Shown here: positions 1 to 64,000 of the stretch, in pieces
How positions within the stretch are numbered: position 1 is the stretch's first letter
How the letters are laid out: each line of letters begins with the position of its first letter
IMG/VR virus record: IMGVR_UViG_3300024239_000011
Coordinates: 62,001-126,000 of that record
Length of the DNA: 64,000 bases
Direction: 5' to 3' (one strand)
Notes under the pieces: model-generated
The model's database searches: none
What the model was told of the DNA's origin: nothing
The model's input: only the letters and a program-made list of their open reading frames with translations
Translations under genes and position numbers: made by a program

Positions 1-2
1 TG

Positions 3-389
3 ATTTGTGCTGAGAATCTGAACATCAAGGGATTGATACGGAACCACAAATTGGCAAAAGCCATCGCGGATGCCAGTTGGGGCGAAATCCTCCGTCAGTT
101 GTCCTATAAGGCAATCTGGCAGGGAAAGCATTTCGTCCAAATCGACCGCTTTGATCCCTCAAGTCAGGTATGTTCGTGTTGTGGTCATCGACAGAAAATG
201 CCGCTGAATCAACGAACCTATCATTGCCCCAACTGCGGTTTGGTCATCAACAGAGACGCTAATGCGTCCCTGAATATCCGCAATTGGGGCTTTACCAATT
301 TGGTAGGGCAAGGAATGCCCGAACCGACCGCTCATGCGGTCAACGCCTGTGGAGATACCTCTGTCGGGATCAAGTCGCTCGCGGCTTGA
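3..389 (+). mobile_element. tnpB: IS200/IS605-family TnpB, C-terminal part (5' end outside window)
   Basis: ICAENLNIKG (RuvC II), CSCCG/CPNCG zinc ribbon, NRDANASLNI (RuvC III); hairpin at about 403-450 resembling an IS right end. Confidence 0.9.
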
Positions 390-531
390 TTAGGTATGTG
401 TCGCTGAAACAGGAATGTCGCTCATCTGGTGTTTACCTGATATGATGCGATAGTTCCGTTGGTCTATGGGATCATGACCAACATGAAAGGGCTTACCCCA
501 ACCGTTGATCTTGGGGAATTTGAAAAAATGA

Positions 532-858
532 TTAGCTTTGGTGGGATTTGATGTCAGGTAGGGTTTCATCTGACCAATTAAGAAAGGTGTACGACCCGTC
601 CGCATATGTATGCTGAACAGAAAGCCCGGTAGCCGTATTTTCACCAAGAATATTTCCACATGGAATAACTGGCAATGGCAGTGTCGGACTATCACTGTCA
701 ATTGCCCACTTCGCTTTGAGGCGGGAACGTTGTTCCCGCATCTCATGATGGGCGGTGGTATCTTTACAATAGTTGAAGTCGGGACGATAGATTTTGTCAC
801 CGGATTGAATAAACAATCCGGTATCATCTTCCTGTATGGTCAGCTTTTTCCGCGCCAT
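532..858 (-). CDS. hypothetical protein
   Basis: 108 aa ORF, no motif recognised. Confidence 0.55.
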   Translation of the reverse strand: MARKKLTIQEDDTGLFIQSGDKIYRPDFNYCKDTTAHHEMREQRSRLKAKWAIDSDSPTLPLPVIPCGNILGENTATGLSVQHTYADGSYTFLNWSDETLPDIKSHQS

Positions 859-907
859 AAATCACCTCATGTGGTACAGAAGTATTTATGGCGCGGAAAA
901 TGAAAGC

Positions 908-1423
908 CTAATCGGCGCTGGTACCCGCCAGAGCCTTTGCCAGCGCCATGACTTGCTGACGCACCTTAGGGTCATTGATTTTGTAATAGGCACGCACCAG
1001 TTCCAGCGTTTCGCGCTTGGTCATGGGGTCGTTGGTCAACGCGGAAATATCCGGATCGGTGGTTGCCCCGACCATCATGGCAGGACTGTGATCTTTCACA
1101 GTTTCGTTCATGTCATCGAAGAAAAAGCTGACGGGGACATCCATGACCCGGCTCAGATCGAACAGACGCGAAGCACCGACACGATTGGCGCCGCGCTCGT
1201 ACTTCTGGACCTGCTGGAAAGTCAGACCGAGAGCTTCGCCCAACTTTTCCTGGCTCATGCCAAGCAAGGTACGGCGCAGACGCACCCGAGCACCCACATG
1301 CACATCAATGGGGTTGGGATTGCCCGAGGGCGTCCGTCCCCGGCTAGAGGTGCGACGCTGGGTTTTCGGCTGGGCGGTGGTAGTCATATCAACGTTCTCC
1401 ATCGAAATTGATAATGTGAACAT
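908..1423 (-). CDS. XRE-family HTH transcriptional regulator, alphaproteobacterial type
   Basis: DVHVGARVRLRRTLLGMSQEKLGEALGLTFQQVQKYERGANRVGASRL. Confidence 0.92.
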   Translation of the reverse strand: MFTLSISMENVDMTTTAQPKTQRRTSSRGRTPSGNPNPIDVHVGARVRLRRTLLGMSQEKLGEALGLTFQQVQKYERGANRVGASRLFDLSRVMDVPVSFFFDDMNETVKDHSPAMMVGATTDPDISALTNDPMTKRETLELVRAYYKINDPKVRQQVMALAKALAGTSAD

Positions 1424-1494
1424 ATACTCTCATATTCAACAACGCAAGCCAGAAGTTGCAAACCTTGGATTTTACCACTTGGAGCAGCGATGGG

Positions 1495-1522
1495 TTGACA
1501 AATATGAATAAAACTGTATAGT
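1495..1522 (+). promoter_or_regulatory. sigma70-type early promoter
   Basis: TTGACA-N16-TATAGT; same AAACTGTATAGTA tail recurs at 17341-17368. Confidence 0.7.
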
Positions 1523-1546
1523 ACATTAGTTTTCGAGGATACGATT

Positions 1547-2185
1547 ATGAGCGCCCGTTTCAAATATCAAACTACACATCATTTTGAGTGGTCGCCCGGT
1601 GTGTCGAACGACGACGAGGTGCTGAAATCCTCTGCTCATTTTGTTGGGAAGCGTGTCATCGCTACCAAAAAGATGGATGGTGAGAACACCAGCATCTATT
1701 GGGACAGTTATATGCACGCCCGCAGCATTGATGGGCATGGTCACGAAAGCCAGGACTGGGTGAAGGGTCAAGTGGTGCCTTATGTGGCGCCGCACCTCCC
1801 CGAAGGCTGGCGCATCTGCGGCGAGAATCTGTATGCGAAGCATTCACTCGCCTACGACAATCTCCCGACCTATTTCATGGTTTTCTCGATCTGGGATGCC
1901 GAGAACCGCGCCCTGTCCTGGGATGACACCAAGGAATGGTGCGAACTGCTGGGGCTTCAGACCGTACCGGTTCTCTATGACGGTATTTGGGACGAAAAAA
2001 TCATCCGACAACTGGCAACCCAACTCGACCTGAACACGGACGAGGGGTATGTTGTGCGGGTAGCGGACTCATTCAGTTTTCAAGATTTTGTGATGTCGCT
2101 CGCTAAGTACGTCCGCAAAGGGCATGTCCAGACGGATCGTCATTGGAAACGTACCTGGGTTCCAAATAAACTCATCAATTCATAG
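1547..2185 (+). CDS. ATP-dependent RNA ligase family protein
   Basis: Nucleotidyltransferase motif I KMDGEN, ICGEN, FMVFSI, EGYVVR, KYVR. Confidence 0.85.
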   Translation: MSARFKYQTTHHFEWSPGVSNDDEVLKSSAHFVGKRVIATKKMDGENTSIYWDSYMHARSIDGHGHESQDWVKGQVVPYVAPHLPEGWRICGENLYAKHSLAYDNLPTYFMVFSIWDAENRALSWDDTKEWCELLGLQTVPVLYDGIWDEKIIRQLATQLDLNTDEGYVVRVADSFSFQDFVMSLAKYVRKGHVQTDRHWKRTWVPNKLINS

Positions 2186-2195
2186 GAGGTATCAA

Positions 2196-2432
2196 ATGAA
2201 TATTGTTCGTGATGCTTCGCAGCCGTTGTTTCCGCTTGAAACAGTTCGGGACGGTAAATTGATTGTTTTTGAAATCGAAGTAATCCACATGAATCCGATG
2301 GGCGGATTTAGTCGTCCCAAAAAATATGATGCGGTAATTGAAGATAACAACGATCCCAAGTGGGTGTTGGACAATCGCCGTATCCTAGGTTCGCTTGATG
2401 TTGTTGTTCGATGGAAGGAAAAAACGATTTAA
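2196..2432 (+). CDS. hypothetical protein
   Basis: AGGAGG RBS then ATG, directly after the ligase. Confidence 0.65.
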   Translation: MNIVRDASQPLFPLETVRDGKLIVFEIEVIHMNPMGGFSRPKKYDAVIEDNNDPKWVLDNRRILGSLDVVVRWKEKTI

Positions 2433-2596
2433 AATCGTAAAATCGCCTCGTTCTCCCTATAAGCGAAACTGATCCTAAAATAATCGCAAGACCCATTCAA
2501 AAAATCGAACAAACCATCCGGGTTCCCGATGAGGCAAGGGGCGCTGAATGACGTTCAGCGCCCCTTTCTTTTTCATATGATGATACTGCTCCGGAG

Positions 2597-3154
2597 TCAT
2601 TTTCCAACAGCCTGACTGAAACGGGGTTCTGCAATTCCAGTTGCAAAAATCCACCGGAACCCATTGTGTGCCCTAATTCCATAGGAGCCGAGTTCAATAT
2701 CATGATAGGTGATGTCGAACCCTTCGGGGGTGGCGATGATTTTTGTCCCATCACCGATTAAGTCGTTGAACCAACCAGCACATTCCGACACCAAGTTCAT
2801 TAATTCAAACGACGAAACCACATCAGTTTGAATAAGTTCCAGTTTCATAAAATACTGTTGATGAAGGGTATCCAATATCGGTTCATTTCGGAAACATGGC
2901 GTCAACGCACAGTACCGACCCGGCGGCAGTTTTCCGACCGTGTGAAGGTAAAGAAACGATTGTTCAGCCGAACCTACCAGATCGCCGTAATCAGTTACAA
3001 ACCCGTTATCGCGCCCATGAAAAGTTGCATGGGTGATCTCCGATGGAACTATCCACGGCACTTCAAGATACATGAAGCCAAGGCGGGTATAATGATCGAG
3101 GGAACGTGTGAGGTTCCCCCAATTAATCACGGGATGTGCGCTGTCCATCGTCAA
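2597..3154 (-). CDS. minimal class II aminoacyl-tRNA synthetase-like catalytic core
   Basis: EVPW, TPCFRNE (motif 2-like), FMKLEL, IELGSYG, GIAEPR (motif 3-like); no anticodon domain. Confidence 0.6.
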   Translation of the reverse strand: MTMDSAHPVINWGNLTRSLDHYTRLGFMYLEVPWIVPSEITHATFHGRDNGFVTDYGDLVGSAEQSFLYLHTVGKLPPGRYCALTPCFRNEPILDTLHQQYFMKLELIQTDVVSSFELMNLVSECAGWFNDLIGDGTKIIATPEGFDITYHDIELGSYGIRAHNGFRWIFATGIAEPRFSQAVGK

Positions 3155-3383
3155 ATGCCCTCTTGGTTACCGACGCCATGGCAGCAAGGTCAGACATGGT
3201 TATGGATGGATGATGCTTTGCCAGATACGCCACAATCGCCCCATAAAGATCGGAAAGCTCTTGTAGCGCCATCAGCGTCACGTCTTGCTCAATCGCATCC
3301 ATGAATTCAGCAGCTTCTTCGATGATCTTCGAAGCCTCGCCGTATTCTCCACGGGCGATTTCCCGCACATGATACCCTGCCAT
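3123..3383 (-). CDS. MazG-like NTP pyrophosphatase
   Basis: KIIEEAAEF...QELSDLYGAI helical acidic motif. Confidence 0.6.
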   Translation of the reverse strand: MAGYHVREIARGEYGEASKIIEEAAEFMDAIEQDVTLMALQELSDLYGAIVAYLAKHHPSITMSDLAAMASVTKRAFDDGQRTSRD

Positions 3384-3495
3384 TCCTTACCTCCGACAAC
3401 ACCGTATCCCAAATACAGATGCTTTCGCACTATTTTTGTTGGCCGTTAAATCTAAATACAAGGATATTCCAAATTGCAAAACAGTCAGGCACCAC

Positions 3496-3741
3496 ATGTC
3501 TAAACTTTATGATCATTTCAGATGTCGGTGGGCAGATATGATGCACAAGCAGAATGTCTGGGTAGACCCCAATACCCTGATGGTGTCCGCAGGCATACCA
3601 TCACATTGCGTGTCACTTGCCGAGCATTACAACGTAATTGCAGCCGAAATTTCAGAACGCGGTGATCTTACCGATGAGTTACTGAACGAGATTACCAAAG
3701 CTGGTACCGCGTTGATTAAAGCATTGCAAGCCAAGGTTTGA
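3496..3741 (+). CDS. hypothetical protein
   Basis: ORF abutting the next gene. Confidence 0.5.
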   Translation: MSKLYDHFRCRWADMMHKQNVWVDPNTLMVSAGIPSHCVSLAEHYNVIAAEISERGDLTDELLNEITKAGTALIKALQAKV

Positions 3742-4751
3742 CGCTATCAAAACTATGGAATATGATTGTGGAGATGGAGGAACCCATGTCCGCACAATTG
3801 TCTTTCCCATTTGAACCTGAGACCCAGCGGGTGCCTGAAATTCCCAATAAGCGTCAAGCGAGTTTGGGATTTCTCGACGCTATCACGGTGGCGCGACAGT
3901 ATTTCCCGGATACCAGTAAGGAAGAACTGGAATTCATCATTCAGAGCGAAACAGGTTGGCCATCGTTCTGGCACATTCCCCGCGATGGGGCAACTCCCGA
4001 GGAATGTTTTCGTACCCAACTACTCAACGCCGTGGCACGGCGACACGTTCGTTATTCCAACATGAAGATCATCGAAGCTGATCCTTATGCGGGCGTCGTT
4101 GATCGCATCGAATTGAAACCGGACGGGTTCGGACGATGCACTATCGAACTACCAGACCACACGGAAATCTACGTGGACCGGGATGGCATCAGCGAAGTTC
4201 GGTTTGCAGATGACGCCAAGATCATTTCGTTTGGCTCCTTAATGTTCGAGCGTGATAACGGGTCGGGTGGTTACCGGTCAGTTGCCCTGCCCAATGGACG
4301 GCAAATCAATATTAATCCCGAAGGCGACTATCAGATTGAGGACTACGCCTACCTAACCGATAAAACCGACCACCCACGAATTACCAAAGTCGATCAGCTT
4401 CGGATCAAGGACGGGCGATCCTGTATCATCGCCCTCCCCGATGGGTCGCAGATTCATGTGGGGAATAACGGCAACTACCAGATCGATGACCGCAACGCCG
4501 AGGTCATTTACCGCGCCAACCGCATCCGGGATTTCAACCGGTTCCTGAATGCCAGCGAGATCATGGAAGAGTTCGTCCGGTATGTTGGGGCACTTGGGGT
4601 AAAACAAGGCGATGTGTTGAACCTGCCAATCAGCTTGTTCATCAATTTCTTGGTGGTGAGAGCGGCAGATGCGGACGGCGAACCAACGCCTGATGTCGCG
4701 ATTGAAAACCATCCGGCATTAACATCAAAATGCCCACAATGTGGACGCTAA
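3738..4751 (+). CDS. hypothetical protein with three internal LP(D/N)xxxIx(V/I) repeats
   Basis: 337 aa; LPDHTEIYV, LPNGRQINI, LPDGSQIHV; hairpin terminator after stop. Confidence 0.75.
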   Translation: MTLSKLWNMIVEMEEPMSAQLSFPFEPETQRVPEIPNKRQASLGFLDAITVARQYFPDTSKEELEFIIQSETGWPSFWHIPRDGATPEECFRTQLLNAVARRHVRYSNMKIIEADPYAGVVDRIELKPDGFGRCTIELPDHTEIYVDRDGISEVRFADDAKIISFGSLMFERDNGSGGYRSVALPNGRQININPEGDYQIEDYAYLTDKTDHPRITKVDQLRIKDGRSCIIALPDGSQIHVGNNGNYQIDDRNAEVIYRANRIRDFNRFLNASEIMEEFVRYVGALGVKQGDVLNLPISLFINFLVVRAADADGEPTPDVAIENHPALTSKCPQCGR

Positions 4752-4937
4752 AATGAGAAAGCCGCCCAATTGGGCGGCTTTCCAGTTAACAATGCTGTCG
4801 TTATTATTCGCAGCTTTGTGGCTGGTCAGTGATTTGACAGGAGGCTCGTAGACCAGCCACATTTTGTCTACGTTTTATTTATACTCTGTTCAATTTAATT
4901 TTCCGAGTTTGCGCACATCCTATACGTGAGATATAGA

Positions 4938-5738
4938 CTAGTCCTTTTGGGCAAGTTTTATGGCTTCTGTCAACATTTCACGGAGATCATTGATGACGGG
5001 GACTTGGTACCGTTCTGCGAGGCGTTTTAGATAACGCATTTTTATCGCAGTTTCAGGGAACCCAAGAACAGCCGTGGGCGCATCCGCATCGCCATGATGA
5101 TAATCACGCATTGCCATACCAAATTCGATATTGGTGGTATAACCGGGCATCGTATCATGTTCACGCGGAATCCAGAACGCACGAACCACGCCAGGAAGAT
5201 CAAACGCTTCCCATTCCCAGTCGATCTGGTTGTCGTAATTATCATGGGCAAGCCAGTCATGGCTTTCCGGGACTAATACATTTCCAGAAAAGCCAAGGTC
5301 GGACAAAATGTGGAGAGCTTCTGGGCGCCAGGACAAAACATTTTTGGCACGTGGTGTCGGACCCAGCAACATTATACATGGATCGGATTTGGCGGTGGTT
5401 AAGTCTTGTAGAGCATAGAACACCCGAATCTTGCTTACGGTGGCAGCCACCATCGTAAACGTGCCGTCATTGTACTTAAACCCTTGTGTCAAACGAGGTT
5501 TGAAAGCACGAGGCACGCCTTGATCCATCACGAACTGGATATTTACAACCTTAGTCAGGTCGAAAAGACGCCACTGTGGCAGCGATCCATTTGAGTCACC
5601 ACCAATCTGATAACCACGCATCAACGCCTTACCGGTTTGACTGGCGCCCACAATGTGAGGTTCCACTTCCCGATACTTACCATCATACTCAAAACTGACG
5701 ACGAACCGTTCAGCAATGGCTTCCGCAATTTCTTTCAT
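4938..5738 (-). CDS. WYL domain fused to nucleoside 2-deoxyribosyltransferase-like domain
   Basis: N-term FEYDGKYREVEPH...WRLFDL; C-term LLGPTPR..SWR...QIDWEW...FWIPR...TTNIEFG. Confidence 0.7.
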   Translation of the reverse strand: MKEIAEAIAERFVVSFEYDGKYREVEPHIVGASQTGKALMRGYQIGGDSNGSLPQWRLFDLTKVVNIQFVMDQGVPRAFKPRLTQGFKYNDGTFTMVAATVSKIRVFYALQDLTTAKSDPCIMLLGPTPRAKNVLSWRPEALHILSDLGFSGNVLVPESHDWLAHDNYDNQIDWEWEAFDLPGVVRAFWIPREHDTMPGYTTNIEFGMAMRDYHHGDADAPTAVLGFPETAIKMRYLKRLAERYQVPVINDLREMLTEAIKLAQKD

Positions 5739-5756
5739 TTTAGTCTTACTCCAAAT

Positions 5757-6209
5757 TTATAAATTACCAGCGCGAATGCGATCCCGAATTGACATCAATC
5801 GTGAACAGAATTCTTTTGTTGTGAGAATTGTTTCTGTGTAAACCGTATGCCCAATGTCATGTGTCAGATTTTCGTCTCCGGTTGCAAGCAACGCTTTACG
5901 AAAATCTTCAACTTTTGCCAATGCTTCATATGCGCGGTCAAGAAGGATTTGATAGTCTACTCCGTCGCGCCGCAATGCTTTGCCTTTCCAGTACAGCATA
6001 CCGGTCTTTTGCCAATCCCGGTTCGACCGTTTTTTAGCTGTCCACCCGGTCAATCTGCATACAAGCCGTTGTTCTTCCTGATCTTTGTAGGGCAGGCTTT
6101 GAAGGAAACCTTCCATACTGGCGCATAAAACTCCATCCACCTCGAAACGATGCGCGGCGAAGTTTGAAAGCTTATTTAACGGGTAGGTACCGGTACTGAG
6201 AATATCCAT
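5757..6209 (-). CDS. NADAR-family protein, T4 gp30.3-like
   Basis: LSNFA..F..DG....SMEGFLQ, LYW.G, FRKALLAT, TILTTKEF; start set at MDILSTG. Confidence 0.75.
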   Translation of the reverse strand: MDILSTGTYPLNKLSNFAAHRFEVDGVLCASMEGFLQSLPYKDQEEQRLVCRLTGWTAKKRSNRDWQKTGMLYWKGKALRRDGVDYQILLDRAYEALAKVEDFRKALLATGDENLTHDIGHTVYTETILTTKEFCSRLMSIRDRIRAGNL

Positions 6210-6335
6210 ATGAATAGAATATTTCCTACTCGCGAAAGTGTCAAAAACATTTTGACCACATATGCGGTTTAGCTTACCATCCCGCAACTCGTGCCATTTT
6301 GGCTGCCAAGATTCGCTTATAAGGATAACCCGTCG

Positions 6336-7661
6336 ATGACCGTCAAATCCCATCACGATGACGATGATGAGCCAACGATGGAAGATATTCTGACAAGCAT
6401 TCGGCGTGTCCTGACCGAAGACGATGACGATGTGTTTCAAGAAAAACCAACCGCACACGATGATATCGACGCGATGTTTTCTGAAAAAATTCCACAATCT
6501 TCGACGGGGTGCCGTGGCAGCGACGACGAAGAAGCTCTCATGCGTGAATGGGCGGCAATGGCAGGGCGCAACGAACCGGATGAACCGGATGAGAATGATA
6601 CCGATGGCATGGCAGCCGAATGGGAAGCCATGCTCGGTGGTTGTGATGGGGATTGCGAACATTGCGATGACAACACCCCCATGGAGTCCACCCGAGTGTT
6701 AAATCAAGACGAAATCGATTCGCTTCTAGGATTCGATGACGACCATGGGCGCGGTGACAATATGTCTGGTATACAGTGTATTCTCAATTCCGCCCTTGTG
6801 TCATACGAACGACTTCCCATGCTGGAAGTGGTATGTGATCGTTTAGTGCGTACATTATCTACATCCTTGCGGAATTTCTTCAACGATAACGTCGAAGTGT
6901 CGCTGGACAACATTCTGTCGCTTCGTTTCGGCGACTATCTGAACTCGATTCCGCTGCCTGCCATGCTGGCGGTATTCAAAGCCGAAGAATGGGACAATCA
7001 CGGTCTATTGACCATCGATTCGTCGCTGATCTACTCAACGGTCGATGTGCTGCTGGGTGGTCGTCGCGGCACGGCGGCTATGCGCATTGAAGGTCGCCCT
7101 TACACCACCATCGAGCGTGCCTTGGTAGAACGCATGGTGCATGTCGTAATGTCGGAAATGTCTACGGCTTTCGATCCGGTGTCACCCGTAACGTTTCGTC
7201 TTGACCGGATGGAAACCAATCCGCGCTTTGCCGCCATCTCACGTCCCAATAATGCGGTAATTGTGGTCAAATTGCGCATTGACATGCAAGATCGGGGCGG
7301 GCGCATGGAATTGCTATTGCCCTATGCTACCCTAGAACCTATCCGCGAATTATTGCTTCAACATTTCATGGGAGAAAAATTTGGTCGCGACTCGATCTGG
7401 GAAACCCACTTAGCCGAAGAACTATGGAAAAGCGAGATTGAAGCTGAGGTCGTGGTTGCGGAAGCTAAATCAACTCTTAACACGATACTCAATTTGAAAG
7501 TTGGGGATACGTTAGACCTTGGTCGTCGCCGCCCACATTATAAAATGGTTTGCTCGAATGTCGTGGTCGGGCACTGCGTCAACAGTAATACCGATGATAA
7601 AGATGACATCATGGGCATGACTGATGTTTCGGTCGTCACCCTCTTCCCGAAAGGTAATTAG
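6336..7661 (+). CDS. fliM: flagellar motor switch protein FliM with PopZ-like N-terminal helix
   Basis: MAAEWEAML, RVLNQDEIDSLLGF, YERLPMLEVVCDRLVR, RFGDYLNSIPLPAML, GGRMELLLPYATLEPIRELL; N-term EPTMEDILTSIRRVLTEDD. Confidence 0.95.
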   Translation: MTVKSHHDDDDEPTMEDILTSIRRVLTEDDDDVFQEKPTAHDDIDAMFSEKIPQSSTGCRGSDDEEALMREWAAMAGRNEPDEPDENDTDGMAAEWEAMLGGCDGDCEHCDDNTPMESTRVLNQDEIDSLLGFDDDHGRGDNMSGIQCILNSALVSYERLPMLEVVCDRLVRTLSTSLRNFFNDNVEVSLDNILSLRFGDYLNSIPLPAMLAVFKAEEWDNHGLLTIDSSLIYSTVDVLLGGRRGTAAMRIEGRPYTTIERALVERMVHVVMSEMSTAFDPVSPVTFRLDRMETNPRFAAISRPNNAVIVVKLRIDMQDRGGRMELLLPYATLEPIRELLLQHFMGEKFGRDSIWETHLAEELWKSEIEAEVVVAEAKSTLNTILNLKVGDTLDLGRRRPHYKMVCSNVVVGHCVNSNTDDKDDIMGMTDVSVVTLFPKGN

Positions 7662-7662
7662 T

Positions 7663-7959
7663 ATGGATGATTTCGATATGGCTGATGTTAAGCCAGCCCC
7701 GGAACGAATCACGGCGAAACATCTGGAAGCTGTTTACGATATTCCAGTAACCGTGCGGGCAGTCCTCGGTAAAGCAACTCTACAAGTGAACCAGCTTCTC
7801 AAGCTTGGACGCGGTGCAGTCATTGAGATTGACCGCAAGGTTGGTGAGGCAGTGGATATTTACGTCAATGACCGGTTAGTCGCTCGTGGTGAAGTGGTCG
7901 TGGTGGAAGATCGCCTGGGCATCACTATGACGGAAATCATCAAGACGGATCGCGATTAA
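7663..7959 (+). CDS. fliN: flagellar motor switch protein FliN
   Basis: LEAVYDIPV.V.AVLG...LLKLGRGAVIEIDRKVGEAVDIYVNDRLVARGEVVVVEDRLGITMTEI. Confidence 0.95.
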   Translation: MDDFDMADVKPAPERITAKHLEAVYDIPVTVRAVLGKATLQVNQLLKLGRGAVIEIDRKVGEAVDIYVNDRLVARGEVVVVEDRLGITMTEIIKTDRD

Positions 7960-8186
7960 TGACAGATGGTATCTATGACGTTTCATTGGAAGCTATGGTG
8001 ATCCTGGGCACCGCCACACTTCCCATTTCGCAACTTCTTAAACTCGGTCGCGGCGCCATCATCGAGCTTGATCGCAAAGTCAATGACCCCGTTGATGTGG
8101 TGATCAACAACAAAACCGTGGCAAAAGCCGAAGTGGTGGTTATTGAACACAATCTGGGTATTACCATCACTGAGATGCTGAAGTAA
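7959..8186 (+). CDS. second, short FliN/SpoA-domain protein
   Basis: VILGTATLPISQLLKLGRGAIIELDRKVNDPVDV; stop/start overlap with fliN. Confidence 0.88.
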   Translation: MTDGIYDVSLEAMVILGTATLPISQLLKLGRGAIIELDRKVNDPVDVVINNKTVAKAEVVVIEHNLGITITEMLK

Positions 8187-8219
8187 AAAAGAAGCCCCAT
8201 TAGTACGGGGCTTCTTTTT
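8187..8219. terminator. bidirectional intrinsic terminator
   Basis: AAAA-GAAGCCCC-loop-GGGGCTTC-TTTTT. Confidence 0.85.
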
Positions 8220-8607
8220 GGCATTTTTCTCGCCATTTTCGAACAGCGGCAACTCCATTATCATGCCACGGTCGATCCCGTAACACGGTCTTGAGCCATT
8301 TGAGAATTTCGTAGATGTAGAGGCGCCGTTCCTTGGATGTCAGGGGACGGCGATCCACCCGCACATCACTGCCGACAAAAATCCGTGGCGTGATCATGTG
8401 GACGACATCTGAGCCGCAATTCGGGTTTGCCGCATCGACGCGCTCCTTGGCCTTTTTGGCATCCCCAAAACACTGATATATGCCGTTTCCGTGTTCAGAA
8501 AACCCGCTGGAAAACCCGAAGCCGTGTGTCCCGCCCGTGTAAAACATCGTTGTCTGTAGGCGGACGACATAATTGACCGTCACATTCGCAACAGCATCGA
8601 AATTCAT
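8200..8607 (-). CDS. hypothetical protein
   Basis: ATGA overlap with upstream gene. Confidence 0.6.
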   Translation of the reverse strand: MNFDAVANVTVNYVVRLQTTMFYTGGTHGFGFSSGFSEHGNGIYQCFGDAKKAKERVDAANPNCGSDVVHMITPRIFVGSDVRVDRRPLTSKERRLYIYEILKWLKTVLRDRPWHDNGVAAVRKWREKCQKEAPY

Positions 8608-9008
8608 CGCGCTGCTCCGGTAATACGCCGTGCCGCTAATTCTGCGGCATGCTGAATACGCATACAAGTGTGTTGATATTTCTGCTCCAACGTGTTCTCA
8701 TCCGCAAATAACCCATGAGTATCTTTCAACACCACATAGCCTTTGGGTATTTCAACCAATACCAGTTCTGGTACCGTTATAAAACTTTCATCACCCTTAA
8801 TTCGATAGCGACAAATTTTTCCAGTGTGAAAATCAGCAGGGGTTAACAGAACACACAAATATTTTCCATCTTTATGTGCATTATACCATTCATGACGTAT
8901 TGCCGCTTCAATCAAATACCAACTATCACGCCACACCATTTTGGTATTGATGACGTGATAGTTGGTGCCAATCGCATTGGTTATTTGTTTGCTGGTAAGA
9001 AAATTCAT
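8604..9008 (-). CDS. hypothetical protein
   Basis: overlapping starts and stops with neighbours. Confidence 0.65.
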   Translation of the reverse strand: MNFLTSKQITNAIGTNYHVINTKMVWRDSWYLIEAAIRHEWYNAHKDGKYLCVLLTPADFHTGKICRYRIKGDESFITVPELVLVEIPKGYVVLKDTHGLFADENTLEQKYQHTCMRIQHAAELAARRITGAAR

Positions 9009-9508
9009 TTTTTTACCTGTGCAGCCAGTGCCTCAACTGCTTGATGCATCCGAATAAGGTCATTCTCCAACTTAGCAAACCCAGGATGAGGGACAAATTG
9101 CGGGGGTGGGGGTAATGTGGGTGGGGCATTGATTGTTATCGGTACTGTCGGGGCGGGCGGTGGTGTATTCGGCTGTACGATCACCGGGGCGCGTTCTACC
9201 GGGGCAATTTTTACCACATCCACCTTCCCAATGGGGACCAGTGGTTGAACTACAATTGTAGTAGTGTTTGGTTTCACGTTGGGGGGTATTGGCACCACTT
9301 TGACCAACGGAACTGTACCGGGGTTTGGCGAAACCACTTGTTGCGGTGATTCTGTTCCAAACACCGAAGAACCGGCAACCAGCGCCACAATGATGGCACT
9401 GATCATAAAGACCATACCACTAAAATTACGCAATTGGTTAGACGCCGACACGCGGAAAACGACGAACGCCATAATTGCCGCGATGGTAATCAGGGTGAGG
9501 ATGCCCAT
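9005..9508 (-). CDS. membrane-anchored proline-rich protein
   Basis: two N-terminal hydrophobic segments, Pro/Val-rich region, short coiled coil. Confidence 0.65.
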   Translation of the reverse strand: MGILTLITIAAIMAFVVFRVSASNQLRNFSGMVFMISAIIVALVAGSSVFGTESPQQVVSPNPGTVPLVKVVPIPPNVKPNTTTIVVQPLVPIGKVDVVKIAPVERAPVIVQPNTPPPAPTVPITINAPPTLPPPPQFVPHPGFAKLENDLIRMHQAVEALAAQVKK

Positions 9509-10665
9509 TAGCGCATCCCCACTGCCTGATATACCTGATTCATTGTCTGCTGAGCAATGGTATCCACCTGCGCAGCACCCGTGGCAAGATGAGCATCGAC
9601 TACTTCCGGATGAGCGATGTATTCCCGCATGCGCTTCCCAATGGGAACAATTACGTCCACCAATGCATCAGTAACCGCAGGCTTTAATTTCCCAAAGCCC
9701 TGACCACCGAATTGGGCACAAGCTTCATCTAACGTCATCCCCCGAAGAACCGCGTAGATTGTCATAAGGTTCTTGGCACCAAGCCGACCTTCCAATCCTA
9801 CTGCCTCACCGGGCAATAGATCGGCATCCGTGGTTGCCCTCTTGATTTTCTTGGCGATTTGGTCGGCAGTGTCCGTCAGGAAAACAACTTCCTCTTCCGT
9901 TTCCATGGTGGACTTGGACATCTTCCGATCCGGATACCGCAGCGACATAATACGGGCACCGGTTTCGCTGATGATATCCTGGGGAACCGGGAAAATATCC
10001 CCGAACTGATGATTGAAAGACCGCACGATCTGGCGTGCAAGCTGAAGGTGCTGCACTTGGTCATCACCCACGGGAACATGGGTCGCCTTGTACAGCAGGA
10101 TGTCAGCAGCCATCAGCACTGGGTACATATACAAACCGGCACCGATGCTTTCGCTCTGAGTGTTCTCGTAAGCGTCAAGAATTTCGATGGCTTCCGCGCG
10201 ACGTTGTTCATCGGTGCGGGTATCGTCAAACCCTTCCTGCTGGTATAGGGTATTGCTGATGGACAGACCCGCTTCGAGAAGTTGTTCTAACTTCTCGTCC
10301 ACCGAAATACCAGCTTTCGCTTTGAACTGAGTCATTCGATTCAACCAGCCCATCCGCGCCTGGGTTGTTAATACCCAGGCAAGCTGGGAATGACCGGCGA
10401 CGCGGCTTTGTTGGAAGATCGAAGACCGCTCGGGATCGACACCGCATGCCAGATAGGCAGCCACCGTGGAACGGATGCTGTTACGCAGCACCGCTGGATT
10501 TTGCGGTACCGTGATGGCGTGAAGGTCTACGACGCAATAGATGCATTCGTGGTGATCTTGCAAGTCCACCCACTGCTTCAGAGCGCCCAGATAGTTGCCA
10601 AGGTGCAGAATTCCGCTCTGTGTCGCCGTGCCGGTAGGCTGAACTCCGGAAAATACCCTACCCAT
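9508..10665 (-). CDS. trpS: tryptophanyl-tRNA synthetase with about 50 aa insertion
   Basis: VFSGVQPTG, HLGNYLG, VDLHAIT, YPVLMAADILLY, VPVGDDQVQHL, KMSKS. Confidence 0.95.
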   Translation of the reverse strand: MGRVFSGVQPTGTATQSGILHLGNYLGALKQWVDLQDHHECIYCVVDLHAITVPQNPAVLRNSIRSTVAAYLACGVDPERSSIFQQSRVAGHSQLAWVLTTQARMGWLNRMTQFKAKAGISVDEKLEQLLEAGLSISNTLYQQEGFDDTRTDEQRRAEAIEILDAYENTQSESIGAGLYMYPVLMAADILLYKATHVPVGDDQVQHLQLARQIVRSFNHQFGDIFPVPQDIISETGARIMSLRYPDRKMSKSTMETEEEVVFLTDTADQIAKKIKRATTDADLLPGEAVGLEGRLGAKNLMTIYAVLRGMTLDEACAQFGGQGFGKLKPAVTDALVDVIVPIGKRMREYIAHPEVVDAHLATGAAQVDTIAQQTMNQVYQAVGMR

Positions 10666-10774
10666 TATCTCTACCCCGATTATGCATAAACTCATCAACA
10701 GGATGGCAGCCAAAACCGACTTTGGCAAGTTCTTTGCGGTATGGATGCCATCCAACGTTGATCGGGTGGAAGTA

Positions 10775-11548
10775 TTATCGTTCCTTCACCACGAACCTAA
10801 CTTGCTCGGAAACCCCAGTGACCTGGGCTTTGGTAACCTTGATCGGTGCGCCCAAGCCGTACTGCTCTAACGACTTGTTAAGCTCGTCTTGAATTACCGG
10901 CGCCAGTTTTTCGGTTTCGGCACGGATGTCATTCAATGGCTTGCCTTGTCCGTAGGTATACAGTCCACGCTTCACGGCATTCTTCATCAATTCGGACAGA
11001 CGAATACCCGCGAGGATGTTGAGGTCGCCGCCCCATTCAATCAAACCGATACGGAACAGATCAGGCACCGCATCCGGGGTGATCTGCACAATGGAGAACG
11101 CCGATAGGTTAACCGTCTGGTTTTCCTGGGTGATGACCTGGGTGTTGACCTCAAAACTAATCGGGGTAGTCACCGTACCCTCATAGACGACCGTCCATGG
11201 CTTCGACCAATGATAACCGGGTTGATAAACGGTACCGGTAGTCACGCCGCCGATTGTCGTTTCAAGACCAATCGAAGCAGGGGTAATGTAGAACAGCGCA
11301 AACGGGATGTTAACCAGTACCCACACACCGAAAATACTTGCAGCGGTGATGCTGGGTTCGCCCACGCTTGAATGAATGAGGTTTCGGTATCGTTCCTCAA
11401 TCCACACGGGGATCGACCCGTCCTTTTCCGTGTTCCGTTCAATCATATCGAGGCGGGCTTGTTTGGCTCTACGCAAGTTGAACAGCGCAACGCCAACACA
11501 AAACAGGATGGCGGCAAAGCCAATCACGGATACAATGGAATAAAACAT
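10775..11548 (-). CDS. SPFH/band-7 domain membrane protein
   Basis: TM segments, IGLETTIGGV...PGYHW..PW, IKVTKAQVTGV. Confidence 0.6.
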   Translation of the reverse strand: MFYSIVSVIGFAAILFCVGVALFNLRRAKQARLDMIERNTEKDGSIPVWIEERYRNLIHSSVGEPSITAASIFGVWVLVNIPFALFYITPASIGLETTIGGVTTGTVYQPGYHWSKPWTVVYEGTVTTPISFEVNTQVITQENQTVNLSAFSIVQITPDAVPDLFRIGLIEWGGDLNILAGIRLSELMKNAVKRGLYTYGQGKPLNDIRAETEKLAPVIQDELNKSLEQYGLGAPIKVTKAQVTGVSEQVRFVVKER

Positions 11549-11853
11549 GGTTCTTCTCCGAAGATGTACAGAAACGGTGAGTGTGAGAAATCTTTAAGAA
11601 ATTCGAGCATCACCCGTTTACTGTAACCAGTTTCTTGATCGAGGTCGGTTGTAATACCCACATCACCAATACACGAAGCCATGGTCACTCGTACCGTCCG
11701 ATTATTGTAGTTTGCATACAATTCAGGGATACGAACGCCCATGGCTTTCGCCTTGATTTGATAATGGGCAGGCCACCGCGCATAACGAAGGAAACGCCGC
11801 AAACAATACGGCGCCTCCATATCGTCAATGTAATCGTCGCAGTGTTTAGCCAT
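11524..11853 (-). CDS. hypothetical protein
   Basis: ORF within the operon. Confidence 0.6.
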   Translation of the reverse strand: MAKHCDDYIDDMEAPYCLRRFLRYARWPAHYQIKAKAMGVRIPELYANYNNRTVRVTMASCIGDVGITTDLDQETGYSKRVMLEFLKDFSHSPFLYIFGEEPCFIPLYP

Positions 11854-11866
11854 CAGTAGCACCGGC

Positions 11867-13072
11867 TCAGCCATTGGCGGCGACACCAACCGGCGTAGTC
11901 GCATTGACCGTCATGATGAACGGAGCATCAGCCGTGATCATCTTGGGGGCTTCGCTCTGCTTCAACGCCTCGATGGTTTCATATGCACCACGCAGCATAC
12001 CGTCCTTCAGACGCTTGTCCTCGGCTTCGTATTCCGCCTGAGTCAGCGCACGGCGCTGCATGCCCGCCTTGATCACGTCCACGGTGCCGGTGATCATGCG
12101 CAGATAAGCGTCGTTTGCCTGCTTGGCAGTCGAAGCCGAAATCAATTCCTGCTCAATGGTCTTTTGTACAGCCACCGCCGAATCCGCAGCCTGATTGGCG
12201 CTCATGACAATTACACTATTGGTGGCTTCCGTGATGGCTTGCAGACCACCGGAAGCCTGATCCAGAGCGGAACGAATGATGCAGGCGAGCATCTTGTCCT
12301 TCCAAATCGGCAGCATCCCAACCACAGCGGTGTTGATTTTGTCCGCCATGTTGTAGCACTGCATTCCCAGGTATCGGTACTCGGCAAGGGTACCAATGGT
12401 CGCCATCCGCAGACCCAGATAGTCGCCCTTCTTGCGATCCAATGCCTGAATCGATTCGTTGATACGAGCAACGTTCTCCATAATGCCCATATCGTTGGCG
12501 CCCTGCGCTTTATCAGACCATTCCTTGAGTTCGGATTGGGCGTCAATCAGCGCAACTTCAATCGCGGCGATCAGGATGCTGTAGGTGTGGTAGTCCTGAA
12601 CCTTCTCCGCATAAGCGAGCTTCAGCAGTTCGATGTACCGCATCAGTTCCGCAGTCTTGGTATCGAGTTCGGTGGCAACCCGCAGGCATGACCCATGTAC
12701 CGTTTCAAACTCGGAACGGAAACTTTCGATGGCAGCTTCGACACCACCCTTCAGGTCCATCCACTTCTTTGCGATCCATCCCATATTGGGATGCGGAAGT
12801 TTGGAAACGTCCACGCCGCGCACCTTGTTGGACATGTCGGTAAGCTTGTCACCGATTTCCTTGATGTCCTTGGTCTTGAATTTGGACAACGGGTCGTCCG
12901 CAACGTTGGAAGGACGACGCAACCGGTCCATACCAATGTTCAGCAAGCTGCGCTGGTCGTGGATGTTGATGTTCTGACGTACTGCCTTAACCTGATCGCG
13001 CACAGCAGGCGTCATATTGTCATATTGGGTCACCGCCAGGGCACGACCATCCACCGTATTAAGCGCACTCAT
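11867..13072 (-). CDS. TelA/KlaA toxic-anion resistance family protein
   Basis: long coiled coil, ADKINTAVVGMLPIWKD, ITEATNSVI; GGAGG RBS 7 nt before MSALNTVD. Confidence 0.85.
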   Translation of the reverse strand: MSALNTVDGRALAVTQYDNMTPAVRDQVKAVRQNINIHDQRSLLNIGMDRLRRPSNVADDPLSKFKTKDIKEIGDKLTDMSNKVRGVDVSKLPHPNMGWIAKKWMDLKGGVEAAIESFRSEFETVHGSCLRVATELDTKTAELMRYIELLKLAYAEKVQDYHTYSILIAAIEVALIDAQSELKEWSDKAQGANDMGIMENVARINESIQALDRKKGDYLGLRMATIGTLAEYRYLGMQCYNMADKINTAVVGMLPIWKDKMLACIIRSALDQASGGLQAITEATNSVIVMSANQAADSAVAVQKTIEQELISASTAKQANDAYLRMITGTVDVIKAGMQRRALTQAEYEAEDKRLKDGMLRGAYETIEALKQSEAPKMITADAPFIMTVNATTPVGVAANG

Positions 13073-13304
13073 TGATTGTCCTCCACCATTGGCCAAATAC
13101 CATGCATTAGCAATTTTCGCTTTCTTCATTGCCTCTTGTTCCAAGATGGCAAGAATTTGGGCTGTTTTACCCGGTTGGTTCTTTGCTTTGAAACGCGCAA
13201 TTCGACGTGTTATGAACAGAGGGCGAAGAATTGCGTCAAAACGCTCGTAACGGATACGAGCGTTTTCCGCCGCCGCCCGCTCCCGTGCTTTTGATGCAAT
13301 TCGA

Positions 13305-13913
13305 TTACTCACCATTAACACCTTTACGATTTGCCATTTCTACAAACACGTTTTGATCCACATATAAACCAATCACATCACCGCGTAAAAGCTGATCACG
13401 CTGAGCCTCGAAAACACCTTTCATGTGTGCCAGGGTTTCTGGAAACATATCCAAGGCACGTTTTGCATCTTTGTCCATGCCTCGATAGTTGGCATTTACC
13501 GCAAGGAAGTTTTCAAGAATTTTAACTGTCTCGGTCAGTGTATATGTGTCGAAATTAGTCTGTAAAATCGAACGCGGGTCTTGCTTAAACGTCTCCATGA
13601 TTTGATCCGCTAACGCAGCAAGATCAAGAACATGACTCCGTTGTATACGAGAAAATCCTTTGTTATCCGCCAATACCCGGATGCGCTCGGCATTTTGCAC
13701 ACCGTTCTTGATTGCCTTGATAATCTCGGCGCGATCTGCCCCTTTGGTCTCGGGAAACTCCAAATCGCTCGGTTTCTCGTGATATACTAGATAGAGAACC
13801 ACCCAGGAAACGAGTCCACCACCAATGCAATACACAAGTGGGAATTCCAAGAGGAACCAAAACCCAAAGGTAAGTGCCAGACAGGCAATTCCGGTACCAA
13901 TGGCAGTGGACAC
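13305..13913 (-). CDS. XpaC-like (5-bromo-4-chloroindolyl phosphate hydrolysis family) membrane protein
   Basis: two N-terminal TM helices, IMETFKQDP, C-terminal helical bundle; canonical position upstream of telA. Confidence 0.7.
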   Translation of the reverse strand: MSTAIGTGIACLALTFGFWFLLEFPLVYCIGGGLVSWVVLYLVYHEKPSDLEFPETKGADRAEIIKAIKNGVQNAERIRVLADNKGFSRIQRSHVLDLAALADQIMETFKQDPRSILQTNFDTYTLTETVKILENFLAVNANYRGMDKDAKRALDMFPETLAHMKGVFEAQRDQLLRGDVIGLYVDQNVFVEMANRKGVNGE

Positions 13914-13952
13914 GTTTTACCTCATAATCCAATTGTTCGAGCAAATTTACGA

Positions 13953-14258
13953 TTAGACATCCGAGTTGTCAATCAACGATTGCTCGCATGTCGCGAAACG
14001 TAGCCGATCCATCAAATTGGAACAATAATCCCGCCCATAGGCAATCGTCACGCTTTCTTCAATGCGAGCCATAATAGTGCGGATATTCCAATTGAATGTA
14101 CGGGCGGTATTATAGAAATCCACCCAATCAACAATTAGATTGTTTTTACGAAAATGGTCGAGAAGTAGGTCCAAAGGTATTCCTTGGGATTCTACAAGCT
14201 TAAAAACTCCACTGATGACTCGACTACCATCAGAAGTAACACCCGAAACGGCGAGCAA
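13953..14258 (-). CDS. small protein resembling an AlaRS helical segment
   Basis: ISGVFKLVESQGIPLDL vs AlaRS-type AFKLYDTYGFPLDL. Confidence 0.4.
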   Translation of the reverse strand: MLAVSGVTSDGSRVISGVFKLVESQGIPLDLLLDHFRKNNLIVDWVDFYNTARTFNWNIRTIMARIEESVTIAYGRDYCSNLMDRLRFATCEQSLIDNSDV

Positions 14259-14290
14259 ACGCTTCCGAAGACGCTTATGCGCACCGTGTT

Positions 14291-14530
14291 TTATGCTTCC
14301 CGCGAGATCATTTCGTTATCCTCCACACTCATAAGTTGATTTACATAAAACTGAAATGGTAATTGAACATCTGAAACTGGAAACTGAACTATGTATGCAT
14401 ATTCATCACTATACTGATGGACGAGAACTTCCGCCCCATACTGCTCAAAAAGCCGGTCAATAACTGAGGGTGGTATTGGTTCATCCACCTCGATACGAAC
14501 CAACAAGTTGACACATTTCATGATACGCAA
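14291..14530 (-). CDS. hypothetical protein
   Basis: 79 aa ORF. Confidence 0.55.
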   Translation of the reverse strand: MRIMKCVNLLVRIEVDEPIPPSVIDRLFEQYGAEVLVHQYSDEYAYIVQFPVSDVQLPFQFYVNQLMSVEDNEMISREA

Positions 14531-14539
14531 TCCGTAGTC

Positions 14540-14947
14540 TTAGAAATGAATTGGTGATGGTTCAAAGTCATATGGACCACCACCTTCATTCTCCATTTCC
14601 CGATACACTGCTTGAAGGGCGAGGTCACCAATACGATAGACCTTCCATTCGCGGACACCGTTACCGCTCAAGTCGTCAGGATCGACTTCATTGCCGTCCC
14701 CGTCAATAATTTTCAGGTTCTCGACTTCAGCATCTTCACCGAGATCAAATGATTCGGGGTTGCCGCTGATACCACGACGAGCCGAGCTACCGAAATTCAC
14801 GTCAGCAGTGACCGTGAACATCTTGCTCTCATCTTCGGAGTTGGCGTCCGGATTAAACCATTCAACCGTGGTTTCGATATGGCTGTCATACCCACCGACA
14901 CTCTCCAACAGGTTGATGATCTTGCGAATCTCGTCCGAATTTGCCAT
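14540..14947 (-). CDS. acidic hypothetical protein, possible virion-internal protein
   Basis: CTAAATA late core upstream; leader EIRKIINLLES. Confidence 0.65.
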   Translation of the reverse strand: MANSDEIRKIINLLESVGGYDSHIETTVEWFNPDANSEDESKMFTVTADVNFGSSARRGISGNPESFDLGEDAEVENLKIIDGDGNEVDPDDLSGNGVREWKVYRIGDLALQAVYREMENEGGGPYDFEPSPIHF

Positions 14948-15013
14948 GGCAGAACCCTCTCTGTATTGCTCTGCCTTATTTAGTCACGGCAGACCGTTAG
15001 TCTGCTTCATTCA

Positions 15014-15520
15014 TCACACCACCTGAAGAAGTCCAGGCGCCGAAACTCCTGAAGATGCTTTAAATTCTTCATAGGCGTCTTCAAAAAGTTCCTGAACCGT
15101 CATTGCAAGCGTAGCGCCGCGCAATGACGGTTTCCATACCAATGCACTACCGGTAACGAGAGCAAGCGGGAAATCAGTCGGAAAAAGCACAACATCATTC
15201 GTAACACGCACCTTGATGTCCGTGAGACAAATCTTAGCCGTGAACTGATCCATTCGCCGGGCATAGTCAATTGCGCTGCTGCACAACCCCACCAATCCAT
15301 CAACTGTGCGGCGATGGTCGTAGCGACTACCACGACCAACATGCTCCCGAAGAAGATTAATAAGATGAGTGCGATTCTCTGAGAGACGTGTAGCAAACAA
15401 TACAACCTGTACAGCACGCACCCGTGGATGCTGTTGTTGCCAAATGCTGTGCGCCCGTGCCGTCTGTTCCAAATAAGATTGGTCGCGGCACACGTCGAGA
15501 TTCACCACATTCCCAGTCAT
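15014..15520 (-). CDS. hypothetical protein
   Basis: 168 aa ORF. Confidence 0.6.
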   Translation of the reverse strand: MTGNVVNLDVCRDQSYLEQTARAHSIWQQQHPRVRAVQVVLFATRLSENRTHLINLLREHVGRGSRYDHRRTVDGLVGLCSSAIDYARRMDQFTAKICLTDIKVRVTNDVVLFPTDFPLALVTGSALVWKPSLRGATLAMTVQELFEDAYEEFKASSGVSAPGLLQVV

Positions 15521-15582
15521 ATTTTGTCCCCTATAAACTACCGGGGATCGTATAACGCAGACGGATTGTGGTCAAGAAGAAG

Positions 15583-15658
15583 TGGCGACCCCAGCAGGGT
15601 TCGAACCTGCGACAAACGGTTTAGAAAACCGTTGCTCTTCCGACTGAGCTATGGGGTC
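15583..15658 (-). tRNA. tRNA-Arg(UCU)
   Basis: full cloverleaf, loop TT-TCT-AA, CCA. Confidence 0.92.
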
Positions 15659-15708
15659 ATTGGTTATTTATAAGCTTTTAGCCGCACATGATCAAGAAGA
15701 AATACACC

Positions 15709-16020
15709 TCACTCAGCGTCGGTTTGATAAAATTGTCTACCGTGTTCGATCATTCGCATTGCTGAATCGCGGTTCCCATCCCGATGCATAGTCAGATGTG
15801 TAATCCCACGTCCATCTATACCATGATCATCAAGGCTGCCCGCGTTTTCCAGTAGGTATTGCACCGGTTTTTCTTCAAACGATGCACCTTCCTTAAGTAG
15901 TTCGATAATACACTGACAGTGTATCAACTGCATCCACGTATGCGAGTAGAGTGCCTTCCAATATTCCGATGAATTTGGAATTAATCCTTCGATTACTTTC
16001 TGAATATTTTCTTCAGCCAT
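15709..16020 (-). CDS. hypothetical protein
   Basis: 103 aa ORF. Confidence 0.55.
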   Translation of the reverse strand: MAEENIQKVIEGLIPNSSEYWKALYSHTWMQLIHCQCIIELLKEGASFEEKPVQYLLENAGSLDDHGIDGRGITHLTMHRDGNRDSAMRMIEHGRQFYQTDAE

Positions 16021-16244
16021 GATAACCTTTCGTGTGTCTCAGAGGTCGTAGTGGTCGCAACCGGAACGACATTTTTCTTAATCCAGAATCTTCCTGACGG
16101 ACCACAATGCCCGTAATAATCATTCCGTTCAAACTCACAAAAACGTTTTGGACCACCATCAACGGGATCGACGGTACGTTTGCATTTTGCATGTGTTCCG
16201 ATGGTGACTACGTGGTCGCAATCGATACAAAACCGATCAGTCAT
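15993..16244 (-). CDS. hypothetical Cys-rich protein
   Basis: CxxC...C...C...CGPSGRFW. Confidence 0.6.
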   Translation of the reverse strand: MTDRFCIDCDHVVTIGTHAKCKRTVDPVDGGPKRFCEFERNDYYGHCGPSGRFWIKKNVVPVATTTTSETHERLSWLKKIFRK

Positions 16245-16335
16245 TTATTTTTACCGTTGAAAATCGCTACAAAAAGCGGTGCCATAGTTGGCACCGCTTT
16301 TTATCGGACGGTAGGATACCCCGTCATATGGTCAA

Positions 16336-16776
16336 TCACGCTACCATATCGCCCAAGTCGCCGCCGTCGTTTGCCGCTGTCGCCTCGCTAACAACCTTGA
16401 GCATGTCAAGAACGGCGCTCTTGACATTTTCCGGTGCGTTATTGAACATGCGAATCATGAAAAGTGCCCGGCGATCCAATTCAGTGGTATCCACCGTGAT
16501 ATCATCTTCGCCGTTAAGCCCGCTAAAGAAATAGCTGATCTGAACGTCAAGGAAATTGGCAATTTCGTTGAGTTTGCTGCACGAAATGCGGTTGGTACCG
16601 CGCTCGTACTTCTGAACCTGTTGAAAAGTCAGATCAAGTGCTTTACCGAGCGCAGTCTGTGAATGACCACGAAGGATACGCAATTCTTTGACCCGGTTCC
16701 CCACATAGACATCAACCGGGTGCGGCATCTCACGGCGGCGAGACTTTCGTTCCTGCGTCATAGCAAACAACTCCAT
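16336..16776 (-). CDS. XRE-family HTH regulator, paralog of 908..1423
   Basis: DVYVGNRVKELR..SQTALGKALDLTFQQVQKYERGTNRIS. Confidence 0.9.
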   Translation of the reverse strand: MELFAMTQERKSRRREMPHPVDVYVGNRVKELRILRGHSQTALGKALDLTFQQVQKYERGTNRISCSKLNEIANFLDVQISYFFSGLNGEDDITVDTTELDRRALFMIRMFNNAPENVKSAVLDMLKVVSEATAANDGGDLGDMVA

Positions 16777-17175
16777 TTGCTTTGTTAAACCCCCAAACGA
16801 ATCTTAGTAAAGCCTGGGAAAATTATCCCACGACCCAATGCATGAATCACTACCACGACCCCGGTAGGTTGCACAAGACCCATTTGCATACATCATATAT
16901 TTCGAGCAACGTGGTATGGGAATAAGATAGCGTTGCTATAAGGAAATGAAAGGTACCCACCGAGTTCGCCAAAGATTCCATAAGGATTACCAAGACTAGC
17001 GTATTTTCGGGACATGATCGACAAGCTAGAAATAGAAAAAGCACCATCCCTGCAATTAAGGATAGCGCCTTTTCACCCGTTAGCATCGCATCACGCAAGT
17101 ACCGGAATATCTCCCGGCGGGCTGCCTGTTAGGTCACAACACATTCTATGTAGTACCAACGTCCCAAGCAGATTT

Positions 17176-17289
17176 TGGAGCGGGAGAAGGGATTCGAACC
17201 CTCGACATCAACCTTGTTAAGCCTACACCGTGACGGACACGCCTTATAGGCTTAGGCAAGGTTGCGCTCTTCCACTGAGCTACACCCGC
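17176..17289 (-). tRNA. tRNA-Gly(GCC) with 39-nt anticodon-loop insertion (17216-17254)
   Basis: removing the insert gives CAACC-TT-GCC-AA-GGTTG; U73-CCA; one acceptor mismatch. Confidence 0.85.
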
Positions 17290-17437
17290 ATGTTTGTATT
17301 TATATATAAACCCAAAAACTTGCACATTTGTCTCTTCTACTTGACACTACAATTAGAAACTGTATAGTAATCAGACCTACGATGGCGTGTGGATGTTCCT
17401 GCGCTATGAAGTGAAACGCATTTTCTAGGGGCGACAC

Positions 17438-17845
17438 ATGGGTAACGCGGTTCATGCGCAATTGGTGTTCGGGATCAATTTTGAGGAAATGCGCCCGTTT
17501 CCCGAAACGTTTGAAGCGTTTGAGGACTTGATCATTGCCGAATCCGGCATTGAAGTTGTTCCCTATGGCGATACCGCGTGGGACGAATTCCGTAATCGCG
17601 TCTATGATCTCGAAAGAGCATATCCGTTGGAGATCATCCGCCACTGTCGTGGAACATATGTCATGTACATCCTCGCCGCTCGCCAACCGCAGTTTTCATC
17701 GTGGCGCGGCGAGACGAAAATCATCGACCCGGCTAAACTGATTGTAGCCCCTGAAGTCGTTGCCGCGATGATGGAATTCTGTAAACGGTACGACCTTCCC
17801 TGGACGGAACCGCAATGGCATCTTTGTCCGTACAGCGAGGAATAG
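17438..17845 (+). CDS. hypothetical protein
   Basis: 135 aa ORF downstream of a sigma70-type promoter (17341-17368). Confidence 0.7.
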   Translation: MGNAVHAQLVFGINFEEMRPFPETFEAFEDLIIAESGIEVVPYGDTAWDEFRNRVYDLERAYPLEIIRHCRGTYVMYILAARQPQFSSWRGETKIIDPAKLIVAPEVVAAMMEFCKRYDLPWTEPQWHLCPYSEE

Positions 17846-18137
17846 AATGTCGGTTGCCACTGCTTATAAAGCGGTTCGTGGGTATCTTGAACTGATCTTG
17901 GGTTAAAATTCACATTCACCGGGCATGATACGTGGTGTCGCATCTACACTAAGAATCGCATTCTGTTCCGTGAACATCGGGAAGGTCTGGCGAACGTATT
18001 GGTTGATGCCGGTTTGCCGTTCTGTTCGAGTCGTTGATGCGACCGGGAATACACTGAGCGAATTCGAATACGGGGAAGACGGCACTCCGTATGGGCAATA
18101 AAAAAACCCCGGTACCTATCGGTACCGGGGTTTTTAT

Positions 18138-18252
18138 TGGTGCTGACGGGGAGAATCGAACTCCCGACCTCCGCTTTGCAAAGCCTATTCCGTAAATTAC
18201 TGCGCCTAATAGGCTTGACCAAAGCGGTGCTATACCACTAAGCCACGTCAGC
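18138..18252 (-). tRNA. tRNA-Thr(GGU) with 40-nt anticodon-loop insertion (18178-18217)
   Basis: removing the insert gives CCGCT-TT-GGT-AA-AGCGG; perfect acceptor GCTGACG/CGTCAGC, A73-CCA. Confidence 0.88.
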
Positions 18253-18254
18253 AT

Positions 18255-18330
18255 TGGAGCGGGTGATCGGATTTGAACCGATGACATCGACCTTGGAAGG
18301 GTCGCGTTCTACCCCCTGAACTACACCCGC
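18255..18330 (-). tRNA. tRNA-Gly(UCC)
   Basis: canonical cloverleaf. Confidence 0.92.
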
Positions 18331-18849
18331 ACCTCATCCTTGTAGCAAGACTATTTAGCACGGTCAATATTCTTTTTGTCCCTTATCCTCCAATCTGATC
18401 GGTGGTAGTGCCTCATCAACCCCGTCAAAAATGACAGAAAGATAGTCTTGCCCAAAATCCCTTACAATTCTGGTGCGCAAACTAACACTCCGTGCGGTTG
18501 CCTCTTCAATTGAACGTTGCTTTTTCAAATATTTTCTATCCATACAATTTCCTTTCGATTACCGGGTTGCTTGACCCGACGTTCAAAACCCCTTATACTA
18601 TCTAAGGTTTGAACAATTATGGTTAAAACAGCATGTTTCACAGCAATCTCGCCATACGCGACCGTACCCGGAAGAGTGCCGCGCCGCGTATCGACCCCAG
18701 CGCGCCGGTTTACCAGTTTAAGGCGGAAGGGTTTATTGGTGGTCGTTTTGTCGTCAAGACCATTTGGGCACGGTCGGACGTGGAAGCGTCTTCCAAAGCG
18801 CGTCGTTCGTTTGATATGTCCAGCGAAATCACGATGTACTCGGTATAAT

Positions 18850-19149
18850 ATGTCCACACCGGAACCCAAAAAGAAAGGGTTGGGGCGTAAGTGGTTCCCA
18901 CCTCGTGAGGATCGTGGGAATTACCGTTTCTTCAAGAAGTGGTCTGAAAAACTTGAAGTTCAAGCTAATATAGCCTTGACTTCTCAACTTTCAGTCTTCG
19001 TCCGCCCCCAGATCAAGACTTGGCTCGCTACTGAAGTTGGGGAAGGGAAATTCGGGTTCGAGGTGGGTGAAACCACCGTGACCTTCGGTTTTAAGACGGA
19101 AATCGACCGAATGAAATTCGAACGGTTTCTTGAAGCGAATTACAAGTGA
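18850..19149 (+). CDS. hypothetical protein
   Basis: ORF from MSTPEP. Confidence 0.6.
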   Translation: MSTPEPKKKGLGRKWFPPREDRGNYRFFKKWSEKLEVQANIALTSQLSVFVRPQIKTWLATEVGEGKFGFEVGETTVTFGFKTEIDRMKFERFLEANYK

Positions 19150-19154
19150 AAGTT

Positions 19155-19248
19155 TGGAGGAAAGGGTCGGACTCGAACCGACATACCCCTGCGTTTGCAG
19201 GCACCTGATTTGCACTCAAGGACCGTCGCCTATTCCGGTCACCTTTCC
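19155..19248 (-). tRNA. tRNA-Cys(GCA) with long class II variable arm
   Basis: GGAAAGG/CCTTTCC, U73, loop GT-GCA-AA, arm CCTGC-AAAC-GCAGG. Confidence 0.8.
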
Positions 19249-19385
19249 ACAACCTTATTTACCTATTGCCACTCAAAGTAAAGTTTGAAATACGGCATGT
19301 CAACATTTGCATGCCGTAAATAAGTGGTTATTTTACCCTCGTAAACCACTATCTAAATAAGCTGGGTGCAACGAGGGGTGTTTCC

Positions 19386-19826
19386 GTGCGTGTTCTTCTA
19401 CTAGAAGAAAAAGTCAATGGACTAGAATTCGTCGTTCAGCATTTGCGAGGCGTCGGCGGAATGTCGTTCATGCTCGCAAAAGATATCAGCGAAATTGAAC
19501 CCTTTGTTTTTAAGCAACACTACGATTTTTGTTTCGTGTGTTTAAATGGTGATTATATACCGAAACTTGATTATATCAAATCGGTACTCCATCCCGAAAC
19601 CATTCTTATTTTGGCACTTGATGACGATGACAGTGTAATTACCGATATTGTTGACGACGTAATTACCGCCTCAACTAAAGGCGAACGTCTATACCGGTTG
19701 GTCGGATTGTCTATAATGCAAAAGAAACATCAGGCGTGCCCCCAAAAATTTGAAATGGTCAAATCTCTTCGGGAAATTAGGCAAATTACCAGTTATCAAA
19801 ACGTCGTGATGGCAGGTAAAGCCTAG
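19386..19826 (+). CDS. degenerate response-regulator receiver-like protein
   Basis: MRVLLLEE...YDFCFVCLN; phospho-acceptor Asp position is Cys. Confidence 0.45.
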   Translation: MRVLLLEEKVNGLEFVVQHLRGVGGMSFMLAKDISEIEPFVFKQHYDFCFVCLNGDYIPKLDYIKSVLHPETILILALDDDDSVITDIVDDVITASTKGERLYRLVGLSIMQKKHQACPQKFEMVKSLREIRQITSYQNVVMAGKA

Positions 19827-19885
19827 GACCACTTGACTACCACTATCCAAGATCGTATATTAGAACCTCCTTTGGAGGTTCCATC

Positions 19886-20134
19886 ATGAATGTGGAAATC
19901 ATTCGCGAAGTTACTCTGCGCTCGGTCGTTATGAACGTTGATCGGAGCGGTGAATTGGTTCTGGCAACCCTGTGTCGGGAATATTCCGCCAAGAACGTTA
20001 CCGTTTCCATGGTCAATAACAAGGTGCGCATCGGTAAAGATGCCTACAGGATGACCGTACAGATCGATGACGCACACGCTGACGAATTTATGACCACGTT
20101 GCTGGCTCAGATCAACACTCGTCGGGCTGCCTAA
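19886..20134 (+). CDS. hypothetical protein
   Basis: GGAGG RBS; TTGACT-N17-TATATT promoter upstream. Confidence 0.7.
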   Translation: MNVEIIREVTLRSVVMNVDRSGELVLATLCREYSAKNVTVSMVNNKVRIGKDAYRMTVQIDDAHADEFMTTLLAQINTRRAA

Positions 20135-20364
20135 TGCCCGAACTCATCATTCGCGAGAAACAAGTACAACCGCGTGGCGCTCATTACCCACTACCCACGG
20201 CGATGATCTCGGTCATGCTGTCTAATGGGAAGAACGAGACACTGCTTCAGAGTTTCCCCGACCGCGAAGGGCTAGTTGGTGCAAATATTGACCAGTTGCG
20301 CATCCAGGCGACCGAATACGCCACAAGGGTGGCTGGCGTTCTTGGATGTAAAATCAGTCAATAG
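20134..20364 (+). CDS. hypothetical protein
   Basis: stop/start overlap with previous gene. Confidence 0.65.
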   Translation: MPELIIREKQVQPRGAHYPLPTAMISVMLSNGKNETLLQSFPDREGLVGANIDQLRIQATEYATRVAGVLGCKISQ

Positions 20365-20613
20365 GCTGCCTGATCCAATCGTCCTCATCATCGCGAAATT
20401 CCCAGACACATCCCGATTCATGTCCATGGTGTGGTCCATTACCGACCGCCATGGTTTGTTGGCTTGCTGGTTTCTGATCAACCATGCTTGTTTGACGGCG
20501 TTGATCAACGCCCTCTGGAAATCCCGCCATAACGGGTAAATTGGCGGGGTGCTAAGCACCCCACCTTTCCGGGCGCTTCATACGCCGCTGTACAAAGTCC
20601 CGATCTGCGTACA

Positions 20614-20874
20614 TCATACCTCACAACGCAAGGGTGCGTAAGCGTACCGGTGATGCAAACAATCCAGATGCTCTAACACGATGGTGCTGACCGCGCCAAG
20701 GTGATCGAATAAACTGGCTGACACCAGCGGACCCCAGTGAATTTCGCCATTATGAAAACGAAGGAATTTCTGCGTGGACAAATCCTTGATCGTGTATACC
20801 ACGTTCGGGTCCACATGCTGGGTGTCTTCGGAGGGTAGTACCACCGAGGCAGTAATCGGAATTTCAGTAGTCAT
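20614..20874 (-). CDS. hypothetical protein
   Basis: overlap with HNH gene. Confidence 0.6.
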   Translation of the reverse strand: MTTEIPITASVVLPSEDTQHVDPNVVYTIKDLSTQKFLRFHNGEIHWGPLVSASLFDHLGAVSTIVLEHLDCLHHRYAYAPLRCEV

Positions 20875-21215
20875 TTCAATCCTTTCAAAAGCCGCTGTGA
20901 ATCGCGGTAAGCTTTATCGTAAGATGAACCAATGATTCGGTAAAGATCATTCGGGTGTAAACCCTCGACCCACCTCTTACCCCCACTGATGTGGAACTGT
21001 TCTGCCTTCATATGGCAGCCATTTTCACCATCACACAAAGAGATACCGTTGCTGGCGACATAGCCGCCATTTGGCATCAAATGGCGATCTGTGATGTGGT
21101 GAGCATCAAGCTTATATTTCGATGCAGGCTTGCTGCAAATGCGGCACTTATTGCCGTCCCGTTTGAACACAGCCTCACGGAATGCGTCGCGCACTAATTG
21201 TTTCTGTTTAGCCAT
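20871..21215 (-). CDS. HNH endonuclease
   Basis: FKRDGNKCRIC...DAHHI...NGISLC...CH. Confidence 0.85.
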   Translation of the reverse strand: MAKQKQLVRDAFREAVFKRDGNKCRICSKPASKYKLDAHHITDRHLMPNGGYVASNGISLCDGENGCHMKAEQFHISGGKRWVEGLHPNDLYRIIGSSYDKAYRDSQRLLKGLK

Positions 21216-21236
21216 GGTCTTTTAGTTGGTCGAGAA

Positions 21237-21319
21237 TGGTGCCGGGTGAGGGACTCGAACCCCCGATGTTTGTATCCCGACTTACGAAGTCGGTGCTGTC
21301 GCCGCTGAGCCAACCCGGC
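21237..21319 (-). tRNA. tRNA-Thr(CGU), 12-nt variable region
   Basis: CCGAC-TT-CGT-AA-GTCGG. Confidence 0.88.
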
Positions 21320-21681
21320 AGACAACCATTCTAATGACCTTGGTGCGGGATTCCCGATTCTCCACCCGCCCCACCCCGCTGAAGGACCATACATCCTTCT
21401 CTTTGTGGCTTGCTACGAGGTCATGCAATTTCTGGATCGTATCTTCTCTACACCACCCAAGGTCATAACGCCTCATTAGGCAAGTCTATTTATCAGTCCC
21501 CGGAGGTCTTAGTCAATCATTATATCGTGCGGACCACGGATACCACGACCACCGACTGGGTGGTTTTCAAATTCTTCCCCGAGAACATCATAAGAACAAT
21601 CGTCACAAACCCAGCCTTCTTTGGCTTCATGCATCCCAGTGATGTCAGGGGACAATTCGATTTTGCACTTGGCACACTGCG

Positions 21682-22125
21682 TCATTTCGATCCGCCCAAC
21701 TTGATTGTGAGAAACTGCCCTAGCGAGACATCGAACCAGTTTGTGTAGTTCCCACAGCTTCCGAGAAGGAACGGGGTCTCGTCTTTAACCACAGCCGGGT
21801 CAATTTGTATCGCATGCAAGTCGGTGATCTCTACAACCGACGACACCCACTCTAATTTACCCCACTCCGGTCCCGCAACGTCGAACTCACTGCCACCATG
21901 ATCGGTGCAATAGAAGTCGTCCACGTCCTCATCGTACAGCCCAATTCCATAAAAGGAATAGCTCCCCTTGGTACACATGTTGGTGTATCGAAACAACCGA
22001 CCGCGCTCCCGGAACAACTGTGCCACATCTTCCTTTGTGTTAGGCATAAGCGTTCCACAGACAGTGCAGCGGTACCCGTTCTCCCGTTTCACCGTGAATG
22101 ATCGACAATCGTGGCACTGAAGCAT
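21682..22125 (-). CDS. hypothetical zinc-ribbon protein
   Basis: CHDC...CTVC. Confidence 0.6.
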   Translation of the reverse strand: MLQCHDCRSFTVKRENGYRCTVCGTLMPNTKEDVAQLFRERGRLFRYTNMCTKGSYSFYGIGLYDEDVDDFYCTDHGGSEFDVAGPEWGKLEWVSSVVEITDLHAIQIDPAVVKDETPFLLGSCGNYTNWFDVSLGQFLTIKLGGSK

Positions 22126-22140
22126 CGTCTACCTGCGTTT

Positions 22141-22207
22141 TGGCGTCCCCGAACCTGCGACCTTCAATTTAGGAGATTGACGCTCTTCCAATCTGAGCTA
22201 CGGGGAC
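22141..22207 (-). pseudogene. tRNA-Arg(CCU) pseudogene with T-arm deletion
   Basis: intact acceptor, D and anticodon arms; T arm reads GCAGGTT then CGGGGAC, about 10 nt missing. Confidence 0.8.
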
Positions 22208-22562
22208 TTGAAAAGTTGAAATTATATATCATGGCATGTGCAGCGGATCAATCTTGCTGTTATGCCTATACCGATAAAAGCGATTAATTCATAAATAGAT
22301 TCGTAGTAACAGGGTGGGTAAATGCTAAAGGTAGTAAGCTACACACCGTTTCCAAAACGAACCCCCGAAAGGGCGGAACTGAAGGTCGTTGTCTCCAACG
22401 AACGTCCTCAGATGTCCCTATCTGATATTGTGGTTTCGTGGTGGCTTTTCCCGCTAATCCTGTTGACCAAAACCTACAGTTTCTCATTCACGTATGTGGA
22501 AAAAGAACGGGCGGCTCGATAAGCCGCCCGTTCCTTTTTGAAGACCGCCGAGAATATTGGTC

Positions 22563-22961
22563 TTAGTTAACCGACAGGGCGCTGTTGGTGTCGTCCACCT
22601 TCACCTCGAACCAGCCGCCCCGGCTGTAGCCTCGCGCCCATCGAGCGCGAGGGGTCCACGCGCCCATATCGAAGGCATCCAGGGACAGCTTGTCACCCTT
22701 GGACAGACCCAGGCTGGCAGCCACGTCTTCCGGCAGACGGAAACGGTTGCGGGTATTGTTCTTCTTGCTCACCAACACGGTAGCGGTAGCCGCCTTCTTC
22801 TCGGCATCGGTCAAAGCGACGCCAGCCGGGACGAACTTGATCAGGGTGTGTTCGCCATGCTTGGTGACGACGATGGTCATGGTGCCGACCGAAGCGACAT
22901 TCGACTTGACGGTGATCTCGGTCTTGGCAGTGACGGGGGCGGTAGCGGAAACGTGGGTCAT
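22563..22961 (-). CDS. hypothetical protein
   Basis: GGAGA RBS, strong codon bias, terminator downstream. Confidence 0.75.
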   Translation of the reverse strand: MTHVSATAPVTAKTEITVKSNVASVGTMTIVVTKHGEHTLIKFVPAGVALTDAEKKAATATVLVSKKNNTRNRFRLPEDVAASLGLSKGDKLSLDAFDMGAWTPRARWARGYSRGGWFEVKVDDTNSALSVN

Positions 22962-23162
22962 GGCGATCTCCTGTCTCTCTTTTGGGCGGTTTCGAACCGC
23001 CGAACCATGAGTAGATACTACCAGGGGTTTGATACCATGTCAACAGGTCGGACAACTTTTTCTTCGATTTTCTTTAGCATACAAGAACAACAAGTAATTC
23101 CATTTTGTGGACGACTTTCATGTGGACATAAATATGGCTTTAACCCGGTCATGAGGTGAAAC

Positions 23163-23516
23163 ATGTTGGCATTTCGTCTAACTGCAATTCACGATAATAA
23201 TATCAGCAGACTACCAGAATACGACGGAATACCAATTTACCAAGCGGAAGACTGGCTCCGACATGCCGATATTTCATCAGACCAGTACACAATTCGTTAT
23301 ATTCATCACGCCGATGACCGGGACGAATATGATCTTGTGTTTGAATCCAGCGACCTCATGCAGCAGTTCATCGCCGCTGTCGTTGCACCAAAGGCGCCGA
23401 TCATGATGGTGAATACCACGTGTCCGTATTGTGGTTATCTGACGCCGGTAGCGTCATCCGCCAAAGCCATTGAGCGGCTAAGTGTTTGTCCAGATTGCAG
23501 GAAAAAGGGGGCTTAA
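23163..23516 (+). CDS. hypothetical protein with C-terminal zinc ribbon
   Basis: CPYC...CPDC. Confidence 0.6.
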   Translation: MLAFRLTAIHDNNISRLPEYDGIPIYQAEDWLRHADISSDQYTIRYIHHADDRDEYDLVFESSDLMQQFIAAVVAPKAPIMMVNTTCPYCGYLTPVASSAKAIERLSVCPDCRKKGA

Positions 23517-23529
23517 GCCCCCTTTCTCT

Positions 23530-25083
23530 TTACCAGTGTGCCAAGATCAGCGGCGTGTCTTGATAAGACTGCCAAATTCGTTCGGTGATATATGGCATCA
23601 TCGGATGTGCCAGACGTAGGCATTGATCGAGGCACCGCATAATCGTTCCCAATGCATCCATGTCGTTCTGATCGTACAAACGATCCTTGGACGCCTCGAT
23701 GTACCAATCGCAGAACTCGTGTTTGAAGAACAATCGGAACGCATCCGCCGCTGCTCGGTAATCAAATGCATCCAGGGCATTTGCCATAGTACGTTTTGTT
23801 TGATCGAGTGATGCGAGGATACGCAGATCATCAGGATGTTGAGACTCGTTCCAGGCAGATGGACGACCCATCCGGTCGAAATGACTGAGACAGAACCGCG
23901 AGGCTTGCCACAGTTTGTTTGCGAACCGTTTTGCAGAATCGAAAATATCGTTCGACAATCGGATATCCTGCCCGGCGGTACCGTTCTCCAAGAACCCGAA
24001 CCGCAAAGCGTCACATCCGAATTTTTCGATGATTAGCAGAGGATCAATGCCGTTTCCCTTCGACTTACACATTTTTTCCCCATTGGCGTCACGAATGATG
24101 CCGTGGAGATAGATGGTGTCAAATGCCATCTGATCGGTCAGGGCAAGCCCCATCATCAACATACGGGCACACCAGAAGAATAGGATGTCCGCTGCCGTCT
24201 CGATCATACTCGCCGGGTAGAAAGTTCGCAGATCGGGCGTGTCGTTTGGCCAGCCCAAAATGGCGAAGGGCCAAATTGCGGACGAGAACCATGTATCAAG
24301 GACATCGTGATCTTGTCGGATGTCATCCCCCAGAATAGCTCTGGCATCCGCCTCTGTACGTGCCGCGCAAAAAGCACCAGAACCGTTGTACCAAATCGGG
24401 ATACGGTGTCCCCACCAAATCTGACGCGAAATACACCACGGCTCGATGTTTTCGAGGAAATGACAGAAGGTTTTCCCTTCATATTCCGGGATAATCTTTA
24501 GTTCACCCGCATGATAACGTGCAAGAAGGTCGGTAGCCAGTTGACTAGTGTCCAACCACCACTGCCCATCCTGACGGTAAATCAATCCTTTTTCGAAACA
24601 CCGGTTGAACGCCTCTAGGGTGGCGGTGGGATGTTCGGGGCTAAGCGTATACCATTCGCGCGACCAATCACAGCTTGCGCCCAGACGGCGAATTTGCTGG
24701 GTGATGCGCCCACCCGTCGTTTTCTGCCATGCATCTGCTTTGGCAAAATACTGGTCACGGGTTGGTTCGGTAATCCCTTCGGCGGCAAGCTCAGCCTTAA
24801 TCTTAGCATCGGTTGCCAAACCCGCATGATCAGTACCGGGCTGCCATAGTGCATTAAAGCCCTGCATGCGCTTGTACCGGATCGTCGTATCCTGAAGGGT
24901 GGTGAAAAGTGCATGCCCCATGTGCAGTTGCCCAGTGATATTGGGCGGCGGCATTGGGATGTTGAAGGCTGGTGCCTCTGGGTTCATGCTTGGCTTAAAA
25001 AAGCCATTATTTTCCCAATGCGCGTAGATGTTCGGTTCTTCGGTTTTATAGTCGAAGTTCCGAGTTAGTTTGTTACGTCCCAC
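23530..25083 (-). CDS. valS: compact valyl-tRNA synthetase lacking CP1 editing domain and C-terminal coiled coil
   Basis: PPPNITGQLHMGHAL, PGTDHAG, WCISRQIWWGHRIP, DVLDTWFSS, DILFFW, KMCKSKGN; only 517 aa; start uncertain. Confidence 0.92.
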   Translation of the reverse strand: MGRNKLTRNFDYKTEEPNIYAHWENNGFFKPSMNPEAPAFNIPMPPPNITGQLHMGHALFTTLQDTTIRYKRMQGFNALWQPGTDHAGLATDAKIKAELAAEGITEPTRDQYFAKADAWQKTTGGRITQQIRRLGASCDWSREWYTLSPEHPTATLEAFNRCFEKGLIYRQDGQWWLDTSQLATDLLARYHAGELKIIPEYEGKTFCHFLENIEPWCISRQIWWGHRIPIWYNGSGAFCAARTEADARAILGDDIRQDHDVLDTWFSSAIWPFAILGWPNDTPDLRTFYPASMIETAADILFFWCARMLMMGLALTDQMAFDTIYLHGIIRDANGEKMCKSKGNGIDPLLIIEKFGCDALRFGFLENGTAGQDIRLSNDIFDSAKRFANKLWQASRFCLSHFDRMGRPSAWNESQHPDDLRILASLDQTKRTMANALDAFDYRAAADAFRLFFKHEFCDWYIEASKDRLYDQNDMDALGTIMRCLDQCLRLAHPMMPYITERIWQSYQDTPLILAHW

Positions 25084-25162
25084 ATGGTCATTTCGTTATC
25101 CTCCATAGTTTGAGTGACCAACCAAAACGATAAACAAATATTTTGGCTATGGCTATTTATTT

Positions 25163-25510
25163 TTGTTAGAATCCGGGGGAAAGCGAGGAATCATGCTTAA
25201 CTTTTTTTTGCGTGTGAATAACCCCTTTAAAAAGGATACCCATTCAAATTTCCACCATCTATGGGGCTGGCACAAATCATTGACCCAATATAGGGAATTC
25301 GAAATCGAAACATATTATAGTCCGATGATCGTTGATGTTGAAATTGTGTTTGAAATGAAGGGACGTGATCACGCTGGTCCCCGAATCACCATTGGTATAC
25401 TTGGATGGACAATTAGCGCATCAATCTATGATAATCGCCATTGGGATTATGATGCCGGATATTGGGAACAGGATGTGGTAGGGGATGACGGTACTGCCCC
25501 GCCTTCGTGA
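25163..25510 (+). CDS. hypothetical protein
   Basis: 115 aa ORF. Confidence 0.6.
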   Translation: MLESGGKRGIMLNFFLRVNNPFKKDTHSNFHHLWGWHKSLTQYREFEIETYYSPMIVDVEIVFEMKGRDHAGPRITIGILGWTISASIYDNRHWDYDAGYWEQDVVGDDGTAPPS

Positions 25511-25540
25511 CCGTTATGAGCGGTCGGCATTACTTTTATG

Positions 25541-25972
25541 CTAATCCCCAACAAAATTCACAACGTCGCTGATAAGGGTGTGTTGGTCAACACGCCCACC
25601 CGCCCTAAATTCATCATAGGTTAGCCACACCACTTCTTTGGTTTCCTTGGTGGGCTTACCCAGACCCTTAGGTTTCTTGATCTCAGCCACAAAGATGTAT
25701 AGGTCGAAATATTCGTCTCGCCCTTCTACCCGATCTTTCTTGGCAAAGCACAAGTTGCGAACGTTGTCTGCCTTAATCCCAAGTTCTTCAGAACCTTCCC
25801 GGATTGCAGCAGCTTCAATGGTTTCACCAAGGTCTTGTTTGCCTTTGGCAATTTGGGGCAATACTCCACCAAAACCCGCTTTTGACGGTACCATAAACAA
25901 CATACGCAAAATACCATTATCAATGTAATAGGGTACTAACCCAGCACGATTTGTCGTTGAAAGTCCCTTCAA
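25541..25972 (-). CDS. Nudix hydrolase
   Basis: KGKQDLGETIEAAAIREGSEELG; GGAGG plus TTG start; CTAAATA late core. Confidence 0.85.
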   Translation of the reverse strand: MKGLSTTNRAGLVPYYIDNGILRMLFMVPSKAGFGGVLPQIAKGKQDLGETIEAAAIREGSEELGIKADNVRNLCFAKKDRVEGRDEYFDLYIFVAEIKKPKGLGKPTKETKEVVWLTYDEFRAGGRVDQHTLISDVVNFVGD

Positions 25973-26066
25973 TTGGTACCTCCCGCCGTTCTTTATATTT
26001 AGACTTAAACGTCCAATGGCAAGCAAATAATACCACCAATTTGCGGTATATTTGCTTGCCATGGCA

Positions 26067-26672
26067 TCATTTCCACTGGGTGCGGCGCTGCTGCTTCCAA
26101 TTCTTCTGCGGGCGCCGCCAGTAATCATCCCAGACAGTCGGCAGGCACGCCTTGCGACGACGACCACGAGCCTTGATTCGATATTCGACCGCATCTTCAT
26201 CGTAGTTCAGGAAATCGTTCTCACGAATCTCCTGGGTCGTTGCCATGTGACGAAGCGACTGGCACTTCCAGTGACGGCGGCAACGGATGCCCTTGACCGG
26301 ACCATTCCGGAAATCCGTCTCCGGATCGTAGTTAAAACGGGACCACTGCGTGCGGTTCGGGCACCCAAGCTGGAAAAACCGTTCCACAATGGTTTCCGGC
26401 GCAATCACCAGCCCCAATTCATCCAGAAGGACAAACTGCCCGCGCGTCCACGACGCCGGTTCCAGGGAGCTACGAATGTACGCCATCCGCGCAACACGGA
26501 CGATCTCACGATGAAACGTGGGTTCGTCCATCAAGGAAGTCTTAACCACCCCATTGTAGGCAATATAAATGAATGGACGACTTGCCCGAGATTTCAGGAA
26601 AGCATCCAAACTTTCATAGACCCACGTTTCCTTGCTGTGGATGTCCTTGAGAGTGACTTCATACTTGTACAT
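26067..26672 (-). CDS. hypothetical protein, paralog of 26887..27471
   Basis: shared C-terminal GPV.G...TTQE.RENDFLNYDEDA.EY.I.ARG...LP..WDD...KNWK.QR.T.W. Confidence 0.8.
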   Translation of the reverse strand: MYKYEVTLKDIHSKETWVYESLDAFLKSRASRPFIYIAYNGVVKTSLMDEPTFHREIVRVARMAYIRSSLEPASWTRGQFVLLDELGLVIAPETIVERFFQLGCPNRTQWSRFNYDPETDFRNGPVKGIRCRRHWKCQSLRHMATTQEIRENDFLNYDEDAVEYRIKARGRRRKACLPTVWDDYWRRPQKNWKQQRRTQWK

Positions 26673-26753
26673 ATTGGTTCTCCTTTAACGCTAATTGCGT
26701 TAACGGAAACCCAAATATTCCTCGCGAATAACGTACATTTTATTCTCCGACGT

Positions 26754-26880
26754 TGATGGACGCTGCCGGATTTGAACCGCGCTCGGCTCCGTCGAGCCTA
26801 TCCCAGTTGGTCAAATACCCGTCCAGGGCGCCCCATAGATGGTGGAGCGCGTGGGGATCGAACCCACTGACCAGCGCCCT
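26754..26880 (-). ncRNA. circularly permuted alanine-type tRNA-like element (tmRNA-TLD-like or YrlA-like)
   Basis: T arm, GCGCTCC-A-CCA, TCTAT, then GGGGCGC pairing with G3-U70; second T arm downstream. Confidence 0.65.
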
Positions 26881-26886
26881 AAGTTG

Positions 26887-27471
26887 TTAACGCCAGCGGG
26901 TTTTCCGCTGACGCTTCCAGTTTTTTTCGTGGTGGCGACGCTGAGCGAAATCGTCCCAGGTGTCGGGTAATTCCTTATAGCGGCTACCACGTGCCCGAAT
27001 ATGGTACTCTCGGGCATCTTCATCGTAGTTCAGGAAATCGTTTTCACGATGCTCCTGGGTGGTGCGGATGCCCTGGCAGAAACGACCATGGCGCTTGTGA
27101 ACGCCGGGCACCGGACCACACCGGAAATTCTTGGCGTAGGTCCAACCCTTCTTGCGCATCCACTCAGTTTCAACAAGTTCGTGGGTCAGGTGCCCATGAT
27201 ACAGGGCGACCCACAGCACGGCTTCCGGCTGAATGATGTGCGCACCGGTCTGATCACACAGGTACCAACCATCACGCTGCTCGGTATAATCCTCGAAGCT
27301 GCTCAAACCGCACTGCGGCTTGTCCAGCATGTCGCGATACACATACCGATACTGGGTCTGGTTAAAAAAATCCTGAAACGAATCGAAACTGGCTTGGTAG
27401 TAGCAGATTTCGTAAACGCCGCGCCACCGGCTCCAATAAATTTGCTTCAGGATGACAGGTCCGTTGTACAT
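26887..27471 (-). CDS. hypothetical protein, paralog of 26067..26672
   Basis: same basic, Trp-rich C-terminal domain. Confidence 0.8.
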   Translation of the reverse strand: MYNGPVILKQIYWSRWRGVYEICYYQASFDSFQDFFNQTQYRYVYRDMLDKPQCGLSSFEDYTEQRDGWYLCDQTGAHIIQPEAVLWVALYHGHLTHELVETEWMRKKGWTYAKNFRCGPVPGVHKRHGRFCQGIRTTQEHRENDFLNYDEDAREYHIRARGSRYKELPDTWDDFAQRRHHEKNWKRQRKTRWR

Positions 27472-27640
27472 GGTTTCCTCCTAGAGACGAAGCGTCCCTA
27501 ATGGAAACCGGCATACTCCCGAATGTTCATGACACGGACTCCCGTGGTTGATGATGTCCTTATAGCGATATTTACTAGCGCCGTCAATATCTGGCGTTGT
27601 AATCACCTAAAAATCATGTATCCTCACGCCGTTATTATGG

Positions 27641-27994
27641 GTGAGTGTCATGGACCTGAAGCACATCACGACAAACCGTTGTCCACATTGCGGCTGCACG
27701 ATTGTAACCGAAGAAACCGTTGAAACCACCAAGGGGGTGAACGGTATCGAGATTCGCGTACACGTGAATGGACAACGGTGGGAAACCAGCAAATTCGCGT
27801 GCGGTCACAAGATCGCCTGGATTCCGAACTTCTCCCGCGAGGAAGTCAAGCAGGAATGCAAGCAGTCCGACGCGGCGAAATTGAAGAAAGCCAAGCGGGC
27901 CAAGGCGACCGAAGAGGCGAAGGCGTTTATCGCTACCCTCGACGTGGACGAAGACTGGAAGAACGATGTTCGTCTACCGGTCGATTGGGACTAA
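27641..27994 (+). CDS. hypothetical zinc-binding protein
   Basis: CPHCGC...FACG; terminator downstream. Confidence 0.7.
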   Translation: MSVMDLKHITTNRCPHCGCTIVTEETVETTKGVNGIEIRVHVNGQRWETSKFACGHKIAWIPNFSREEVKQECKQSDAAKLKKAKRAKATEEAKAFIATLDVDEDWKNDVRLPVDWD

Positions 27995-28042
27995 AAGAAA
28001 AGAAAAGCGGCACCGAAAGGTGCCGCTTTTCTTTGTAATGAG

Positions 28043-28117
28043 TGGTAGTCGGAGAGGGATTTGAACCCCCGGCCACCGCCTTATCAAGACGACGCTCTAC
28101 CGCTGAGCTATCCGACT
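28043..28117 (-). tRNA. tRNA-Ile(GAU)
   Basis: canonical cloverleaf. Confidence 0.9.
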
Positions 28118-28790
28118 ATAGCCTGCCAGGGAATTTCTTCCCCAGCGGCGTTGTTCTCGATACCCTCTTCCCGATTACTCGGTATCCCCTGTCCCAGGTA
28201 GATCGCTTTCGCGACGGGCGCTGGCTATTGGGTTTCCCCTCAACCGACCAGTCCAGCGTAAGGTGCTTCGTTTTGACTCAACTGCGTCCAGTTTCCTAGC
28301 ACAGTCCCTAAGGACATCGCAGCGGAGTGCATCTATTTATACATCCACCCACGATGGGTCAATTTCAACAGTCGGTGCCTTTCCTTAGCTCATCGGGGTC
28401 GGAAATCAAAACTTTCGTTCTGCAAACTGTCGTGTTGAAGGGATGCCAGACTCCCTTCCGCCAACCAACGGGAACTATATCTGACCGTCACCCCGTTTAT
28501 GCTCTTGCGTTTTATCCCGCATCGGTTCTGCGGTAGATGATATTTAGTCCTTACGACTTGGCCTCATCCAGCGGCGCTCGCCCGAACCTGATCCACTTTA
28601 CCGTGAACTTCATCTTTAACGACCGCTAGGCGCCCGAGCGGTCGGGCACCTGTGGTATACGCGGGGTGCCGCCACGATCAAGCCCAGCAGAATACCCGTC
28701 ATCGTCTGGACGGGCACAGAATGACGAACACCAAGCGCGATTGCTTCCGGGTCACCACCACGACAGGGTTTAACAAGAAACCACGTCGTG
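28118..28790 (-). ncRNA. block of up to three candidate structured RNAs, each behind a TAAATA core
   Basis: no credible ORF; many GC stems with GAAA/GTAA loops; TAAATA at 28795, 28541 and 28334. Confidence 0.5.
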
Positions 28791-28804
28791 TGTCTATTTA
28801 TATT

Positions 28805-28881
28805 TGGTGGTCCCGACTGGACTCGAACCAGCGCAAACCTACCTTCGGAGGGTAGTGCTCTTCCAACTGAGCTACGGGACC
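28805..28881 (-). tRNA. tRNA-Arg(CCG)
   Basis: canonical cloverleaf. Confidence 0.92.
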
Positions 28882-28884
28882 AAA

Positions 28885-29229
28885 TCAATGAGGTTCCTCA
28901 CCTTCAGGAACCTCTTCAAGAAAATACGGCAAAACCATATCATCTTCAAGTTTATAAATGAGGCACTTCTTACCATCAGCAGACGTTGCCCACCCAAGCC
29001 GGTCGGGATGGAAATCACCGGTTTGTGTCCTGATATCAGCAACAAGGATTTCGTAAAGATCGCGCGGTAAGACTTCAGCGTGTTCGAACATGGCAATCCT
29101 TTGTATATCGAAAAGCAGACCGTAGCTAAATAAAGGCACCACGTCAATTTTCGATACGGTGAAACAAGGGTAACGGTCGCCAATCACGCGGCGTAAGGCG
29201 TTAATCAATCTCGTAACGCTGTTCTTCAA
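28885..29229 (-). CDS. hypothetical protein
   Basis: 114 aa ORF. Confidence 0.55.
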   Translation of the reverse strand: MKNSVTRLINALRRVIGDRYPCFTVSKIDVVPLFSYGLLFDIQRIAMFEHAEVLPRDLYEILVADIRTQTGDFHPDRLGWATSADGKKCLIYKLEDDMVLPYFLEEVPEGEEPH

Positions 29230-29620
29230 AGAATGACTTCACCGACACGTTCCCATCAACCATGTCCTGAGTAATCTCGTATTCGAAAACACGCCGATCC
29301 TCCCGTGGCTGGTCTTGTTCGATTAAATTTTCTAACCGGAATTCATCGAAATACACGATGGTCACATCGGGACCGAAGAATTTTTTGAACTCGATGGCAA
29401 TTTTTCGCCCTTCTTCGGCGAAACCTTCGCAACCCCAATCGTCGTTGTCCAGCGCGGTTTCAAACCACTGGCGCCAGCGATAATGCCGATCAAAGAGGTC
29501 ATCGGGCAACCCGAGTTCGTCCACGTCCAGCATAACACCATGTTCATCCCACACACCGTCCGACGAATAGTCAGCCATTATTTTGATGTATTTCATCAAA
29601 ACCACAGTTTGCGGAGCCAC
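29201..29620 (-). CDS. hypothetical acidic protein
   Basis: 139 aa ORF. Confidence 0.65.
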   Translation of the reverse strand: MAPQTVVLMKYIKIMADYSSDGVWDEHGVMLDVDELGLPDDLFDRHYRWRQWFETALDNDDWGCEGFAEEGRKIAIEFKKFFGPDVTIVYFDEFRLENLIEQDQPREDRRVFEYEITQDMVDGNVSVKSFFEEQRYEID

Positions 29621-29740
29621 GGCGTGGTCAGCGTCCTCAACGGGCGCCGTGGTCCTTTGGGTGCCGTGTAGGCATCACCGAAGCCGATATCCAAGCGTCC
29701 TTGGTGGTTATTTCGGGAGAGGGCATCACGACTAGGAAAT

Positions 29741-29814
29741 TGGAGCGGGTGAAGGGGATCGAACCCTCGTCCTCAGAATGGGAATCTGATGCACTACCAC
29801 TGTGCTACACCCGC
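29741..29814 (-). tRNA. tRNA-Gly(CCC)
   Basis: canonical cloverleaf, U73. Confidence 0.92.
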
Positions 29815-30240
29815 ATTGAGCATCCAACCCTTACAATGCTCAGCCACCATTTCGAGTGGATTTTTCGTACTACACAGAATTGCTTCCGTGGTTCCAAGGC
29901 ATAGTCCAACTTGCGTCCTCTGATCGGTCTGCCTATTAGAGTACCCGATCTTCCAACTCATCAGGGCGTTCTTTCCAGAGCGACCAAAAGTCTGTCTGTA
30001 CTCAAACCTGAGGACGTGCCCCGGTGGCTTTTTCGACGGACGATACACCGGAGAGCCACCCCAATGTACCGGGAACCACGGTGGTTTGCTCCCTCCCGCA
30101 TGCGGCTAACATGCACAGGAACCTTGACCATCCCGTACCTCTTTACCTGATCCGGGGAAACCCTGTCCACCTTACAGGTGGCATTTCCCATTCCTTAGCA
30201 GCAACAGGGTTTTTCTGCTGTCGGATCAAATTACCCATCC
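29815..30240 (-). ncRNA. candidate structured RNA of about 420 nt
   Basis: GATAAATA core at 30241; stems such as GGTGGCT/AGCCACC; no credible ORF. Confidence 0.4.
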
Positions 30241-30323
30241 TATTTATCTCAACCATAATCAAATGTCAATTTTCCCTGACGCCCGGCATAAATATATAAA
30301 ATCAAAACAGGAGTCAACAAACA

Positions 30324-31610
30324 ATGGGCATTAAAGTGTATAATACTACTTTAGGTGGGATTAATTTTAAAACACCAACCACGTTGAGTGACCCATACTT
30401 ACAAAATGTTGTCCTTCATATTGATAGTAGTTTGCCTCAATTATCAGACAAAACAGGAAAAATATTTACTAAATATGGCACTGCTTCATCTGGAAATTCG
30501 GGGTTTAATGCTGCCTATTTTGATGCAAATACTTATTGGGAAATAGACTCCATTTACGATTGGGGTCTTTCAGATTTCACGTTTGAATACGAAATATATC
30601 ACAATGCCACACCTACCACTGGTGGTATTTTCGGCTATCGTGCATCATCAACCGATAATTTTTCAGTATATTATGGTTGGCCAACCACAGGCTATCATAT
30701 GATATTAAATGATGTTGAATTAATAGGAACAACAGCGGTTCCGCCGGTTGGGCAATTTCAACATTATGCATGGTGCCGTAAGGGTAATACGTTAACTCTA
30801 TATATCGATGGTGTGCTTATAACCACAAAATCATTTACAGGCTCATTAACAAAAAACTTACCAAAAATGTTTTTAGGTTGGATCAATTTTGGAAGCGCAT
30901 TTAATGGTATGATAAGAAATTTCACATTCACCAAATCATGCCGTTACCTTTCTAATTTCACGCCATCAAATTTGGATAGAAATCAACTCAACGACCCGTT
31001 ATGGAATTCGGTGGTATTTCATATACCCGCTTCTGGATCAAATGGGTCATTGCTTAAAAATACAAAAACTAATAATACATTAGTACGACATGGCACCTCT
31101 GCTATTATCAATAGCATTTTTACCAAAAATACAGTGTATGCAAATGGTGGTTACTACAGTACCCCAGGATCAATTGATTTTCAATTTGGACGTGATGATT
31201 TCACTATTGAAATGTGGGGGTATGATTTAACTCGCTCAGCAGAAGCACCGTGGATCAGTACCGGATGGGTCAATACCAATTCATGGGTAATTCATCCACA
31301 GCATTCCAGTCATAATTTTTCATTTTGGTCACAAGCATACGGAACAACCAATCCAATCGTTAAAGGACCAGCATTGCCACTACGCGAATGGGTTCATGTT
31401 GCCATATCAAGACAAGCAGGAACTACCCGGTTGTTCAATAATGGAACACTTGTTGCAACAAGTACGGTCAATTATAATATAACCAACCCAACCCTATTAC
31501 CATTCGAAATCGGGCACGAAAGTCCATTAACAAGAACCGTCAATGGATGGTATGCTGATATTCGAATTACCAAAGGCGTATCAAGATATAATCAATCATT
31601 TACCGTTTGA
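30324..31610 (+). CDS. virion protein with two LamG/concanavalin-like domains
   Basis: duplicated DP...VV.HI...DFT.E...W.H.A..R.G....LY.DG...F.G.I...R.TKG..RY..NFT; late promoter, AT-rich. Confidence 0.85.
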   Translation: MGIKVYNTTLGGINFKTPTTLSDPYLQNVVLHIDSSLPQLSDKTGKIFTKYGTASSGNSGFNAAYFDANTYWEIDSIYDWGLSDFTFEYEIYHNATPTTGGIFGYRASSTDNFSVYYGWPTTGYHMILNDVELIGTTAVPPVGQFQHYAWCRKGNTLTLYIDGVLITTKSFTGSLTKNLPKMFLGWINFGSAFNGMIRNFTFTKSCRYLSNFTPSNLDRNQLNDPLWNSVVFHIPASGSNGSLLKNTKTNNTLVRHGTSAIINSIFTKNTVYANGGYYSTPGSIDFQFGRDDFTIEMWGYDLTRSAEAPWISTGWVNTNSWVIHPQHSSHNFSFWSQAYGTTNPIVKGPALPLREWVHVAISRQAGTTRLFNNGTLVATSTVNYNITNPTLLPFEIGHESPLTRTVNGWYADIRITKGVSRYNQSFTV

Positions 31611-31620
31611 TAAAGGAAAA

Positions 31621-32399
31621 GGCTGGTAGGTCAACGACCTACCAGCCTTTAAACTTGGTGGAGCCTGCCCGAAACGAATTTTCGACGTTGATAAATACAT
31701 CGTGAACCAAAACAACAAGGCTCCACGATGGAAATTGAACTCAAAGAGAAACTTTCTAAACGACCACAAAATCAGAATTTTGGCGCCCGTGCAGGACGTG
31801 ATTATGGCTTGAAGGTTGCTGCTGAACATCGGGCTGCTTATGCCCTGTCTCCGAAACATTGTACCGAATGCGACTCGGAACTCCCGTATGAACAACGCGA
31901 CTGCAAATTTTGCTCTCGGTCATGTGCCGCCTCGCACAACAACAAAGAACGCAATCGACCAAAACGCGAAGCCATCTGTCTTCATTGTGGGAAAACTTTC
32001 TCGGCTAACCGAAAAAGCCATGGAAAGTTTTGCTCTCTTAAATGCCAAGGACAACACAAATGGGAAAATGAAACAAAACCACGTATTCAAGAAGGAAAAG
32101 TACGTGAACGAAAAACGCTCAAGAAATTCCTCATTGAACGGGACGGACATCAATGTTCGTGCTGTGGAAACACTGAGTGGCTGGGCAAACCCATTCCCAT
32201 TGAAGTAGATCACATCGACGGCAACCCAGCTAATGACATGCCTGACAATTTGCGTCTACTCTGCCCAAATTGTCATAGTATGACAGAAACCTACAAAGGT
32301 AAGAATATTGGGTCCGGTAGGGGTGCGAGAGGAATATCGCGATCCTAAAAACAATGGCTGGTAGGTCGATGACCTACCAGCCACTAAACTTGGTGGAGC
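31621..32399. repeat. 44-bp imperfect direct repeat (31621-31664 and 32356-32399) flanking an HNH gene
   Basis: GGCTGGTAGGTC-nnn-GACCTACCAGCC-nnn-AAACTTGGTGGAGC (hairpin plus tRNA-Ala 3' end). Confidence 0.9.
31728..32348 (+). CDS. HNH homing endonuclease with zinc fingers
   Basis: EVDHIDGNPANDMPDNLRLLCPNCHS. Confidence 0.92.
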   Translation: MEIELKEKLSKRPQNQNFGARAGRDYGLKVAAEHRAAYALSPKHCTECDSELPYEQRDCKFCSRSCAASHNNKERNRPKREAICLHCGKTFSANRKSHGKFCSLKCQGQHKWENETKPRIQEGKVRERKTLKKFLIERDGHQCSCCGNTEWLGKPIPIEVDHIDGNPANDMPDNLRLLCPNCHSMTETYKGKNIGSGRGARGISRS

Positions 32400-32467
32400 A
32401 GAGGGGGATCGAACCCCTGACCTGAAGCTTGCAAAGCTACCGCTCGTCCCAACTGAGCTACTGCCCC
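32391..32467 (-). tRNA. tRNA-Ala(UGC)
   Basis: G3-U70, canonical. Confidence 0.92.
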
Positions 32468-32536
32468 ATAAATGACAACTCGCGTCGCCATGACCAAACT
32501 ATTTATACGAACCGCTCGGGCGGCGCAATAAGAAAA

Positions 32537-33217
32537 TTAAAAAATCTCGATTCCTATTTCCCCCAGGAATTTCGTCAACGGGCGGGATGGTACAAACAAT
32601 TTTTCTCGTTTGGCCAGCAGAACTTTGCCCATGCCTTCCTGGGTACGTTTATTCACAATTTTTCGATGTTGAAATACTTGTAAAACTTCGGTCGCATCAA
32701 ACCCCATCATGGTTACTGCGATGGTGTCATGTTTAATACGAAAAACGTGTTTTTCGTCAACATGATGTTTCACTTCATCGATAACCATTCGCATCACAAG
32801 CTCCCCAATATCATACCCGAAAGCTTTAGTAAAATGGTTCATGTTGAATATAGTTAACATGCATATAGGGGTATCATTTCGCTGAAGCGACAAGAAATCA
32901 ATGAATACCTGTCGATCTTCATCAACATCAAGTGAAATCTTTTTGAAAGCATCAAAGTCTGCACGCAGGTTACCAACATCAGCCGTAACCTCTTCAACGT
33001 CACGCACCACCCCATTAAGGTCAGAACGGGTTCGAATGGTTGCATCTAGAAGAATTTCAGCAGCTTCACGTAATACATCAATATTTTGAGCATTTTGAAT
33101 ATGGTCGGCGTAGGTGGACAACGTTGCATCAAAAACTGTTGCCCGATGCTTCATCCGCCCGAGAATTTCTTCGATTTTCGAAAGGTTCTGTTCAAACCTG
33201 CCGTTATGGGACATCAA
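32537..33217 (-). CDS. degenerate GGDEF protein (coiled coil plus dead diguanylate cyclase)
   Basis: FNMNHFTKAFGYDIGELVMR, FRIKHDTIAV in place of RYGGEEF, RKIVNKRTQEGMGKV. Confidence 0.65.
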   Translation of the reverse strand: MMSHNGRFEQNLSKIEEILGRMKHRATVFDATLSTYADHIQNAQNIDVLREAAEILLDATIRTRSDLNGVVRDVEEVTADVGNLRADFDAFKKISLDVDEDRQVFIDFLSLQRNDTPICMLTIFNMNHFTKAFGYDIGELVMRMVIDEVKHHVDEKHVFRIKHDTIAVTMMGFDATEVLQVFQHRKIVNKRTQEGMGKVLLAKREKLFVPSRPLTKFLGEIGIEIF

Positions 33218-33407
33218 TGCTCACCAAAAATAATTGTTCGTAACCTACTTAGCCGATTTTTGATATCAGGGAACGTAGGATATAACCCACCTATTGCAAG
33301 TATAAACATATTATGGTATCTAGATAGTCGAAGAAAAAGAAGGCATAACTAAAAAAAGAGGCGCAATAATAGGGCGCCCCTTTTCACAACCAATAAAGGC
33401 GGTTTCA

Positions 33408-34109
33408 ATGTACACCCTCCCCACCACAAAATTTCTCGTTACTATTGTTTTTTCGCTGACCTTCTATGGTATTTGTAATTTAATCGCGTCACCCGTGCCA
33501 TTTACCCTTGGTACTTTTTGGTATCTACCAGAAACATGGGAACCGTTCTGGTGGGCTATTGCACCGATGCTGGTGTGGGGATGTGCGATAAACATCATCT
33601 TTACTGCCGCACACAAAGGTGACCACCCTGGTGAAATTTTGGTTGCGGGAACCCTTGTCAGTCTTCATGCCGGAATTCTTGAGGAACTGGTTTACAGATG
33701 GGCTGCATTTTATGCCGCTATCATCAGCGTCAAGATCGGTGATTTTCTGCTTGGCGGGTTTATGTTCCCCCATGGGTTGACGTGGGTTTTCCACAATTAC
33801 GTGGTTGGACATATCGTCAATTTCACCACATTTGGTTTATTGAACGACTTTATCTTCCATCCAACGACCTGGGCGATTGGTGCGGGAATGATCGCGGTTA
33901 ATGCCACTTTCCGCGATGGTCACAAATACCAGGGTTTCTGGGGTTTTTGGAATAGCTGGTTCTGCGGTATGTACCTGTTCTACGTGATGTTCACGTATGG
34001 ACTTCCAGCAGCAATTATCACGCACTTTTTGTACGACTTCATCATCTTCGCAACCATTGCCGCAAAGGTAGCGGTTTTACCGAATTCGATGAAACGGGTC
34101 AGACTATAA
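33408..34109 (+). CDS. CPBP (Abi/CAAX) intramembrane metalloprotease
   Basis: GILEELVYRW, FRDGH, ITHFLYD; multi-TM. Confidence 0.85.
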   Translation: MYTLPTTKFLVTIVFSLTFYGICNLIASPVPFTLGTFWYLPETWEPFWWAIAPMLVWGCAINIIFTAAHKGDHPGEILVAGTLVSLHAGILEELVYRWAAFYAAIISVKIGDFLLGGFMFPHGLTWVFHNYVVGHIVNFTTFGLLNDFIFHPTTWAIGAGMIAVNATFRDGHKYQGFWGFWNSWFCGMYLFYVMFTYGLPAAIITHFLYDFIIFATIAAKVAVLPNSMKRVRL

Positions 34110-34112
34110 TTT

Positions 34113-34187
34113 TGGTGCCGGATAGAGGAATCGAACCTCTGACATCCACGTTACGAGGGTGGCGTCCTTCCACTGAACGAATCCGGC
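34113..34187 (-). tRNA. tRNA-Thr(CGU)
   Basis: cloverleaf, loop CT-CGT-AA. Confidence 0.88.
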
Positions 34188-34421
34188 ATTAAGAAAGAAA
34201 TTGTGCATTGCAATAAATAGGTAATAATAATATTCCAACTATCCTATGTGGAGCATTGCAATGATCGGACAATTTGATCACGAACAAGAACGTCTTGACC
34301 GAATCACAGAAGCCCTTGACGAAGAGTGCCACTGCCAGGATCATCATGAAACTTCATGCCATCCATGTGTGATCAAAAAGGCGGCAAACGTCAAGCAATC
34401 CGAAAATGGTTGATGGTAGAT

Positions 34422-34505
34422 TGGCGATCCTGAGAGGATTCGAACCCCCCTTTTCAGCATCCGACTACGGTTAAGCGGGTAGAAGCCGCCCCCGGCTACA
34501 GGATC
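34422..34505 (-). tRNA. rearranged tRNA-Arg(UCU)-like gene
   Basis: perfect acceptor and T arms; anticodon arm 8 nt after acceptor; GGAT-GC-TGAAAA after it. Confidence 0.7.
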
Positions 34506-34655
34506 AAATTTCTATACTTCCACTCCGTTATTTGGTATGGTCGAAGCCTTGGCGGCTACCGCCAAGGACATCTACTCCCAGTTGACCGGGTTTGAAGACC
34601 CCGCAGCTATTTCCGCTTTCTTCGACGGACAGCGCGTCGGTCCTGCCAACTAAAT

Positions 34656-34730
34656 TGGCGCGGGTACGGAGGATCGAACTCCGACTCCTTGGTTGGGAAC
34701 CAAGTAGACACCCCAGTATCTTATACCCGC
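34656..34730 (-). tRNA. tRNA-Gly(CCC) variant, G73
   Basis: CTTGG-TT-CCC-AA-CCAAG. Confidence 0.8.
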
Positions 34731-34773
34731 AAATACAAAATGGGTGGGCAATGCCCACCCATTTGTTGTACTA

Positions 34774-34850
34774 TGGAGGATCGGGTGGGACTCTCACCCA
34801 CTAGGACAAGGTTTGCAATCTTGTGCCTCGGATACTTTGGCTTCCGATCC
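34774..34850 (-). tRNA. tRNA-Cys(GCA)
   Basis: U73; T loop TGAGAGT. Confidence 0.85.
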
Positions 34851-34856
34851 ATAACT

Positions 34857-34940
34857 TGGTGCGGCTGAAGGGAATCGAACCCCCATTTTCAACATCCTTT
34901 ACCGTTCCACCGATTCGAAGTCGGGGCGGGTTACAACCGC
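34857..34940 (-). tRNA. rearranged tRNA-Arg(UCG)-like gene
   Basis: same 84-nt segment layout as 34422..34505. Confidence 0.7.
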
Positions 34941-34944
34941 AGGA

Positions 34945-35018
34945 TGGTACCCAGTACGTGAATCGAACACGTTCGCATGCTATGTGAAAGCAAGCAGGCT
35001 TCCAAGCCGTCACCGGGT
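34945..35018 (-). tRNA. tRNA-Val(CAC), divergent
   Basis: loop TT-CAC-AT, intact acceptor and T arms. Confidence 0.75.
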
Positions 35019-35019
35019 A

Positions 35020-35094
35020 TGGTGCCGAATGTGGGGATTGAACCCACCACAACTGCTGTGTAAGAGCGGTCGTCACCCCAGTGATCTATTCGGC
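35020..35094 (-). tRNA. tRNA-Val(UAC)
   Basis: loop CT-TAC-AC. Confidence 0.8.
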
Positions 35095-35111
35095 GTGATT
35101 TGGTGGAGCGA

Positions 35112-35738
35112 TTACGGTCTTAATCCGCGTGTCCGTCTACCATTTCCGCGATTGCGGTATCCAAATGTAGGTGTTTGGCTATGACAATTTGGACAAAGCA
35201 AACGAAGATTGTCAGGTTTATTATTCGACGGGTCGCCGTCAATGTGATCAAGTTGAAAAACTAACGTTTCGTTATTCCATCCCATGATCCCACATTTACT
35301 ACATTGCTCACCATCACGTTCGGCAACGTAGCGTTTTAGTGTCGGGGACGTAGTAACCTCACCGCGCCGAATTCGTTCGTTCGTCTTTATTTTACGCAAA
35401 TGTTCGGCGCGACACGACGAGGAACAAAATTTGCGGCGGCGAGACTGGGTAGTTGAAGTAATCTTAAATTTCTCATTACAATGGTGACAAACACAATGTG
35501 TTTCAGGCTCAAGTTTGAGTTTTAAAGTTTCCAAGCGTGTAGTTGCAGTTGCTCTAGCCGAGCAAGACGACGAACAATATTTGTTGGCTCTCCGCTCATA
35601 TGGAATAACGGTGTTACAGCACTCACAAACTTTTGGATTTTCGTAATACTTGTTCCGATTTTGCTCAGCAATTCCTATCGCATATTTTGCCCCGATTACT
35701 CCGAAATTTTTATTTTGTGGTCGTTGCGACATACTCAT
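35112..35738 (-). CDS. HNH homing endonuclease, paralog of 31728..32348
   Basis: QLDHIDGDPSNNKPDNLRLLCPNCHSQT. Confidence 0.92.
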   Translation of the reverse strand: MSMSQRPQNKNFGVIGAKYAIGIAEQNRNKYYENPKVCECCNTVIPYERRANKYCSSSCSARATATTRLETLKLKLEPETHCVCHHCNEKFKITSTTQSRRRKFCSSSCRAEHLRKIKTNERIRRGEVTTSPTLKRYVAERDGEQCSKCGIMGWNNETLVFQLDHIDGDPSNNKPDNLRLLCPNCHSQTPTFGYRNRGNGRRTRGLRP

Positions 35739-36004
35739 ATGCAGTCCCTCAAAATCATTGATGTGACAATTTTATTTATCACGTAACGATTTTGAGTTCC
35801 GCCTACCACAGTGCGCGTACTCAGCGCATGTCGTGAATTTGGAAACAATGGAGCCAGCAACACCGGGCACCAACCACACATACATTCCGATGTTCACAGA
35901 CGCCAGCAAAGCGCAACTGATGCGTAAACTGCTGCTCAAGGCAAATCCCGATGGGAAATTTGCGGTCGCTACTGTTCGTGGCATGAAGCTGCACTTTGAG
36001 TAAA

Positions 36005-36079
36005 TGGCGCGGGTACGGAGAATCGAACTCCGACTCCTTGAGTGGCGCTCAAGTAGACACCCCAGTATCTTATACCCGC
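36005..36079 (-). tRNA. tRNA-Gly(GCC) variant (C33, G73)
   Basis: CTTGA-GC-GCC-AC-TCAAG; identical copy at 40691. Confidence 0.75.
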
Positions 36080-36157
36080 ATAGAAACGTGCGAGCCTACT
36101 GCGGTGAAGTGGCGGCTGAAGCCCACTCAACGATATAATCGTTGCCGCTTTCCTCAT

Positions 36158-36235
36158 TGGCGTTCCCGGAGGGAGTCGAACCCCCAACCTTCGGATTCGT
36201 AATCCGATGCTGCTATCCAGTTGAGCTACGAGAAC
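36158..36235 (-). tRNA. tRNA-Arg(ACG)
   Basis: canonical. Confidence 0.92.
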
Positions 36236-36242
36236 ATTGTTT

Positions 36243-36331
36243 TGGCACGGGTGTGAGGAATTGAACCCCTTCGGCATCCACCTGAATTTTTGTGCCACTG
36301 GGTTTGGAATCCAGCTTCAGGAAACACCCGC
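36243..36331 (-). tRNA. rearranged tRNA-Trp(CCA)-like gene
   Basis: loop TT-CCA-AA, G73; CCTGAA before the anticodon arm pairs with TTCAGG after it, then GGAT-GC. Confidence 0.65.
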
Positions 36332-36335
36332 GTAA

Positions 36336-36411
36336 TGGCAGGGGATGAGGGAATCGAACCCCCTCTGCAAGGTTTTGGAAACCCGCCGACTTCCAGTTAT
36401 CTTAATCCCCT
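36336..36411 (-). tRNA. tRNA-Trp(CCA)
   Basis: canonical, G73. Confidence 0.9.
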
Positions 36412-36412
36412 A

Positions 36413-36487
36413 TGGTGGAGTAAACGCGAATCGAACGCGCCGCAACCGCATTGCGAATGCAGTTCGCCCCCTTGGTCATGCTACCCC
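36413..36487 (-). tRNA. tRNA-Ala(CGC)
   Basis: G3-U70, loop TT-CGC-AA. Confidence 0.88.
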
Positions 36488-36548
36488 AATGTGATTAATT
36501 GTGGTTGATCCACTAGAGTGATATTATCCTCATCCGAAAGGGGAGGAC

Positions 36549-36830
36549 ATGCGCACTCTTGTTCTCATTTTCATGCTATTCTTGGTCGCATGCCGGGATG
36601 ATTCCAGACGTGCCAACCTTGTCTGTACCTTTGAGTCAGACACCTTCCATTGGAAAATCGATACCGAGAAAGCCGAAGTCAGCGGCGACCGAATCGAAAC
36701 AACGGAAGTAAAAATAAGCAATCTGTCTTACGTGTTCACCTCGGGTACCGTCAACATCGTCATCCGGCGCACAGATTGGCAAGCCTGGATTCACGGGAAC
36801 GGACAATCAATCCAAGGAAAATGTAAGTAG
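36549..36830 (+). CDS. putative small lipoprotein
   Basis: GGAGG RBS; lipobox LVAC. Confidence 0.7.
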   Translation: MRTLVLIFMLFLVACRDDSRRANLVCTFESDTFHWKIDTEKAEVSGDRIETTEVKISNLSYVFTSGTVNIVIRRTDWQAWIHGNGQSIQGKCK

Positions 36831-36833
36831 AAA

Positions 36834-36909
36834 TGGCTCCCGACCCAGGTACCGCCCCTGGCAGCCATCGCTTAACAGGCGAGTCCGTTCGCTTGCTCGG
36901 TCGTCGGGA
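36834..36909 (-). tRNA. tRNA-Asn(GUU), non-canonical T loop
   Basis: loop CT-GTT-AA; T loop GGCGGTA. Confidence 0.8.
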
Positions 36910-36916
36910 ATAAATG

Positions 36917-37008
36917 TGGCTCCCACTTGAGGTTTCGAACCTCACCCCGCATCGCTGCGAGACTTCCGGTTAACAGCCGGATACCTTCACCAAGCCGGTC
37001 CAGTGGGA
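36917..37008 (-). tRNA. tRNA-Asn(GUU) with long variable arm
   Basis: TCCGG-CT-GTT-AA-CCGGA; arm CTCGCA-GCGA-TGCGGG. Confidence 0.85.
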
Positions 37009-37574
37009 ATGAATTCATTCTGAAGTTTCTGCCATCGCTTACGGACGGCGGCTTCAGAAACACCTAACATATCTCCAATTTGCATAAATGTTTTTGTCTT
37101 ACGCAATTCGATAAGATCAACCGTTTCCCAGCGAACTTTTCCATGCAGCGAACCGGCGCATTTCCACGAACAAGTCAAATTGGTTGTTGGTTTTGATTGC
37201 CCGCAAACAGGGCATTCATCGGTGGGAACACTGGTACGGTGGGTTTTGTACTCTGCAAATTGTTCATTAAATGATGGTGCTGTGCTAGGAACCTCAATCA
37301 ACCCATCGTGTATCTCAGCATGGCAACGATTGCATACCAAAACACACTTCCGTAATTCTTCAACAATAGCCGACCACGATTGCGGGTTCGCACGAATTGC
37401 ACCAAAATGAAATTCTTTTTGTGACGGATCACGGTGGTGGAAATCAAACGCCCGCAACGAGCGACTGTAACCACAAACACAACATTCTCCACCAAAGGCA
37501 TCAACCATTCTTTGCTTAGTACGTTCGCGCCAGCGCCGAACTGCTTCACTTCCTCTTGACATCCAACACCTCAT
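36987..37574 (-). CDS. HNH endonuclease; 3' end overlaps tRNA-Asn 5' end
   Basis: CCVCG...FDFHHRDP...ELRKCVLVCNRCHAEIH. Confidence 0.88.
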   Translation of the reverse strand: MRCWMSRGSEAVRRWRERTKQRMVDAFGGECCVCGYSRSLRAFDFHHRDPSQKEFHFGAIRANPQSWSAIVEELRKCVLVCNRCHAEIHDGLIEVPSTAPSFNEQFAEYKTHRTSVPTDECPVCGQSKPTTNLTCSWKCAGSLHGKVRWETVDLIELRKTKTFMQIGDMLGVSEAAVRKRWQKLQNEFIPTGPAW

Positions 37575-37622
37575 AGTCGAACCGGACTATGAGTATTTAG
37601 CAAACCTTGTTAATTATGGATA

Positions 37623-37712
37623 TGGAGGACACGGTGGGAATTGAACCCACGAGGGGCTTTCGCCCGTGCGATTAAAAGTCGCATGTTCTCAACCAACAAG
37701 AACGTCGTGTCC
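37623..37712 (-). tRNA. tRNA-Lys(UUU) with class II arm, U73
   Basis: TGCGA-CT-TTT-AA-TCGCA; arm GGGC-GAAA-GCCC. Confidence 0.82.
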
Positions 37713-37720
37713 ATAAGAGT

Positions 37721-37806
37721 TGGAGGACCGGTGGGGAATCGAACCCCTTATCGCACGGTTTAAAAGACCGCTGCCCCCACCAGGGTGGCTGTAACGTTCC
37801 CGGTCC
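37721..37806 (-). tRNA. tRNA-Lys(UUU) with about 10-nt insert before the D arm, U73
   Basis: GCGGT-CT-TTT-AA-ACCGT. Confidence 0.78.
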
Positions 37807-37871
37807 AATCGTTTTCGATCAAGTTCCGGTTTTCGTTTTCGAAGCATAGCTTCACCTTTCACTTAGGATTT

Positions 37872-37956
37872 TGGAGCGGGTAGGGGGAATCGAACCCCTT
37901 TCCAGTTAAGGGCTTGCTTGGAAGGCAAGTGAGCAATCCATTGCTCGACTACCCGC
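37872..37956 (-). tRNA. tRNA-Gly(UCC) variant, long D stem and variable region
   Basis: CTTGC-CT-TCC-AA-GCAAG. Confidence 0.82.
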
Positions 37957-37968
37957 ATATTGTGATGT

Positions 37969-38056
37969 TGGAGACGCGAGTGGGAGTCGAACCCACCTGA
38001 CCTTTCGGTACAAACGGTTTTGCAGACCGCCGACTAAACCGCTCATCCATCGCGCC
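37969..38056 (-). tRNA. tRNA-Cys(GCA) with class II arm
   Basis: GCGGT-CT-GCA-AA-ACCGT; arm ACC-GAAA-GGT; U73. Confidence 0.85.
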
Positions 38057-38065
38057 CGTTTAAAT

Positions 38066-38151
38066 TGGTTGCTGGATGCACCCTCTCACATCCCGGTCGA
38101 GCGTCCACGACCTTTCAGATCAAGTAACGACACCGCTTATCGGGGTCCAGC
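38066..38151 (-). pseudogene. degenerate tRNA-like sequence (Phe-like loop)
   Basis: GCTGGA/TCCAGC-AACCA, weak CT-GAA-AG hairpin, no clear T loop. Confidence 0.35.
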
Positions 38152-38248
38152 ACTCCCGACTCACCGTTGCATGCCGATAACCCCATGTCGTCGGGGTCGT
38201 CAGCAGGGGCTTCGGTGAGGGTAGGCGATAGGTGAACATCGCCTATCT

Positions 38249-38323
38249 TGGTAGTCGGAGAGAATTTCGAAATCTCGCCCTCACGCTTATCAAGCGTGCG
38301 CTCTGCCTCTGAGCTACCCGACT
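38249..38323 (-). tRNA. tRNA-Ile(GAU)
   Basis: canonical. Confidence 0.9.
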
Positions 38324-38330
38324 ATAAAAT

Positions 38331-38404
38331 TGGTAGTCCCTGGCGGAATCGAACCACCATCAAACGCTTATCGGGCGCTCGCACTACCGTTGTGCTAAGG
38401 GACT
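38331..38404 (-). tRNA. tRNA-Ile(GAU), C33
   Basis: loop CC-GAT-AA. Confidence 0.85.
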
Positions 38405-38413
38405 AAAAGGATA

Positions 38414-38660
38414 CGGTCGCAACAGGTAGGAATCGAACCTTTCCAGACCAAGGATTATCAACACCGATTTCTGTTGATAACGAAGGGGATCGAACCCTTC
38501 ATCTACCGGCATGCCTTTACAGGGTGGTACCCGACCAGGGCTGTTACTTACCTTGACACCTCCGACATTGCTCCCTCCCCGACATCCGGAGTAGGAGAGT
38601 TCACGCCGTTTTCGGTGCTTCGGTCAACGGTTGACCCCGGCATCAATCTCCACTATCCTA
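38414..38660 (-). ncRNA. candidate RNA with T arm, closed acceptor-like stem and second T arm
   Basis: GAAGGG-TTCGATC-CCCTTC, TTATCAACA/TGTTGATAA, CCTTGG, AGG-TTCGATT-CCT. Confidence 0.45.
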
Positions 38661-38667
38661 CTCGCGG

Positions 38668-38786
38668 TCTGCTGTAGGATCAGTTGGTAGAGAGAACCAC
38701 CCCTCGTGAGGCGTAAGCCTCCCGGTGAAGGACCGTAATGCCGGGGATAATGGTTGGCCGTGGGTTCGAGTCCCACCAGCAGACCA
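38668..38786 (+). tRNA. opposite-strand tRNA-like gene with 51-nt anticodon loop
   Basis: TCTGCTG/CAGCAGA, AGTTGGTA D loop, AACCA/TGGTT stem, GTGGG-TTCGAGT-CCCAC. Confidence 0.6.
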
Positions 38787-38802
38787 CTTTAGATGTTAAC
38801 AT

Positions 38803-38877
38803 TGGTGGGTCTGGGTGGGATCGAACCACCTCTCTTCGGCGTGTCATACCGACGCTTTCCCAATAAGCTACAGACCC
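38803..38877 (-). tRNA. tRNA-Val(GAC)
   Basis: canonical. Confidence 0.9.
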
Positions 38878-38887
38878 AATGAAGAAA

Positions 38888-38971
38888 TGGAGAACCGTGG
38901 AGGAATCGAACCTCTTAGCCACCGGGTAAGAGCCGGTTGCGGACCCCAGTCATCGTCTTGGCGCACGGTTC
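38888..38971 (-). tRNA. tRNA-Lys(CUU) with insert before the D arm, U73
   Basis: ACCGG-CT-CTT-AC-CCGGT. Confidence 0.78.
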
Positions 38972-38978
38972 ATTGATT

Positions 38979-39053
38979 TGGTGGAGCGTATCGGAATCTC
39001 ACCGATCAGGCTAGAATCTTGCAAGGATTCTCCGGGTACATAGCCCACGCCCC
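38979..39053 (-). tRNA. non-canonical tRNA-Ala(UGC)
   Basis: G3-U70, no D-loop GG, T loop TGAGATT. Confidence 0.78.
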
Positions 39054-39059
39054 ATGTGG

Positions 39060-39135
39060 TGGTAGGTCTTCCGCGAATCGAACGCGGTCAATAACACCAT
39101 GTCACGGTGTTGCCTTCCCATCTGGCTCAAGACCT
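39060..39135 (-). tRNA. tRNA-Val(GAC)
   Basis: loop GT-GAC-AT. Confidence 0.87.
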
Positions 39136-39674
39136 ATTGAACGTTTGGTAGTTGGTGTCGTGAGCCAATCACCAAAAACACCAGCCACCCTAATTTCACG
39201 TATCTTATCGACTAACAAAAACCACGCTTCATATGGCATGTCGCGGCGTAATAAATTGCACCTAATACAACAAGCAACCACATTATCCATTGTGTGACCA
39301 ATGCTATTATTCTTTCGGTCAACTGTCATGGTTATTGTCGTCTCACCACAATACGAACAACCATTTGCAATCAATTCATCAACGAACTTAATAGAAAGGT
39401 CGTTTTCCAATCCTCGTTTGCGGTCAGACTTGCGCGAATCTTCAACAATGTATTTTGCACGATTGATACCGTGTTGACGTTCAAATTTTATTTTTGCTTG
39501 TTTCTTCTCTTCACGCCGTTTTCGGGAATCTAAGGTTTCGTATGTTCTGGCACGTGATTGATCACATTTCCGGCAATACACCTTCGGGTATCTTCTTCCT
39601 TTTACGGTTCGCATACCAAATGAAGTGATCGGCAATACTTCTCCGCAACTCGAACATATTTTAGTCTCACACAT
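39102..39674 (-). CDS. HNH-type endonuclease; 3' end overlaps tRNA-Val
   Basis: CSYCG...TVDRKNNSIGHTMDNVVACCIRCN; N-terminal zinc finger. Confidence 0.85.
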   Translation of the reverse strand: MCETKICSSCGEVLPITSFGMRTVKGRRYPKVYCRKCDQSRARTYETLDSRKRREEKKQAKIKFERQHGINRAKYIVEDSRKSDRKRGLENDLSIKFVDELIANGCSYCGETTITMTVDRKNNSIGHTMDNVVACCIRCNLLRRDMPYEAWFLLVDKIREIRVAGVFGDWLTTPTTKRSIGLEPDGKATP

Positions 39675-39734
39675 TTTTAACCTCTTTTGGTACTCGGGGA
39701 TTATGTATTTATCACCGAGTACCAAAAGATAGTT

Positions 39735-39816
39735 TGGAGCCGGGTGCGGGGTTCGCGCCCGCCCAGTCTAAGCCCGCTCTCGCGGTCGAACGCAAAGACT
39801 GCCTCTCGGCACCGGC
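39735..39816 (-). pseudogene. degenerate tRNA-like gene with enlarged anticodon loop
   Basis: GCCGG/CCGGC-T-CCA, GCGGG/CCCGC T stem, AGTCT/AGACT enclosing 26 nt. Confidence 0.4.
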
Positions 39817-39953
39817 ATAAAAAATTGATAAATGATGACTAGCCCCAACTCATCGCCGCCATCAACGAACCACCATAACAGCAGTCCTTGCCTAACTTGG
39901 TCTACCCCAATAAAACCTAGTTTTATAGCATAGATGCTATGCTAAATACTTGC

Positions 39954-40727
39954 ATGGAACCAAACATTATAAATGAAATACGGTCGAAGCGACGTGATGG
40001 ATATAGTCTTCAGTGGCTATCTCGTGAATATAATGTCGCAGTTGGCACCATACGATACCATACTAAGGGCATCCTTGTTAATAAAACCCCACATACATTG
40101 ATACAAGAGAAGCCAATCATCGTACCAATACCATCCGAGGATTGGGCATATTTTTGGGGATTTTATACTGGGGATGGTTGTTTAACGCAAATGACAAGAA
40201 GTTATTCAATAAGTATTTCCTGTGACATCAAGTATGAATATTTGATTGCGAATTATAGTGCTATTCTTTCTGATTTATTCAGACGCGAAGCAAAAATTTA
40301 CAAAACCAAACGGAATTGTGCAATCGTTCGTATTCACGGGGTTGACCTACCCAACATTCTTCAGCTACCACCGGGGGCGAAAACTGAAGAGTATAAAGTC
40401 CCAGAGTGGATATTTTCAGATAGAAAATACGCAGTTCAATTTCTAAAAGGTCTTATAGAAACTGACGGAAGTTGTTACCGACGAGATATAACACAATATG
40501 GTGTCATGTTCACTCAAAAAAACAAAACGATATTCGACTATTACAGCACCGCAATGTCTCTTTGTGATTACTCATTTACCAAGAGTAAAGGTAATGCTTA
40601 CCAAGCACAGACATCAACCAAAAACGGTGCAAAGGAAATGATTGATGAATTAAGGCTTCATCAAAAGATGCGAACATATTCAAGAAAAAATGGCGCGGGT
40701 ACGGAGAATCGAACTCCGACTCCTTGA
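39954..40727 (+). CDS. LAGLIDADG homing endonuclease with N-terminal HTH
   Basis: AYFWGFYTGDG and FLKGLIETDG; CTAAATA at 39942. Confidence 0.88.
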   Translation: MEPNIINEIRSKRRDGYSLQWLSREYNVAVGTIRYHTKGILVNKTPHTLIQEKPIIVPIPSEDWAYFWGFYTGDGCLTQMTRSYSISISCDIKYEYLIANYSAILSDLFRREAKIYKTKRNCAIVRIHGVDLPNILQLPPGAKTEEYKVPEWIFSDRKYAVQFLKGLIETDGSCYRRDITQYGVMFTQKNKTIFDYYSTAMSLCDYSFTKSKGNAYQAQTSTKNGAKEMIDELRLHQKMRTYSRKNGAGTENRTPTP

Positions 40728-40765
40728 GTGGCGCTCAAGTAGACACCCCAGTATCTTATACCCGC
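40691..40765 (-). tRNA. tRNA-Gly(GCC) variant, exact duplicate of 36005..36079
   Basis: 75/75 identical by eye. Confidence 0.75.
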
Positions 40766-40783
40766 ATTGTGTTGGTGTAGAAA

Positions 40784-40858
40784 TGGTGGAGCATATCGGA
40801 ATCAAACCGATCAGGCTATCATACTGCCAGCATGATCCGGGTACTCAGCCCATGCCCC
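40784..40858 (-). tRNA. non-canonical tRNA-Ala(GGC)
   Basis: G3-U70; same scaffold as 38979 and 42089. Confidence 0.78.
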
Positions 40859-40863
40859 ATTAT

Positions 40864-40939
40864 TGGTGCCACCACCCGGATTCGAACCGGGAACCTTCAC
40901 TTTACCAAAGTGCTGCTCTACCATTGGAGCTATAGCGGC
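40864..40939 (-). tRNA. tRNA-Thr(GGU), uninterrupted
   Basis: canonical. Confidence 0.92.
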
Positions 40940-40949
40940 TTGAATTTTT

Positions 40950-41534
40950 TTAATGTATACGCAGCCCGCGTGATTTTCTCCCATTCCCCCTGTTTTTTCC
41001 TTTGGACGTGGGCATCAGAGAATGGCAATTCGGGCAAAGTAAGCGAATATTTTCAGGTTTATTATTCGAAGCATCTCCATTGACATGATCTAGTTCAAGG
41101 CTCAATGGTTGACCGTGCCAATCGGAAATGCCGCATTTTTCACAACAATTACCTCGAATTTTTCTAAGGTAATTTTTCAGAGTTTTCCTTTCTGAAACTA
41201 ATCCATTTTCTATTTTTGGTAATGTTTCTTGAGTGAACTGGTAATCTCGCTGGCATTTATGAGAACAATATGTCCTTATTGCACGATTTTCACCCGTAAT
41301 TTCATTTCCGCAATTAAGACAAAAGCATTTCTGAAAATTTTCAGCAGCGTAAAATAGACCAGAGCACCGTTGACAGCAGAACCTATTCTTTCGCATATCA
41401 TACGGTAATGGCTGTTTGCAGTATTCACAACACGATGGACTTATCTCATAAGTCCGTATTTTTTCTTGTTTTATGAGTTTAGCTTTCTCTGCCCATGCTT
41501 TTCCGCCGAGTTTCCCTGCTTCTGATTTGTTCAT
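40950..41534 (-). CDS. HNH homing endonuclease, third paralog
   Basis: ELDHVNGDASNNKPENIRLLCPNCHS. Confidence 0.92.
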   Translation of the reverse strand: MNKSEAGKLGGKAWAEKAKLIKQEKIRTYEISPSCCEYCKQPLPYDMRKNRFCCQRCSGLFYAAENFQKCFCLNCGNEITGENRAIRTYCSHKCQRDYQFTQETLPKIENGLVSERKTLKNYLRKIRGNCCEKCGISDWHGQPLSLELDHVNGDASNNKPENIRLLCPNCHSLMPTSKGKNRGNGRKSRGLRIH

Positions 41535-41622
41535 TATGTCCTCTACGTATAGTATCCTACGACACTATTTATTTCGGAGAATATAGTGGATATAAACCAG
41601 TCAAGGGCTGGGAGAATATATT

Positions 41623-41711
41623 TGGAGAACCGGGTGGGAATCGAACCCACGACGGGCTTTCGCCAGCAGTTTAAGAGACTGTTCCTACCAACCAACAGTA
41701 GGCTCCGGTTC
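41623..41711 (-). tRNA. tRNA-Lys(CUU) with class II arm, U73
   Basis: ACAGT-CT-CTT-AA-ACTGC; arm GGC-GAAA-GCC. Confidence 0.82.
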
Positions 41712-41722
41712 ATTAAGAGAAT

Positions 41723-41792
41723 TGGTGGCGAAGGTTGGTAACGCTCCAACCTGACCGGCTTATGAGACCAGTGTCCTCCTTGAGGCATCGCC
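41723..41792 (-). tRNA. CAU-anticodon tRNA (Met or Ile2) with miniature D arm
   Basis: 70 nt; loop CT-CAT-AA; T loop AGCGTTA. Confidence 0.65.
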
Positions 41793-41899
41793 ATGGTATT
41801 CAATGCGCGTTGGATGATCTGTCAGTCCGTTCGAGCGAACATCTGTATGATAGGCACCTTGCCCGAAGATCATCACGTCATACCTACAACATCGCAATT

Positions 41900-41975
41900 T
41901 GGTTGCGGGGGTGGGATTTGCACACCACGACCTCTTGGGTATGAACCAAGTAAGCTACTGCTGCTCTACCCCGCA
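41900..41975 (-). tRNA. initiator-like tRNA-fMet(CAU)
   Basis: TGCGGGGTAGAGCAG body, loop TT-CAT-AC. Confidence 0.82.
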
Positions 41976-42007
41976 ATATTACATTGGTCAATCCGCCGTC
42001 CCAAAAA

Positions 42008-42083
42008 TGGAACTCCGTAGTGGAATCGAACCACCGCAGTCAGGTTTCGTAGACCCGAAGCCGTAAATACCAACGGACGGAGT
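42008..42083 (-). tRNA. tRNA-Arg(ACG), divergent, U73
   Basis: loop CT-ACG-AA. Confidence 0.8.
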
Positions 42084-42088
42084 ATGTT

Positions 42089-42163
42089 TGGTGGAGAATA
42101 TCGGAATCAAACCGATCAGGCTATCTGCGTGCAAGGCAAATCCGGGTACTCAGCCCATTCCCC
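42089..42163 (-). tRNA. non-canonical tRNA-Ala(UGC)
   Basis: G3-U70; same scaffold as 38979 and 40784. Confidence 0.78.
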
Positions 42164-42171
42164 GTTGTATT

Positions 42172-42245
42172 TGGTAGTCCCTGATGGAATCGAACCATCG
42201 TCTAACGCTCATCAGGCGCTTGCTCTACCATTGAGCTAAGGGACT
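42172..42245 (-). tRNA. tRNA-Ile(GAU)
   Basis: loop CT-GAT-GA. Confidence 0.88.
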
Positions 42246-42287
42246 AGAAATGGTTGTCGCTACCAGCCGAAGCGAGCGACGGTTAAA

Positions 42288-42363
42288 TGGTTGCGGGGGT
42301 GGGATTTGCACACCACGACCTCTTGGGTATGAACCAAGCAAGCTACTGCTGCTCTACCCCGCA
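42288..42363 (-). tRNA. initiator-like tRNA-fMet(CAU), near duplicate of 41900
   Basis: one difference seen. Confidence 0.82.
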
Positions 42364-42368
42364 ATAAT

Positions 42369-42444
42369 TGGTGCCAGGGGTCGGGATCGAACCGACATCT
42401 GCGGTTTTTCAAACCGCCGCATGGACCACCACTGCCACCCTGGC
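42369..42444 (-). tRNA. tRNA-Phe(GAA)
   Basis: canonical. Confidence 0.9.
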
Positions 42445-42468
42445 ATGGATTACTTGGTGATCTTGTAT

Positions 42469-42544
42469 TGGTGCCGCCCCACGGTTCTGACCCGTGTTCT
42501 CCGGGGTTTCAATCCGGTGCAATGACCACATCTGCTAGAGCGGC
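42469..42544 (-). tRNA. tRNA-Phe(GAA), variant T loop
   Basis: loop TT-GAA-AC; T loop GTCAGAA. Confidence 0.82.
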
Positions 42545-42551
42545 TTGAAGT

Positions 42552-42628
42552 TGGTTGCGGATGTCGGTGCTGCCCCGACTCTTCACAGCTTATGAGGCTG
42601 GCGACTTATCTTCCTTGTCCTATCCGCA
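42552..42628 (-). tRNA. tRNA-Met(CAU), variant T loop
   Basis: loop CT-CAT-AA; T loop GGCAGCA. Confidence 0.78.
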
Positions 42629-42633
42629 TTAAT

Positions 42634-42709
42634 TGGCACCAAGGGTCGGTATCGAACCGACATGTCTGGTTTTTCAGACCAGTGCATGAACCATCACTGC
42701 CACCTTGGT
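42634..42709 (-). tRNA. tRNA-Phe(GAA), G73
   Basis: loop CT-GAA-AA. Confidence 0.87.
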
Positions 42710-42748
42710 ATAAATACTACTAACTAAGCTTAATTTCAGGTAATCGTC

Positions 42749-43282
42749 ATGTTCATCCAAAACAAATACACCGCCGCGTATTTTCGCATCATTGAGAAAG
42801 CCAGATCAGAAGCACGAAGCAAATGTGACGGCTATTTTGAACGCCATCACATCACACCGCGATCTTTTGGTGGGACAAACAAGAAAGACAATCTTGTACT
42901 TCTGAAACCACGAGAGCATTTCGTATGCCATCTTCTCTTAACTAAGATGGTTTGTGCCAATTCACCGGAATGGCACAAAATGCTTCATAGCTTTATGCTT
43001 ATGAAAGGTCAAAACAAATTCCAAGACCGTTACATCAATAACCGTCTATACGATAAACTCAAAGAGGCGTATGCCGAATATCGACGCTCCGTTACCATTG
43101 GAGTTCCGCATACCGCAGAACATCGGGCGAAGATCGCACAAGCAATGACGGGACGCACGATGTCAGAAGAAGCCAAGAAAGCGATTTCCGAAAAAGCTGC
43201 CAAGCGCCCACGCAAACCGTTTAGCGACGAATATCGCGCAAAGATGTCTGCGATAATGAAAGAACGTCGGAAAACGGGTTGA
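42749..43282 (+). CDS. HNH plus NUMOD3-like homing endonuclease
   Basis: ERHHITPRSFGG.N..DNLV.L.PREHFVCH; HTAEHRAKIA, MSEEAKKAIS repeats; TATAAATA at 42709. Confidence 0.88.
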   Translation: MFIQNKYTAAYFRIIEKARSEARSKCDGYFERHHITPRSFGGTNKKDNLVLLKPREHFVCHLLLTKMVCANSPEWHKMLHSFMLMKGQNKFQDRYINNRLYDKLKEAYAEYRRSVTIGVPHTAEHRAKIAQAMTGRTMSEEAKKAISEKAAKRPRKPFSDEYRAKMSAIMKERRKTG

Positions 43283-43284
43283 AT

Positions 43285-43360
43285 TGGCTGGGGTGGTAGG
43301 GATCGAACCTACGACATTCGGTTTAACAGACCGACGCTACTACCGCTGAGCTACACCCCA
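43285..43360 (-). tRNA. tRNA-Asn(GUU)
   Basis: canonical. Confidence 0.92.
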
Positions 43361-43417
43361 ATATTTCGTAAAATGATTAACCCGGTGAAAGTTCAAAACC
43401 TCCCACCGGAATAGATT

Positions 43418-43500
43418 TGGCGCCGGATGAGGGACTCGAACCCCCGGTGTTGGTATGCCGCGTTACAAAGGCGGTGCTGTCGCCACTGAGCCAATCCGGC
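43418..43500 (-). tRNA. tRNA-Thr(UGU), 12-nt variable region, G73
   Basis: paralog of 21237; loop TT-TGT-AA. Confidence 0.85.
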
Positions 43501-43601
43501 TTGACTTTTAAAAGGAAAAATGCTAAATAAGAAGCTTGAGCCACCAGGGGATCACTCCCTTCCACAGTTATGATCCCCACAGTGGTGTACATAGGCAGGC
43601 G

Positions 43602-44423
43602 TTATTGATGCGCCACTACCTTCGAAATCGCTTCTTTGATTATACTCAAATCACCGTAAGCGATTTTTACCTTAGTTCTAATGTACTCCATTTTCTCGTG
43701 ATCCTGTTGCATGACCAGATGGTTCTTCGGATCAAGATATAAGTCAAAATCTGGCAAATAAAAATCTGGAAAATATAGATGTTTAATAGCTCGGTTGTCA
43801 TGCCATTCTATGGGTTTCGGGCGTATCCATTTGATTCCCATGGTATCAAGCAATGATGCAATTTCCAGTTCCCACGTACTCTGCAATTTTATTACTTTGT
43901 TTTGGTAGCGATTGAAATAACAAATGACCTTCGCCCCTAATGTTGGCTTGCTATTATTTCTCAATGCGACGATACAAGCCATTCCCCCACATGTCTTTCG
44001 TTGTTTTAATGCATCCTTGCCACAAATAGGACAGTGTTTAGCAGGGGTTTGTTGCTTTGAACACCCGATAGCATCCAATGCAGCATGCCACGACCCGAAA
44101 ACACTCACGTAATGACAATAATGCGGATATTTCAACCCGTCAAACATAGTGCTGGTTGGTATTGTCCCGGTTTCATCTGCATATCGTCGTAATTCTGATA
44201 GCAAAACATCATTGGAATGTTTTGTTCCTTTATTATTACCAAACTTAACAATAGGCAGACCAGCTTCGGTCAATGCACTATTCCAATTTCCGAACACATT
44301 CTTATAAGTGTTGGAACCAAATAGATAACCCTCAGGCTTGGGGCGAAAATCCCTTTCACGGGGCACCCTTCCAAATTCCTTGTAAAAACGTTGCAACTCT
44401 GCTAACATGATCTCTCTAGACAT
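43602..44423 (-). CDS. homing-endonuclease-associated repeats plus PD-(D/E)XK nuclease domain
   Basis: two EL.R.....G..P...F...Y..VFG.W..AL repeats; QSTWE...YFPDFYLPDFDLYLDPK. Confidence 0.8.
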   Translation of the reverse strand: MSREIMLAELQRFYKEFGRVPRERDFRPKPEGYLFGSNTYKNVFGNWNSALTEAGLPIVKFGNNKGTKHSNDVLLSELRRYADETGTIPTSTMFDGLKYPHYCHYVSVFGSWHAALDAIGCSKQQTPAKHCPICGKDALKQRKTCGGMACIVALRNNSKPTLGAKVICYFNRYQNKVIKLQSTWELEIASLLDTMGIKWIRPKPIEWHDNRAIKHLYFPDFYLPDFDLYLDPKNHLVMQQDHEKMEYIRTKVKIAYGDLSIIKEAISKVVAHQ

Positions 44424-45227
44424 ATGAAACCTCGTTTTGGCGCGTTCCTAATAGTATTTAGCAGACACCACAAGAAACGCGCCAAAACAGCGCAAAATGT
44501 TATTGATGCACCACATTTTGCTGGGTGCTCAAACATATCAGCACTGGAAACCAGAGGGTGGGCTACCACCATCGCTGTGAGTTACGCGCCTACGCACGCT
44601 CTCACTCCCTACCAGATACCTAGCTTTCCCCTCTCGGGTACCGGCTTTACAAAACAAAAAGCCCCGCTCCACTTTGCCTTTTTTGGCTTCGCGGAGCGGG
44701 GCTTTGTTTTAGCCCTTTTTGGAGTAGTTGGATCAGATTTCTTTGATCCTTCCTTCTCCGTTCGCTCCATCAGCCGTTCCGCGCTTATTTGCAACGGTGG
44801 CGACAGTAAACCAACGACCACGACCGCGACCGCACACGGCGGCGGCGATAATCGTCGCTTTCCGCATATTGGTGGTGGTCATGGTGGCGAACATTGAAGG
44901 CAAACTCCTAAATCTCGTTGAGCGAGGACATGTGTCCGTCGCGTTGATGGGGTCAATCTAATGGCTTTGATCACCCCCGTCAACATTTATTTAGCACGGA
45001 ACGCATTTTTTGTGTCCAAAATACATAACCAATTGAAAAATAAGTATTTTTGATAGCTATCTTCTGTGGTTTAAACCGATACTTCAAAATTTTTTGAGGT
45101 CTTTTACCCAGAAAATGATGCTGACCCTCCATAATGAAAGTTCGGCATACCCATCGTCTGTAAGATAACCCCTCAGAAGTAGTCCGCCAAGGTGACTAAA
45201 TATTCGATCAACCATAGGGGGTTCACT

Positions 45228-46049
45228 ATGTCATATGTTCCACGGGAGGCAGTTGCTTCCGATGTTGAAAAATACGCCGACCAAACAGGTGTGCTGCGCA
45301 TTTCTACGTTGTCGGATAATGATGCTGACACGTTTATTAAACTCGAAACTACAACGGATGACGATTTCATCCGCGTGTCTACGGCGGGTACGGAACGGCT
45401 TGTATTGGACAATACCGGTACACTGACCATTAAGACGGCAACGGTATCCGCCACTGATGCGACCACCGTCAACTTAGCAACCAGCGCATCCAATACAACG
45501 GTCAACATTGGTACTGGTGCTGGTTCTAATACAATTACATTGGGTGGTAGTGCGAGCGTGATTGTACTCGGGTCAACCCCAACGGCATCGAGCCATGCGG
45601 CCAACCGTGGTTATGTCGATTCCCAGATCAGTGGATTATCCAGCACCTATCTTGGACTCGCGGGTGGTACCCTTACCGGCGCCCTTACCTTACATGCCGA
45701 TCCATCTTCAAACCTTCATGCCGCAACGAAGCAGTATGTGGACAGTTATGTAGGAACGAACAAGGTGGTAGTGACTAGTGGTTCCAGTTCAACCGTTGCC
45801 ACTAATACCGACATTCTCATCATCAATAAAGGTACTGGTGGTGCCCATACAGTTGTATTACCAGCCGGGGCATCATTCACGCGCAAAACCCTTATTATCA
45901 AAGACGGTAAAGGGGACGCGGGTACCAATCCCATAACCATTGATGCGAATGAAAATGAGACAATTGATGGGTCTGCTACCAAAATTATCGATGCAAATTA
46001 CATGGCGCTTACCCTTACGTGGAATGGCACCGAATGGAACATTGTTTGA
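45228..46049 (+). CDS. tail-fibre-like structural protein
   Basis: HAANRGYVD, LAGGTLTGAL, HAATKQYVD, ETIDG. Confidence 0.75.
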   Translation: MSYVPREAVASDVEKYADQTGVLRISTLSDNDADTFIKLETTTDDDFIRVSTAGTERLVLDNTGTLTIKTATVSATDATTVNLATSASNTTVNIGTGAGSNTITLGGSASVIVLGSTPTASSHAANRGYVDSQISGLSSTYLGLAGGTLTGALTLHADPSSNLHAATKQYVDSYVGTNKVVVTSGSSSTVATNTDILIINKGTGGAHTVVLPAGASFTRKTLIIKDGKGDAGTNPITIDANENETIDGSATKIIDANYMALTLTWNGTEWNIV

Positions 46050-46061
46050 TAAGGGGCTACA

Positions 46062-46592
46062 ATGACATATCTTTCAACAGATAATATAGTCGATAAGGCA
46101 TATCGCCCTTTCATCGCCCTAAGTCTTCAAACGGATTTGGCGATGAATAGATCAACCCCCACCGAAATTACCTGGGATCGTGCAGACTATGTGTGTGACG
46201 TATACACATTCACCCTTGGGCAATCCGGGATCACAATCAACGTGGACGGATGGTATCATCTGACAGCGGAAATCAGCCTAAAACTGCTGAACAATTCCGC
46301 AACCACATCTGTCATTGCCATTTTCCAAAACAACACCCAGGTGGGAAACAGCCTATCCTTTGGTTACCACACCAACAAATCCAACGGAACCAGCACCCTT
46401 ACCGTAGAAGGGACCGTACAAGCATTAGCTAATGATGTTCTGGATGTTCGCGGCTGGAATTACGCGGGTTCTGGCAATCTCTCGACCGTTGCGTCCGGGT
46501 GCCGTATGCGCATCGAACAAATGTTGGATAGTCCGTACAAATCCAACTACCTGTGGCGTGTCACCAATTTAAAAAGCGGCAAAGGGGTCTGA
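46062..46592 (+). CDS. C1q-like beta-sandwich fibre-associated protein
   Basis: ITINVDGWYHLTAEI...QALANDVLDV. Confidence 0.6.
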   Translation: MTYLSTDNIVDKAYRPFIALSLQTDLAMNRSTPTEITWDRADYVCDVYTFTLGQSGITINVDGWYHLTAEISLKLLNNSATTSVIAIFQNNTQVGNSLSFGYHTNKSNGTSTLTVEGTVQALANDVLDVRGWNYAGSGNLSTVASGCRMRIEQMLDSPYKSNYLWRVTNLKSGKGV

Positions 46593-46593
46593 T

Positions 46594-47253
46594 ATGCCGA
46601 AACCAACATATACGCCAGTCCCCACAAACCAATTCGTTCATGCTGACTGGAATAACCAACGAATTATCATTGGTCCAATCTCTCTTCCTGCAAATATGAC
46701 CGTTGCCGGGAAATCATGGAAGTTGAAAGACAAGAACGTTGCCGAACTGGCTCAGATGCAATGGTATCCATTCGTCTACACGAACAGTCCGCCGATCATT
46801 CCATATGAGGTTTACACTAATATCGACCTGAAATGGCGAAACGGGCAAGTGGAGGCGACTTTCGTCAAACAGCAAATTCCACTCGAAACGGCCAAAGGCT
46901 ATCGACGTGATGAAGTCAATTCACGGCGTGAAGAATTGCTGAAGGCTGGCATCGTTTTCCAGGGAAATACGTTCGATACCGATGATCGTTCCATCCAAAA
47001 CATCATGGGCGTGAATACCCGTATTGCGCTGGGAATGGTATTGCCTGCGGGGTTCACATGGCGTAGCGCCAACAACCTTGATGTGCCCATGGATAACGTC
47101 AAGATTCTCGCGTTGGGCGCCTCAATGGCGCATTGGACTGACGCGATCTACAATGCGTCATGGACGCATAAACGTGCCATCGACGCACTGACCACGGTCG
47201 ATGCGGTGATCAACTACGACACCGATACTGGGTGGGTATCAAACGTGTACTAA
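46594..47253 (+). CDS. DUF4376-like tail fibre assembly protein
   Basis: FQGNTFDTD..S..NI.G...FTWRSANNLDVPM. Confidence 0.75.
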   Translation: MPKPTYTPVPTNQFVHADWNNQRIIIGPISLPANMTVAGKSWKLKDKNVAELAQMQWYPFVYTNSPPIIPYEVYTNIDLKWRNGQVEATFVKQQIPLETAKGYRRDEVNSRREELLKAGIVFQGNTFDTDDRSIQNIMGVNTRIALGMVLPAGFTWRSANNLDVPMDNVKILALGASMAHWTDAIYNASWTHKRAIDALTTVDAVINYDTDTGWVSNVY

Positions 47254-47256
47254 AAG

Positions 47257-47289
47257 CAAAACCCCCTGGTTGTTAGCCAGGGGGTTTTG
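47257..47289. terminator. bidirectional terminator
   Basis: AAAACCCCCTGG-loop-CCAGGGGGTTTT. Confidence 0.85.
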
Positions 47290-48316
47290 GTTTAGATTTC
47301 CACGGCGTGAGATTACCGCCATGAAGGATGGGTCTTTGGAACCGTACCGCGTAGCTTGCGACCAGCGTTAATTCCTAACATCCATGGGCTTTTGACCCAT
47401 ATCCCACCAGAGCCGCTTTTTTTAGCGAGTAGCTTATCTCGCGTCGTTGGTGATTACTCGGTGTCTCTTCCACAGAGATAGGTCAGCTAAACCCACCAAT
47501 GCAGCGCCCACACCAAACTGCTTCGCTTTGCGGGCTAGGCAGCACCTCCTTCCTTACGGGGAGGCGTTAGGCTCCTTCTCATCACCAACCGGGACAGGCT
47601 TTTGCGTTTTTGCATATCAAAGCCATGATTGATGCCGGATTCTCACCCGGCGGGCACCCTATCAGTGACGTGCTGTCCCAGTCCCTCCATGAGTTTTTGA
47701 CCCACAGAATTATAGACACGCCACGTACTTTTCTGCTTGCAAGCATACTCAGCGGTTTTTCAAGTTCCAGTCCCCACGGGCATTACGCTTAGGGTCCAGC
47801 AACTTTCAAACTGTCTTTCGCCCTTGGCTGCGAACCTCGGACTACGGCAGTAATGTACCATATTACCAGTCTCGGCACCACCCGTTAGCTGGAACATCCT
47901 CATTGGGTTGGTAGCCCTCCGAAGATGTTGTCTATGACACAAAACGTCCACAGACTATCCCTTAGTCTTCCACTTGGACTGGTTTTGCCATGGAGGGGTT
48001 CGTCACCCTCTTCCCTGATCGCCCTTTCTGTTCTCACCTCTCGGCGGAACTCGGATTGAACAGAGTTCGTTCCCATGCCGTCGTCAGTTTTATTCACCGC
48101 CTGCTCTCGCAACCGATGACCACCCTCTCGGGTGAGACTGGGACTTGCTTAGATGAACCGTATTGCTACGGCGGGGTTATCGTAGGGATTTCCGCCTTTA
48201 CACGAGTTGCCTCGTGCTATTCTTATGGACGCCAAGCCGCCCAATCTATCGATTAACAAATTCAAAGAGCAAGCTGAGTTAATCTACCCAGCTAAACCAG
48301 CCTTTCGACCGGCGAG
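47290..48316 (-). ncRNA. giant structured RNA of about 1,030 nt, GOLLD-like
   Basis: promoter and terminator bracket an ORF-free region dense in GNRA/UUCG hairpins; 3' end GGCGGTAATCTCACGCC. Confidence 0.65.
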
Positions 48317-48322
48317 GCACGG

Positions 48323-48351
48323 TTTATACCGTTCCTCTTTTTCTTCGTCAA
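48323..48351 (-). promoter_or_regulatory. sigma70-type promoter of the giant RNA
   Basis: TTGACG-N17-TATAAA. Confidence 0.75.
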
Positions 48352-48548
48352 CAACTATTTTCGTTCGTCGCGATTTTTATTTCGCTTCGTCCCGAGCGTT
48401 CGTTGTCGCCGTCGAAGTGAGGTGTTTATATCTTTCCTCATGGGAACCGTCAACACCTTTTTCCATAATAATGCGATTTTTATCCGGTCGTATTGACCGT
48501 TTGGTTTTACAACGCTACAATGTATTGAAACTATACAAGGTTTATATC

Positions 48549-48791
48549 ATGACCACACATTGTCATTATCAGCAAGTCGTTGTTGACCCTGGCGGCAATC
48601 CGCGCACGGTTCTCGCCCTCGACAGCTTCGCGATGGATGAAATTCGGCGTGGGCTGGAACTGGTCGCCCGTGAGAAAACGGGAGGCACCACCGATGCCAA
48701 GCGAAACACCCTGCTGGGCGAGTTCAACATCGCCATGGGTCAATCGGAAACCGAACTTCGTCGGTTGCCCCGGAATTCGGACGAGGAATAA
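48549..48791 (+). CDS. hypothetical protein
   Basis: GC3-rich ORF followed by a terminator. Confidence 0.6.
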   Translation: MTTHCHYQQVVVDPGGNPRTVLALDSFAMDEIRRGLELVAREKTGGTTDAKRNTLLGEFNIAMGQSETELRRLPRNSDEE

Positions 48792-48838
48792 AAAAGGGCG
48801 CCGAAAGGCGCCCTTTTCTTTTACCGGGGAATGGTCGC

Positions 48839-49297
48839 TTACGCGGTGACCATTTCCTTGGCGATCCGGCTGGCGGTCGCGTTGTCGAACTGACCAGCAT
48901 ACTGGGAATTCAACGCACCCATGATCTTGCCCATGGACTTCTGTTCCTTGGGAAGGTTCTGCTCGCTGATGATCTGGGTGACCAGTTCACGAATCTTGTC
49001 CTCGGACATCTGCGGGGGTAGGAAGGTTTCGAGGATAACCGCTTCAGCTTCACAGACAGCCGCTTCGTCGGCACGACCAAGGTTCGCATAGCCAGCGCCA
49101 GTCTCACGCTTCTGACCGACGTTCTTCTTGATCGTGGCGATCACATCCAGATCAGTCGGCTCCTTGCGCTCCTTACCGGAAGTCATGGCAGTATTCACAT
49201 CCGAAATGACCTGACGGATCAACCCCAGCTTCACGGAGTCTTTGGCGCGCATAGCATCCTTCATAGATGCCTTCAAAGTCTCCATCAATGCGCTCAT
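48839..49297 (-). CDS. yqeY: GatB/YqeY domain protein
   Basis: MKDAMRAKD..KL...IKKNV.QKRE...EA.ILE.FLP.QMSE...MGKIMG. Confidence 0.9.
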   Translation of the reverse strand: MSALMETLKASMKDAMRAKDSVKLGLIRQVISDVNTAMTSGKERKEPTDLDVIATIKKNVGQKRETGAGYANLGRADEAAVCEAEAVILETFLPPQMSEDKIRELVTQIISEQNLPKEQKSMGKIMGALNSQYAGQFDNATASRIAKEMVTA

Positions 49298-49440
49298 GAC
49301 ACTATACTCCCTTCCAAATGTGCGCGGACAATACACGCCGTGATCGCATTTGGCAAGAAAATATTGTGTAACTGATTGGGTCATCTTTACGAAAAGAAAA
49401 GGGGGCGCAAGTGCGCCCCCTTTATGAAGGTCAACCAACC

Positions 49441-51117
49441 CTATTCCTCATTATCGTCCGACATGTCTCCGTCCACATCATCAACGAATTCATCGGTGAG
49501 TAGGGAAGAAGCACCAGTAACGCTGCTGATATCCATACCAATTTGCTTGGCAAGGGCATCAACTGCCGGGCTTTGCAGGCGGAAATTCAAAAGACCATCG
49601 ATCACCTGATTGGCGACGCTACCACCGGTAGCCGTAGGCTTACCATCAGTGCCGGTCATCACGCCACCGACACCGCCCAAACCGGACAACATGTGGACGC
49701 GCACGCCTTCGATGTTCTCAAGCGGCTTAACCATCTGTTCGAGAATGCTGGGCATCTGCTCGATAGCGGTCAGGCGGACGCGGTTGGACAGAACCTTGAT
49801 GTCCAGAGTATTTTCGGCTTCGTTCAAAGCACGACGACCAGCAGCTTCAACTTCAAAGTCCTTCGCTTTGGCTTCCGCTTTGATCTGAATGGTTTCGGCT
49901 TCGGCTTCCGCCTCGATAATCAATGCAGCAGCGCGATCTTCTGCCGCAGCCTTTTCAGCAGCGGCAGCGACCTTGATACCCACGGCATCCTGTTCGGCTA
50001 CCTTGGTCGCTTCGATCACGGCGATGTTCTTGTTACGCTCGGCAATCGCAGTTTCCTTGGCGGTAACCACCGCTTCTTCTGCGGCGACCGCAGAAGCTCG
50101 TGCCTTGGCAGCATCCGCTTGTGCCTTCGAGTTCTCTTCAGACTTCTTGGCGATGGCGATCTTCTGATCCTGCTGGGCGAGTTCAATTGCCTTGGCGGCG
50201 TCGATCTCGTTTTCCTTCACCTTCTGGTTCTTGGCAATACGGGCTGCCTCAGTTGCCTGCTCAGCCGTAATACGGGCAATTTCAGCGGCACGGTTCTGCT
50301 CGGCTTCCTGCTCAGCAATCACACGCTGCTGTTCCGCACGACGGGTGGCAACTTCCCGTTCTTGTGCCATCTGCGCATACTCTTGTTCACGAGAAATTTC
50401 CAAGCTGCGCTGATTGGCTTTGAGGTTTTCTTCCTCAATCGCAACACGGGTTTTCGCCTGGATTTCGTTGCGCTGCCGATTTTTTTCTTCGGTAATGGAA
50501 GTCAGCTTTGCCAAACCCTCAGCGTCAAACGCATTGTTCGGATTGAAAAATTCCGCAGGAGTCTGGTCAAGACCGGTCAATGAAACCGACTCAAGTTCCA
50601 GACCATTCTTGGCAAGGTCTTCGGCAACCGTAGTCTGCACCCGCTGGACAAAAGTCACGCGGTTCTCATGGAGTTCCTGCATTTCCATCTGGGCAGCGAC
50701 CGAACGCAGGGCGTCCACAAACTTACCTTCGACCAACGCCGACAATTCACGCGGCTCCATGGTACGGCGACCAAGGGTTTGAGCGGCAGTCGCAATACCG
50801 TCACTATCAGGCTTCACCCGGACATAGAATTCCGCCATCACATCAACGCGCAGGCGATCCTTGGTAATCAAAGCTTCCTGGCGTTTACGCTCGACCTGAA
50901 GTCGAAGAGTTTGCATGTTCACGTCAATGACTTCGTGAAACATCGGGATCACAACGGCGCCGCCGTCCTTGACCACTTTCTGACCACCAGCACCGGTACG
51001 GACAAATGCCCGTTCCTTAGTCGCACGGCGATAAAGCTTCATCAGCACCAGACCGAAGCCAATAAACCCAACAAACAACACACCAACAACCGTGGCAATA
51101 AAACCCCAGTTCTCCAT
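49441..51117 (-). CDS. flotillin-like YqiK-family protein
   Basis: N-terminal TM, AFVRTGAGG.KVV.DGG, ITKDRLRVDV, GLELESVSLT, long Ala/Glu coiled coil. Confidence 0.9.
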   Translation of the reverse strand: MENWGFIATVVGVLFVGFIGFGLVLMKLYRRATKERAFVRTGAGGQKVVKDGGAVVIPMFHEVIDVNMQTLRLQVERKRQEALITKDRLRVDVMAEFYVRVKPDSDGIATAAQTLGRRTMEPRELSALVEGKFVDALRSVAAQMEMQELHENRVTFVQRVQTTVAEDLAKNGLELESVSLTGLDQTPAEFFNPNNAFDAEGLAKLTSITEEKNRQRNEIQAKTRVAIEEENLKANQRSLEISREQEYAQMAQEREVATRRAEQQRVIAEQEAEQNRAAEIARITAEQATEAARIAKNQKVKENEIDAAKAIELAQQDQKIAIAKKSEENSKAQADAAKARASAVAAEEAVVTAKETAIAERNKNIAVIEATKVAEQDAVGIKVAAAAEKAAAEDRAAALIIEAEAEAETIQIKAEAKAKDFEVEAAGRRALNEAENTLDIKVLSNRVRLTAIEQMPSILEQMVKPLENIEGVRVHMLSGLGGVGGVMTGTDGKPTATGGSVANQVIDGLLNFRLQSPAVDALAKQIGMDISSVTGASSLLTDEFVDDVDGDMSDDNEE

Positions 51118-51134
51118 AGAACTAACTCCTAAGA

Positions 51135-51761
51135 TTAGTATTTTTGAGCACGAAAGTGGTTTTCACCCAGACACTTAGTCAGGAGTATGCGTGACCCCTG
51201 CTCAATTTCGCCGTCATTGGGTTCCACTCGCAGATAGTGAACTTGACCATACTGATCTGTACATTTGGCTTCCGCCGGAAACCCCGGACGTGCAGTTCCA
51301 ATGGTAATCCAAGCTTCTCCACCAACGAAATCACGGATGGTCACTGCACTGGTGATTTCTTTTGGAAAGATTCGCGCGGTAATCACGCAGATAATCTTCG
51401 CCGGGACAACTGCAACCGGAACCACCAACAACCCGGCGATCCACACCGGAACCATTCCCCCGAAAATACCAGCGGCGATCCACTGAACAGTCCAACCGAT
51501 CAACCCGTAGCACATCATGAACGCCATCAGAATGATAAGGAACGGAACCTTACCGAAGTACATCCACCCAAGGAAATGAGTCAACACCCCAGCATCAACG
51601 TGAATATCAACATCCACATCAGCATCGGTATCCATCCCCGCAAATTCACCAACAGAGTGATCCACCGATAACCCGAATGCTTGGAGTACGGTGATCGCAA
51701 ACATAAGTCCAATTGCAACCGTAAACGGCACAACCGAATCATTGGTAAAGAATTCAAACAT
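51135..51761 (-). CDS. YqiJ-like membrane protein (NfeD-like OB fold)
   Basis: FTVAIGLMF, WMYFGKVPFL, G.A...IG.A..G.PAEA...DQYGQ.HY; precedes flotillin. Confidence 0.85.
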   Translation of the reverse strand: MFEFFTNDSVVPFTVAIGLMFAITVLQAFGLSVDHSVGEFAGMDTDADVDVDIHVDAGVLTHFLGWMYFGKVPFLIILMAFMMCYGLIGWTVQWIAAGIFGGMVPVWIAGLLVVPVAVVPAKIICVITARIFPKEITSAVTIRDFVGGEAWITIGTARPGFPAEAKCTDQYGQVHYLRVEPNDGEIEQGSRILLTKCLGENHFRAQKY

Positions 51762-51847
51762 GGCAAGTCCTTGGCCGGTGGTTTGTATCTTCTTATCCCA
51801 TAATCAACGGGCAGTCAAAGAAGAAAGAGAGGGGAATGTCCCCTCCC

Positions 51848-52273
51848 TTACCCCAACATACGCAGGATAAACGGAACGCTTGGGTCACGAACTTCAATGA
51901 TTGCGTTCCACGGCACGAATACCGAAGTTGCAACCCCACTGAAGTAAATTACCACCGTGAACCCTTCATCAGAAATTTCCAGATCATGGAACTGGTTCTG
52001 AAGCACGATGACAGTTTCCCCACGCAAATGAAGGGGGAACCCCGATACCCCGAAAATCGTGGTATCGAGGGTGATGTAGAAATGGTGTCCGTGATCATCA
52101 ACATTAGGATCATCACGGAAATTGGATAAGACCTCACGAATCATCCGAATGTTTGCAAGATGGTGTTCTCGCCGGAAGATACCGTCGTAATCAAATGCAG
52201 TGGGACTGTTCCCGGTCGCCGCTGATTTGTCTACCTGGGATTTTTTACCAGGGAAATGAATTACGTTTGTCAT
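51848..52273 (-). CDS. sspB: alphaproteobacterial-type SspB ClpXP adaptor, core domain only
   Basis: HHFYIT.DT...GV...IVLQNQF.DL....F.V...FSG.....VPW.AI....DPSV.F.L. Confidence 0.85.
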   Translation of the reverse strand: MTNVIHFPGKKSQVDKSAATGNSPTAFDYDGIFRREHHLANIRMIREVLSNFRDDPNVDDHGHHFYITLDTTIFGVSGFPLHLRGETVIVLQNQFHDLEISDEGFTVVIYFSGVATSVFVPWNAIIEVRDPSVPFILRMLG

Positions 52274-53439
52274 CAGTCAATCAACTGGATTGTTTTCGAG
52301 GATGGCTTGGGCTTGATCTTGGTAGGTTCCAAATCTTTTTCGGAGGGGTCTACCACACGGGTCACCAGGGCACGCTTGAGACGGACGACGCCACCTTCTT
52401 CAAGGATGATGTCGTTAACACATCCCGGCTTCAATTCAATTACTACAGCCTTGTCGCGATAGGTGCAATAATCAAACGCCTGTTTAATCGTCTGCTTGGC
52501 GTAGATGTATGGGTCACCAGACTGCACGTATTCACCAACTACATACTTAAATGTTGGTTTGTACATCGAGACTAGCTCATCGCCATTACGATAGACCTTC
52601 TTGAAGAACACACGATCCTTAAAGATTTCACCAACATCAACCATCTTACCATTTACTGGGCGGCAAGGAACCGGCTCATAGTCATCGCTATCCGTATAGA
52701 CCCGTGCATAGAACTTTCCGTTCAGTTGATAATACTCGATCTCACGTTTACCAACTGCGAGAATGACTTCTTCTGCGCTCCCTACAGGGGATTTAGTCGG
52801 AAAAGTCAGACGGTCGTTCATTGCAGCAAACATGTTCTCTATTGAGAACGGGGTATCTTCAGGTACCCGCACCGCCTCGCCGTAAATACCGCCAATCTGA
52901 TCAACCAGTTCATCCCATGAATTGATTGGTTTCAGCGCACAAGCCGCCAGGATTTTGAAGTTCTCAAACTTACCAATGGTGTATCCACGTTCCTTGTACT
53001 TGTTTACACGCCATGCGGACGCATACGGGAACCGTGTCTTCGGGTTAAAACGAAGAACTCGCTGACAGCAATCTTCCAAAAAATCGTCGTGGAGAACGAA
53101 TTTCTTGGTATCAACGTCATATGCCCCCATGCACACCGTAAAGTCGAAACATTCAAAAATTTTCTCAGCAGTTTCGAACGTATCAAAATGCATGATTTGG
53201 ATCGGGATATCATCGCCCTGCACAAATGTCACGGCACGTTCCGAAACATCGGCACAAAAGTACCCGCTCTCGAACATCAAATGTACTAAATCCTCAAACG
53301 CCGCTTCCGTTTTCGGATATACATCGATGTCGTTGATTGGTTTGTTCGTATATATGGAGGTAATTGAGCCACCCGCAATAAAGCAATCTTTGGCTTCCTT
53401 GGGGAGATACCCGGCTATCATCGTTGCCTTTGTCATCAC
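52273..53439 (-). CDS. nucleotidyltransferase-like protein (poly(A) polymerase/CCA head type)
   Basis: IAGGSI...INDIDVY, FDFTVCM, RVNKYKERGY. Confidence 0.7.
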   Translation of the reverse strand: MMTKATMIAGYLPKEAKDCFIAGGSITSIYTNKPINDIDVYPKTEAAFEDLVHLMFESGYFCADVSERAVTFVQGDDIPIQIMHFDTFETAEKIFECFDFTVCMGAYDVDTKKFVLHDDFLEDCCQRVLRFNPKTRFPYASAWRVNKYKERGYTIGKFENFKILAACALKPINSWDELVDQIGGIYGEAVRVPEDTPFSIENMFAAMNDRLTFPTKSPVGSAEEVILAVGKREIEYYQLNGKFYARVYTDSDDYEPVPCRPVNGKMVDVGEIFKDRVFFKKVYRNGDELVSMYKPTFKYVVGEYVQSGDPYIYAKQTIKQAFDYCTYRDKAVVIELKPGCVNDIILEEGGVVRLKRALVTRVVDPSEKDLEPTKIKPKPSSKTIQLID

Positions 53440-53549
53440 ACGACCTATGTTTTGTACGGTTGAGTGATTCTTAGGTTATCCAATGCATAACGGTCAAAAT
53501 TTCTTTTACATAGAAAACAAGGCATAAATACTATCTGAAAGGATTTCAG

Positions 53550-53876
53550 ATGAACAAATACGAGAGGTTGAAGCAAGACCTCGACACAAATGGCACCGGT
53601 ACCATGAAATGTTTCGGATCATCCATGCTTCCAATTCTTACCAATGGAACTACAAACACTTACGTTCGGGAAAATGAGTACAAAATTGGTGATATTGTAT
53701 TCTGTAAAGTTAATGGAAGATATATAGACGCCCACAAGATAACAAAAAAAGCCGCTGATGGGAGATACATGATTGCGAACAATAACGGTCATGAAAATGG
53801 ATGGACCAGAACCATTTATGGCAGAGTAATCAAAGCGGTCGATAATCACGGAAACGTGAAAGAATTCACCCGGTAG
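53550..53876 (+). CDS. peptidase S24/S26-like protein
   Basis: GSSMLP..GDIV...HKI...NGWT. Confidence 0.65.
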   Translation: MNKYERLKQDLDTNGTGTMKCFGSSMLPILTNGTTNTYVRENEYKIGDIVFCKVNGRYIDAHKITKKAADGRYMIANNNGHENGWTRTIYGRVIKAVDNHGNVKEFTR

Positions 53877-53975
53877 GCGCCCTACGGCGCCTTTTTCATT
53901 TTATACGCACTCGAAAAGTTTTAATGAGATCGGGTATCCACTCCGCATTCTCAAAATCATCAAAATCCCGAGAAA

Positions 53976-54536
53976 ATGTTGATCATGCTACTAGTGACGT
54001 GGCGCGATGATGACGCGGTGGAGCGTCAGGCAAAAACTCTATTACATCCACGTGGATGGTTTGTCGCAGAGACGTATACACCAGACGAGGATGAGGATGA
54101 TGGAACCACGCTATTCCGCATTGAACCGTTCGTCGGACAACGAACAACTGAAATCCCGGACAAGCTTTATCACGCCACCCCTGCACAAAATGTCCCGCGC
54201 ATTCTCAAGCAAGGGCTGATCCCACAACGGGGAAAGCACACCGGAATGTTCGCGGCTACACCAAACCGAATCTATATCGCCAAATCACTTGCCTACGCCG
54301 TTGATATCAAGAATATGCTTCAGAAGCACGATGGCTACAGACAAGACTACGCGATCATCGAGATCGATACGACGAAACTCCGGAAGGGGACGAAATTCTA
54401 TATCGACCCGCAATACCATTCTGGCGTCTACACGACCACGCCTGTTCCACCCGCCGCGTTGCGCGTACTCGGCAATGAGGAAGTGGAACAGTGTCCGGAA
54501 CCGGATTTCGACTACGAACTAGCGATGAATGTCTAA
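53976..54536 (+). CDS. ART-fold protein, Tpt1/KptA-like
   Basis: LYHATP..NVPRILKQGLIP, IYIA, IIEID. Confidence 0.6.
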   Translation: MLIMLLVTWRDDDAVERQAKTLLHPRGWFVAETYTPDEDEDDGTTLFRIEPFVGQRTTEIPDKLYHATPAQNVPRILKQGLIPQRGKHTGMFAATPNRIYIAKSLAYAVDIKNMLQKHDGYRQDYAIIEIDTTKLRKGTKFYIDPQYHSGVYTTTPVPPAALRVLGNEEVEQCPEPDFDYELAMNV

Positions 54537-54636
54537 CAACCGAGCGATATAGCGTTCTGCGATTTGATCATGAAAAAGCCCCTTAATGGTCCAAACCTGC
54601 ATTAGTATTTAGCAAGTTCTCCCATTAAGGGGCTAT

Positions 54637-54930
54637 TGGATCGGGGAGAGGGATTCGAACCCCCATAAAGTGGACCCTTACCACTTCGACTTTCGCCGCC
54701 CTCTTTCGAGGTTTGTGGTCTGGACTTTATCTTCACCATAGCTTGCGCCGTAGGTGCTGCCCGTCAAGTCTCTACACCTTCCGCTCTCGCGGCTTGGCTC
54801 GGGATTGGCATTTTACAGCGTTCCCCGAATTTGAGCAGTTCTACATCAAAGGTTTCCCTTTAAGCATCCGGTTTTCCTCTGTGTGGGAGGAAGGTAAAAA
54901 CCACTGGTCCTACCGTTAGACGATCCCCGA
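54637..54930 (-). tRNA. tRNA-Gln(UUG) interrupted by a group I intron
   Basis: exons 54897-54930 and 54637-54676 join to a 74-nt cloverleaf with loop TT-TTG-GT. Confidence 0.8.
54677..54896 (-). ncRNA. group I self-splicing intron, about 220 nt, no ORF
   Basis: P AAATTCGGGGAA, Q AATCCCGAG, R AGAGACTTGACGG, S AAGATAAAGTCC; P7 GACTT/AAGTC; P9.0 ACCAC/GTGGT; terminal G. Confidence 0.9.
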
Positions 54931-54980
54931 ATAGCGGTGGGAGGTATTTAGCAAAACCCCAACCCCACCGCAATAACTTT

Positions 54981-55574
54981 TTACCATCGTGTCGGTAACT
55001 GAGCTTCACCCGCAATCAAGGACGGCTCATAGATAATATCCTTCGGGTCATGATCTTTGTACCCAAACCCACGATACTTTTTCAACCGATCAGCCTTGAC
55101 ATCACCACCCGGCTTGGATGGACGCAACGTCATAGTCTTATTGTCCCAGAAGAAGTTATCGGTACATATCACTACGCGATTAAACACGTCAAGCGCACCT
55201 TGACACACCGTCATATCAAACGACTCAAAAATACTCATGGGCGAATCGAAAGTACGTTCGACCAACTGTATACTAACATAGTGATCTTCTCCGATCAGAA
55301 TGCTTTCATAGCTAGTGGCGTTGGTACTATTGTAGGCAACTTCCTCACCACCCGCATATTCAGACAAATAATCATTGAATTTTGCATGATCGTTGCTCGA
55401 CCGTGTGTAGCAGTCCACATCACCATCTAGAAGATTACGACCAGTTAGAAGCCGAGAAACAAATCCCCCGGCAATCATAACCTCGACCCCACTATCACTG
55501 ATGAACTTGAAAAGTTCTTTAAATGGATAATCATGGGGGTATTTCTGGGTTAGACTGAACAACGGTATGATCAT
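54981..55574 (-). CDS. second nucleotidyltransferase-like protein
   Basis: IAGGFV...DGDVDCY, FDMTVCQ, RLKKYRGFGY. Confidence 0.7.
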   Translation of the reverse strand: MIIPLFSLTQKYPHDYPFKELFKFISDSGVEVMIAGGFVSRLLTGRNLLDGDVDCYTRSSNDHAKFNDYLSEYAGGEEVAYNSTNATSYESILIGEDHYVSIQLVERTFDSPMSIFESFDMTVCQGALDVFNRVVICTDNFFWDNKTMTLRPSKPGGDVKADRLKKYRGFGYKDHDPKDIIYEPSLIAGEAQLPTRW

Positions 55575-55715
55575 GCTATACCCGCGATCATTATATGGTT
55601 GAAGGGTTGGCCGTGGTTATAACCCAACCACGACTGAGATGCATCAAGAAATTATAACCAATTGACTTATCCAACACATGGTTGTATAATCTCTAACCGG
55701 TTTGGAGGTTGGTCT

Positions 55716-56030
55716 ATGCGTCTTATTAATCCCGATATTCGCAAATATGGCACTTTGATCTACAATAGCGACGGCAAAACCGCAGGATTCGGAAACCCGT
55801 ACCAGATCACCGTGGACGTGATTGAAGACGCCCACGACTATGTGGTGGTTAAATTTCGTCCGTCAAAGAAAGTGTTGGGTGCCCATCGTATTGGGTTGGA
55901 ACCCACTTACGAACCCGGTTTTTTCGTCAAGTTCCAGATAATCAAGATCGTAGCGCACTGCCGCGTTGAGGTACGAGAAATCGAACGTTGGACTGGTCGG
56001 CGGTCGAAAAAAGACGGTAAGTATATCTGA
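55716..56030 (+). CDS. hypothetical protein
   Basis: GGAGG RBS. Confidence 0.65.
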   Translation: MRLINPDIRKYGTLIYNSDGKTAGFGNPYQITVDVIEDAHDYVVVKFRPSKKVLGAHRIGLEPTYEPGFFVKFQIIKIVAHCRVEVREIERWTGRRSKKDGKYI

Positions 56031-56345
56031 TTACCGAATCTTCAGGTAAAGATTCTCACCGTCTCGGTGCTGATCCAACTGCTGCTTGGTGGGTTCGTAG
56101 AAATCCATCAGCGCAGGAACAGTCAGTCCGAGGTCGTAGGCGTACCGAAGAAGCTGTCGAATCTGCTCCTGGCTGAACATGCCTTCATTGGCAAAATGAT
56201 CGGTCATCAATTCAACATGAAATGCAGCTTCTTCATTGCCGCGTAGCTTTGCCATGTCGAACACGTTGCGTATGAGATCAAGCAACGGCTCAATCATTTC
56301 ATCACGAATTTTCATTAGCTTACCTTCTGTGGAATCGTAGTTCAT
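56031..56345 (-). CDS. hypothetical protein
   Basis: 104 aa ORF. Confidence 0.65.
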   Translation of the reverse strand: MNYDSTEGKLMKIRDEMIEPLLDLIRNVFDMAKLRGNEEAAFHVELMTDHFANEGMFSQEQIRQLLRYAYDLGLTVPALMDFYEPTKQQLDQHRDGENLYLKIR

Positions 56346-56952
56346 CTACCTCGATATCAATGTCGTACTTTGCCCACAGCAAGGTCAAGAAATCAGTGGC
56401 TTCTTGCTCACTAAATTCCGACGAAAAAGCAGTCATGTTCAATGCGCGGAATTGCACGCAGCGTCGCAGGTCTTCTTTGATTTGAATGATGTGGGGATGG
56501 TTCTTATATACTTCGCCAATCCGTTGGCGGATGGCATTCAACTTGATGAATTTTGTTCGTTCTGGTGGTAGAACAACCTTATCGGCTTTCTTCCCATTAC
56601 AGTTGGCACACATGGGTTGCCCATTCGCCAATGTGTCGTTCCCGCCTTTTGATTTCGGAACGATGTGATCCAACGTCATCAGATCACGACCACCGTTCCG
56701 CATCCCATACAGGTTCATAATCGAAAGAGTACAGTCCTTGGGCGTATCCAACCATATTTCAACGAAATGATGTCCTTCCAGCCCGCAAGAAACGCATTTG
56801 GTGCCTTTCTCAACAAACAACTGAAGGGTACGAGATATCCGCAGACGATTACCACTGGGTAGCCAAATGCTGCGTTTGCCATCGGCACGTGCCTGGGTCA
56901 GCAACGGCATAATCTCAGCAATAGGATAACTCGCTAAGGGCTGTTCGGACAT
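56320..56952 (-). CDS. HNH endonuclease
   Basis: MTLDHIVPKSKGG.D.L.N...MC..CN..KAD. Confidence 0.88.
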   Translation of the reverse strand: MSEQPLASYPIAEIMPLLTQARADGKRSIWLPSGNRLRISRTLQLFVEKGTKCVSCGLEGHHFVEIWLDTPKDCTLSIMNLYGMRNGGRDLMTLDHIVPKSKGGNDTLANGQPMCANCNGKKADKVVLPPERTKFIKLNAIRQRIGEVYKNHPHIIQIKEDLRRCVQFRALNMTAFSSEFSEQEATDFLTLLWAKYDIDIEVDELRFHRR

Positions 56953-56966
56953 ATTATTTCCGACAA

Positions 56967-57200
56967 CTACTTCTTACTATAAATGATGTGAACTTCTCGG
57001 CTCCCATCAGGGCGAATAGCGGTACAACGAATTTCACCGCGATCCGGCTCGTGTCCGACAGTCGCCTTATAGTGGTCAAGATACTCGATTGCTGCGATCT
57101 CACATTGCGCCATGGTATCCATGGTTTCGCTGATCCCACTTTCAAACCCCCGATGACCCGTCCAATACATCATCGTACCCAGGAGCAAAATCTTAACCAT
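56967..57200 (-). CDS. hypothetical protein
   Basis: 77 aa ORF. Confidence 0.5.
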   Translation of the reverse strand: MVKILLLGTMMYWTGHRGFESGISETMDTMAQCEIAAIEYLDHYKATVGHEPDRGEIRCTAIRPDGSREVHIIYSKK

Positions 57201-57391
57201 TGGTTAATCCTATGCCTTCTCAAGATCGCCTTCACTTGGGCGTGCGCAGACCCACATATTACCGCCCATACAGCGGTAATGCGTCCAACCAGACCGGGAT
57301 AAAATGGTAGAGGAACAGGATATGACGACCTTCTTTTACCAGAATCCGAATCCGAATCGGTCTAGATTTCATGATTTGATCCAATGGAAAT

Positions 57392-57481
57392 TGGCGGAAC
57401 GGGAGGGATTCGAACCCCCGGAACCCTTACGAGTTCGCAAGTTTAGCAAACTTGAGCCTTAAGCCTCTCGGCCACCGTTCC
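57392..57481 (-). tRNA. tRNA-Ser(GCU)
   Basis: canonical class II. Confidence 0.93.
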
Positions 57482-57580
57482 TTGACACCTATTTATGCTG
57501 TTTAGATATTATGGTCAATAAACATTTGTCCATGGTCAACAACCCGGCTACACTTTCCCAATCTTTCAGGAGTCCCAACC

Positions 57581-57796
57581 ATGACGTGTACTTGTAGCAC
57601 CCGAATCATTGAATTCCACGGCAAAACCGATGACCGTAGTGAAACGCATATTCTTGCGCCCGCCAGGGGAAAATCCCATTATGGAAATGTCCTGTATGGT
57701 ATCGGAATTGGCGGTGGCGATTACGTTCACTTCAAATACTGCGCGGACTGTGGTCGCATCCAGGGCAAATTCCCACTCTCGGACGAGATAATTTAA
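57581..57796 (+). CDS. hypothetical zinc-binding protein
   Basis: C.C...GIGGGDYV.FKYC.DCG.IQG.FP. Confidence 0.7.
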   Translation: MTCTCSTRIIEFHGKTDDRSETHILAPARGKSHYGNVLYGIGIGGGDYVHFKYCADCGRIQGKFPLSDEII

Positions 57797-57811
57797 CGAA
57801 GCGTTTGAAAA

Positions 57812-58117
57812 ATGACCGACTTCACCACAACCATCTACACAGACATCCATGGAACGGTACTGGAAGCTGGGCAACGGGTACGGCATGCCGACGATGATGG
57901 CTATTTTTATTACGGGCGTCTAGCAGTAACCGAGTTCGAATTAGATGGTGACCAGCACAAAATGCTGGAATTCTACTATGACGAAATGCCGCGTAATTCA
58001 GATGAACTTGAAAGTATCCCAGTTTCATGTATGCTTGACACTATTGAAGTCTTAACGGCAGCAATAAAAACCCGTCCAGACATTGACACGGCAACCTCCG
58101 ACCCTTATACTACCTAA
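57812..58117 (+). CDS. hypothetical protein
   Basis: 101 aa ORF. Confidence 0.6.
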   Translation: MTDFTTTIYTDIHGTVLEAGQRVRHADDDGYFYYGRLAVTEFELDGDQHKMLEFYYDEMPRNSDELESIPVSCMLDTIEVLTAAIKTRPDIDTATSDPYTT

Positions 58118-58134
58118 GATTTTCGGAGGTTATC

Positions 58135-58563
58135 ATGTCTGAAATTCGCGCATCACTCCACTGGCAAGAACAAAAAGGGCGCGGAACTAATATGTCTCTG
58201 TTTGGCGACCTTGTGGTGGTCGAGGAATGGTTTCATCGCGTTCGCGATACTTATTATAAAGCCTGGATCGAAAAGGCGATGTTTCCGCAGTACGTTACCG
58301 CGATAACTTGCGGATATCTACGGGAAGTCTATGGGTTGGAAGCCAACCTGCGATATCATCGTCGCAAGGGGATGGAAACCGAAAAATCAGGTGAAATCCT
58401 CAAAAACGGCGATGTAATCGCCATCGCCCGTCGTATCTCACATCCTGAATTCATTCGACCTTTTTGGGAAGTTGATTATCAAGGACACACTTTCCAATCC
58501 GGTTGCCTGGAAGGGCTACTGCTGGAAATCGCGGATTTCGAAGGTAACCACAATGAGTGTTGA
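58135..58563 (+). CDS. hypothetical protein
   Basis: GGAGG RBS. Confidence 0.65.
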   Translation: MSEIRASLHWQEQKGRGTNMSLFGDLVVVEEWFHRVRDTYYKAWIEKAMFPQYVTAITCGYLREVYGLEANLRYHRRKGMETEKSGEILKNGDVIAIARRISHPEFIRPFWEVDYQGHTFQSGCLEGLLLEIADFEGNHNEC

Positions 58564-59050
58564 ACCTCGCCCTGTCCTATTTCTCGCATTCAATCAGAAG
58601 CATGCGCACACCGTCGCGCATGCTTGGGGTGTTGATCCACGCATGTTCCGGTATGTGCGCAACGAACGTGATCTCATGGGCATCCCCCGTGGAACCCCAC
58701 TGGTTACCTACTTTCCGCCGGGTTTCTTCCCATCGCGGGTACAATCGGATGCCCTTGTGGTTGCTCATGCTCGTGGTTTAACCATCGAAGAATTCGAAGA
58801 CCTATACACGCCCGAGAAAACCGCCACCCAGGCGTTCGCCAATGTTCTGTTTAATGACGGGGTGGGGGTTGGTCCCGATCCGGTCATTGACCGCATCCAG
58901 CGTCGAGTGGACGAGGCAGAAGCCCGAATCCTAGCGTCGGTTGGACTTCAGGCGCCGGAAATTGATCTCGATGCCCGCCGCACCGAAGCGTGGAAGGAAC
59001 ATTTCCGCACGGTGATTAAGCAGCACTATGCGGAAAGAAACGCCCGATGA
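58553..59050 (+). CDS. hypothetical protein
   Basis: overlapping operon arrangement. Confidence 0.6.
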   Translation: MSVEPRPVLFLAFNQKHAHTVAHAWGVDPRMFRYVRNERDLMGIPRGTPLVTYFPPGFFPSRVQSDALVVAHARGLTIEEFEDLYTPEKTATQAFANVLFNDGVGVGPDPVIDRIQRRVDEAEARILASVGLQAPEIDLDARRTEAWKEHFRTVIKQHYAERNAR

Positions 59051-59538
59051 TTGTCACCCTCACCCTCGATATGCTTCCAGCTACGTGCAATATCAATGTT
59101 GCGATTGGTTGGATCAGCGATACCGAGTATGTGACTTTGGTAGGTTCGCCTACTAAAGTACGTGAACAGTGTGAACGTGATGGGGTGAAACGGGTCGATA
59201 TCTCCGATATTCAGTGGAATGTGATCGGAAATTCCAGCGCGAAAACACATTTGGACGCAATTATATTGGACTATCTGCAATACGAAGAAATGTATTCTCA
59301 CCACGGCGATATTTCGCCGTTTAATCCTGAACAAGTGATGACTGCGGTCGGTGAAAAAGCCATTCGTACCGGAATCGAAGCTGCTCGAAATGGCAACCCC
59401 GAGCAAGGATTGCACGACATGTTATTCGAGTTTCAATCTTATATCGGACAGACTGACTGCAATTTAGCAGGCGTTTTCGTTTCCGGAAACGTCAAAAAGC
59501 AAATTATGGAAATACTATCAGAAATAGCTTCAGTCTAA
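59047..59538 (+). CDS. hypothetical protein
   Basis: ATGA overlap. Confidence 0.6.
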   Translation: MIVTLTLDMLPATCNINVAIGWISDTEYVTLVGSPTKVREQCERDGVKRVDISDIQWNVIGNSSAKTHLDAIILDYLQYEEMYSHHGDISPFNPEQVMTAVGEKAIRTGIEAARNGNPEQGLHDMLFEFQSYIGQTDCNLAGVFVSGNVKKQIMEILSEIASV

Positions 59539-59865
59539 TTGAGCCAGACGAACGGTGAACCATACTCCGGTAAACCCGGAAATAAAATATTCACCATCCT
59601 TGTTAATAGCTTGCCAAATCAATGATACAACATCATTGACCGTTGATCCCGGTGGCACTTCAAAAGCCTGATCAATACCAGGGTTTTCGGCAGCATCCTT
59701 TACATAATCTATTAATTTTCCAGTCCACTCCAATGTACCATCTTCATCGGTACTATCATGCGAACGAACTTCAACTAATGTATCACCGATACTTTCTTTT
59801 AGTTGAATTTTGTTAATATTTTCAAGTGTTTCGATTAATTTACGAATTTGTTCAATTTGTGACAT
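59530..59865 (-). CDS. acidic hypothetical protein, possible virion-internal protein
   Basis: CTAAATA upstream; leader QIRKLIETLEN. Confidence 0.7.
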   Translation of the reverse strand: MSQIEQIRKLIETLENINKIQLKESIGDTLVEVRSHDSTDEDGTLEWTGKLIDYVKDAAENPGIDQAFEVPPGSTVNDVVSLIWQAINKDGEYFISGFTGVWFTVRLAQLD

Positions 59866-60424
59866 GGCAAACCCTGTTAATAATTAACAAATTGTATTTA
59901 GTTGATTTTGTATTTGACCTAGATTGGAGGTACACCTTCCCCCTTTCGGAGGAAAAGGTGTTTTGACCTGAGTTGTCGTATCGTCAAACGAGGGATATCC
60001 GCAGGCGGACTGGCTATATTCCTGCGTACCTCTTACCTTCCACGGCGCAATGCCGTCCAGTCGGGACAGTGGGTTAACCTTGACGATGATACCCCACCGT
60101 TGCTTGTTGTGGTTTGTCACAGAGCAAGCATCCATTCACCAAGATCGGCTGTACCATAGCCGAAACAGGGCTTACCACCAGCATCACTGGCGTATCCTCT
60201 TTTTGTGTGGGCAGGAACCGCAGTAGCGATTTTCCCATCGGGTGGAAGAAGCACCCTCATACCCCCGGTCAGGCGTCCCGGTCTTAGGCGTTTATGTTTT
60301 GTTCTTCGTGAGACGAAAATACACTCCACTACTTATACGAGTCAATTTTTTACGCCTATACCGGGGCTGGTTTGTGTCGCCCTATGGGCAAAAGAAAACC
60401 GGCGCTTGAGCGCCGGTTTGAAAG

Positions 60425-61300
60425 TTAATTAAGGGAAGCCACCTGGGTTTGTTTGGACTTCCGATCAAATTTTTTGAAGTCGTATTGTTTGATATGACCC
60501 TTGATTTTTGAAACGTATTTGTGTCCTAGGGTCGAATACGACATTATTCCGGTGAGCAATTCACTACTATCCAGTGGTTGCTCGTTCTTACGCATATCCC
60601 ACCGCGTTTGGCGAAATTTATTGTAAGCCGGATGTGTGTTCAGATTCCGCATATACGAACGGATTGATGCACGTGGGTTGTTGAAACAGGGATGGCTCCC
60701 ACCATCTGATGCGGACACCGCGCAAGTGCTGGTGCCTTTCTGTCCAAAGAACCCATTGGTCTTCTGAGCCACACGGGATGTTCCCCATCCGCTTTCTTCA
60801 ACCGCTTGTGCCAGCGCCATTGAGACCGGAACGACATCGACGCGCTTTACAAGTTCGCCAATGTCTCGGGGGTCGGAAACCTTGTATTCTGCCATTTTGG
60901 TTTGCAACCATTCCTTCTCACTTACAGTGAGACGGGGTTTGGAAGCAAGCCTGAGAATGGTACGTCGGTCATGCAAGATTTCATCCTGTACTGCCCCGAT
61001 CATAGGTACCATCATCTTGACAAATTCCGACTTTAATTCTTCACCCTCCATTTGGGTGAGTTCGATTGGGTAATTGGGCGCGTATTTGCTACGCTGCACG
61101 GGCTGCTCAGCAGTTTGAACAACCGGCGTCGGCGCATGGGGGGCGGGGGTTCGATCCTTGTACAGACCGTATGACCCAGCCGCTAAAGTCGCGGCGACGG
61201 CACTAGCAGCGACAGCACTACGGAACCCCGTCATGCTTTCTGCCATATCTACCTGCTGTGTTAGTTCATCATCTATAATCTCGATAAGCCTCATTGTCAT
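60425..61300 (-). CDS. Bax-like glucosaminidase (GH73-type) peptidoglycan hydrolase
   Basis: VDVVPVSMALAQAVEESGWGTSR..N.FFGQ...YMRNLNTHPAY..FR..R. Confidence 0.88.
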   Translation of the reverse strand: MTMRLIEIIDDELTQQVDMAESMTGFRSAVAASAVAATLAAGSYGLYKDRTPAPHAPTPVVQTAEQPVQRSKYAPNYPIELTQMEGEELKSEFVKMMVPMIGAVQDEILHDRRTILRLASKPRLTVSEKEWLQTKMAEYKVSDPRDIGELVKRVDVVPVSMALAQAVEESGWGTSRVAQKTNGFFGQKGTSTCAVSASDGGSHPCFNNPRASIRSYMRNLNTHPAYNKFRQTRWDMRKNEQPLDSSELLTGIMSYSTLGHKYVSKIKGHIKQYDFKKFDRKSKQTQVASLN

Positions 61301-61493
61301 AACCGATTATCTATCGTTTGTCTACTATTTATGTCGTTTCTATACGAGAAAATCCTACCTTAACCTCGCCAATAGGGTCATTACCTATAATAAGATACAA
61401 TATATTGTATGCCTCGGTGGGATTTGTGCAGTGCAAAAGATAAAACGAATCTTTAAAAGCAAAATGCCGCCCTAAAAAGGCGGCATTAATTAT

Positions 61494-61585
61494 TGGCGGA
61501 CAGGGAGGGATTCGAACCCCCGATACGCTATTAACGTATACACACTTTCCAGGCGTGCGGATTAAACCAACTCTCCCACCTGTCC
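61494..61585 (-). tRNA. tRNA-Ser(GGA)
   Basis: canonical class II. Confidence 0.93.
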
Positions 61586-61617
61586 AATATATTCTATTTA
61601 TCATCGCAGTCAAAATA

Positions 61618-62595
61618 CTACGTTTGAAGTGATGCTGCTTTCACTTTTTGAGTATAGGTTATTACACAATGGTCGGTGATCCCGTCTAGTAATCCCAGCG
61701 AGCCATTGTTTACCGCTCCAAATTTGTGCAAAACCCATTGACCTCGCATAATCACATCATCCACCCAACGATGCCACCAGCGAGCGTTGTGAATTAATTC
61801 GCCCACATGAGAAATGTAGATCATATGCCCGGTATGACGGAAAAAGATTGGTGGTGGTAACTGAGGTACGATGTCGTCGTTATGAACAAAGCGAAAGTGC
61901 GGAATAAGGTACTTCACACGCTTGGCAAATTTGCTATCTCCGACTCTCGGGCTACCGAACGTATAGAGTCCGTGACCACCAAAGCGACTTGCCGCAATGG
62001 TCGCTAATGCACCACCAAGAGAATGCCCGCACCACCATATAGATCGACCGTGTTTATTTGCTTGGATACAGCGTTCCATTTCTGGCCAAATCAAATCCAG
62101 TGCATGTTGGAAACCGTTATGAACTTTTCCGCCGTTCTCGGAGTCTGTAAATAGAAAATCCATATCAGTTTTGATGTCTTTGAACTCATTCAATTCGGTG
62201 CCACGAAATGCTATTACAATTATATGGGTACCGATGGCAATGAATGCCTGGGTACCTTCACAATCATAAAAATGAACATCCACAAACCCAGCATTAATAA
62301 GTTGGGCAGCAACACGCTCATTGTCTCGCAAATATACCAACCGGGAGCATTCTACCAGCCATGTTGCGTTGATAGGACTATAAAGCAATGTGTCATAATC
62401 AAATGGATGGGTTTGATGATAATCGAACCAGCCATATTTACCCGGAGGATCAATAATATCTAACTTGGAATAGGAAATCACCCCCATAGCACACACCTCG
62501 CAATTCTCTTGCGAATATTTATGCAGCTTTGGGTAGTTCAGATGTGACGATACAGTGAACTTTGGGATGACCAATTTCTTCGTCATTACGTCCAC
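61618..62595 (-). CDS. class 3 lipase
   Basis: IAFRGTE, VHNGF, GHSLGGALA, FGSPRVG, HNDDIVP. Confidence 0.92.
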   Translation of the reverse strand: MDVMTKKLVIPKFTVSSHLNYPKLHKYSQENCEVCAMGVISYSKLDIIDPPGKYGWFDYHQTHPFDYDTLLYSPINATWLVECSRLVYLRDNERVAAQLINAGFVDVHFYDCEGTQAFIAIGTHIIVIAFRGTELNEFKDIKTDMDFLFTDSENGGKVHNGFQHALDLIWPEMERCIQANKHGRSIWWCGHSLGGALATIAASRFGGHGLYTFGSPRVGDSKFAKRVKYLIPHFRFVHNDDIVPQLPPPIFFRHTGHMIYISHVGELIHNARWWHRWVDDVIMRGQWVLHKFGAVNNGSLGLLDGITDHCVITYTQKVKAASLQT

Positions 62596-63076
62596 GGAGA
62601 ATTCTTCTTGATAGAACTTGTTCTAAAATAGTTGCTAGATGTAGAGCGGTATTTCCTGAAATCCTTTCTGCATCGATGACGAAACCAGTAGGATTTGAGT
62701 ACAACACCAAATCTGCGGCATTATTTTCATCAAGAGTGCGTTTGATAACCCGAGAAAGTTCAGAAATCACATTAAAACGATACGAACCACACTCCGGTAT
62801 GTCGGTATGTATTGTGATAACAATTGCATTTACCGCGTCACGTGAGACTATCGACCGAAGTAATTTTAGTTCAGCAGAAATCAATGCTATCTCTGTTTGG
62901 ATAGCGGTAATTTGCTTCCGCATTGCCCTGGTTTCTTTAATTACGGAATACAGTAATTTGAATAGTTGGACGAGCATAATCGACCCCAGCACAGTATTCC
63001 TATGCAGGTATTTACATCTAACCATTGGCGGCAAAACATATAATTTTACGAAAATTGTGGGGAAAATTCCCCACAA
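62519..63076 (-). CDS. hypothetical protein, possibly another remnant GGDEF fold
   Basis: coiled coil then RRILRGRNDEEIG tail; weak. Confidence 0.45.
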   Translation of the reverse strand: MWGIFPTIFVKLYVLPPMVRCKYLHRNTVLGSIMLVQLFKLLYSVIKETRAMRKQITAIQTEIALISAELKLLRSIVSRDAVNAIVITIHTDIPECGSYRFNVISELSRVIKRTLDENNAADLVLYSNPTGFVIDAERISGNTALHLATILEQVLSRRILRGRNDEEIGHPKVHCIVTSELPKAA

Positions 63077-63078
63077 TT

Positions 63079-63999
63079 TTAGGAATAGAGATCGCTATTG
63101 AGGTACTGATCCAATGTATACGCCGTCACAACACTGATGGCGGCGGCGGCGGGTACTGCCACAAAGACCCCAACAAATCCGAACAGTGTAGCGCCTGCCA
63201 ACACCGCGAAGATCACCATAACCGGGTGAATCCCAATGCTTTCCCCAATCAGTTTTGGGACGAGTACACCACTTTCAACGACATGAACCACCGCAAACAC
63301 CGCACCAACAATGGCAAGATGGTACACGTCGTGGAATTGAAGGAACGCGAGGATTAATGCAACCGATACGCCCCCAATCATGGCGACATACGGAATGAAT
63401 GCGAAAATACCGGTCAGCATCCCGACAATCAGCCCGAAATCAAGACCGACTAACCACAACCCAACACCATAACCGACCGCAAGGCACGCACAAACCATAC
63501 CCTGACCACGGAAGTATGCAGATAGCTTTCCATCAATTTTGGTGGTGATGTGATCAAATGCGGGTTTCACCGACCGAGGGAGATGGAGATGAACCCATTC
63601 GATCAGTTTTGGCCAATCCTTGACCATGTAATAGGCGACGATTGGGGTTAACGCCAAAAGGGCGAAGAGATGAATTGCCCCAAGGCTTCCTGTGATCATA
63701 TGGGATGCAATCGCCCCGGCTTTCTCAAATGCCGCGCTTCCATGTGCCGCTAACGTTTCCTTGAGTTGGGCGATTTGATCATCACTCATATATTGTTTTA
63801 AGTACGGCATGAGTTCGCTCGTGCGTGTATTGAGCGCCATTTTCATGTCAGGGATGCGCTGAATAAGGTTGGTGATTTGATGCCAGATCAGCGGACCCAC
63901 ACCAAGTCCAATCATTCCAATAAGCAGGAAGAAAGAACCGACTACGCCACCGGCAGCAACAGATCGCGATACCCCGCGTCGATCCAGTTTTTCAACGAG
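63079..63999 (-). CDS. AI-2E family membrane transporter (5' end outside window)
   Basis: LSAYFRGQ, FIPYV, ESGVLVPKLIG..IGIHPV..I..VL.G..LFG..G..VAVP. Confidence 0.92.
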   Translation of the reverse strand, partial: LVEKLDRRGVSRSVAAGGVVGSFFLLIGMIGLGVGPLIWHQITNLIQRIPDMKMALNTRTSELMPYLKQYMSDDQIAQLKETLAAHGSAAFEKAGAIASHMITGSLGAIHLFALLALTPIVAYYMVKDWPKLIEWVHLHLPRSVKPAFDHITTKIDGKLSAYFRGQGMVCACLAVGYGVGLWLVGLDFGLIVGMLTGIFAFIPYVAMIGGVSVALILAFLQFHDVYHLAIVGAVFAVVHVVESGVLVPKLIGESIGIHPVMVIFAVLAGATLFGFVGVFVAVPAAAAISVVTAYTLDQYLNSDLYS

Positions 64000-64000
64000 G

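What the first reader, a model, noticed from the sequence alone, without database searches (positions are those of the whole stretch)
23530..25083. ValRS without an editing domain
Seen: GLIYR is followed almost at once by QWWLD, so the CP1 editing insertion is missing, and the protein ends after the anticodon helical bundle. Known: ValRS needs CP1 to clear Thr-tRNA-Val. The strong GGAGG RBS precedes an out-of-frame ATG (MTMWDVTN) rather than the GTG start. Inference: an error-prone or specificity-shifted synthetase paired with four divergent phage tRNA-Val genes.
Basis: partly seen in the sequence, partly recalled or inferred. Interest (0 to 1): 0.6.

Follow-up and report, generated by a model that had tools for sequence, protein, structure and literature searches.

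The report
Valine-free mini ValRS behind a frameshift
A 543-kb phage carries a stripped-down valine-charging enzyme with no proofreading domain and almost no valine of its own, and the gene seems to be reachable only when a ribosome slips back one base at a valine codon, so it may be made exactly when charged valine tRNA runs out.

Summary
Window 23530-25083 (-) encodes a 517-aa ValRS core that lacks the CP1 editing domain, both zinc knuckles and the C-terminal junction/coiled-coil. The HIGH and KMSKS motifs and the valine pocket are kept. It belongs to one phage-restricted clade (48 proteins found, mostly on 200-650 kb contigs).

Two further facts change the picture:
- The family is nearly valine-free: median 2 Val per protein, 0.66% against 5.6% in the same columns of full-length ValRS. 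It is the lowest of 192 long frames in this genome.
An SD-served ATG opens a 6-8 codon ORF, and the ValRS frame is its -1 frame. In 14 of 21 loci the "GTG" is GTT, and 11 have no in-frame start near the N-terminus. The ATG frame always reads N|NAN (G|GAC, G|GAA, A|AAC, C|CAA) followed by a Val codon. That codon is GTA in 18 of 21 loci, and GTA is never used in the gene bodies.

Best reading: a one-tRNA "hungry-codon" -1 frameshift makes an emergency, non-proofreading ValRS when Val-tRNA is scarce. This rests on comparative evidence only. Nothing is shown biochemically.

The parts
23530..25083 (-). Main ORF: minimal ValRS, consisting of the Rossmann catalytic core plus the anticodon-binding helical bundle. 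As an ORF it is 517 codons from the GTG.
   Evidence: AF2 model pLDDT 92.4, pTM 0.92. Foldseek top hit 1GAX_A, TMq 0.92.
25100..25104 (-). Shine-Dalgarno GGAGG. It lies 8 nt upstream of the ATG at 25091 and 16 nt upstream of the GTG at 25083.
25065..25091 (-). Leader ORF: ATG ACC ATG TGG GAC GTA ACA AAC TAA (MTMWDVTN*). The ValRS frame is its -1 frame.
   Evidence: Conserved in 21 of 21 family loci. In 110 unrelated viral contigs with the same RBS-ATG cassette, none shows this layout.
25074..25080 (-). Proposed slip site G|GAC GTA. P-site tRNA-Asp on GAC (25079-25077) re-pairs with GGA (25080-25078) while the A-site Val codon GTA (25076-25074) waits. Reading then resumes at CGT (25077-25075).
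   Evidence: N|NAN followed by a Val codon in 21 of 21 loci. GGA and xGT are fixed against each gene's own codon usage. Precedent in PMC6771820.
25032..25063 (-). Two-tier hairpin (TCGG..CTTCG / CGAAG..CCGA) beginning 10 nt after the Val codon. It may stimulate the slip but is not universal.
   Evidence: window: -12.0 kcal/mol, z = -2.2; 74% of cells paired against 67% in shuffles, with 5 pairs changed on both sides. RNAalifold finds no consensus over all loci.
24913..24924 (-). HIGH motif, here HMGH (residues 54-57).
24565..24576 (-). Junction where CP1 (about 185 residues, including both Cys pairs of the zinc knuckle) is missing. The sequence ...GLIYRQD|GQWWLD... is modelled as a beta-hairpin (E168-171 / E174-177, pLDDT about 96).
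24301..24303 (-). The only valine codon inside the gene: GTC, V261 in DHDVLDTWFSS.
24061..24075 (-). KMSKS motif, here KMCKS (residues 337-341).
23536..23823 (-). Anticodon-binding helical bundle (PF08264). The protein ends here, with no junction or coiled-coil domain.
34945..35094 (-). tRNA-Val(CAC) and tRNA-Val(UAC). UAC reads the GUA sensor codon.
38803..39135 (-). Two tRNA-Val(GAC) genes (38803-38877 and 39060-39135), with a tRNA-Ala between them.

Best explanation
The gene encodes a working but minimal valyl-tRNA synthetase of a 543-kb phage. It has the catalytic Rossmann core and the anticodon-binding bundle only. An ancestor of a phage-restricted clade lost the CP1 editing domain, the zinc knuckles and the C-terminal tRNA-elbow-binding domains. 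The enzyme should therefore charge tRNA-Val, from phage or host, without clearing Thr-tRNA-Val.

It appears built as an emergency enzyme in two ways.
- The protein is almost valine-free, so it can be completed when Val-tRNA-Val is unavailable.
- Translation starts at the SD-served ATG at 25091 in another frame. It reaches the ValRS frame only if the peptidyl-tRNA-Asp on GAC slips back one base onto GGA while the next codon, a valine codon (GUA), waits for its tRNA. This is one-tRNA 'hungry-codon' -1 frameshifting.

The predicted behaviour follows. When Val-tRNA-Val is plentiful, ribosomes read GUA and stop three codons later, giving an 8-residue peptide. When it is scarce, they shift frame and make ValRS with the N-terminus M-T-M-W-D|R-N-K-L-T. 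This forms a negative feedback loop.

Shown: the architecture, the conservation, the valine avoidance, and the conserved leader geometry with no in-frame start. Inferred: enzymatic activity, the lack of proofreading in vivo, the frameshift itself, and its dependence on Val-tRNA.
For: **Architecture and identity**
- 86 positions are at least 95% conserved across short and full-length ValRS, including HIGH, KMSKS and the Val pocket.
- AF2 pLDDT 92; 1GAX TMq 0.92; the naturally CP1-less M. mobile LeuRS 3ziu also matches.
- the 48 short forms sit on one side of one branch, SH-aLRT 100.
- the 80 best hits in 185,579 species genomes are all full-length, at no more than 45% identity.
- the short forms lie on phage contigs, including the cultured Stenotrophomonas phage RAS14.

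**Valine avoidance**
- Val is 0.66% against 5.61% in homologous columns (ratio 0.12). All other residues fall between 0.76 and 1.35.
- the ValRS frame has the lowest Val content of 192 long frames in this genome, 0.38% against a median of 6.87%.
- 65 Val codons in 21 ORFs, and none is GTA.

**Leader**
- all 21 loci have an SD plus an ATG with the ValRS frame at -1.
- 14 of 21 have GTT instead of GTG, and 11 of 21 have no ATG/GTG/TTG near the N-terminus.
- 28 of 48 database proteins were called from an internal Met inside or just before the HIGH motif.
- All 21 loci have N0 equal to the first base of the P-site codon, in three variants (G, A, C), and all 21 have a Val codon next.
- GGA and xGT are kept even where they make up 2-5% of synonymous usage.
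- the same RBS-ATG cassette elsewhere gives 0 of 110 with a long -1 ORF.
- the sequence is identical in three other samples.

**Mechanistic precedent**
- (PMC6771820): P-site tRNA-Glu on GAA in GGG-GAA-AGA slips -1 when the A-site codon is slow, and one-tRNA slippage needs no downstream structure.
- other aaRS genes of these phages have ordinary starts, but several also avoid their own amino acid (MetRS 1 Met in 507, TyrRS 3 Tyr in 487).
Against: - There is no protein, ribosome-profiling or reporter evidence. The frameshift is inferred only from comparative sequence.
- The slip sites are not classical X XXY YYZ heptamers. Re-pairing is imperfect: GAC to GGA has one wobble and one mismatch, and CAA to CCA has a middle mismatch.
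- No downstream structure is conserved across the whole family.
- 7 of 21 loci, including the window, do have GTG at the ORF start. Three GTT loci have an in-frame ATG just downstream, and in two of these it overlaps the leader's stop (GTATGA). Ordinary initiation or termination-reinitiation can therefore serve some members.
- Two other genes with a similar leader (window 14311 and G005 518176) carry GCA (Ala) at the equivalent position and have no demonstrable link to alanine. The cassette may not be amino-acid specific.
- The probabilities assume the loci are independent.
Confidence: 0.55

Rival explanations
1. Ordinary initiation at the annotated GTG (25083). The little ATG-ORF is an incidental or merely modulatory upstream ORF that competes with or couples to initiation, and there is no frameshift. 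Members with GTT would use some unrecognised non-canonical start.
For: - GTG is present in 7 of 21 loci, including the window.
- In the six loci with the ATG at p-2, the SD lies 10-11 nt from the GTG, a usable spacing.
- RAS14 and L108 have an in-frame ATG overlapping the leader's stop, the classical coupling arrangement.
Against: - 14 of 21 loci have GTT, and 11 of 21 have no canonical in-frame start before the HIGH motif. The upstream 40-55 codons are nevertheless conserved coding sequence and include Rossmann strand beta-1.
- In the window the SD is 16 nt from the GTG but 8 nt from the ATG.
- GGA and xGT are held at synonymous sites against codon usage.
- A ribosome stalled at the leader's Val codon would cover the GTG. 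That gives regulation of the wrong sign for a valine-free enzyme (my inference).
Confidence: 0.22
2. The protein is a ValRS-derived paralogue with another job. It may charge another amino acid, act on a non-tRNA acceptor, or bind tRNA as a decoy. In that case the lack of editing is irrelevant.
For: - It scores below every NCBIfam valS equivalog cutoff (615 against 704; 571 against 612).
- It lacks three domains of canonical ValRS.
- Several family-specific substitutions lie near conserved motifs.
Against: - Low scores are expected from the missing domains alone.
- HIGH, KMSKS, all six Val-pocket residues and the anticodon-binding domain are conserved.
- Most family-specific changes are V to I/L/C/A replacements, that is, valine avoidance.
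- Valine avoidance plus a Val codon in the leader ties the gene to valine.
- The naturally CP1-less LeuRS of M. mobile is an active synthetase (3ziu; PMC3643597).
Confidence: 0.07
3. The gene is a decaying remnant: a pseudogene with a 5' frameshift and internal deletions.
For: The start is out of frame with the best RBS, and large parts of ValRS are missing.
Against: - The same architecture, the same deletion boundaries and the same leader occur in 21 loci at only about 50% protein identity, with intact ORFs of about 450-520 codons.
- The two variants between samples fall on third codon positions.
- The fold is confident.
Confidence: 0.02

Closest known systems
Canonical bacterial ValRS (T. 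thermophilus, PDB 1GAX/1IVS)
   Same: Class Ia Rossmann core, HIGH and KMSKS motifs, Val pocket (P41, P42, D81, W456, I491, W495) and anticodon-binding helical bundle. Foldseek TMq 0.92. About 45% identity over the shared parts.
   Different: No CP1 editing domain, no zinc knuckles, and no junction or coiled-coil C-terminal domains (517 against about 860-880 aa). 0.4% Val against about 5.6%. Encoded by a phage.
Naturally CP1-less LeuRS of Mycoplasma mobile (PDB 3ziu; PMC3643597)
   Same: A class Ia synthetase that lost its CP1 editing domain in nature and still aminoacylates. It is a structural match to the model.
   Different: That enzyme is LeuRS, cellular, and the organism's only LeuRS. It keeps its C-terminal domain. 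No cognate-residue avoidance or recoded start is described for it.
prfB (RF2) autoregulatory +1 frameshift
   Same: The product's own activity decides whether ribosomes stay in frame and terminate early, or shift frame and make the product. An SD lies close upstream, and a short 0-frame ORF ends just after the site (established knowledge; review PMC5009743).
   Different: Here the shift is -1, not +1. The sensor is a sense (Val) codon, not a stop codon. The site lies only 3-5 codons after initiation. It is untested.
'Hungry-codon' one-tRNA -1 frameshifting (dnaX under starvation, HIV-1 FFR route, GGG-GAA-AGA suppressor context; PMC6771820)
   Same: P-site tRNA slippage while the A site is vacant, with no structure needed, and the same G|GAA context.
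   Different: The known cases are laboratory, starvation or viral side routes. The 2016 review (PMC5009743) states that no natural use for making a trans-frame protein under starvation was known.
Leader-peptide attenuation and low 'cognate bias' of biosynthetic enzymes (PMC4209129)
   Same: A short leader ORF carries the cognate codon as a sensor of charged tRNA. The enzyme is depleted of the very amino acid it supplies, as with Trp-free TrpA.
   Different: The output would be a frame change rather than transcription termination. There is a single sensor codon. The depletion is extreme and occurs in a tRNA synthetase of a phage.

Membership tests
Valyl-tRNA synthetase (class Ia) | Rossmann catalytic core with HIGH and KMSKS motifs | tested here: met
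   HMGH (54-57) and KMCKS (337-341). PF00133 E = 6e-107.
Valyl-tRNA synthetase (class Ia) | Valine-binding pocket residues (Tth P41, P42, D81, W456, I491, W495) | tested here: met
   P45/P46, D85, W265, I300 and W304 are aligned and conserved. The residue list comes from my knowledge of Fukai et al. 2000.
Valyl-tRNA synthetase (class Ia) | Groups with ValRS rather than IleRS, LeuRS or MetRS | tested here: met
   The best NCBIfam, PDB and fold hits are all ValRS, far ahead of IleRS.
Valyl-tRNA synthetase (class Ia) | CP1 post-transfer editing domain | tested here: not met
   About 185 residues are absent and there is no PF13603 match.
Valyl-tRNA synthetase (class Ia) | C-terminal junction and coiled-coil domain (PF10458) | tested here: not met
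   The protein ends at the anticodon bundle.
Valyl-tRNA synthetase (class Ia) | Score above the curated equivalog cutoff | tested here: not met
   615 against 704 (NF004349); 571 against 612 (TIGR00422).
Valyl-tRNA synthetase (class Ia) | Val-tRNA-Val synthesis | not testable with these tools
   Needs an aminoacylation assay.
Programmed -1 ribosomal frameshift gene | Product frame lacks its own start and is entered from an upstream 0-frame ORF, conserved among homologues | tested here: met
   All 21 loci have the geometry, and 11 of 21 have no in-frame start. In a control set, 0 of 110 do.
Programmed -1 ribosomal frameshift gene | Slippery site that allows re-pairing in the -1 frame | tested here: inconclusive
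   N|NAN (G|GAC, G|GAA, A|AAC, C|CAA) allows 2 of 3 re-pairing for one tRNA. It is not a classical X XXY YYZ heptamer.
Programmed -1 ribosomal frameshift gene | Downstream stimulatory structure | tested here: inconclusive
   A hairpin is present in a subset, with no family-wide consensus. It is not required for one-tRNA slippage.
Programmed -1 ribosomal frameshift gene | Trans-frame protein product observed | not testable with these tools
   No proteomic or ribosome-profiling data. No RNA run holds the locus.
T-box or other known cis-regulatory RNA of aaRS genes | Match to a curated RNA family in the leader | tested here: not met
   Rfam scan of 24900-25450 gave only a chance miRNA hit at E = 0.89.

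The most novel reading that the evidence does not exclude
This is the first natural example of 'hungry-codon' frameshifting used as a sensor. A phage tRNA synthetase gene would be translated only when its own product, Val-tRNA-Val (specifically the GUA reader), is lacking, and it encodes an enzyme purged of valine so that it can be finished under that condition. By extension, huge phages would carry a set of cognate-free 'emergency' synthetases (Met-free MetRS, Tyr-poor TyrRS, mini-LeuRS). These would keep translation going after host charging is shut down or attacked, at the price of proofreading.
Probability: 0.4. Interest if true: 0.9.

Novelty: new variant of a known kind. Interest (0 to 1): 0.85.

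Why it matters
- It would explain what phage-encoded synthetases are for. Huge phages carry up to 15 of them (PMC7162821) and their role is still guessed at. On this reading they are rescue enzymes, built to be made and to work when a particular charged tRNA is missing.
- It would give a natural, compact (about 30 nt) sensor of aminoacyl-tRNA that acts by frameshifting. The 2016 recoding review said no such case was known.
- It provides a natural ValRS without CP1 or C-terminal domains. That sets a lower bound on what a ValRS needs, and lets one measure how much Thr-for-Val error a virus tolerates.
- It exposes a systematic annotation error. More than half of the family is called from an internal Met inside or just before the HIGH motif.

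Tried and rejected
- **One-base assembly error.** I considered a GGG/GGGG error that would put the ATG in frame. It is rejected: 21 independent loci share the offset, and contigs from three other samples are identical there.
- **Trans editing domain.** I looked for PF13603, ValRS CP1 as a protein query, and YbaK PF04073. Only the phage's own IleRS matched.
- **Known RNA element in the leader.** None was found.
- **Family-wide downstream structure.** RNAalifold gave none. A named hairpin is only modestly supported.
- **Second leader-bearing ORF.** I tested whether the ORF at window 13953-14315, which has GCA at the equivalent site, is AlaRS-derived. There is only a sub-threshold match to AlaRS 377-424 (Pfam E = 0.03; PDB E = 0.8). 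It has no homologues and is not Ala-poor, so the idea is left open.
- **Metagenome and species-genome scans.** They returned almost only full-length ValRS because of the ranking. This is useful as a negative for cells but added only one short locus (L028).
- **DNA not obtainable.** No DNA could be fetched for P0005, P0025 or P0068.
- **Literature.** Searches found no description of a CP1-less ValRS, a valine-free synthetase or a frameshifted aaRS gene. The library is incomplete, so this is not proof of novelty.
- **Initiator-like tRNA-Val.** I considered one that might start at GUG/GUU. It is rejected: all four are ordinary elongator cloverleaves.
Full report
**1. The observation**

Window 23530-25083 (minus strand) is an intact 517-codon ORF. 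Pfam finds tRNA-synt_1 and Anticodon_1. NCBIfam ranks the valS equivalogs first, but below their cutoffs (615 against 704 bits).

Against solved structures the protein matches T. thermophilus ValRS (1GAX) in two pieces: residues 6-172 to 3-170, and ~173-508 to ~350-695. An alignment with full-length ValRS shows a clean gap of about 185 residues between GLIYR(x)D and (G)QWW. The gap removes CP1 and both Cys pairs of the zinc knuckle. The protein ends at ...LILAHW, where full-length enzymes continue for another 165-185 residues.

**2. A functional-looking enzyme from a phage-restricted clade**

- The window is part of a 543,035-bp virus record that CheckV rates as complete.
- A protein search found 48 relatives of 430-535 aa with the same architecture, at 45-64% identity. 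Many lie on contigs of 200-650 kb. Nine are in IMG/VR. One is in the cultured Stenotrophomonas phages RAS14 and CM1.
- All share the same deletion boundaries and the same C-terminus.
- On a tree with 70 full-length ValRS they sit on one side of a single branch (SH-aLRT 100). This tree is unrooted and covers only the sampled sequences.
- The 80 best hits among 185,579 species genomes are all full-length and at most 45% identical.
- 86 positions are at least 95% conserved across short and long forms. They include HIGH (HMGH), KMSKS (KMCKS) and the six residues of the Val pocket.
- The AlphaFold model is confident (pLDDT 92.4, pTM 0.92). CP1 is replaced by a tight beta-hairpin. The model superposes on 1GAX with TMq 0.92 and also matches the naturally CP1-less M. 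mobile LeuRS.

**3. No editing in trans from the phage**

The only CP1-like sequence in the genome lies inside a full-length IleRS (934 aa, above the TIGR00392 cutoff). No YbaK-type domain is present. Whether host ValRS edits in trans cannot be told from sequence.

The four tRNA-Val genes (CAC, UAC, GAC, GAC) are 42-55% identical to each other. All carry A35, C36, A73 and an encoded CCA. They are ordinary substrates for a ValRS.

**4. The protein is almost valine-free**

- The window protein has a single Val (V261, GTC).
- The 48 family members have a median of 2 Val, and five have none.
- In the columns shared with full-length ValRS, Val is 0.66% against 5.61% (ratio 0.12). Every other residue lies between 0.76 and 1.35.
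- Val is replaced mainly by I, L, A and C. This explains the family signatures PPNITG and FFWCARM.
- This is not a genome-wide trait. Of 192 open frames of at least 300 codons, the median Val content is 6.87%. The ValRS frame is the lowest at 0.38%, and the next lowest is 2.68%.
- This is the 'low cognate bias' described for amino-acid biosynthetic enzymes (PMC4209129), taken to an extreme.
- It also seems to hold for other synthetases of these phages: this genome's MetRS has 1 Met in 507 residues, a relative's TyrRS has 3 Tyr in 487, and the IleRS is Ile-poor. A LysRS is not depleted.

**5. The start region is conserved and does not fit ordinary initiation**

I aligned 21 loci on the first base (p) of the codon that is GTG in the window.

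- In all 21, an SD-served ATG lies at p-8 (15 loci) or p-2 (6 loci). The ValRS frame is therefore the -1 frame of that ATG.
- The ATG-ORF is 5-8 codons long.
- The codon at p is GTG in 7 loci and GTT in 14.
- Three GTT loci have an in-frame ATG shortly downstream. The other 11 have no ATG, GTG or TTG before the Met of 'MPPPN' or of HMGH.
- Consistent with this, 28 of 48 database proteins were called from a Met at position 42-55. A protein starting there would lack Rossmann strand beta-1 or part of the HIGH motif.
- The 40-55 upstream codons are clearly conserved coding sequence.
- In the ATG frame every locus reads N|NAN followed by a Val codon: G|GAC (14), G|GAA (4), A|AAC (2), C|CAA (1). The Val codon is GTA (18) or GTC (3).
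- The base before the NAN codon always equals that codon's first base, in three different versions. That is what a -1 re-pairing of the P-site tRNA requires.
- In the ValRS frame these bases are GGA/AAA/CCA followed by CGT/AGT. GGA and xGT are kept even in GC-rich loci where they make up 2-5% of synonymous usage. The nominal probabilities are about 1e-15 each, assuming independent loci, which overstates the case.
- GTA is never used among the 65 Val codons in the 21 gene bodies, although it accounts for 17% of Val codons in this genome.
- As a control, 110 other viral contigs with the same GGAGGATAANNAAATGA cassette include 100 ordinary ORFs and none with a long -1 ORF.
- The other synthetase genes of these phages have normal in-frame starts.
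- Contigs from three further samples are identical across the leader. The two variants inside the gene fall on third codon positions.

**6. Mechanism proposed**

The simplest reading that fits all 21 loci has four steps.
1. Translation initiates at the SD-served ATG.
2. Three to five codons are translated.
3. The ribosome pauses with the NAN codon in the P site and the Val codon in the A site.
4. The single P-site tRNA slips -1, and reading resumes at CGU or AGU in the ValRS frame.

This is the 'hungry' one-tRNA route. It is slow, is switched on by lack of the A-site aminoacyl-tRNA, and needs no downstream structure. The context GGG-GAA-AGA is a documented case of tRNA-Glu slipping from GAA when the next codon is slow (PMC6771820).

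The result would be a feedback loop. Scarce Val-tRNA-Val leads to a shift, which makes ValRS, and the nearly Val-free ORF can be completed in that state. A hairpin starts 10 nt after the Val codon in the window and in many relatives, but it is not universal.

The 2016 recoding review states that no natural use of hungry-codon frameshifting to make a trans-frame protein was known (PMC5009743). My searches found nothing later, though the library is incomplete.

**7. Cautions**

- Nothing here shows the frameshift, the enzyme activity or the error rate directly.
- Seven loci, the window among them, have GTG. Two have an ATG overlapping the leader's stop. Ordinary initiation or coupling may therefore contribute in some members.
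- Two other genes with a near-identical leader carry GCA at the equivalent position and have no demonstrable tie to alanine: window 14311, which precedes an orphan ORF with a sub-threshold likeness to AlaRS 377-424, and a 107-codon ORF in a 578-kb relative. The cassette may be a more general device.
- The host is unknown. The phage is found in subsurface and soil metagenomes of one study.

**8. Verdict**

- The finding is real.
- 'Error-prone' is plausible but untested.
- 'Specificity-shifted' is not supported.
- The more important features are the valine-free composition, which is shown, and the conserved frameshift-type leader with a valine codon at the critical position. The geometry of that leader is shown, and the mechanism is inferred.

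Noticed in passing
G000 genome 397405-398928 (L005:643-2166, -); L108:245-1708; L002:1384-4188: Other synthetases of these phages also avoid their own amino acid. This genome's MetRS has 1 Met in 507 aa (the initiator only), a relative's TyrRS has 3 Tyr in 487, and the full-length IleRS has 3.96% Ile against a 6.19% median. A class I LysRS is not depleted.
   Followed up: partly
window 13953-14324 (-): A second copy of the same leader: GGAGGATAACGAA ATG ATC TCG CGG GAA GCA TAA, with the ATG at 14311. A 120-codon ORF follows in the -1 frame with no in-frame start before a TTG at codon 21. The site reads G|GAA followed by GCA (Ala). The ORF has a sub-threshold match to AlaRS residues 377-424, has no homologues, and is not Ala-poor.
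   Followed up: partly
L119 (G005, 578-kb relative, 518176-518191 +): The same leader with ATG ACC CCG CTA AAC GCA GGA AAG TAA and a 107-codon ORF in the -1 frame. The site reads A|AAC followed by GCA. An in-frame ATG exists 16 codons in.
   Followed up: partly
L007:12025-13302: A 425-aa LeuRS-like protein in a related 204-kb phage contig. It scores 408 bits on TIGR00396, below the 548 cutoff, matched in three stretches. This is apparently another class Ia synthetase without its editing insertion and C-terminal domain.
   Followed up: partly
window 34422-34505 (-): A tRNA with an 8-nt anticodon loop and a long variable arm. ARAGORN reports 'Lys|Stop (ctta)'. It could be a quadruplet or ochre-reading tRNA. 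Stop-codon usage in long ORFs shows no sign of recoding: TAA 169, TGA 136, TAG 57.
   Followed up: partly
window 25541-26200 (-); L108, L110, L112, L201: A NUDIX hydrolase gene sits just upstream of the ValRS. In relatives the ValRS neighbours include NUDIX, an HD_4 (RelA/SpoT-type HD) protein, an ADP-ribosylglycohydrolase, PTH2 and GreA. The neighbourhood hints at translation stress and alarmone handling.
   Followed up: no
L028 (contig 1,859,102 bp) and L114 (contig 1,273,734 bp): Short ValRS genes with the same leader lie on metagenome contigs far larger than any described phage. Whether these are cells with prophages, chimeric assemblies or something else was not examined.
   Followed up: no
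window 15583-61585: The window holds 37 tRNA genes, all on the minus strand, many in duplicate or triplicate (Phe x3, Ile x4, Ala x4, Gly x4).
   Followed up: no

What the first reader, a model, noticed from the sequence alone, without database searches (positions are those of the whole stretch)
26067..27471. Circularly permuted Ala-type tRNA-like RNA between two paralogous genes
Seen (minus strand): GCTGGTCA, T arm, GCGCTCC-A-CCA, 5-nt TCTAT, GGGGCGC, CCTGG, GGTATTTGACCA. The acceptor strands pair 7/7 with G3-U70 and A73 but in 3'-before-5' order; TGGTCA/TGACCA closes the module; a second T arm follows. The flanking ORFs share a near-identical basic, Trp-rich C-terminal domain. Known: alphaproteobacterial tmRNA is permuted in this order, and YrlA Y RNAs have a T arm followed by a closed acceptor stem. 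I see no ANDN-type tag frame; a short frame MYVIREEYLGFR with its own RBS follows. Inference: a minimal tmRNA mimic or Y-like RNA with dedicated partner proteins.
Basis: partly seen in the sequence, partly recalled or inferred. Interest (0 to 1): 0.75.

Follow-up and report, generated by a model that had tools for sequence, protein, structure and literature searches.

The report
Nested two-headed tmRNA-like phage RNA
A 543-kb phage carries a 126-nt RNA gene that looks like the tRNA-like head of the ribosome-rescue RNA tmRNA, written in circularly permuted order, without any tag message, and nested inside a second tRNA-like stem; two other phages have the same odd design, but it is not tied to the two neighbouring protein genes.

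Summary
I also found an outer 7-bp helix (GGGCGCU/AGCGUCC) that pairs the start of the RNA with the strand just after the second T arm. The permuted alanine-type acceptor hairpin is therefore nested inside a second acceptor/T-arm module. Two other phage tRNA arrays (L217; L095, from a 345-kb phage) carry the same 122-126-nt design with compensatory changes. A covariance model built without L217 finds it at 62.6 bits. No tag frame is shared, and Rfam's permuted-tmRNA model matches only the T arm, acceptor and linker (21.6 bits, cut-off 47). I read it as a CDS-less, permuted tmRNA-like RNA, a new variant of a known kind. Function is inferred: RNase P processing, alanine charging, and interference with or tag-free use of trans-translation. 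The phage encodes a full SmpB, but L095's phage does not. The "dedicated partner proteins" idea fails. A close strain keeps both paralogs and lacks exactly the 137-nt RNA cassette, and distant homologues of the proteins lack the RNA. The short frame MYVIREEYLGFR is a conserved leader uORF of the downstream gene. There is no Ro gene and no transcript evidence.

The parts
26749..26885 (-). 137-nt cassette: the RNA core plus 6 nt upstream and 5 nt downstream; present in this genome and absent from a close strain
   Evidence: read laying joint 26748|26886 in one 2,130-nt X4 contig (depth 47.7) that carries both flanking ORFs
26754..26879 (-). 126-nt core of the nested tmRNA-like RNA, from the outer 5' strand to the A-UCA tail
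   Evidence: model R1 140.9 bits end to end; single copy in the genome
26873..26879 (-). Outer acceptor-like helix, 5' strand GGGCGCU
   Evidence: pairs 7/7 with 26764-26758 including G3-U; compensatory changes at 6 of 7 positions across three phages
26868..26872 (-). GGUCA, 5' strand of the short helix (P2a-like) that closes the inner tRNA-like domain
   Evidence: complementary to UGACC at 26813-26809; analogous 4-bp pairings are possible in L217 and L095 but are weakly supported
26851..26867 (-). T arm 1: GUGGG-UUCGAUC-CCCAC
   Evidence: 5/5 pairs; aligned to the T arm of Rfam tmRNA_permuted
26840..26850 (-). Inner acceptor 3' strand GCGCUCC, then A73 and CCA
26835..26839 (-). 5-nt linker UCUAU between CCA and G+1; ends in U as in the other members and in phage permuted tmRNAs
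26828..26834 (-). Inner acceptor 5' strand GGGGCGC; pairs 7/7 with 26850-26844 with G3-U70
26814..26827 (-). D-loop analogue CC-UGGAC-GGG-UAUU; a shortened form of the tmRNA consensus cuGGaUUCGACgg
   Evidence: one search compared with the model consensus shown
26809..26813 (-). UGACC, 3' strand of the closing helix
26785..26798 (-). Hairpin GGCUC-GACG-GAGCC, in the position of an anticodon arm but with a 4-nt loop
   Evidence: hairpins at the same place in L217 (5 bp, 15-nt loop) and L095 (4 bp, 4-nt loop)
26765..26781 (-). T arm 2: CGCGG-UUCAAAU-CCGGC; the stem pairs at only 3 of 5 positions here, but 5/5 in L217 and L095
26754..26764 (-). Outer helix 3' strand AGCGUCC followed by A-UCA
   Evidence: the tail is U-UCA in L217 and A-CCA in L095
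26700..26738 (-). Leader uORF MYVIREEYLGFR* of the downstream gene; not part of the RNA
   Evidence: a uORF of the same type and spacing, plus a hairpin that pairs with the SD, is found in all 5 family members examined
26067..26672 (-). Downstream paralogue (201 aa), phrog_12793, function unknown
26887..27471 (-). Upstream paralogue (194 aa), phrog_12793, function unknown; its own leader uORF MNIREYAGFH* lies at 27530-27498

Best explanation
The locus is a 126-nt structured RNA gene of a rare family found in phage tRNA arrays. It is a circularly permuted tmRNA-type tRNA-like domain with no tag message. That domain consists of T arm 1, the 3' acceptor strand with ACCA, a 3-5-nt linker, the 5' acceptor strand with G3-U70, and a shortened D-loop analogue. 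It is nested inside a second acceptor/T-arm module made of the outer 7-bp helix and T arm 2. SHOWN: the anatomy; the nested rather than tandem pairing, supported by compensatory changes in three phages; the absence of a shared tag frame; its position on the tRNA strand of tRNA arrays; its behaviour as a discrete 137-nt cassette; a full-length phage SmpB elsewhere in the genome. INFERRED: it is transcribed within the polycistronic array. RNase P cuts 5' of both G+1 positions, with the outer module acting as the handle that frees the unit. Exonucleases trim the linker back to ACCA. The result is a two-piece RNA held together by the outer helix, the inner acceptor helix and the short closing helix. 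The host AlaRS charges the inner head through G3-U70/A73. With SmpB and EF-Tu it competes for stalled ribosomes or for SmpB itself. Because it has no resume codon or stop codon it cannot deliver a degradation tag. The likeliest effect is therefore to dampen or bypass host trans-translation tagging during infection, as reported for the CDS-less tmRNA of mycobacteriophage DS6A. Its likely origin is a tandem duplication of a small standard-order TLD RNA that was then fixed in a strand-swapped fold. The confidence given (0.5) is for the whole statement; that it is a real structured RNA family with this nested fold I hold at about 0.85, and the specific role in trans-translation at about 0.4.
For: Anatomy and fold: (z = -4.0). 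Partial match to tmRNA_permuted and beta_tmRNA over the T arm, acceptor and linker. Phage permuted tmRNAs with 1-5-nt linkers, one with the identical UCUAU, score 76-108 bits and carry ANDN-type tags. Two further nested members exist: L217 and L095. Core lengths are 126, 124 and 122 nt. The outer helix is paired in 21 of 21 cells with compensatory changes at 6 of 7 positions. The inner helix pairs 7, 6 and 6 of 7 with G3-U70 in all three. The tandem reading pairs only 4+3, 2+3 and 5+6. In the tool count, 92% of cells pair against 41-59% when partners are slid, 10 of 22 pairs change on both sides, and 0 of 500 shuffles reach the observed values. Model R1, built from the window and L095 only, finds L217 end to end at 62.6 bits (E 2e-13); non-members score 43 bits or less. 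All three lie in tRNA arrays on the tRNA strand. There are no promoter-like or terminator-like sites between the flanking ORFs. The cassette is a precise indel. The phage SmpB scores 176 bits, is full length and has the basic C-terminal tail. No conventional tmRNA reaches its cut-off in the genome. Small standard-order TLD RNAs with the same UGGAC-GRG-UAUUUG motif occur in other phage arrays. Within L095 and L217 the two T arms are nearly identical to each other, which fits a duplication origin. CDS-less tmRNA forms, and inhibition of host tmRNA by the DS6A form, are reported in PMC11915505. That G3-U70 minihelices are charged by AlaRS, and that RNase P prefers U at -1, is established knowledge that I did not test here.
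Against: There is no transcript evidence: only DNA runs hold the RNA, and the contigs from RNA runs lie in ORF B. The RNA is dispensable in a close strain. The Rfam score is far below the gathering score and covers only generic acceptor and T-arm features. The D-loop analogue is 4-5 nt shorter than the tmRNA consensus, so SmpB binding is uncertain. The complete 345-kb phage that carries L095 has no SmpB. In this window T arm 2 is degenerate and the outer tail is AUCA rather than ACCA. L217 and L095 were found with patterns that required CCACCA, GGGG and UGGA, so conservation of those motifs is partly ascertainment; only U70, the outer helix, T arm 2 and the overall length were free to vary. 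There are only three members.
Confidence: 0.5

Rival explanations
1. It is a two-headed tRNA-like decoy or processing element unrelated to trans-translation. It might act as bait for host enzymes or defence nucleases and transferases that attack tRNA acceptor ends, or as a sink for AlaRS, RNase P or the CCA-adding enzyme.
For: It has two acceptor/T-arm modules. Both are alanine-type in the window and in L095. It always sits inside large phage tRNA arrays. L095's phage has no SmpB. The D-loop analogue departs from the tmRNA consensus.
Against: The inner head keeps tmRNA-style features: the permuted order with a short linker as in phage tmRNAs, the UGGA..GRG motif, and G3-U70 with A73. The outer head is not conserved as alanine-type, since L217 has C3-G70 and a U-UCA tail. 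No known defence system has been linked to such an RNA.
Confidence: 0.2
2. It is non-functional debris from rearrangement or duplication of tRNA or tmRNA-like genes in a fast-evolving tRNA array.
For: It is present or absent between close strains. T arm 2 is degenerate and the outer tail is AUCA in the window. No expression data exist. The family is very rare: it is absent from 26 other large phage records.
Against: Three phages whose helix sequences differ keep the same nested pairing through compensatory changes, and keep nearly the same length. The tandem reading is not maintained. A model built without L217 recognises it end to end.
Confidence: 0.15
3. It is a true tmRNA with an unconventional tag, for example the frame AERGSNPAASINVGE* or the frame that runs into MYVIREEYLGFR*.
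For: Open frames do exist downstream of the inner 5' acceptor strand. The phage has SmpB and no other clear tmRNA.
Against: No frame is shared among the three members, and none ends like the controls (ANDNVAFALAA*..MAA*). There is no room for pseudoknots. The candidate frames run through T arm 2 and the outer helix. The stop codons lie outside the 137-nt cassette, and the second frame is the leader uORF of the next gene.
Confidence: 0.05
4. It is the RNA partner of the two flanking paralogous proteins.
For: It lies between the two paralogues. Their conserved C-terminal region is basic and Trp-rich.
Against: A close strain has both proteins without the RNA. Homologues in L006/L007, L008 and L010 have no such RNA beside them. 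L217 and L095 have the RNA without these proteins. The protein family has 317 cluster representatives against three RNAs.
Confidence: 0.03
5. It is a Y RNA-like (YrlA-type) RNA that works with a Ro protein.
For: A T arm followed by a closed acceptor stem and a D-loop-like segment recalls the tRNA-like module of YrlA. This is my recollection, not a test.
Against: No TROVE/Ro gene was found in the complete 543-kb genome, while the control genomes gave hits. No Y-RNA family hit at E <= 10. The ACCA, short linker and G+1 point to cleavage into a free acceptor end rather than a closed loop.
Confidence: 0.02

Closest known systems
Permuted (two-piece) tmRNA genes, Rfam RF04321 tmRNA_permuted, including the short-linker forms common in phage contigs (L015, L028, L104, L116 and others)
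   Same: The gene order is T arm, 3' acceptor strand with ACCA, linker, 5' acceptor strand GGGG.., D-loop analogue, then a helix that closes the domain. It has G3-U70 and A73. The linker is as short as in phage forms, and L116 has the same UCUAU.
   Different: There is no tag reading frame and no pseudoknot region. The D-loop analogue is UGGAC rather than UGGnUUCGAC. The domain is enclosed by a second acceptor-like helix with its own T arm, which no described form has. It scores 21.6 bits against a cut-off of 47.
CDS-less tmRNA forms: mitochondrial permuted tmRNA, ~65-bp plastid forms, and the mycobacteriophage DS6A form that inhibits host tmRNA (PMC11915505)
   Same: It has a tRNA-like domain only and no tag. 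One precedent is phage-borne and has a proposed interfering role.
   Different: Per that paper's tables, the described 'permuted, no CDS' forms are counted separately from the 79 bacteriophage sequences, and the DS6A form is described as similar to the small standard-form plastid genes. None is described with a second nested acceptor/T-arm module. I did not compare sequences with DS6A.
Small standard-order TLD RNAs (~88 nt) in other phage tRNA arrays (L053/L094/L257, L084)
   Same: They share the 5' motif GGGGnnn-NN-UGGAC-GRG-UAUUUG, G3-U70, ACCA, the lack of a tag, and a location in tRNA arrays.
   Different: Their gene order is standard and they have a single acceptor stem. They are the likely ancestral type; the window RNA looks like a strand-swapped tandem derivative.
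YrlA-type bacterial Y RNAs
   Same: A T arm next to an acceptor-like stem that is closed in the gene order (a resemblance from memory).
   Different: There is no Ro gene and no family hit. The CCA, linker and G+1 suggest cleavage.
Circularly permuted tRNA genes of the red alga Cyanidioschyzon merolae (from my own knowledge)
   Same: The 3' half lies before the 5' half, with a short linker joining the acceptor strands.
   Different: Those genes rebuild complete tRNAs with anticodon arms through a circular intermediate made by eukaryotic or archaeal splicing enzymes. Here there is no anticodon arm, and the context is a bacteriophage.

Membership tests
tmRNA, permuted form (RF04321) | Permuted gene order: T arm and 3' acceptor strand with CCA upstream of the 5' acceptor strand | tested here: met
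tmRNA, permuted form (RF04321) | Alanine identity: G3-U70, A73, CCA | tested here: met
   U70 is present in all three members, although the search patterns left that position free
tmRNA, permuted form (RF04321) | Score at or above Rfam's gathering score | tested here: not met
   21.6 bits against 47; only model positions 36-93 of 213 matched
tmRNA, permuted form (RF04321) | D-loop analogue UGGnUUCGAC followed by helix 2a | tested here: inconclusive
   UGGAC-GGG is 4-5 nt shorter than the consensus. A 5-bp closing helix GGUCA/UGACC is present in the window; only 4-bp candidates exist in L217 and L095
tmRNA, permuted form (RF04321) | Tag reading frame with a resume codon and an in-frame stop | tested here: not met
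   no frame is shared among the three members; the controls show ANDNVAFALAA* and ..MAA*
tmRNA, permuted form (RF04321) | Pseudoknot-rich body | tested here: not met
   only 43-46 nt lie between the inner 5' acceptor strand and T arm 2, and they are taken up by the D-loop analogue, the closing strand and one hairpin
tmRNA, permuted form (RF04321) | SmpB cofactor available | tested here: inconclusive
   a full-length SmpB is in this phage but none is in the complete phage of L095; host SmpB is unknown
CDS-less tmRNA (TLD-only forms) | tmRNA-type tRNA-like domain without a tag CDS | tested here: met
   the TLD assignment rests on resemblance, not on a family score
CDS-less tmRNA (TLD-only forms) | Aminoacylation with alanine and binding to SmpB | not testable with these tools
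   needs in vitro charging and binding assays
tRNA (RF00005) | Cloverleaf with an anticodon arm; called by tRNA detectors | tested here: not met
   no call by ARAGORN or Rfam at the locus; the hairpin loop is 4 nt
Y RNA / YrlA | Ro (TROVE) partner gene and a Ro-binding stem | tested here: not met
   no TROVE match in the genome; no Y-RNA hit
Nested family defined here (window, L217, L095) | Outer 7-bp helix joining the 5' end to the strand immediately 3' of a second T arm, and enclosing a permuted acceptor hairpin | tested here: met

The most novel reading that the evidence does not exclude
The three RNAs are a previously undescribed gene form of tmRNA-like RNA. It is a selected, strand-swapped tandem duplicate that matures into a two-piece RNA with two acceptor/T-arm heads. 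Both heads are alanine-type in two of the three members. This would be the predicted intermediate of gene permutation (duplication followed by partial loss) kept as a working molecule. It could present two tRNA-like heads to the translation machinery or to SmpB at once.
Probability: 0.3. Interest if true: 0.75.

Novelty: new variant of a known kind. Interest (0 to 1): 0.6.

Why it matters
Huge phages are known to carry tmRNA and SmpB (PMC7162821), and a few tagless tmRNA forms are known (PMC11915505). What the tagless forms do is unresolved. This locus adds a compact, covariation-supported design that standard detectors miss: ARAGORN and Rfam at gathering score call nothing here. It sits in a phage that has a complete SmpB and no recognisable tmRNA. 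If it is processed and charged as inferred, it is a simple system for testing how a phage can tune or block host ribosome rescue without a tag. It would also be a natural example of how permuted RNA genes arise from tandem duplicates. In addition, the work removes a tempting but wrong link between the RNA and its neighbouring genes.

Tried and rejected
- **Detectors.** ARAGORN on the window and the whole genome gives no tmRNA. At the 80% threshold it gives one call at the locus that runs into ORF B, which I rejected.
- **Rfam.** The standard, alpha, cyano and permuted tmRNA models over the genome give nothing at or above cut-off, and nothing lies beside smpB.
- **219-nt RNA at genome 159105-159323(-).** I considered it as the phage's real tmRNA. 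It matches only the acceptor stem and T arm and lacks the D-loop motif, so it remains unresolved.
- **Pattern scans.** I ran six pattern scans of viral contigs, one of metagenomes and one of bacterial and archaeal genomes. Most hits were coding sequence, tandem tRNAs or canonical permuted tmRNAs.
- **6/7 outer-helix candidates.** L129, L067 and L075 are tandem tRNAs. L300 (40 bits) is also tandem tRNAs.
- **BLAST.** Searching the locus and the RNA core against 50,697 deposited phage genomes gave no match.
- **Alignment.** MAFFT put the outer strand out of register. I counted pairs with an anchored script and on a model-made alignment instead.
- **RNA runs.** Contigs from RNA runs match ORF B and its leader, not the RNA.
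- **Flanking proteins.** No Pfam match and no PDB sequence match. The AlphaFold model has pLDDT 69 and no fold match (best E 1.8). Atlas look-alikes have TM <= 0.32. I assign no function.
- **Phage AlaRS.** None found.
- **Not run.** I did not run complex prediction for SmpB with the RNA, because the tool gives no verdict for RNA partners.
Full report
**Setting.** The window is bases 62001-126000 of a 543,035-bp virus record that CheckV estimates as complete. It is a huge phage with 66 ARAGORN tRNAs, 64 of them on the minus strand, and 37 of these lie in the window. Neither ARAGORN nor Rfam at gathering score calls anything between the two ORFs at 26067-26672 and 26887-27471.

**The observation.**
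- UGGUCA;
- T arm 1 (GUGGG-UUCGAUC-CCCAC);
- GCGCUCC-A-CCA;
- the linker UCUAU;
- GGGGCGC;
- CC-UGGAC-GGGUAUU;
- UGACCA;
- a second T loop.

The two acceptor strands pair 7/7 with G3-U70, and the 3' strand comes first. GGGCGCU at 26879-26873 pairs 7/7 with AGCGUCC at 26764-26758, again with a G-U at position 3. That 3' strand lies immediately after T arm 2 and is followed by A-UCA. The permuted acceptor hairpin is therefore nested inside a second acceptor/T-arm module. In the window, T arm 2 has a consensus loop but only 3 of 5 stem pairs.

**Relation to tmRNA.** A permissive Rfam search gives partial matches to tmRNA_permuted (RF04321; 21.6 bits, cut-off 47, model positions 36-93 only) and to beta_tmRNA. 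Both cover just T arm 1, the acceptor strands and the linker. A pattern scan of viral contigs showed that permuted tmRNA genes with linkers of 1-5 nt are common in phages; L116 even has the same UCUAU. Those genes score 76-108 bits over the full model and carry canonical tags such as ANDNVAFALAA*. The window RNA differs from them in three ways:
- its D-loop analogue is UGGAC, where the consensus reads UGGnUUCGAC;
- it has no room for pseudoknots;
- it has a hairpin and a second T arm where the tag should be.

**Relatives.** Scans that keep the T loop, the CCA, a short linker and UGGA found two more RNAs of the same design. One is L217, on a 10.6-kb metagenome contig with 23 tRNAs. The other is L095, from a complete 345-kb phage, where it sits directly between a tRNA-Pro and a tRNA-Ala. 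Core lengths are 126, 124 and 122 nt.
- **Outer helix.** It pairs in 21 of 21 cells, with compensatory changes at six of seven positions: GGGCGCU/AGCGUCC, GCCACUU/AAGUGGC and GGGCAUC/GAUGUCC.
- **Inner helix.** It pairs 7, 6 and 6 of 7, with G3-U70 in all three.
- **Tandem reading.** Treating the halves as two separate units pairs only 4+3, 2+3 and 5+6 of 7.
- **Chance.** A perfect outer helix arises in 1-2.6% of shuffled flanks. Among 25 other loci with a permuted acceptor followed by a T arm, only these two relatives have one.
- **Cross-validation.** A covariance model built from the window and L095 alone finds L217 end to end at 62.6 bits (E 2e-13). Tandem tRNAs and canonical permuted tmRNAs reach 43 bits at most.
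- **Tool count.** On the model-made alignment, 92% of cells pair against 41-59% when partners are slid, 10 of 22 pairs change on both sides, and no shuffle out of 500 reaches the observed values. That alignment leans towards the model, and there are only three sequences.

L217 and L095 were found with patterns that required CCACCA, GGGG and UGGA, so conservation of those letters is partly ascertainment. U70, the outer helix, T arm 2 and the length were not imposed.

**No tag.** None of the three reading frames after the inner 5' acceptor strand is shared among the members, and none ends like a tmRNA tag. Both window paralogues and their homologues in L006, L008 and L010 are each preceded by a 10-13-codon uORF. 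Its stop codon lies 25-30 nt before the main ATG, and its last codons form the 5' strand of a hairpin whose 3' strand is the main gene's Shine-Dalgarno sequence. The stems covary.

**The flanking genes are not partners of the RNA.** The two ORFs are paralogues, 44% identical over 142 aa. They belong to phrog_12793, a family with 317 cluster representatives and no Pfam, PDB or fold match. Three lines of evidence separate them from the RNA.
- A 2,130-nt contig from run X4 comes from a strain whose upstream ORF differs at 47 of 715 positions. It joins 26748 directly to 26886, with only one ambiguous base at the joint. It keeps both ORFs and lacks exactly 137 nt, which is the RNA core plus 6 and 5 flanking nt. 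X4 holds no contig covering the RNA.
- Homologues of the proteins elsewhere have no such RNA beside them.
- L217 and L095 have the RNA without these proteins.

It also shows that the RNA behaves as a discrete cassette.

**Context for function.** The phage encodes a full-length SmpB with the basic C-terminal tail (176 bits). No conventional tmRNA reaches its cut-off anywhere in the genome or next to smpB. A 219-nt RNA at genome 159105-159323 has an alanine-type acceptor stem and a T arm but no D-loop motif, so it remains an unresolved alternative partner for SmpB. The phage has no AlaRS and no Ro/TROVE gene. The complete phage of L095 has neither SmpB nor a tmRNA, so a phage SmpB is not a requirement of the family. 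No promoter-like or terminator-like site separates the RNA from the flanking ORFs on its strand. Only DNA runs hold the RNA, so there is no evidence of expression.

**Mechanism.** The structure, the nesting and the lack of a tag are shown. The rest is inferred from established properties of tRNA-like substrates:
- RNase P cleavage 5' of G+1 on an acceptor/T-arm stack, with U at -1 as seen before the inner GGGG in all three members;
- exonucleolytic trimming of the linker, as in two-piece tmRNAs;
- charging of G3-U70 minihelices by AlaRS.

Processing at both heads would give two pieces of about 50 and 85 nt. They would be held together by the outer helix, the inner acceptor helix and the short closing helix. 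The inner head would carry a chargeable ACCA end. The outer module would serve at least as the handle that frees the unit from a polycistronic transcript. Without a resume codon or stop codon the RNA cannot complete trans-translation. I therefore consider interference with host tagging, or tag-free engagement of stalled ribosomes, the most likely role. The CDS-less tmRNA of phage DS6A is reported to inhibit the host tmRNA (PMC11915505).

**Origin.** Small standard-order TLD RNAs of about 88 nt with the same UGGAC-GRG-UAUUUG motif occur in other phage tRNA arrays. The 3' two-thirds of the nested RNA has their layout. Within L095 and within L217 the two T arms are almost identical to each other. 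In L095 the tandem reading still pairs 5 and 6 of 7. A tandem duplication of such a gene, followed by loss of one body and fixation of the strand-swapped pairing, explains the design. It matches the accepted route to permuted genes.

**Verdict.** The RNA is a real, rare, structured element. It is best filed as a new variant of a known kind, and its function is untested.

Noticed in passing
window 26670-26738 (-) and 27469-27530 (-); L006 ~4938-5003; L008 ~750-820; L010 ~585-640: Every examined member of the phrog_12793 family has a 10-13-codon leader uORF (MYVIREEYLGFR*, MNIREYAGFH*, MIMIFHGGTGFH*, MSSKVFLRKLEFR*, MNKVFVNIHD*). Its stop codon sits at the foot of a covarying hairpin that sequesters the main gene's Shine-Dalgarno sequence. 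This looks like a translational-coupling or attenuator device.
   Followed up: partly
genome 159105-159323 (-), outside the window (L005 1501-1719): A 219-nt RNA in standard order with GGGGGCG...CGCCUCC-ACCA (G3-U70), a good T arm and a 173-nt insert. It scores 28.4 bits on RF00023 but lacks the tmRNA D-loop motif. It could be a divergent tmRNA or an interrupted tRNA-Ala-like gene.
   Followed up: partly
window ~36413-36490 (-): An uncalled, atypical tRNA-Ala: acceptor GGGGUAG/UUACUCC-ACCA with G3-U70, anticodon loop UUCGCAA (anticodon CGC), and no recognisable D stem. Both ARAGORN and Rfam tRNA missed it.
   Followed up: partly
L053 2759-2847 (-), L084 ~4138-4225 (+), L094, L257/L237: Small standard-order tmRNA-like RNAs (~88 nt, no tag) lie directly after ordinary tRNAs in other phage arrays. 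They share the GGGGnnn-NN-UGGAC-GAG-UAUUUG start and score 28-30 bits on RF00023, below the cut-off.
   Followed up: partly
L095 940-1014 (-): Directly upstream of the nested RNA in the 345-kb phage lies another alanine-type element (GGGGGCA...GGCCUCC-ACCA). ARAGORN calls it tRNA-Ala with its anticodon at an unusual position (30), and a second tRNA-Ala follows at 1099-1173.
   Followed up: no
window 34422-34505 (-): ARAGORN reports a tRNA with a four-base anticodon (ctta) and an undetermined amino acid. It is a possible frameshift-suppressor-type or degenerate tRNA.
   Followed up: no
window 37972-38057 (-): Rfam matches tRNA-Sec (RF01852, 50.6 bits, cut-off 47) where ARAGORN calls an 88-nt tRNA-Cys(gca). 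Several other tRNAs in the array are unusually long (83-111 nt, e.g. 17179-17289).
   Followed up: no
window 54697-54900 (-): A group I intron match (RF00028, 52.1 bits, cut-off 50).
   Followed up: no
window 23530-25083 (-) and 25541-26050 (-): A 517-aa class I aminoacyl-tRNA synthetase-like ORF (tRNA-synt_1 plus an anticodon-binding domain; short for a Val/Ile/Leu enzyme) and a NUDIX hydrolase lie just downstream of the locus. The NUDIX gene is also the neighbour in the 85%-identical contig L009.
   Followed up: no
window 26279-26467 and 26576-26740: Contigs from a wastewater metatranscriptome (X6) and from small RNA-type runs of 'organism A' (X5) match ORF B and its leader with one mismatch each, although the phage comes from a subsurface metagenome. 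These could be cross-sample carry-over or a widespread relative.
   Followed up: no
window ~27044-27016 and ~26209-26181 (-): The two paralogues share a 29-nt identical DNA run (aacgatttcctgaactacgatgaagatgc) that encodes NDFLNYDEDA, although they are only 44% identical overall. This suggests gene conversion or strong constraint.
   Followed up: no

Follow-up and report, generated by a model that had tools for sequence, protein, structure and literature searches.

Why does a very large phage carry, within an array of tRNA genes, a short gene whose product resembles a bacterial diguanylate cyclase with its active site replaced? We analyzed this locus in a window of 64,000 nt (bases 62001-126000 of a 543,035-bp IMG/VR virus record; GC 48.7%), and the features that bear on the answer are collected in Table 1; all translations used genetic code 11 only. 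The open reading frame has exactly the boundaries given by an earlier, sequence-only reading and opens with the codons TTG-ATG, and the 225-aa version of its product, here called P0001, is the form present in public protein collections. In the strain of run X4, the 2 nt at 33219-33218, which lie between GGTGAG and the TTG, are deleted. Because this deletion puts the TTG against GGTGAG, we favored the ATG at 33214, which is probably where translation starts.

Table 1. Coordinates of the features discussed (positions in the window unless another sequence is named)
Feature	Coordinates	Strand	Remarks
DgcB-like gene, predicted catalytically dead	32537..33217	-	ORF from TTG at 33217, 226 aa; 225 aa (P0001) from ATG at 33214
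Shine-Dalgarno-like GGTGAG	33220..33225	-	5 nt ahead of ATG at 33214
Stalk of P0001	32939..33208	-	helices, residues 3-40 and 45-92; homologous to DgcB-type cyclase stalk; predicted intermolecular four-helix bundle
Degenerate, shortened GGDEF-fold domain of P0001	32549..32938	-	residues 93-222
T121-I-F123-N-M	32840..32854	-	replaces the family's invariant D-I-D-H-F (metal-site aspartates)
KHDTI	32720..32734	-	residues 161-165, at the beta-hairpin place of the GG(D/E)EF motif; strands 157-161 and 164-167 (AF2)
TATAAATA box, T4 late-promoter-like	32500-32507	-	between the gene's stop and tRNA-Ala
tRNA-Ala(TGC)	32391..32467	-	directly downstream of the gene, same strand
Strong terminator-like hairpin	32352..32386	-	16-bp stem plus T run, past tRNA-Ala; first terminator downstream of the gene
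CPBP/Rce1-like membrane protein	33408..34109	+	upstream, divergent neighbor; 233 aa; EExxxR and HxxxD motifs
HNH gene	31728..32348
HNH gene	35112..35738
HNH gene	40950..41534
HNH gene	42749..43282
LAGLIDADG gene	39939..40727
HNH-repeat protein	43602..44423
RNA ligase	1547..2185	+
T4 gp30.3-like protein	5757..6662	-
Class-I (Trp/Tyr type) aminoacyl-tRNA synthetase	9508..10755	-
FliM	6291..7661	+	PF02154, 221.8 bits
FliN-like gene	7624..7959	+	85.7 bits; directly past FliM
FliN-like gene	7959..8186	+	77.1 bits
FliG_C-bearing gene	G000:306760-307080	-	339-aa frame
FliG_C-bearing gene	G000:152072-152332	+	181-aa frame
Receiver (CheY-like) domain	G000:323810-324148	+
Receiver (CheY-like) domain	G000:127401-127745	-
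Receiver (CheY-like) domain	G000:464252-464533	-
PAS-GGDEF, GGDEF motif intact	L002 757..2082	+	G000 ~345.8-347.2 kb
GGDEF-EAL	L003 697..2112	-	G000 ~373.5-374.9 kb

The record represents a genuine megaphage of the T4 kind: one of its genes specifies a major capsid protein of gp23 type (270.5 bits), and the window alone has 37 tRNA genes, with genes for HNH and LAGLIDADG homing endonucleases scattered among them. Together with the gp30.3-like protein, the RNA ligase and the GC content, these features led us to reject a bacterial contig miscalled as viral. The phage also carries flagellar genes, and the GC content across its FliM gene (positions 6001-8000) is 0.495; Magnetospirillum genomes have a GC content well above the 48.7% of the phage, a value from which we took FliM to be a resident phage gene and not assembled host DNA. 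This FliM shares 76-77% identity with its counterparts in Magnetospirillum sulfuroxidans and in related Rhodospirillaceae metagenome-assembled genomes, which agrees with the alphaproteobacterial setting proposed from the sequence at the outset, and from this similarity alone the host is probably a Magnetospirillum-type bacterium. Four of the five genomes with the closest FliM contain exactly one full-length DgcB-like cyclase. The same gene neighborhood also occurs in another assembly, on an 869,618-bp ENA contig (k141_178484), compared with 543 kb for the record; this could mean that the record is shorter than the phage genome, or that the contig is chimeric or a concatemer.

The relationship of P0001 to cyclases lies below the level at which family searches respond. 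P0001 had no Pfam match at E ≤ 1, falling short of the 23.8-bit gathering cut-off of PF00990; against PHROGs it gave noise alone and nothing usable, against NCBIfam its GGDEF-type matches were all sub-threshold, and single-sequence phmmer against the PDB returned chance matches only. The gene was unmatched in the GenBank phage collection by DNA or tblastn. When 1.84 billion representatives were searched with phmmer, the protein had three relatives, P0002, P0003 and P0004. P0002 (222 aa, E 9e-12) is 23% identical to P0001 and scores 22.8 bits against PF00990, slightly below the cut-off. P0003 (351 aa, E 2e-4) and P0004 (349 aa, E 5e-4; both E values apply to the library as a whole) are GGEEF cyclases of canonical type (PF00990 ~149 bits), and their alignments cover residues 4-217 of P0001, that is, both the stalk and the domain. 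In a word-index protein search, P0001 and P0002 each retrieved themselves alone, and scanning IMG/VR for the pattern of their two-member alignment added no other relatives. A profile built from P0001 and P0002 alone had Caulobacter DgcB (6ttr_A, in which a coiled coil is joined to GGDEF; E 0.006) as its best solved match, every row better than E 0.3, and nearly all of the rest, being GGDEF chains.

Structure prediction led to the same family. From the single sequence, the ESM Atlas placed P0001 among GGDEF clusters (features 0.96, 182 shared; Atlas model TM 0.50). AF2 gave two long helices (residues 3-40 and 45-92) both without and with an alignment; without one, these helices alone folded and the C-terminal domain failed (pLDDT 47), and with a 95-row alignment the pLDDT was 85 for P0001 and ~94 in the C-terminal domain. 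Because that alignment consists mostly of true cyclases, on which the model leans, we counted the AF2 evidence for the fold jointly with the independent Atlas model. All 50 of the top 50 Foldseek matches in the PDB were GGDEF domains, with Caulobacter DgcB (6tts/6ttr) first (E 1e-5), and VIA-align superimposed model residues 93-222 on 6ttr_A with a Z score of 12.9 (rmsd 2.7 A over 129 residues), so that the palm-like beta-alpha-alpha-beta-beta-alpha-beta core is found by structural match to solved GGDEF domains. The sequence-only reading had described an N-terminal coiled coil and a GGDEF-like fold of DgcB type and had suggested profile or structure searches; both kinds of search recovered that fold, with Caulobacter DgcB as the best match in each.

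The stalk carries the resemblance to DgcB further. When residues 1-96 of P0001 and 1-86 of P0002 were aligned by hhalign with the stalk of 20 DgcB-type cyclases, the match had 93.2% probability (E 3e-7) over 88 ungapped columns. P0001 keeps 22 of 24 stalk positions hydrophobic (counting positions with a hydrophobic residue in 85% or more of the DgcB-type family) at an identity to the host family of ~20-25%, and the stretch K-x-V-N-[KR]-R-T-G-E-x-x-G is common to P0001 and these cyclases. The N-terminal ~85-aa domain of the family, with its conserved P-T-P-x-N..W-Y, is absent, and P0001 begins at the stalk. The named family members are Alphaproteobacteria, mostly Rhodospirillales (Magnetospirillum, Varunaivibrio, Ferrovibrio, Geminicoccaceae and Micavibrio). 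Thus, P0001 is a truncated phage copy of a DgcB-type diguanylate cyclase in which the stalk and the GGDEF fold have been kept.

The roles of individual columns in binding metal, base and phosphate are established from PleD-type cyclases, and we read P0001 against them in a column map with 93 DgcB-type cyclases. The GGEEF motif, invariant in all 93, is K161-H-D-T-I165 in P0001, where the third position alone stays acidic, and the D-I-D-H-F-K stretch is T121-I-F-N-M-N126, with both aspartates of the DxD gone (T121 and F123). Likewise, the N-D pair is replaced by T129-K130, G-H by G133-Y134, G-D by G137-E138, S..G by A201..R203 and R-A-D..L-Y by E219-I-G..I-F. P0001 terminates ahead of the final AK..GR(N) stretch of the family consensus, with a shorter helix past the motif and a truncated last helix. 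R159, just ahead of the motif, and G133 belong to the small set of columns that do not vary anywhere in the alignment. All of the catalytic columns that are invariant or near-invariant in the family are therefore replaced, as the initial description of a catalytically dead protein with a KHDTI loop and lost metal-binding aspartates had held. The motif glutamate is essential in both PleD (E370Q) and DgcB (E261Q) (PMC7885107). By its residues, P0001 should be unable to make c-di-GMP.

We also considered whether the protein might bind a nucleotide instead of making one. The RxxD inhibitory site, five residues ahead of the motif, is how other degenerate GGDEF domains bind c-di-GMP; it is absent from P0001, which has V152-D-E-K155 there and H156 at the position of the family's near-invariant Asp. 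Since the catalytic columns are replaced and RxxD is missing, P0001 would be neither a cyclase nor an I-site receptor, and the latter role was ruled out. A broader possibility is that the degenerate domain binds, senses or sequesters c-di-GMP, GTP or another nucleotide by other means, given that many degenerate GGDEF domains are receptors for c-di-GMP or GTP. Sequestration of signaling nucleotides is known in phages (PMC12657218). However, the substitutions at the RxxD site weigh against this explanation, as do replacement of the guanine-binding N-D pair and Asp, loss of the C-terminal phosphate-binding helix and a search in which PilZ was not found in the phage, and we consider it improbable.

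If the enzyme is lost, is anything retained? P0002 has the same short build as P0001, with the N-terminal domain lost and the helix past the motif shortened, and its motif, SMDTY, is degenerate and has the D-T pair in common with P0001; this D-T pair and a GKVL stretch are the same in the two proteins and unlike the cyclases. The 22.6-kb contig that encodes P0002 has at least six further protein homologues in common with this phage and so is a fragment of a related phage. Because the two proteins share their length, N-terminal loss, degenerate motif and shortened helix, they appear to have retained a noncatalytic function. The genes beside that of P0002 on its contig (L004 1304..5869) encode an sCache protein, a Bax1-I membrane protein and a hybrid histidine kinase with the domains PAS-HisKA-HATPase-receiver; this phage has a Bax1-I homologue of its own (G000 26149-26793).

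Strain variation speaks to the same question. The identical P0001 protein occurs on seven contigs from several samples, and the gene is covered by contigs of four runs (X1-X4) of one subsurface/soil study, with the reading frame intact in every sample that has the gene; among RNA runs, the gene was found in none. All three strain single-nucleotide polymorphisms inside the gene are synonymous; as ~22% of possible single changes are synonymous, the chance of this outcome is ~0.011. These sequence comparisons argue that the gene is maintained under selection and, with the shared build of P0002, that a noncatalytic function has been retained. They bear directly on the idea that P0001 is what is left of a captured host gene that is decaying and no longer has a function, an idea to which the saturated branches of its tree (see below), the loss of all catalytic residues and the location in an insertion-prone region of tRNA and homing endonuclease genes would lend themselves. 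With an intact frame, only synonymous changes, a conserved stalk core, a confidently predicted fold and a 23%-identical relative that keeps its length and build in another phage, we regard a functionless remnant as very improbable.

The phage has two canonical GGDEF domains of its own, in the PAS-GGDEF and GGDEF-EAL proteins. In a maximum-likelihood tree these two were sisters (100/97) and are therefore phage paralogues; they grouped with non-DgcB host GGDEF domains in a starred clade, and P0001 lay outside it as the sister of P0002 (100/98). The branches of P0001 and P0002 are saturated, so their exact origin within the DgcB-type family is not readable from the tree. The profile of this degenerate pair matched the host DgcB-like protein with 89% probability and the phage PAS-GGDEF with 17%, and in Magnetospirillum sp. 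SS-4, P0001 matched 1 of 62 GGDEF candidates, namely the DgcB-like gene. The tree and the profile scores both speak against P0001 being a diverged or decayed duplicate of the phage's own GGDEF genes, which we rejected because those genes fall in a separate clade. The same results bear on the proposal that P0001 is a regulatory partner of the two phage enzymes, tuning them through GGDEF-GGDEF contact. All three proteins are encoded by one phage, and degenerate GGDEF domains often work through protein contacts, but neither enzyme has a DgcB-type stalk, their clade excludes P0001, the profile prefers the host protein and the genes are more than 250 kb apart; we give this proposal little credence.

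GGDEF cyclases are active as dimers only, with one GTP per domain, and are held together by a dimeric stalk or by a partner domain. A compatible stalk joined to a dead domain is a textbook dominant-negative design. We infer, tentatively and at slightly less than an even chance, that P0001 is a dominant-negative heterodimer partner of the host DgcB-type cyclase, which makes this the likeliest of the mechanisms considered. Its stalk would pair with that of the single host enzyme in a four-helix-bundle heterodimer; such a heterodimer would be inactive, and P0001 would act as a dominant-negative subunit by which the host enzyme is switched off.

Complex prediction covered the likeliest pair, in which P0001 was modeled together with the DgcB-like protein of M. 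sulfuroxidans (L096 1471..2595, residues 100-374). The predicted complex passed, with a score of 0.68 against 0.00 for the best of three controls; of 78 solved complexes, 51 attain the pass mark, as do 2 of 108 mismatched pairs. At least 87% of the contacts agreed between runs, and the partner had a pLDDT of at least 80. The confident predicted contacts were all between the stalks (host 103-197 with phage 3-88), and they were pseudo-symmetric, host 166 pairing with phage 32 and host 131-135 with phage 55-59, as would be expected of a homodimer-like four-helix bundle. In the calibration of this test, close cousins of true partners pass too (10 of 12), and we therefore read the pass as family likeness, that is, as a dimerization-competent look and not as proof of binding; in this model it also does not show a preference for the heterodimer over a homodimer. 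In the original proposal of a dominant-negative partner or scaffold mimic, the dominant-negative idea was, within these limits, strengthened computationally by the 22 hydrophobic positions kept and by the predicted complex. At ~20-25% identity in the stalk, divergence could equally well insulate P0001 from the host enzyme.

An intact stalk suits self-association as well as it suits mixed dimers, which brings in a homodimeric decoy or scaffold: P0001 would pair with itself and either compete for a docking partner of DgcB, such as the stator or another motor-associated protein, or recruit phage proteins, with no mixed dimers formed. Caulobacter DgcB physically associates with stator subcomplexes (PMC7885107), and the D-T pair and GKVL stretch that set P0001 and P0002 apart from the cyclases may mark a new surface. 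Yet the N-terminal ~85-aa domain, a natural candidate for docking or sensing, is what P0001 is missing, and no MotA scored over the cut-off in the phage. We regard this decoy or scaffold as unlikely, and return to the dominant-negative subunit for what follows.

What would the phage gain by silencing a DgcB-type cyclase? In Caulobacter, DgcB is associated with the flagellar stator and provides the contact-induced burst of c-di-GMP by which holdfast synthesis is triggered (PMC7885107), and we carry this motor link over, by analogy, to the Magnetospirillum DgcB-like enzyme. If that enzyme were blocked, the infected cell would be kept from its sessile program, and the PAS-GGDEF, GGDEF-EAL, CheY-like and FliG, FliM and FliN proteins of the phage could then set c-di-GMP levels and motor behavior. 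Judged by their domains, FliG, FliM and FliN would make a complete C-ring set. For a phage equipped with C-ring proteins, CheY-like receivers and c-di-GMP enzymes of its own, manipulation of the decision to swim or stick is plausible, and P0001 may be one viral tool for steering it. Since one of the phage's own cyclases is apparently active, a plain aim of lowering c-di-GMP is not self-evident. The sequence-only reading had P0001 acting with the FliM/FliN module; these genes are real, but they lie 25 kb from the P0001 gene, on the opposite strand and with many genes between, and the link is thematic only. That all of these parts work as a coordinated megaphage toolkit, in which a DgcB-poisoning mimic, a cyclase and a phosphodiesterase of the phage's own, CheY-like receivers and a whole C-ring take over the swim-or-stick decision of the host, is possible, if rather doubtful.

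Among known proteins, the closest in build are Caulobacter crescentus DgcB (6ttr/6tts) and the ~350-aa DgcB-type cyclases of Rhodospirillales (P0003, P0008 and L096 1471..2595), in which, as in P0001, a helical stalk is followed by a GGDEF domain; P0001 differs from them in being phage encoded and in lacking the N-terminal ~85-aa domain, the GGEEF motif and the ligand-binding residues. PopA, PelD and Bdellovibrio CdgA are degenerate GGDEF proteins that are c-di-GMP receptors via RxxD. P0001 is like them in that a GGDEF fold would serve signaling without cyclase activity, whereas it lacks RxxD and has only a stalk, with no receiver or transmembrane parts. GGDEF-fold proteins are also found in other very large phages, namely, Gp350 of Bacillus phage G (~250 aa) and an SP-15 "diguanylate cyclase" (BFVD), and their likeness to P0001 is at the level of the fold only (TM 0.39-0.43, 11-13% identity). 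The Pseudomonas cyclase YfiN is bound by phage peptides (PMC8085984). They are likewise phage encoded, with direct interference with a host diguanylate cyclase proposed or shown; P0001 differs from these peptides in being a dead paralogue of its proposed target, with subunit poisoning as its proposed mode of action.

Among degenerate GGDEF proteins, which are common, P0001 stands out as a viral, truncated, dead copy of one host cyclase in which the dimerization stalk has been kept. A limited literature search found no description of a phage-encoded, truncated, dead paralogue of one host cyclase, and to our knowledge there is no earlier viral dominant-negative diguanylate cyclase. If the proposed mechanism is true, P0001 would be the first, a clean natural case of subunit poisoning by a phage against second-messenger signaling and evidence that phages reprogram flagellar behavior during infection; it would also provide a genetic tool for the specific silencing of DgcB-type cyclases. 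Together with the FliG, FliM and FliN, CheY-like and c-di-GMP genes of the phage, it makes it directly testable whether very large phages manage how their hosts move and attach over a long infection cycle.

The immediate surroundings of the gene showed several further features. Between positions 28000 and 44000 of the window, at least six genes of homing endonuclease type lie among the tRNA genes of the array. One ARAGORN call in this array, at 34422..34505(-), has a four-base anticodon, ctta, with no amino acid assigned; it is perhaps a miscall, or perhaps a tRNA that resembles frameshift suppressors. The product of the divergent upstream gene had no match in a Pfam scan and was grouped by the ESM Atlas with the Abi/CPBP (Rce1-like) intramembrane proteases (features 0.96, TM 0.49-0.55). 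In the intergenic region between that gene and the P0001 gene, the X4 strain has 73 nt (33317-33391) swapped for 121 other letters. The TATAAATA box downstream of the P0001 gene belongs to a set that is enriched in the window, with seven sites against 1.5 expected; six of the seven, among them a further example at 15665-15672(-), are on the minus strand, and some of the sites lie immediately ahead of tRNA genes.

Follow-up and report, generated by a model that had tools for sequence, protein, structure and literature searches.

The window analysed here, 64,000 nucleotides in length, covers positions 62,001–126,000 of a viral record that measures 543,035 bp and is complete according to CheckV. 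The genome has a G+C content of 48.7 % and encodes 66 tRNA genes, 64 of which are encoded by the minus strand within the interval 77–172 kb. Inside this region and on the same strand, at 109.3–110.2 kb of the genome, lies the RNA gene characterised below; the nearest tRNA gene is 3.8 kb off, beyond the 3′ end of the RNA. A preliminary description of the locus, made from its letters, had proposed a phage non-coding RNA of a type found near tRNA clusters, and both the viral origin of the record and the position of the locus agree with this.

The window itself contains 37 tRNA genes, all on the minus strand (15583–61585). ARAGORN assigned a four-base anticodon (ctta) to the tRNA at 34422–34505. 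Long tRNAs are found at 19155–19248 (Cys, 94 nt), 36917–37008 (Asn, 92 nt), and 37623–37712 and 41623–41711 (both Lys, ~90 nt), and the tRNA at 37969–38056 is Cys(GCA) according to ARAGORN, yet it reaches 50.6 bits with the tRNA-Sec model of Rfam and so passes the cut-off of 47. Two homing-endonuclease-like genes, one of the HNH-repeat type and one HNH, are situated near tRNAs on either side of the locus (43602–44423 and 56320–56952, both on the minus strand). We also recovered a group I intron match at 54697–54900 (minus strand; 52.1 bits, threshold 50), positioned between an ORF for a DUF2204-like nucleotidyltransferase (54981–55574, minus) and a weak Tpt1/KptA-like ORF (53976–54536, plus); no interrupted host gene was identified around it.

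Regarding the immediate neighbours, tail-fibre-like genes are located on one side of the RNA gene and genes for a YqeY-like protein, a flotillin/YqiJ pair and an SspB-like protein on the other. The latter form a cluster of cellular type (48839–52273, minus strand; the flotillin is of the SPFH/Flot type) upstream of the RNA and on the same strand. These genes look proteobacterial, which may hint at the host.

The coordinates of the features are summarised in Table 1. The locus appears to form a transcription unit of its own, in which two tandem sigma-70-like promoter sites, P1 and P2, would drive the RNA and an intrinsic terminator would end it. The preliminary description had noticed a single promoter, TTGACG-17-TATAAA, and a terminator enclosing the region. 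Both are present and the unit is real, but it had to be refined as lying on the minus strand, and an identical second site, P2, stands in tandem with the one described, P1. Both sites match the consensus in 11 of 12 positions and may thus be called near-consensus as originally stated, except that the −10 hexamers end in A and lack the usually conserved final T; a consensus scan that demands T at this position did not list them for that reason. A pattern scan of the whole genome found TTGACG-17-TATAAA only in these two copies, while we calculated a chance expectation of about 0.2. Transcription would start near 48316 from P1 and near 48418 from P2, giving a predicted primary transcript of about 1,065–1,165 nt around a GOLLD core of about 940 nt (47304–48243, minus strand). 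The terminator, which is terminator-like on both strands, closes the RNA unit on the minus strand as well as the convergent tail-fibre-like gene (46594–47253) on the plus strand. The hairpin in the leader may act in attenuation or in processing, and the leader may be removed from the mature RNA. On the plus strand, a promoter-like sequence TTGACC-17-TACAAT (10/12) stands back to back with P2, ahead of an ORF of 80 aa (48549–48791; together 48493–48791). No family matched this ORF and IMG/VR yielded no relatives of it; when it and the DUF4376 tail-fibre-like protein were used as flanking probes for related loci in IMG/VR, none was recovered.

Table 1. Features of the RNA locus, listed in the direction of transcription (window coordinates).
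Feature	Coordinates	Strand	Basis
Promoter-like site P2	48425–48453	−	−35 TTGACG 48453–48448, 17-nt spacer, −10 TATAAA 48430–48425
Promoter-like site P1	48323–48351	−	−35 TTGACG 48351–48346, 17-nt spacer, −10 TATAAA 48328–48323
Putative 5′ leader, ~73 nt, from P1 to the conserved GOLLD core	48244–48316	−	Sequence; holds a GAAA-capped hairpin
Hairpin and U-rich tail in the leader, terminator-like by scan	48272–48293	−	Position between P1 and the start of the conserved RNA
Start of the 5′ domain: GGCGGCUUGGCGUCC, GCAA-capped hairpin 48216–48201, UAAAGG, GGCGG/CCGCC helix, CAUCUAAGCAAG	48141–48243	−	Shared motif and profile
Expanded lineage-specific middle, 304 nt versus 186 profile positions	47837–48140	−	Gap between profile matches, alignment, fold
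Conserved 3′ part of the 5′ domain (..GGUUCGCAGCCAAGGGCGAAAGACAGUUUGAAAG..CUUGAAAAACCGCUGAGUAUGCUUGCAAGCAGAAAAG)	47725–47836	−	Second collinear profile match
GOLLD 3′ domain, the part modelled by RF02032	47304–47724	−	Rfam covariance model, end to end
Variable linker of the 3′ domain, 53 nt, without tRNA	47612–47664	−	Alignment with relatives; several relatives have a tRNA here
Bidirectional intrinsic terminator	47257–47289	both	G+C-rich stem of 13–15 bp followed by a U run

To assign the RNA to a family, we ran the complete set of 4,227 Rfam models on positions 47150–48550, accepting matches with E ≤ 10. The one strong match was RF02032 (GOLLD) on the minus strand, with 129.7 bits and an E-value of 1.4e-35, and it spans the model from end to end (1–416 of 416). 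ROOL, OLE, tmRNA, RNase P, rRNA and other large-RNA families gave no match in this stretch at the same threshold. The preliminary description had guessed at GOLLD and suggested a covariance search with GOLLD, ROOL and OLE models; the guess proved right, with a score that does not reach the gathering score of 150 bits. Since this cut-off is a curation threshold, the homology is not in doubt. The low score does explain why the default scan of the window displayed only tRNAs and the group I intron, and routine annotation would miss this GOLLD for the same reason. The match is unique in the genome, no match was found in 14 control genomes, and the score is the lowest among the full-length GOLLDs compared.

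Within the RF02032 model, 77 of the 89 pairs are canonical here. The other 12, which we counted from the NC marks in the alignment, include four that make up the inner helix of the P21 three-way junction; this helix is unmatched and the junction carries two variable hairpins. The A-rich loop of the first hairpin, the CGCAA loop and the terminal GUAAUCUCA hairpin (L27) are present, and so is the long-range helix. The two 3′ motifs that the preliminary description had put forward as GOLLD-like are indeed elements of the GOLLD 3′ domain (model positions about 315–325 and 400–416), with GGCGGUAAUCUCACGCC located at 47320–47304. The locus is almost certainly a member of the GOLLD family, and it is filed as a new divergent member rather than as a new kind of RNA.

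The claim that the region is free of ORFs is only loosely true, as mechanical ORFs of 54–88 aa occur, the longest having 88 aa on the plus strand and 70 aa on the minus strand. One could therefore read the region as coding for small proteins, or as a long mRNA leader, with no structural RNA at all. Such a reading is extremely improbable: a Pfam search of these ORFs returned no match at E ≤ 1, natural single-nucleotide indels at 47606 and 47710 (see below) would frameshift three of them, and the longest ORFs of homologous RNAs vary in strand and position. Moreover, the minus strand has no gene between the region and the terminator, and the highly significant Rfam match speaks against both versions.

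As Rfam models the 3′ domain only, we searched IMG/VR for true GOLLDs by degenerate patterns, using the Rfam model for confirmation. A two-part DNA pattern was of low specificity (5 true GOLLDs among 50 records, the rest mostly chance), while a three-part pattern recovered 23 true GOLLDs among 29. About 35 GOLLD loci were retrieved, scoring 156–314 bits. When the 736 nt upstream of the 3′ domain were compared by blastn with the upstream regions of these loci, a short match recurred, consisting of GGCGGyUUrGCGUC followed by a GNRA-capped hairpin and UAAAGG, here at 48243–48190. In 18 canonical loci this motif is located 323–428 nt upstream of the 3′ domain, as opposed to 517 nt here (counted from 48243).

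We then built a profile from the 5′ domains of seven relatives (contigs of 21–457 kb), excluding the sequence under study, and searched both strands of the genome (1.09 Mb). It gave exactly two matches, which are collinear and both at the locus: profile positions 1–97 aligned to 48243–48141 (E 1.5e-8) and positions 284–387 to 47836–47717 (E 0.0017). The expanded middle between them is rich in hairpins capped by GAGA, GAAA and UUCG. By eye, the 5′ end of the env-38 GOLLD has the same layout. The short 'mainstream' 5′ domains yield a profile that fails to reach this sequence, and a mixed alignment intended for a covariance model of the 5′ domain was too irregular for use. Searching metagenome contigs with the 5′ motif as a pattern produced 49 stretches, mostly chance hits in G+C-rich DNA, with about seven GOLLDs including the window's own contig. 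On the sequence, we regard the 5′ half (47725–48243) as GOLLD too. A 'tRNA-Thr' reported by ARAGORN in the 5′ expansion at a relaxed threshold was rejected, as the Rfam tRNA model found nothing there at E ≤ 10 and the relatives have a CGCAA-type hairpin at the aligned position.

The predicted fold of 47304–48243 on the minus strand has a free energy of −347.4 kcal/mol and a z-score of −3.73, and none of 20 shuffled sequences folded as well; the plus strand of the same stretch gave a z-score of −0.72. The hairpins described earlier with GCAA (48210–48207), GAAA, GAGA, GUAA and UUCG caps can all be read in the sequence and the fold. Covariation across relatives had been suggested as a further check, and RNAalifold, run on this RNA together with the seven relatives, predicted 158 pairs, of which 107 show at least one compensatory change. 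To avoid circularity, we also predicted the structure from the seven relatives alone. In this case 101 of the 174 pairs (58 %) are kept in our RNA, against 30–39 % when the partners are slid by 1–3 columns, and 34 of the 101 are preserved through changes on both sides. These figures are probably underestimates, because the alignment was built on sequence alone.

A blastn search of the locus against 50,697 phage records gave zero matches. Among the IMG/VR contigs, other GOLLDs are found on large ones, namely L170 (457 kb), L174/L199 (330 kb) and L171/L068 (192.5 kb), with L216, L226, L227 and L232 as their kin. The L170 group has the 5′ domains closest to that of our RNA, with 52–56 % identity in global alignment, and shares with it the start of the 5′ domain, GGCGGCUUrGCGUCCAU..CAUCUAAGCAAG, and its end, ..GAAAAG..GAGUAGCCCGCAAGGCAAAAG. 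These relatives differ in scoring 156–195 bits, i.e. above the threshold, and in their shorter 5′ domains of 366–428 nt. In four of the GOLLDs ARAGORN finds a tRNA in the linker (L199:966–1811, minus; L216:1209–2052, plus; L226:7908–8748, minus; L232:6906–7747, minus), whereas our RNA has none. The anticodon of the embedded tRNA is UGA in three and UCU in one, which indicates that the tRNA was exchanged or changed its identity within one GOLLD lineage. We considered the linker of our RNA as a possible tRNA relic, but the z-scores against the embedded tRNAs of relatives were only 0.3–2.7 and this was not established. Comparing ten neighbour proteins with 14 loci around the GOLLDs of other phage contigs revealed no synteny.

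With the GOLLD family as described (RF02032; Weinberg et al. 2009; env-38, PMC12286853), the RNA shares a full-length match to the 3′ domain, the layout in two domains and the variable linker. Common elements are also L27, the CGCAA loop, the GCAAAAG.CU junction, the A-rich first loop and the motif with the GNRA hairpin at the 5′ end, as well as phage origin, a place among tRNA genes and a length of more than 800 nt. It is unlike the GOLLDs compared in the size of its 5′ domain (about 420 nt in env-38), and unlike a typical GOLLD in the divergent P21 junction, the tandem promoter-like sites and terminator of its own, the 543 kb genome that hosts it and the score below 150 bits. GOLLD is also described from tRNA arrays of Mycobacterium (Morgado et al. 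2020, as cited in PMC12286853; PMC6582537). Those copies likewise lie within tRNA-gene arrays on mobile or phage-derived DNA, but they belong to actinobacterial genomes and mycobacteriophages, while ours is in a huge phage with neighbours that appear proteobacterial. ROOL and OLE are large, highly structured and self-assembling as well, and ROOL is also phage-borne, located near tRNA islands and cage-forming; however, neither model matched the locus, and their sequences and secondary structures are unrelated. In the literature searched, no paper connected GOLLD with wastewater RNA or with phages of jumbo or huge size.

As an independent line of evidence, we inquired whether the RNA can be found in public sequencing runs. 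According to an index of such runs, the 1.1 kb stretch occurs in the source study's own DNA runs, which are subsurface metagenomes, and also, with 18–69 % of the sampled words present, in sixteen libraries of RNA type prepared from wastewater, sludge and soil. Contigs from eight of the RNA libraries were aligned to 45000–50900 and 46400–49399 and proved to be confined to 47316–48378; the longest measured 973, 922, 875 and 870 nt and were 99 % identical to the window. The flanks, 2.3 kb of genes on each side (45000–47300 and 48400–50900), received no contig from the eight libraries except for three pieces of 34–40 nt with 3–4 mismatches each (near 48800 and 50830), which are probably from other organisms. 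The contigs end in sequencing adapters instead of continuing into other DNA. The 2 kb of tail-fibre-like genes next to the RNA served as a control; they were complete only in the DNA runs of the source study, and at most 9 % of their words were present in three large wastewater libraries. Carried-over DNA would include the flanks to the same extent, so the RNA libraries probably contain the stretch as a separate molecule of about 0.9–1 kb. The runs were found by means of this very stretch and it is only the absence of the flanks that is informative; moreover, the Logan contigs used come without strand, true depth or a link to the stage of infection. We consider it highly probable that the locus gives rise to a discrete, abundant RNA.

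The contigs also bear on the ends of this RNA. Their low ends are at 47316–47334 or further in, and none from the eight libraries reaches the terminator. On the other side, the long contigs of libraries X7, X6, X9 and X12 stop at or inside 48241, one ending exactly there, at about the first base of the conserved core, and only X5 and X14 contain the leader. The contig end at 48241 and the absence of contigs at the terminator hint that both leader and terminator may be trimmed. The contig from X5 extends to 48378, upstream of P1, which fits the use of P2.

Two haplotypes from wastewater differ from the window by eleven substitutions and three single-nucleotide indels. Haplotype A was found in X7, X9, X12, X16 and X19 and haplotype B in X5 and X6, the libraries being of different studies; both lack one window base at 47710 wherever it is covered (X5, X6, X7, X9, X12). 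The indels at 47606 and 47710 fall in the flank of the linker and in an internal loop. Read on the RNA strand, the nine transitions are without exception C>U or A>G, and all eight that affect positions paired in the minimum-energy fold keep the pair as G-U. These observations are relevant to the possibility that the locus is a decaying, non-functional GOLLD relic whose low score reflects erosion, for which the sub-threshold score and the missing linker tRNA of the relatives could be invoked. We regard this as very unlikely. The two promoter-like sites and the terminator are intact, the folding is in excess of shuffled sequences and strand-specific, the RNA occurs without its flanks in libraries of several studies and habitats, and the subsurface and wastewater copies have remained about 99 % identical, with changes that preserve pairs. 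Taken together, 47304–48243 on the minus strand is very probably a full-length but divergent GOLLD RNA that forms its own unit and probably assembles into a homo-oligomeric cage.

GOLLD RNAs are among the largest non-coding RNAs of bacteria and phages, and their protein-free cage exceeds the ribosome in size. In Lactobacillus brevis, GOLLD RNA rises during phage lysis. The cryo-EM structure of the env-38 GOLLD is a closed 14-mer of D7 symmetry with bridges B1–B10 (Kretsch et al. 2025, PMC12286853); its caps consist of 5′ domains and its ring of 3′ domains, and the variable linker is located in the interior (PMC12286853). By analogy with this structure (PMC12286853), our RNA would fold into separate 5′ and 3′ domains and self-assemble into a closed, RNA-only cage, its 5′ domains making the caps, its 3′ domains the ring and its short linker facing inwards. 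We somewhat favour such a homo-oligomeric cage for this copy. Short motifs were compared by eye with the env-38 contact table, the numbering of which is off by 1–2 in places in the supplement text. The elements that look retained are the A-rich L14 loop (47700–47694), the GNRA loop of the 5′ hairpin (48210–48207), L27 with GUAAUCUCA, and the CGCAA loop (47532–47528) together with the junction GC (47605–47604). Elements of bridges B1, B6 and B7 seem to be kept, as does one palindromic loop, while the second junction loop does not: again by eye, one junction hairpin has the palindromic loop UAGCU (47489–47485), and in the other GUGGA (47473–47469) replaces the usual CGCAA-type loop, so quaternary contacts may differ. 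The 24-mer at the 3′ end of env-38 was absent from the viral contigs searched.

The RNA could also be a GOLLD homologue that assembles unlike the 14-mer, with another stoichiometry or as an open half-shell or a monomer, and possibly with a different role. In the solved structure the half-shells are joined by two self-kissing loops and one A-minor contact (Kretsch et al., PMC12286853), and here the inner helix of P21 is unmatched and one of the loops is non-palindromic. The 5′ domain, 517 nt against 323–428 nt in all others compared, with 304 nt in place of 186 profile positions in its middle, and the lowest 3′-domain score of the set point in the same direction. However, L14, the CGCAA loop with its junction GC, the GNRA loop and L27 are kept as judged by eye, and the 5′ and 3′ domains of GOLLDs evolve independently in general (PMC12286853), which makes an altered assembly unlikely in our view and leaves the closed cage as the preferred reading. 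A more far-reaching idea is that this GOLLD, enlarged and divergent as it is, builds a particle of RNA alone whose unusual stability lets it last outside cells, with a cage geometry unlike that of the 14-mer. An extracellular particle of this kind would explain why this RNA of about 0.9 kb (~99 % identity) is found in libraries of wastewater, sludge and soil RNA, small in size and from at least seven studies, with essentially nothing else of the phage, and a bigger cap domain with altered junction loops would lead to a geometry differing from the solved one. We consider this idea rather improbable.

As for function, we suppose that the phage would produce the RNA in large amounts during lytic growth and that it may act on the translation apparatus. 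The authors of the env-38 structure pointed out that tRNAs, which the linker sometimes contains, could be enclosed by the cage, and reported that ribosomes bind GOLLD in pull-downs (PMC12286853). It is this ribosome binding, along with the placement among tRNA genes and the tRNAs in the linkers of relatives, that suggests a translation-related role, which is a guess and a doubtful one. The lack of an embedded tRNA in this copy indicates that carriage of a tRNA is not the essential role.

The RNA is the most divergent full-length GOLLD among those compared, and it combines the largest 5′ domain with the absence of an embedded tRNA and a self-contained promoter/terminator unit. As it scores below the Rfam threshold, similar copies have probably been missed in the genomes of huge phages. 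As environmental RNA libraries from several studies contain it without its flanks, the RNA offers convenient natural material with which to ask if GOLLD cages occur, and last, outside the laboratory.
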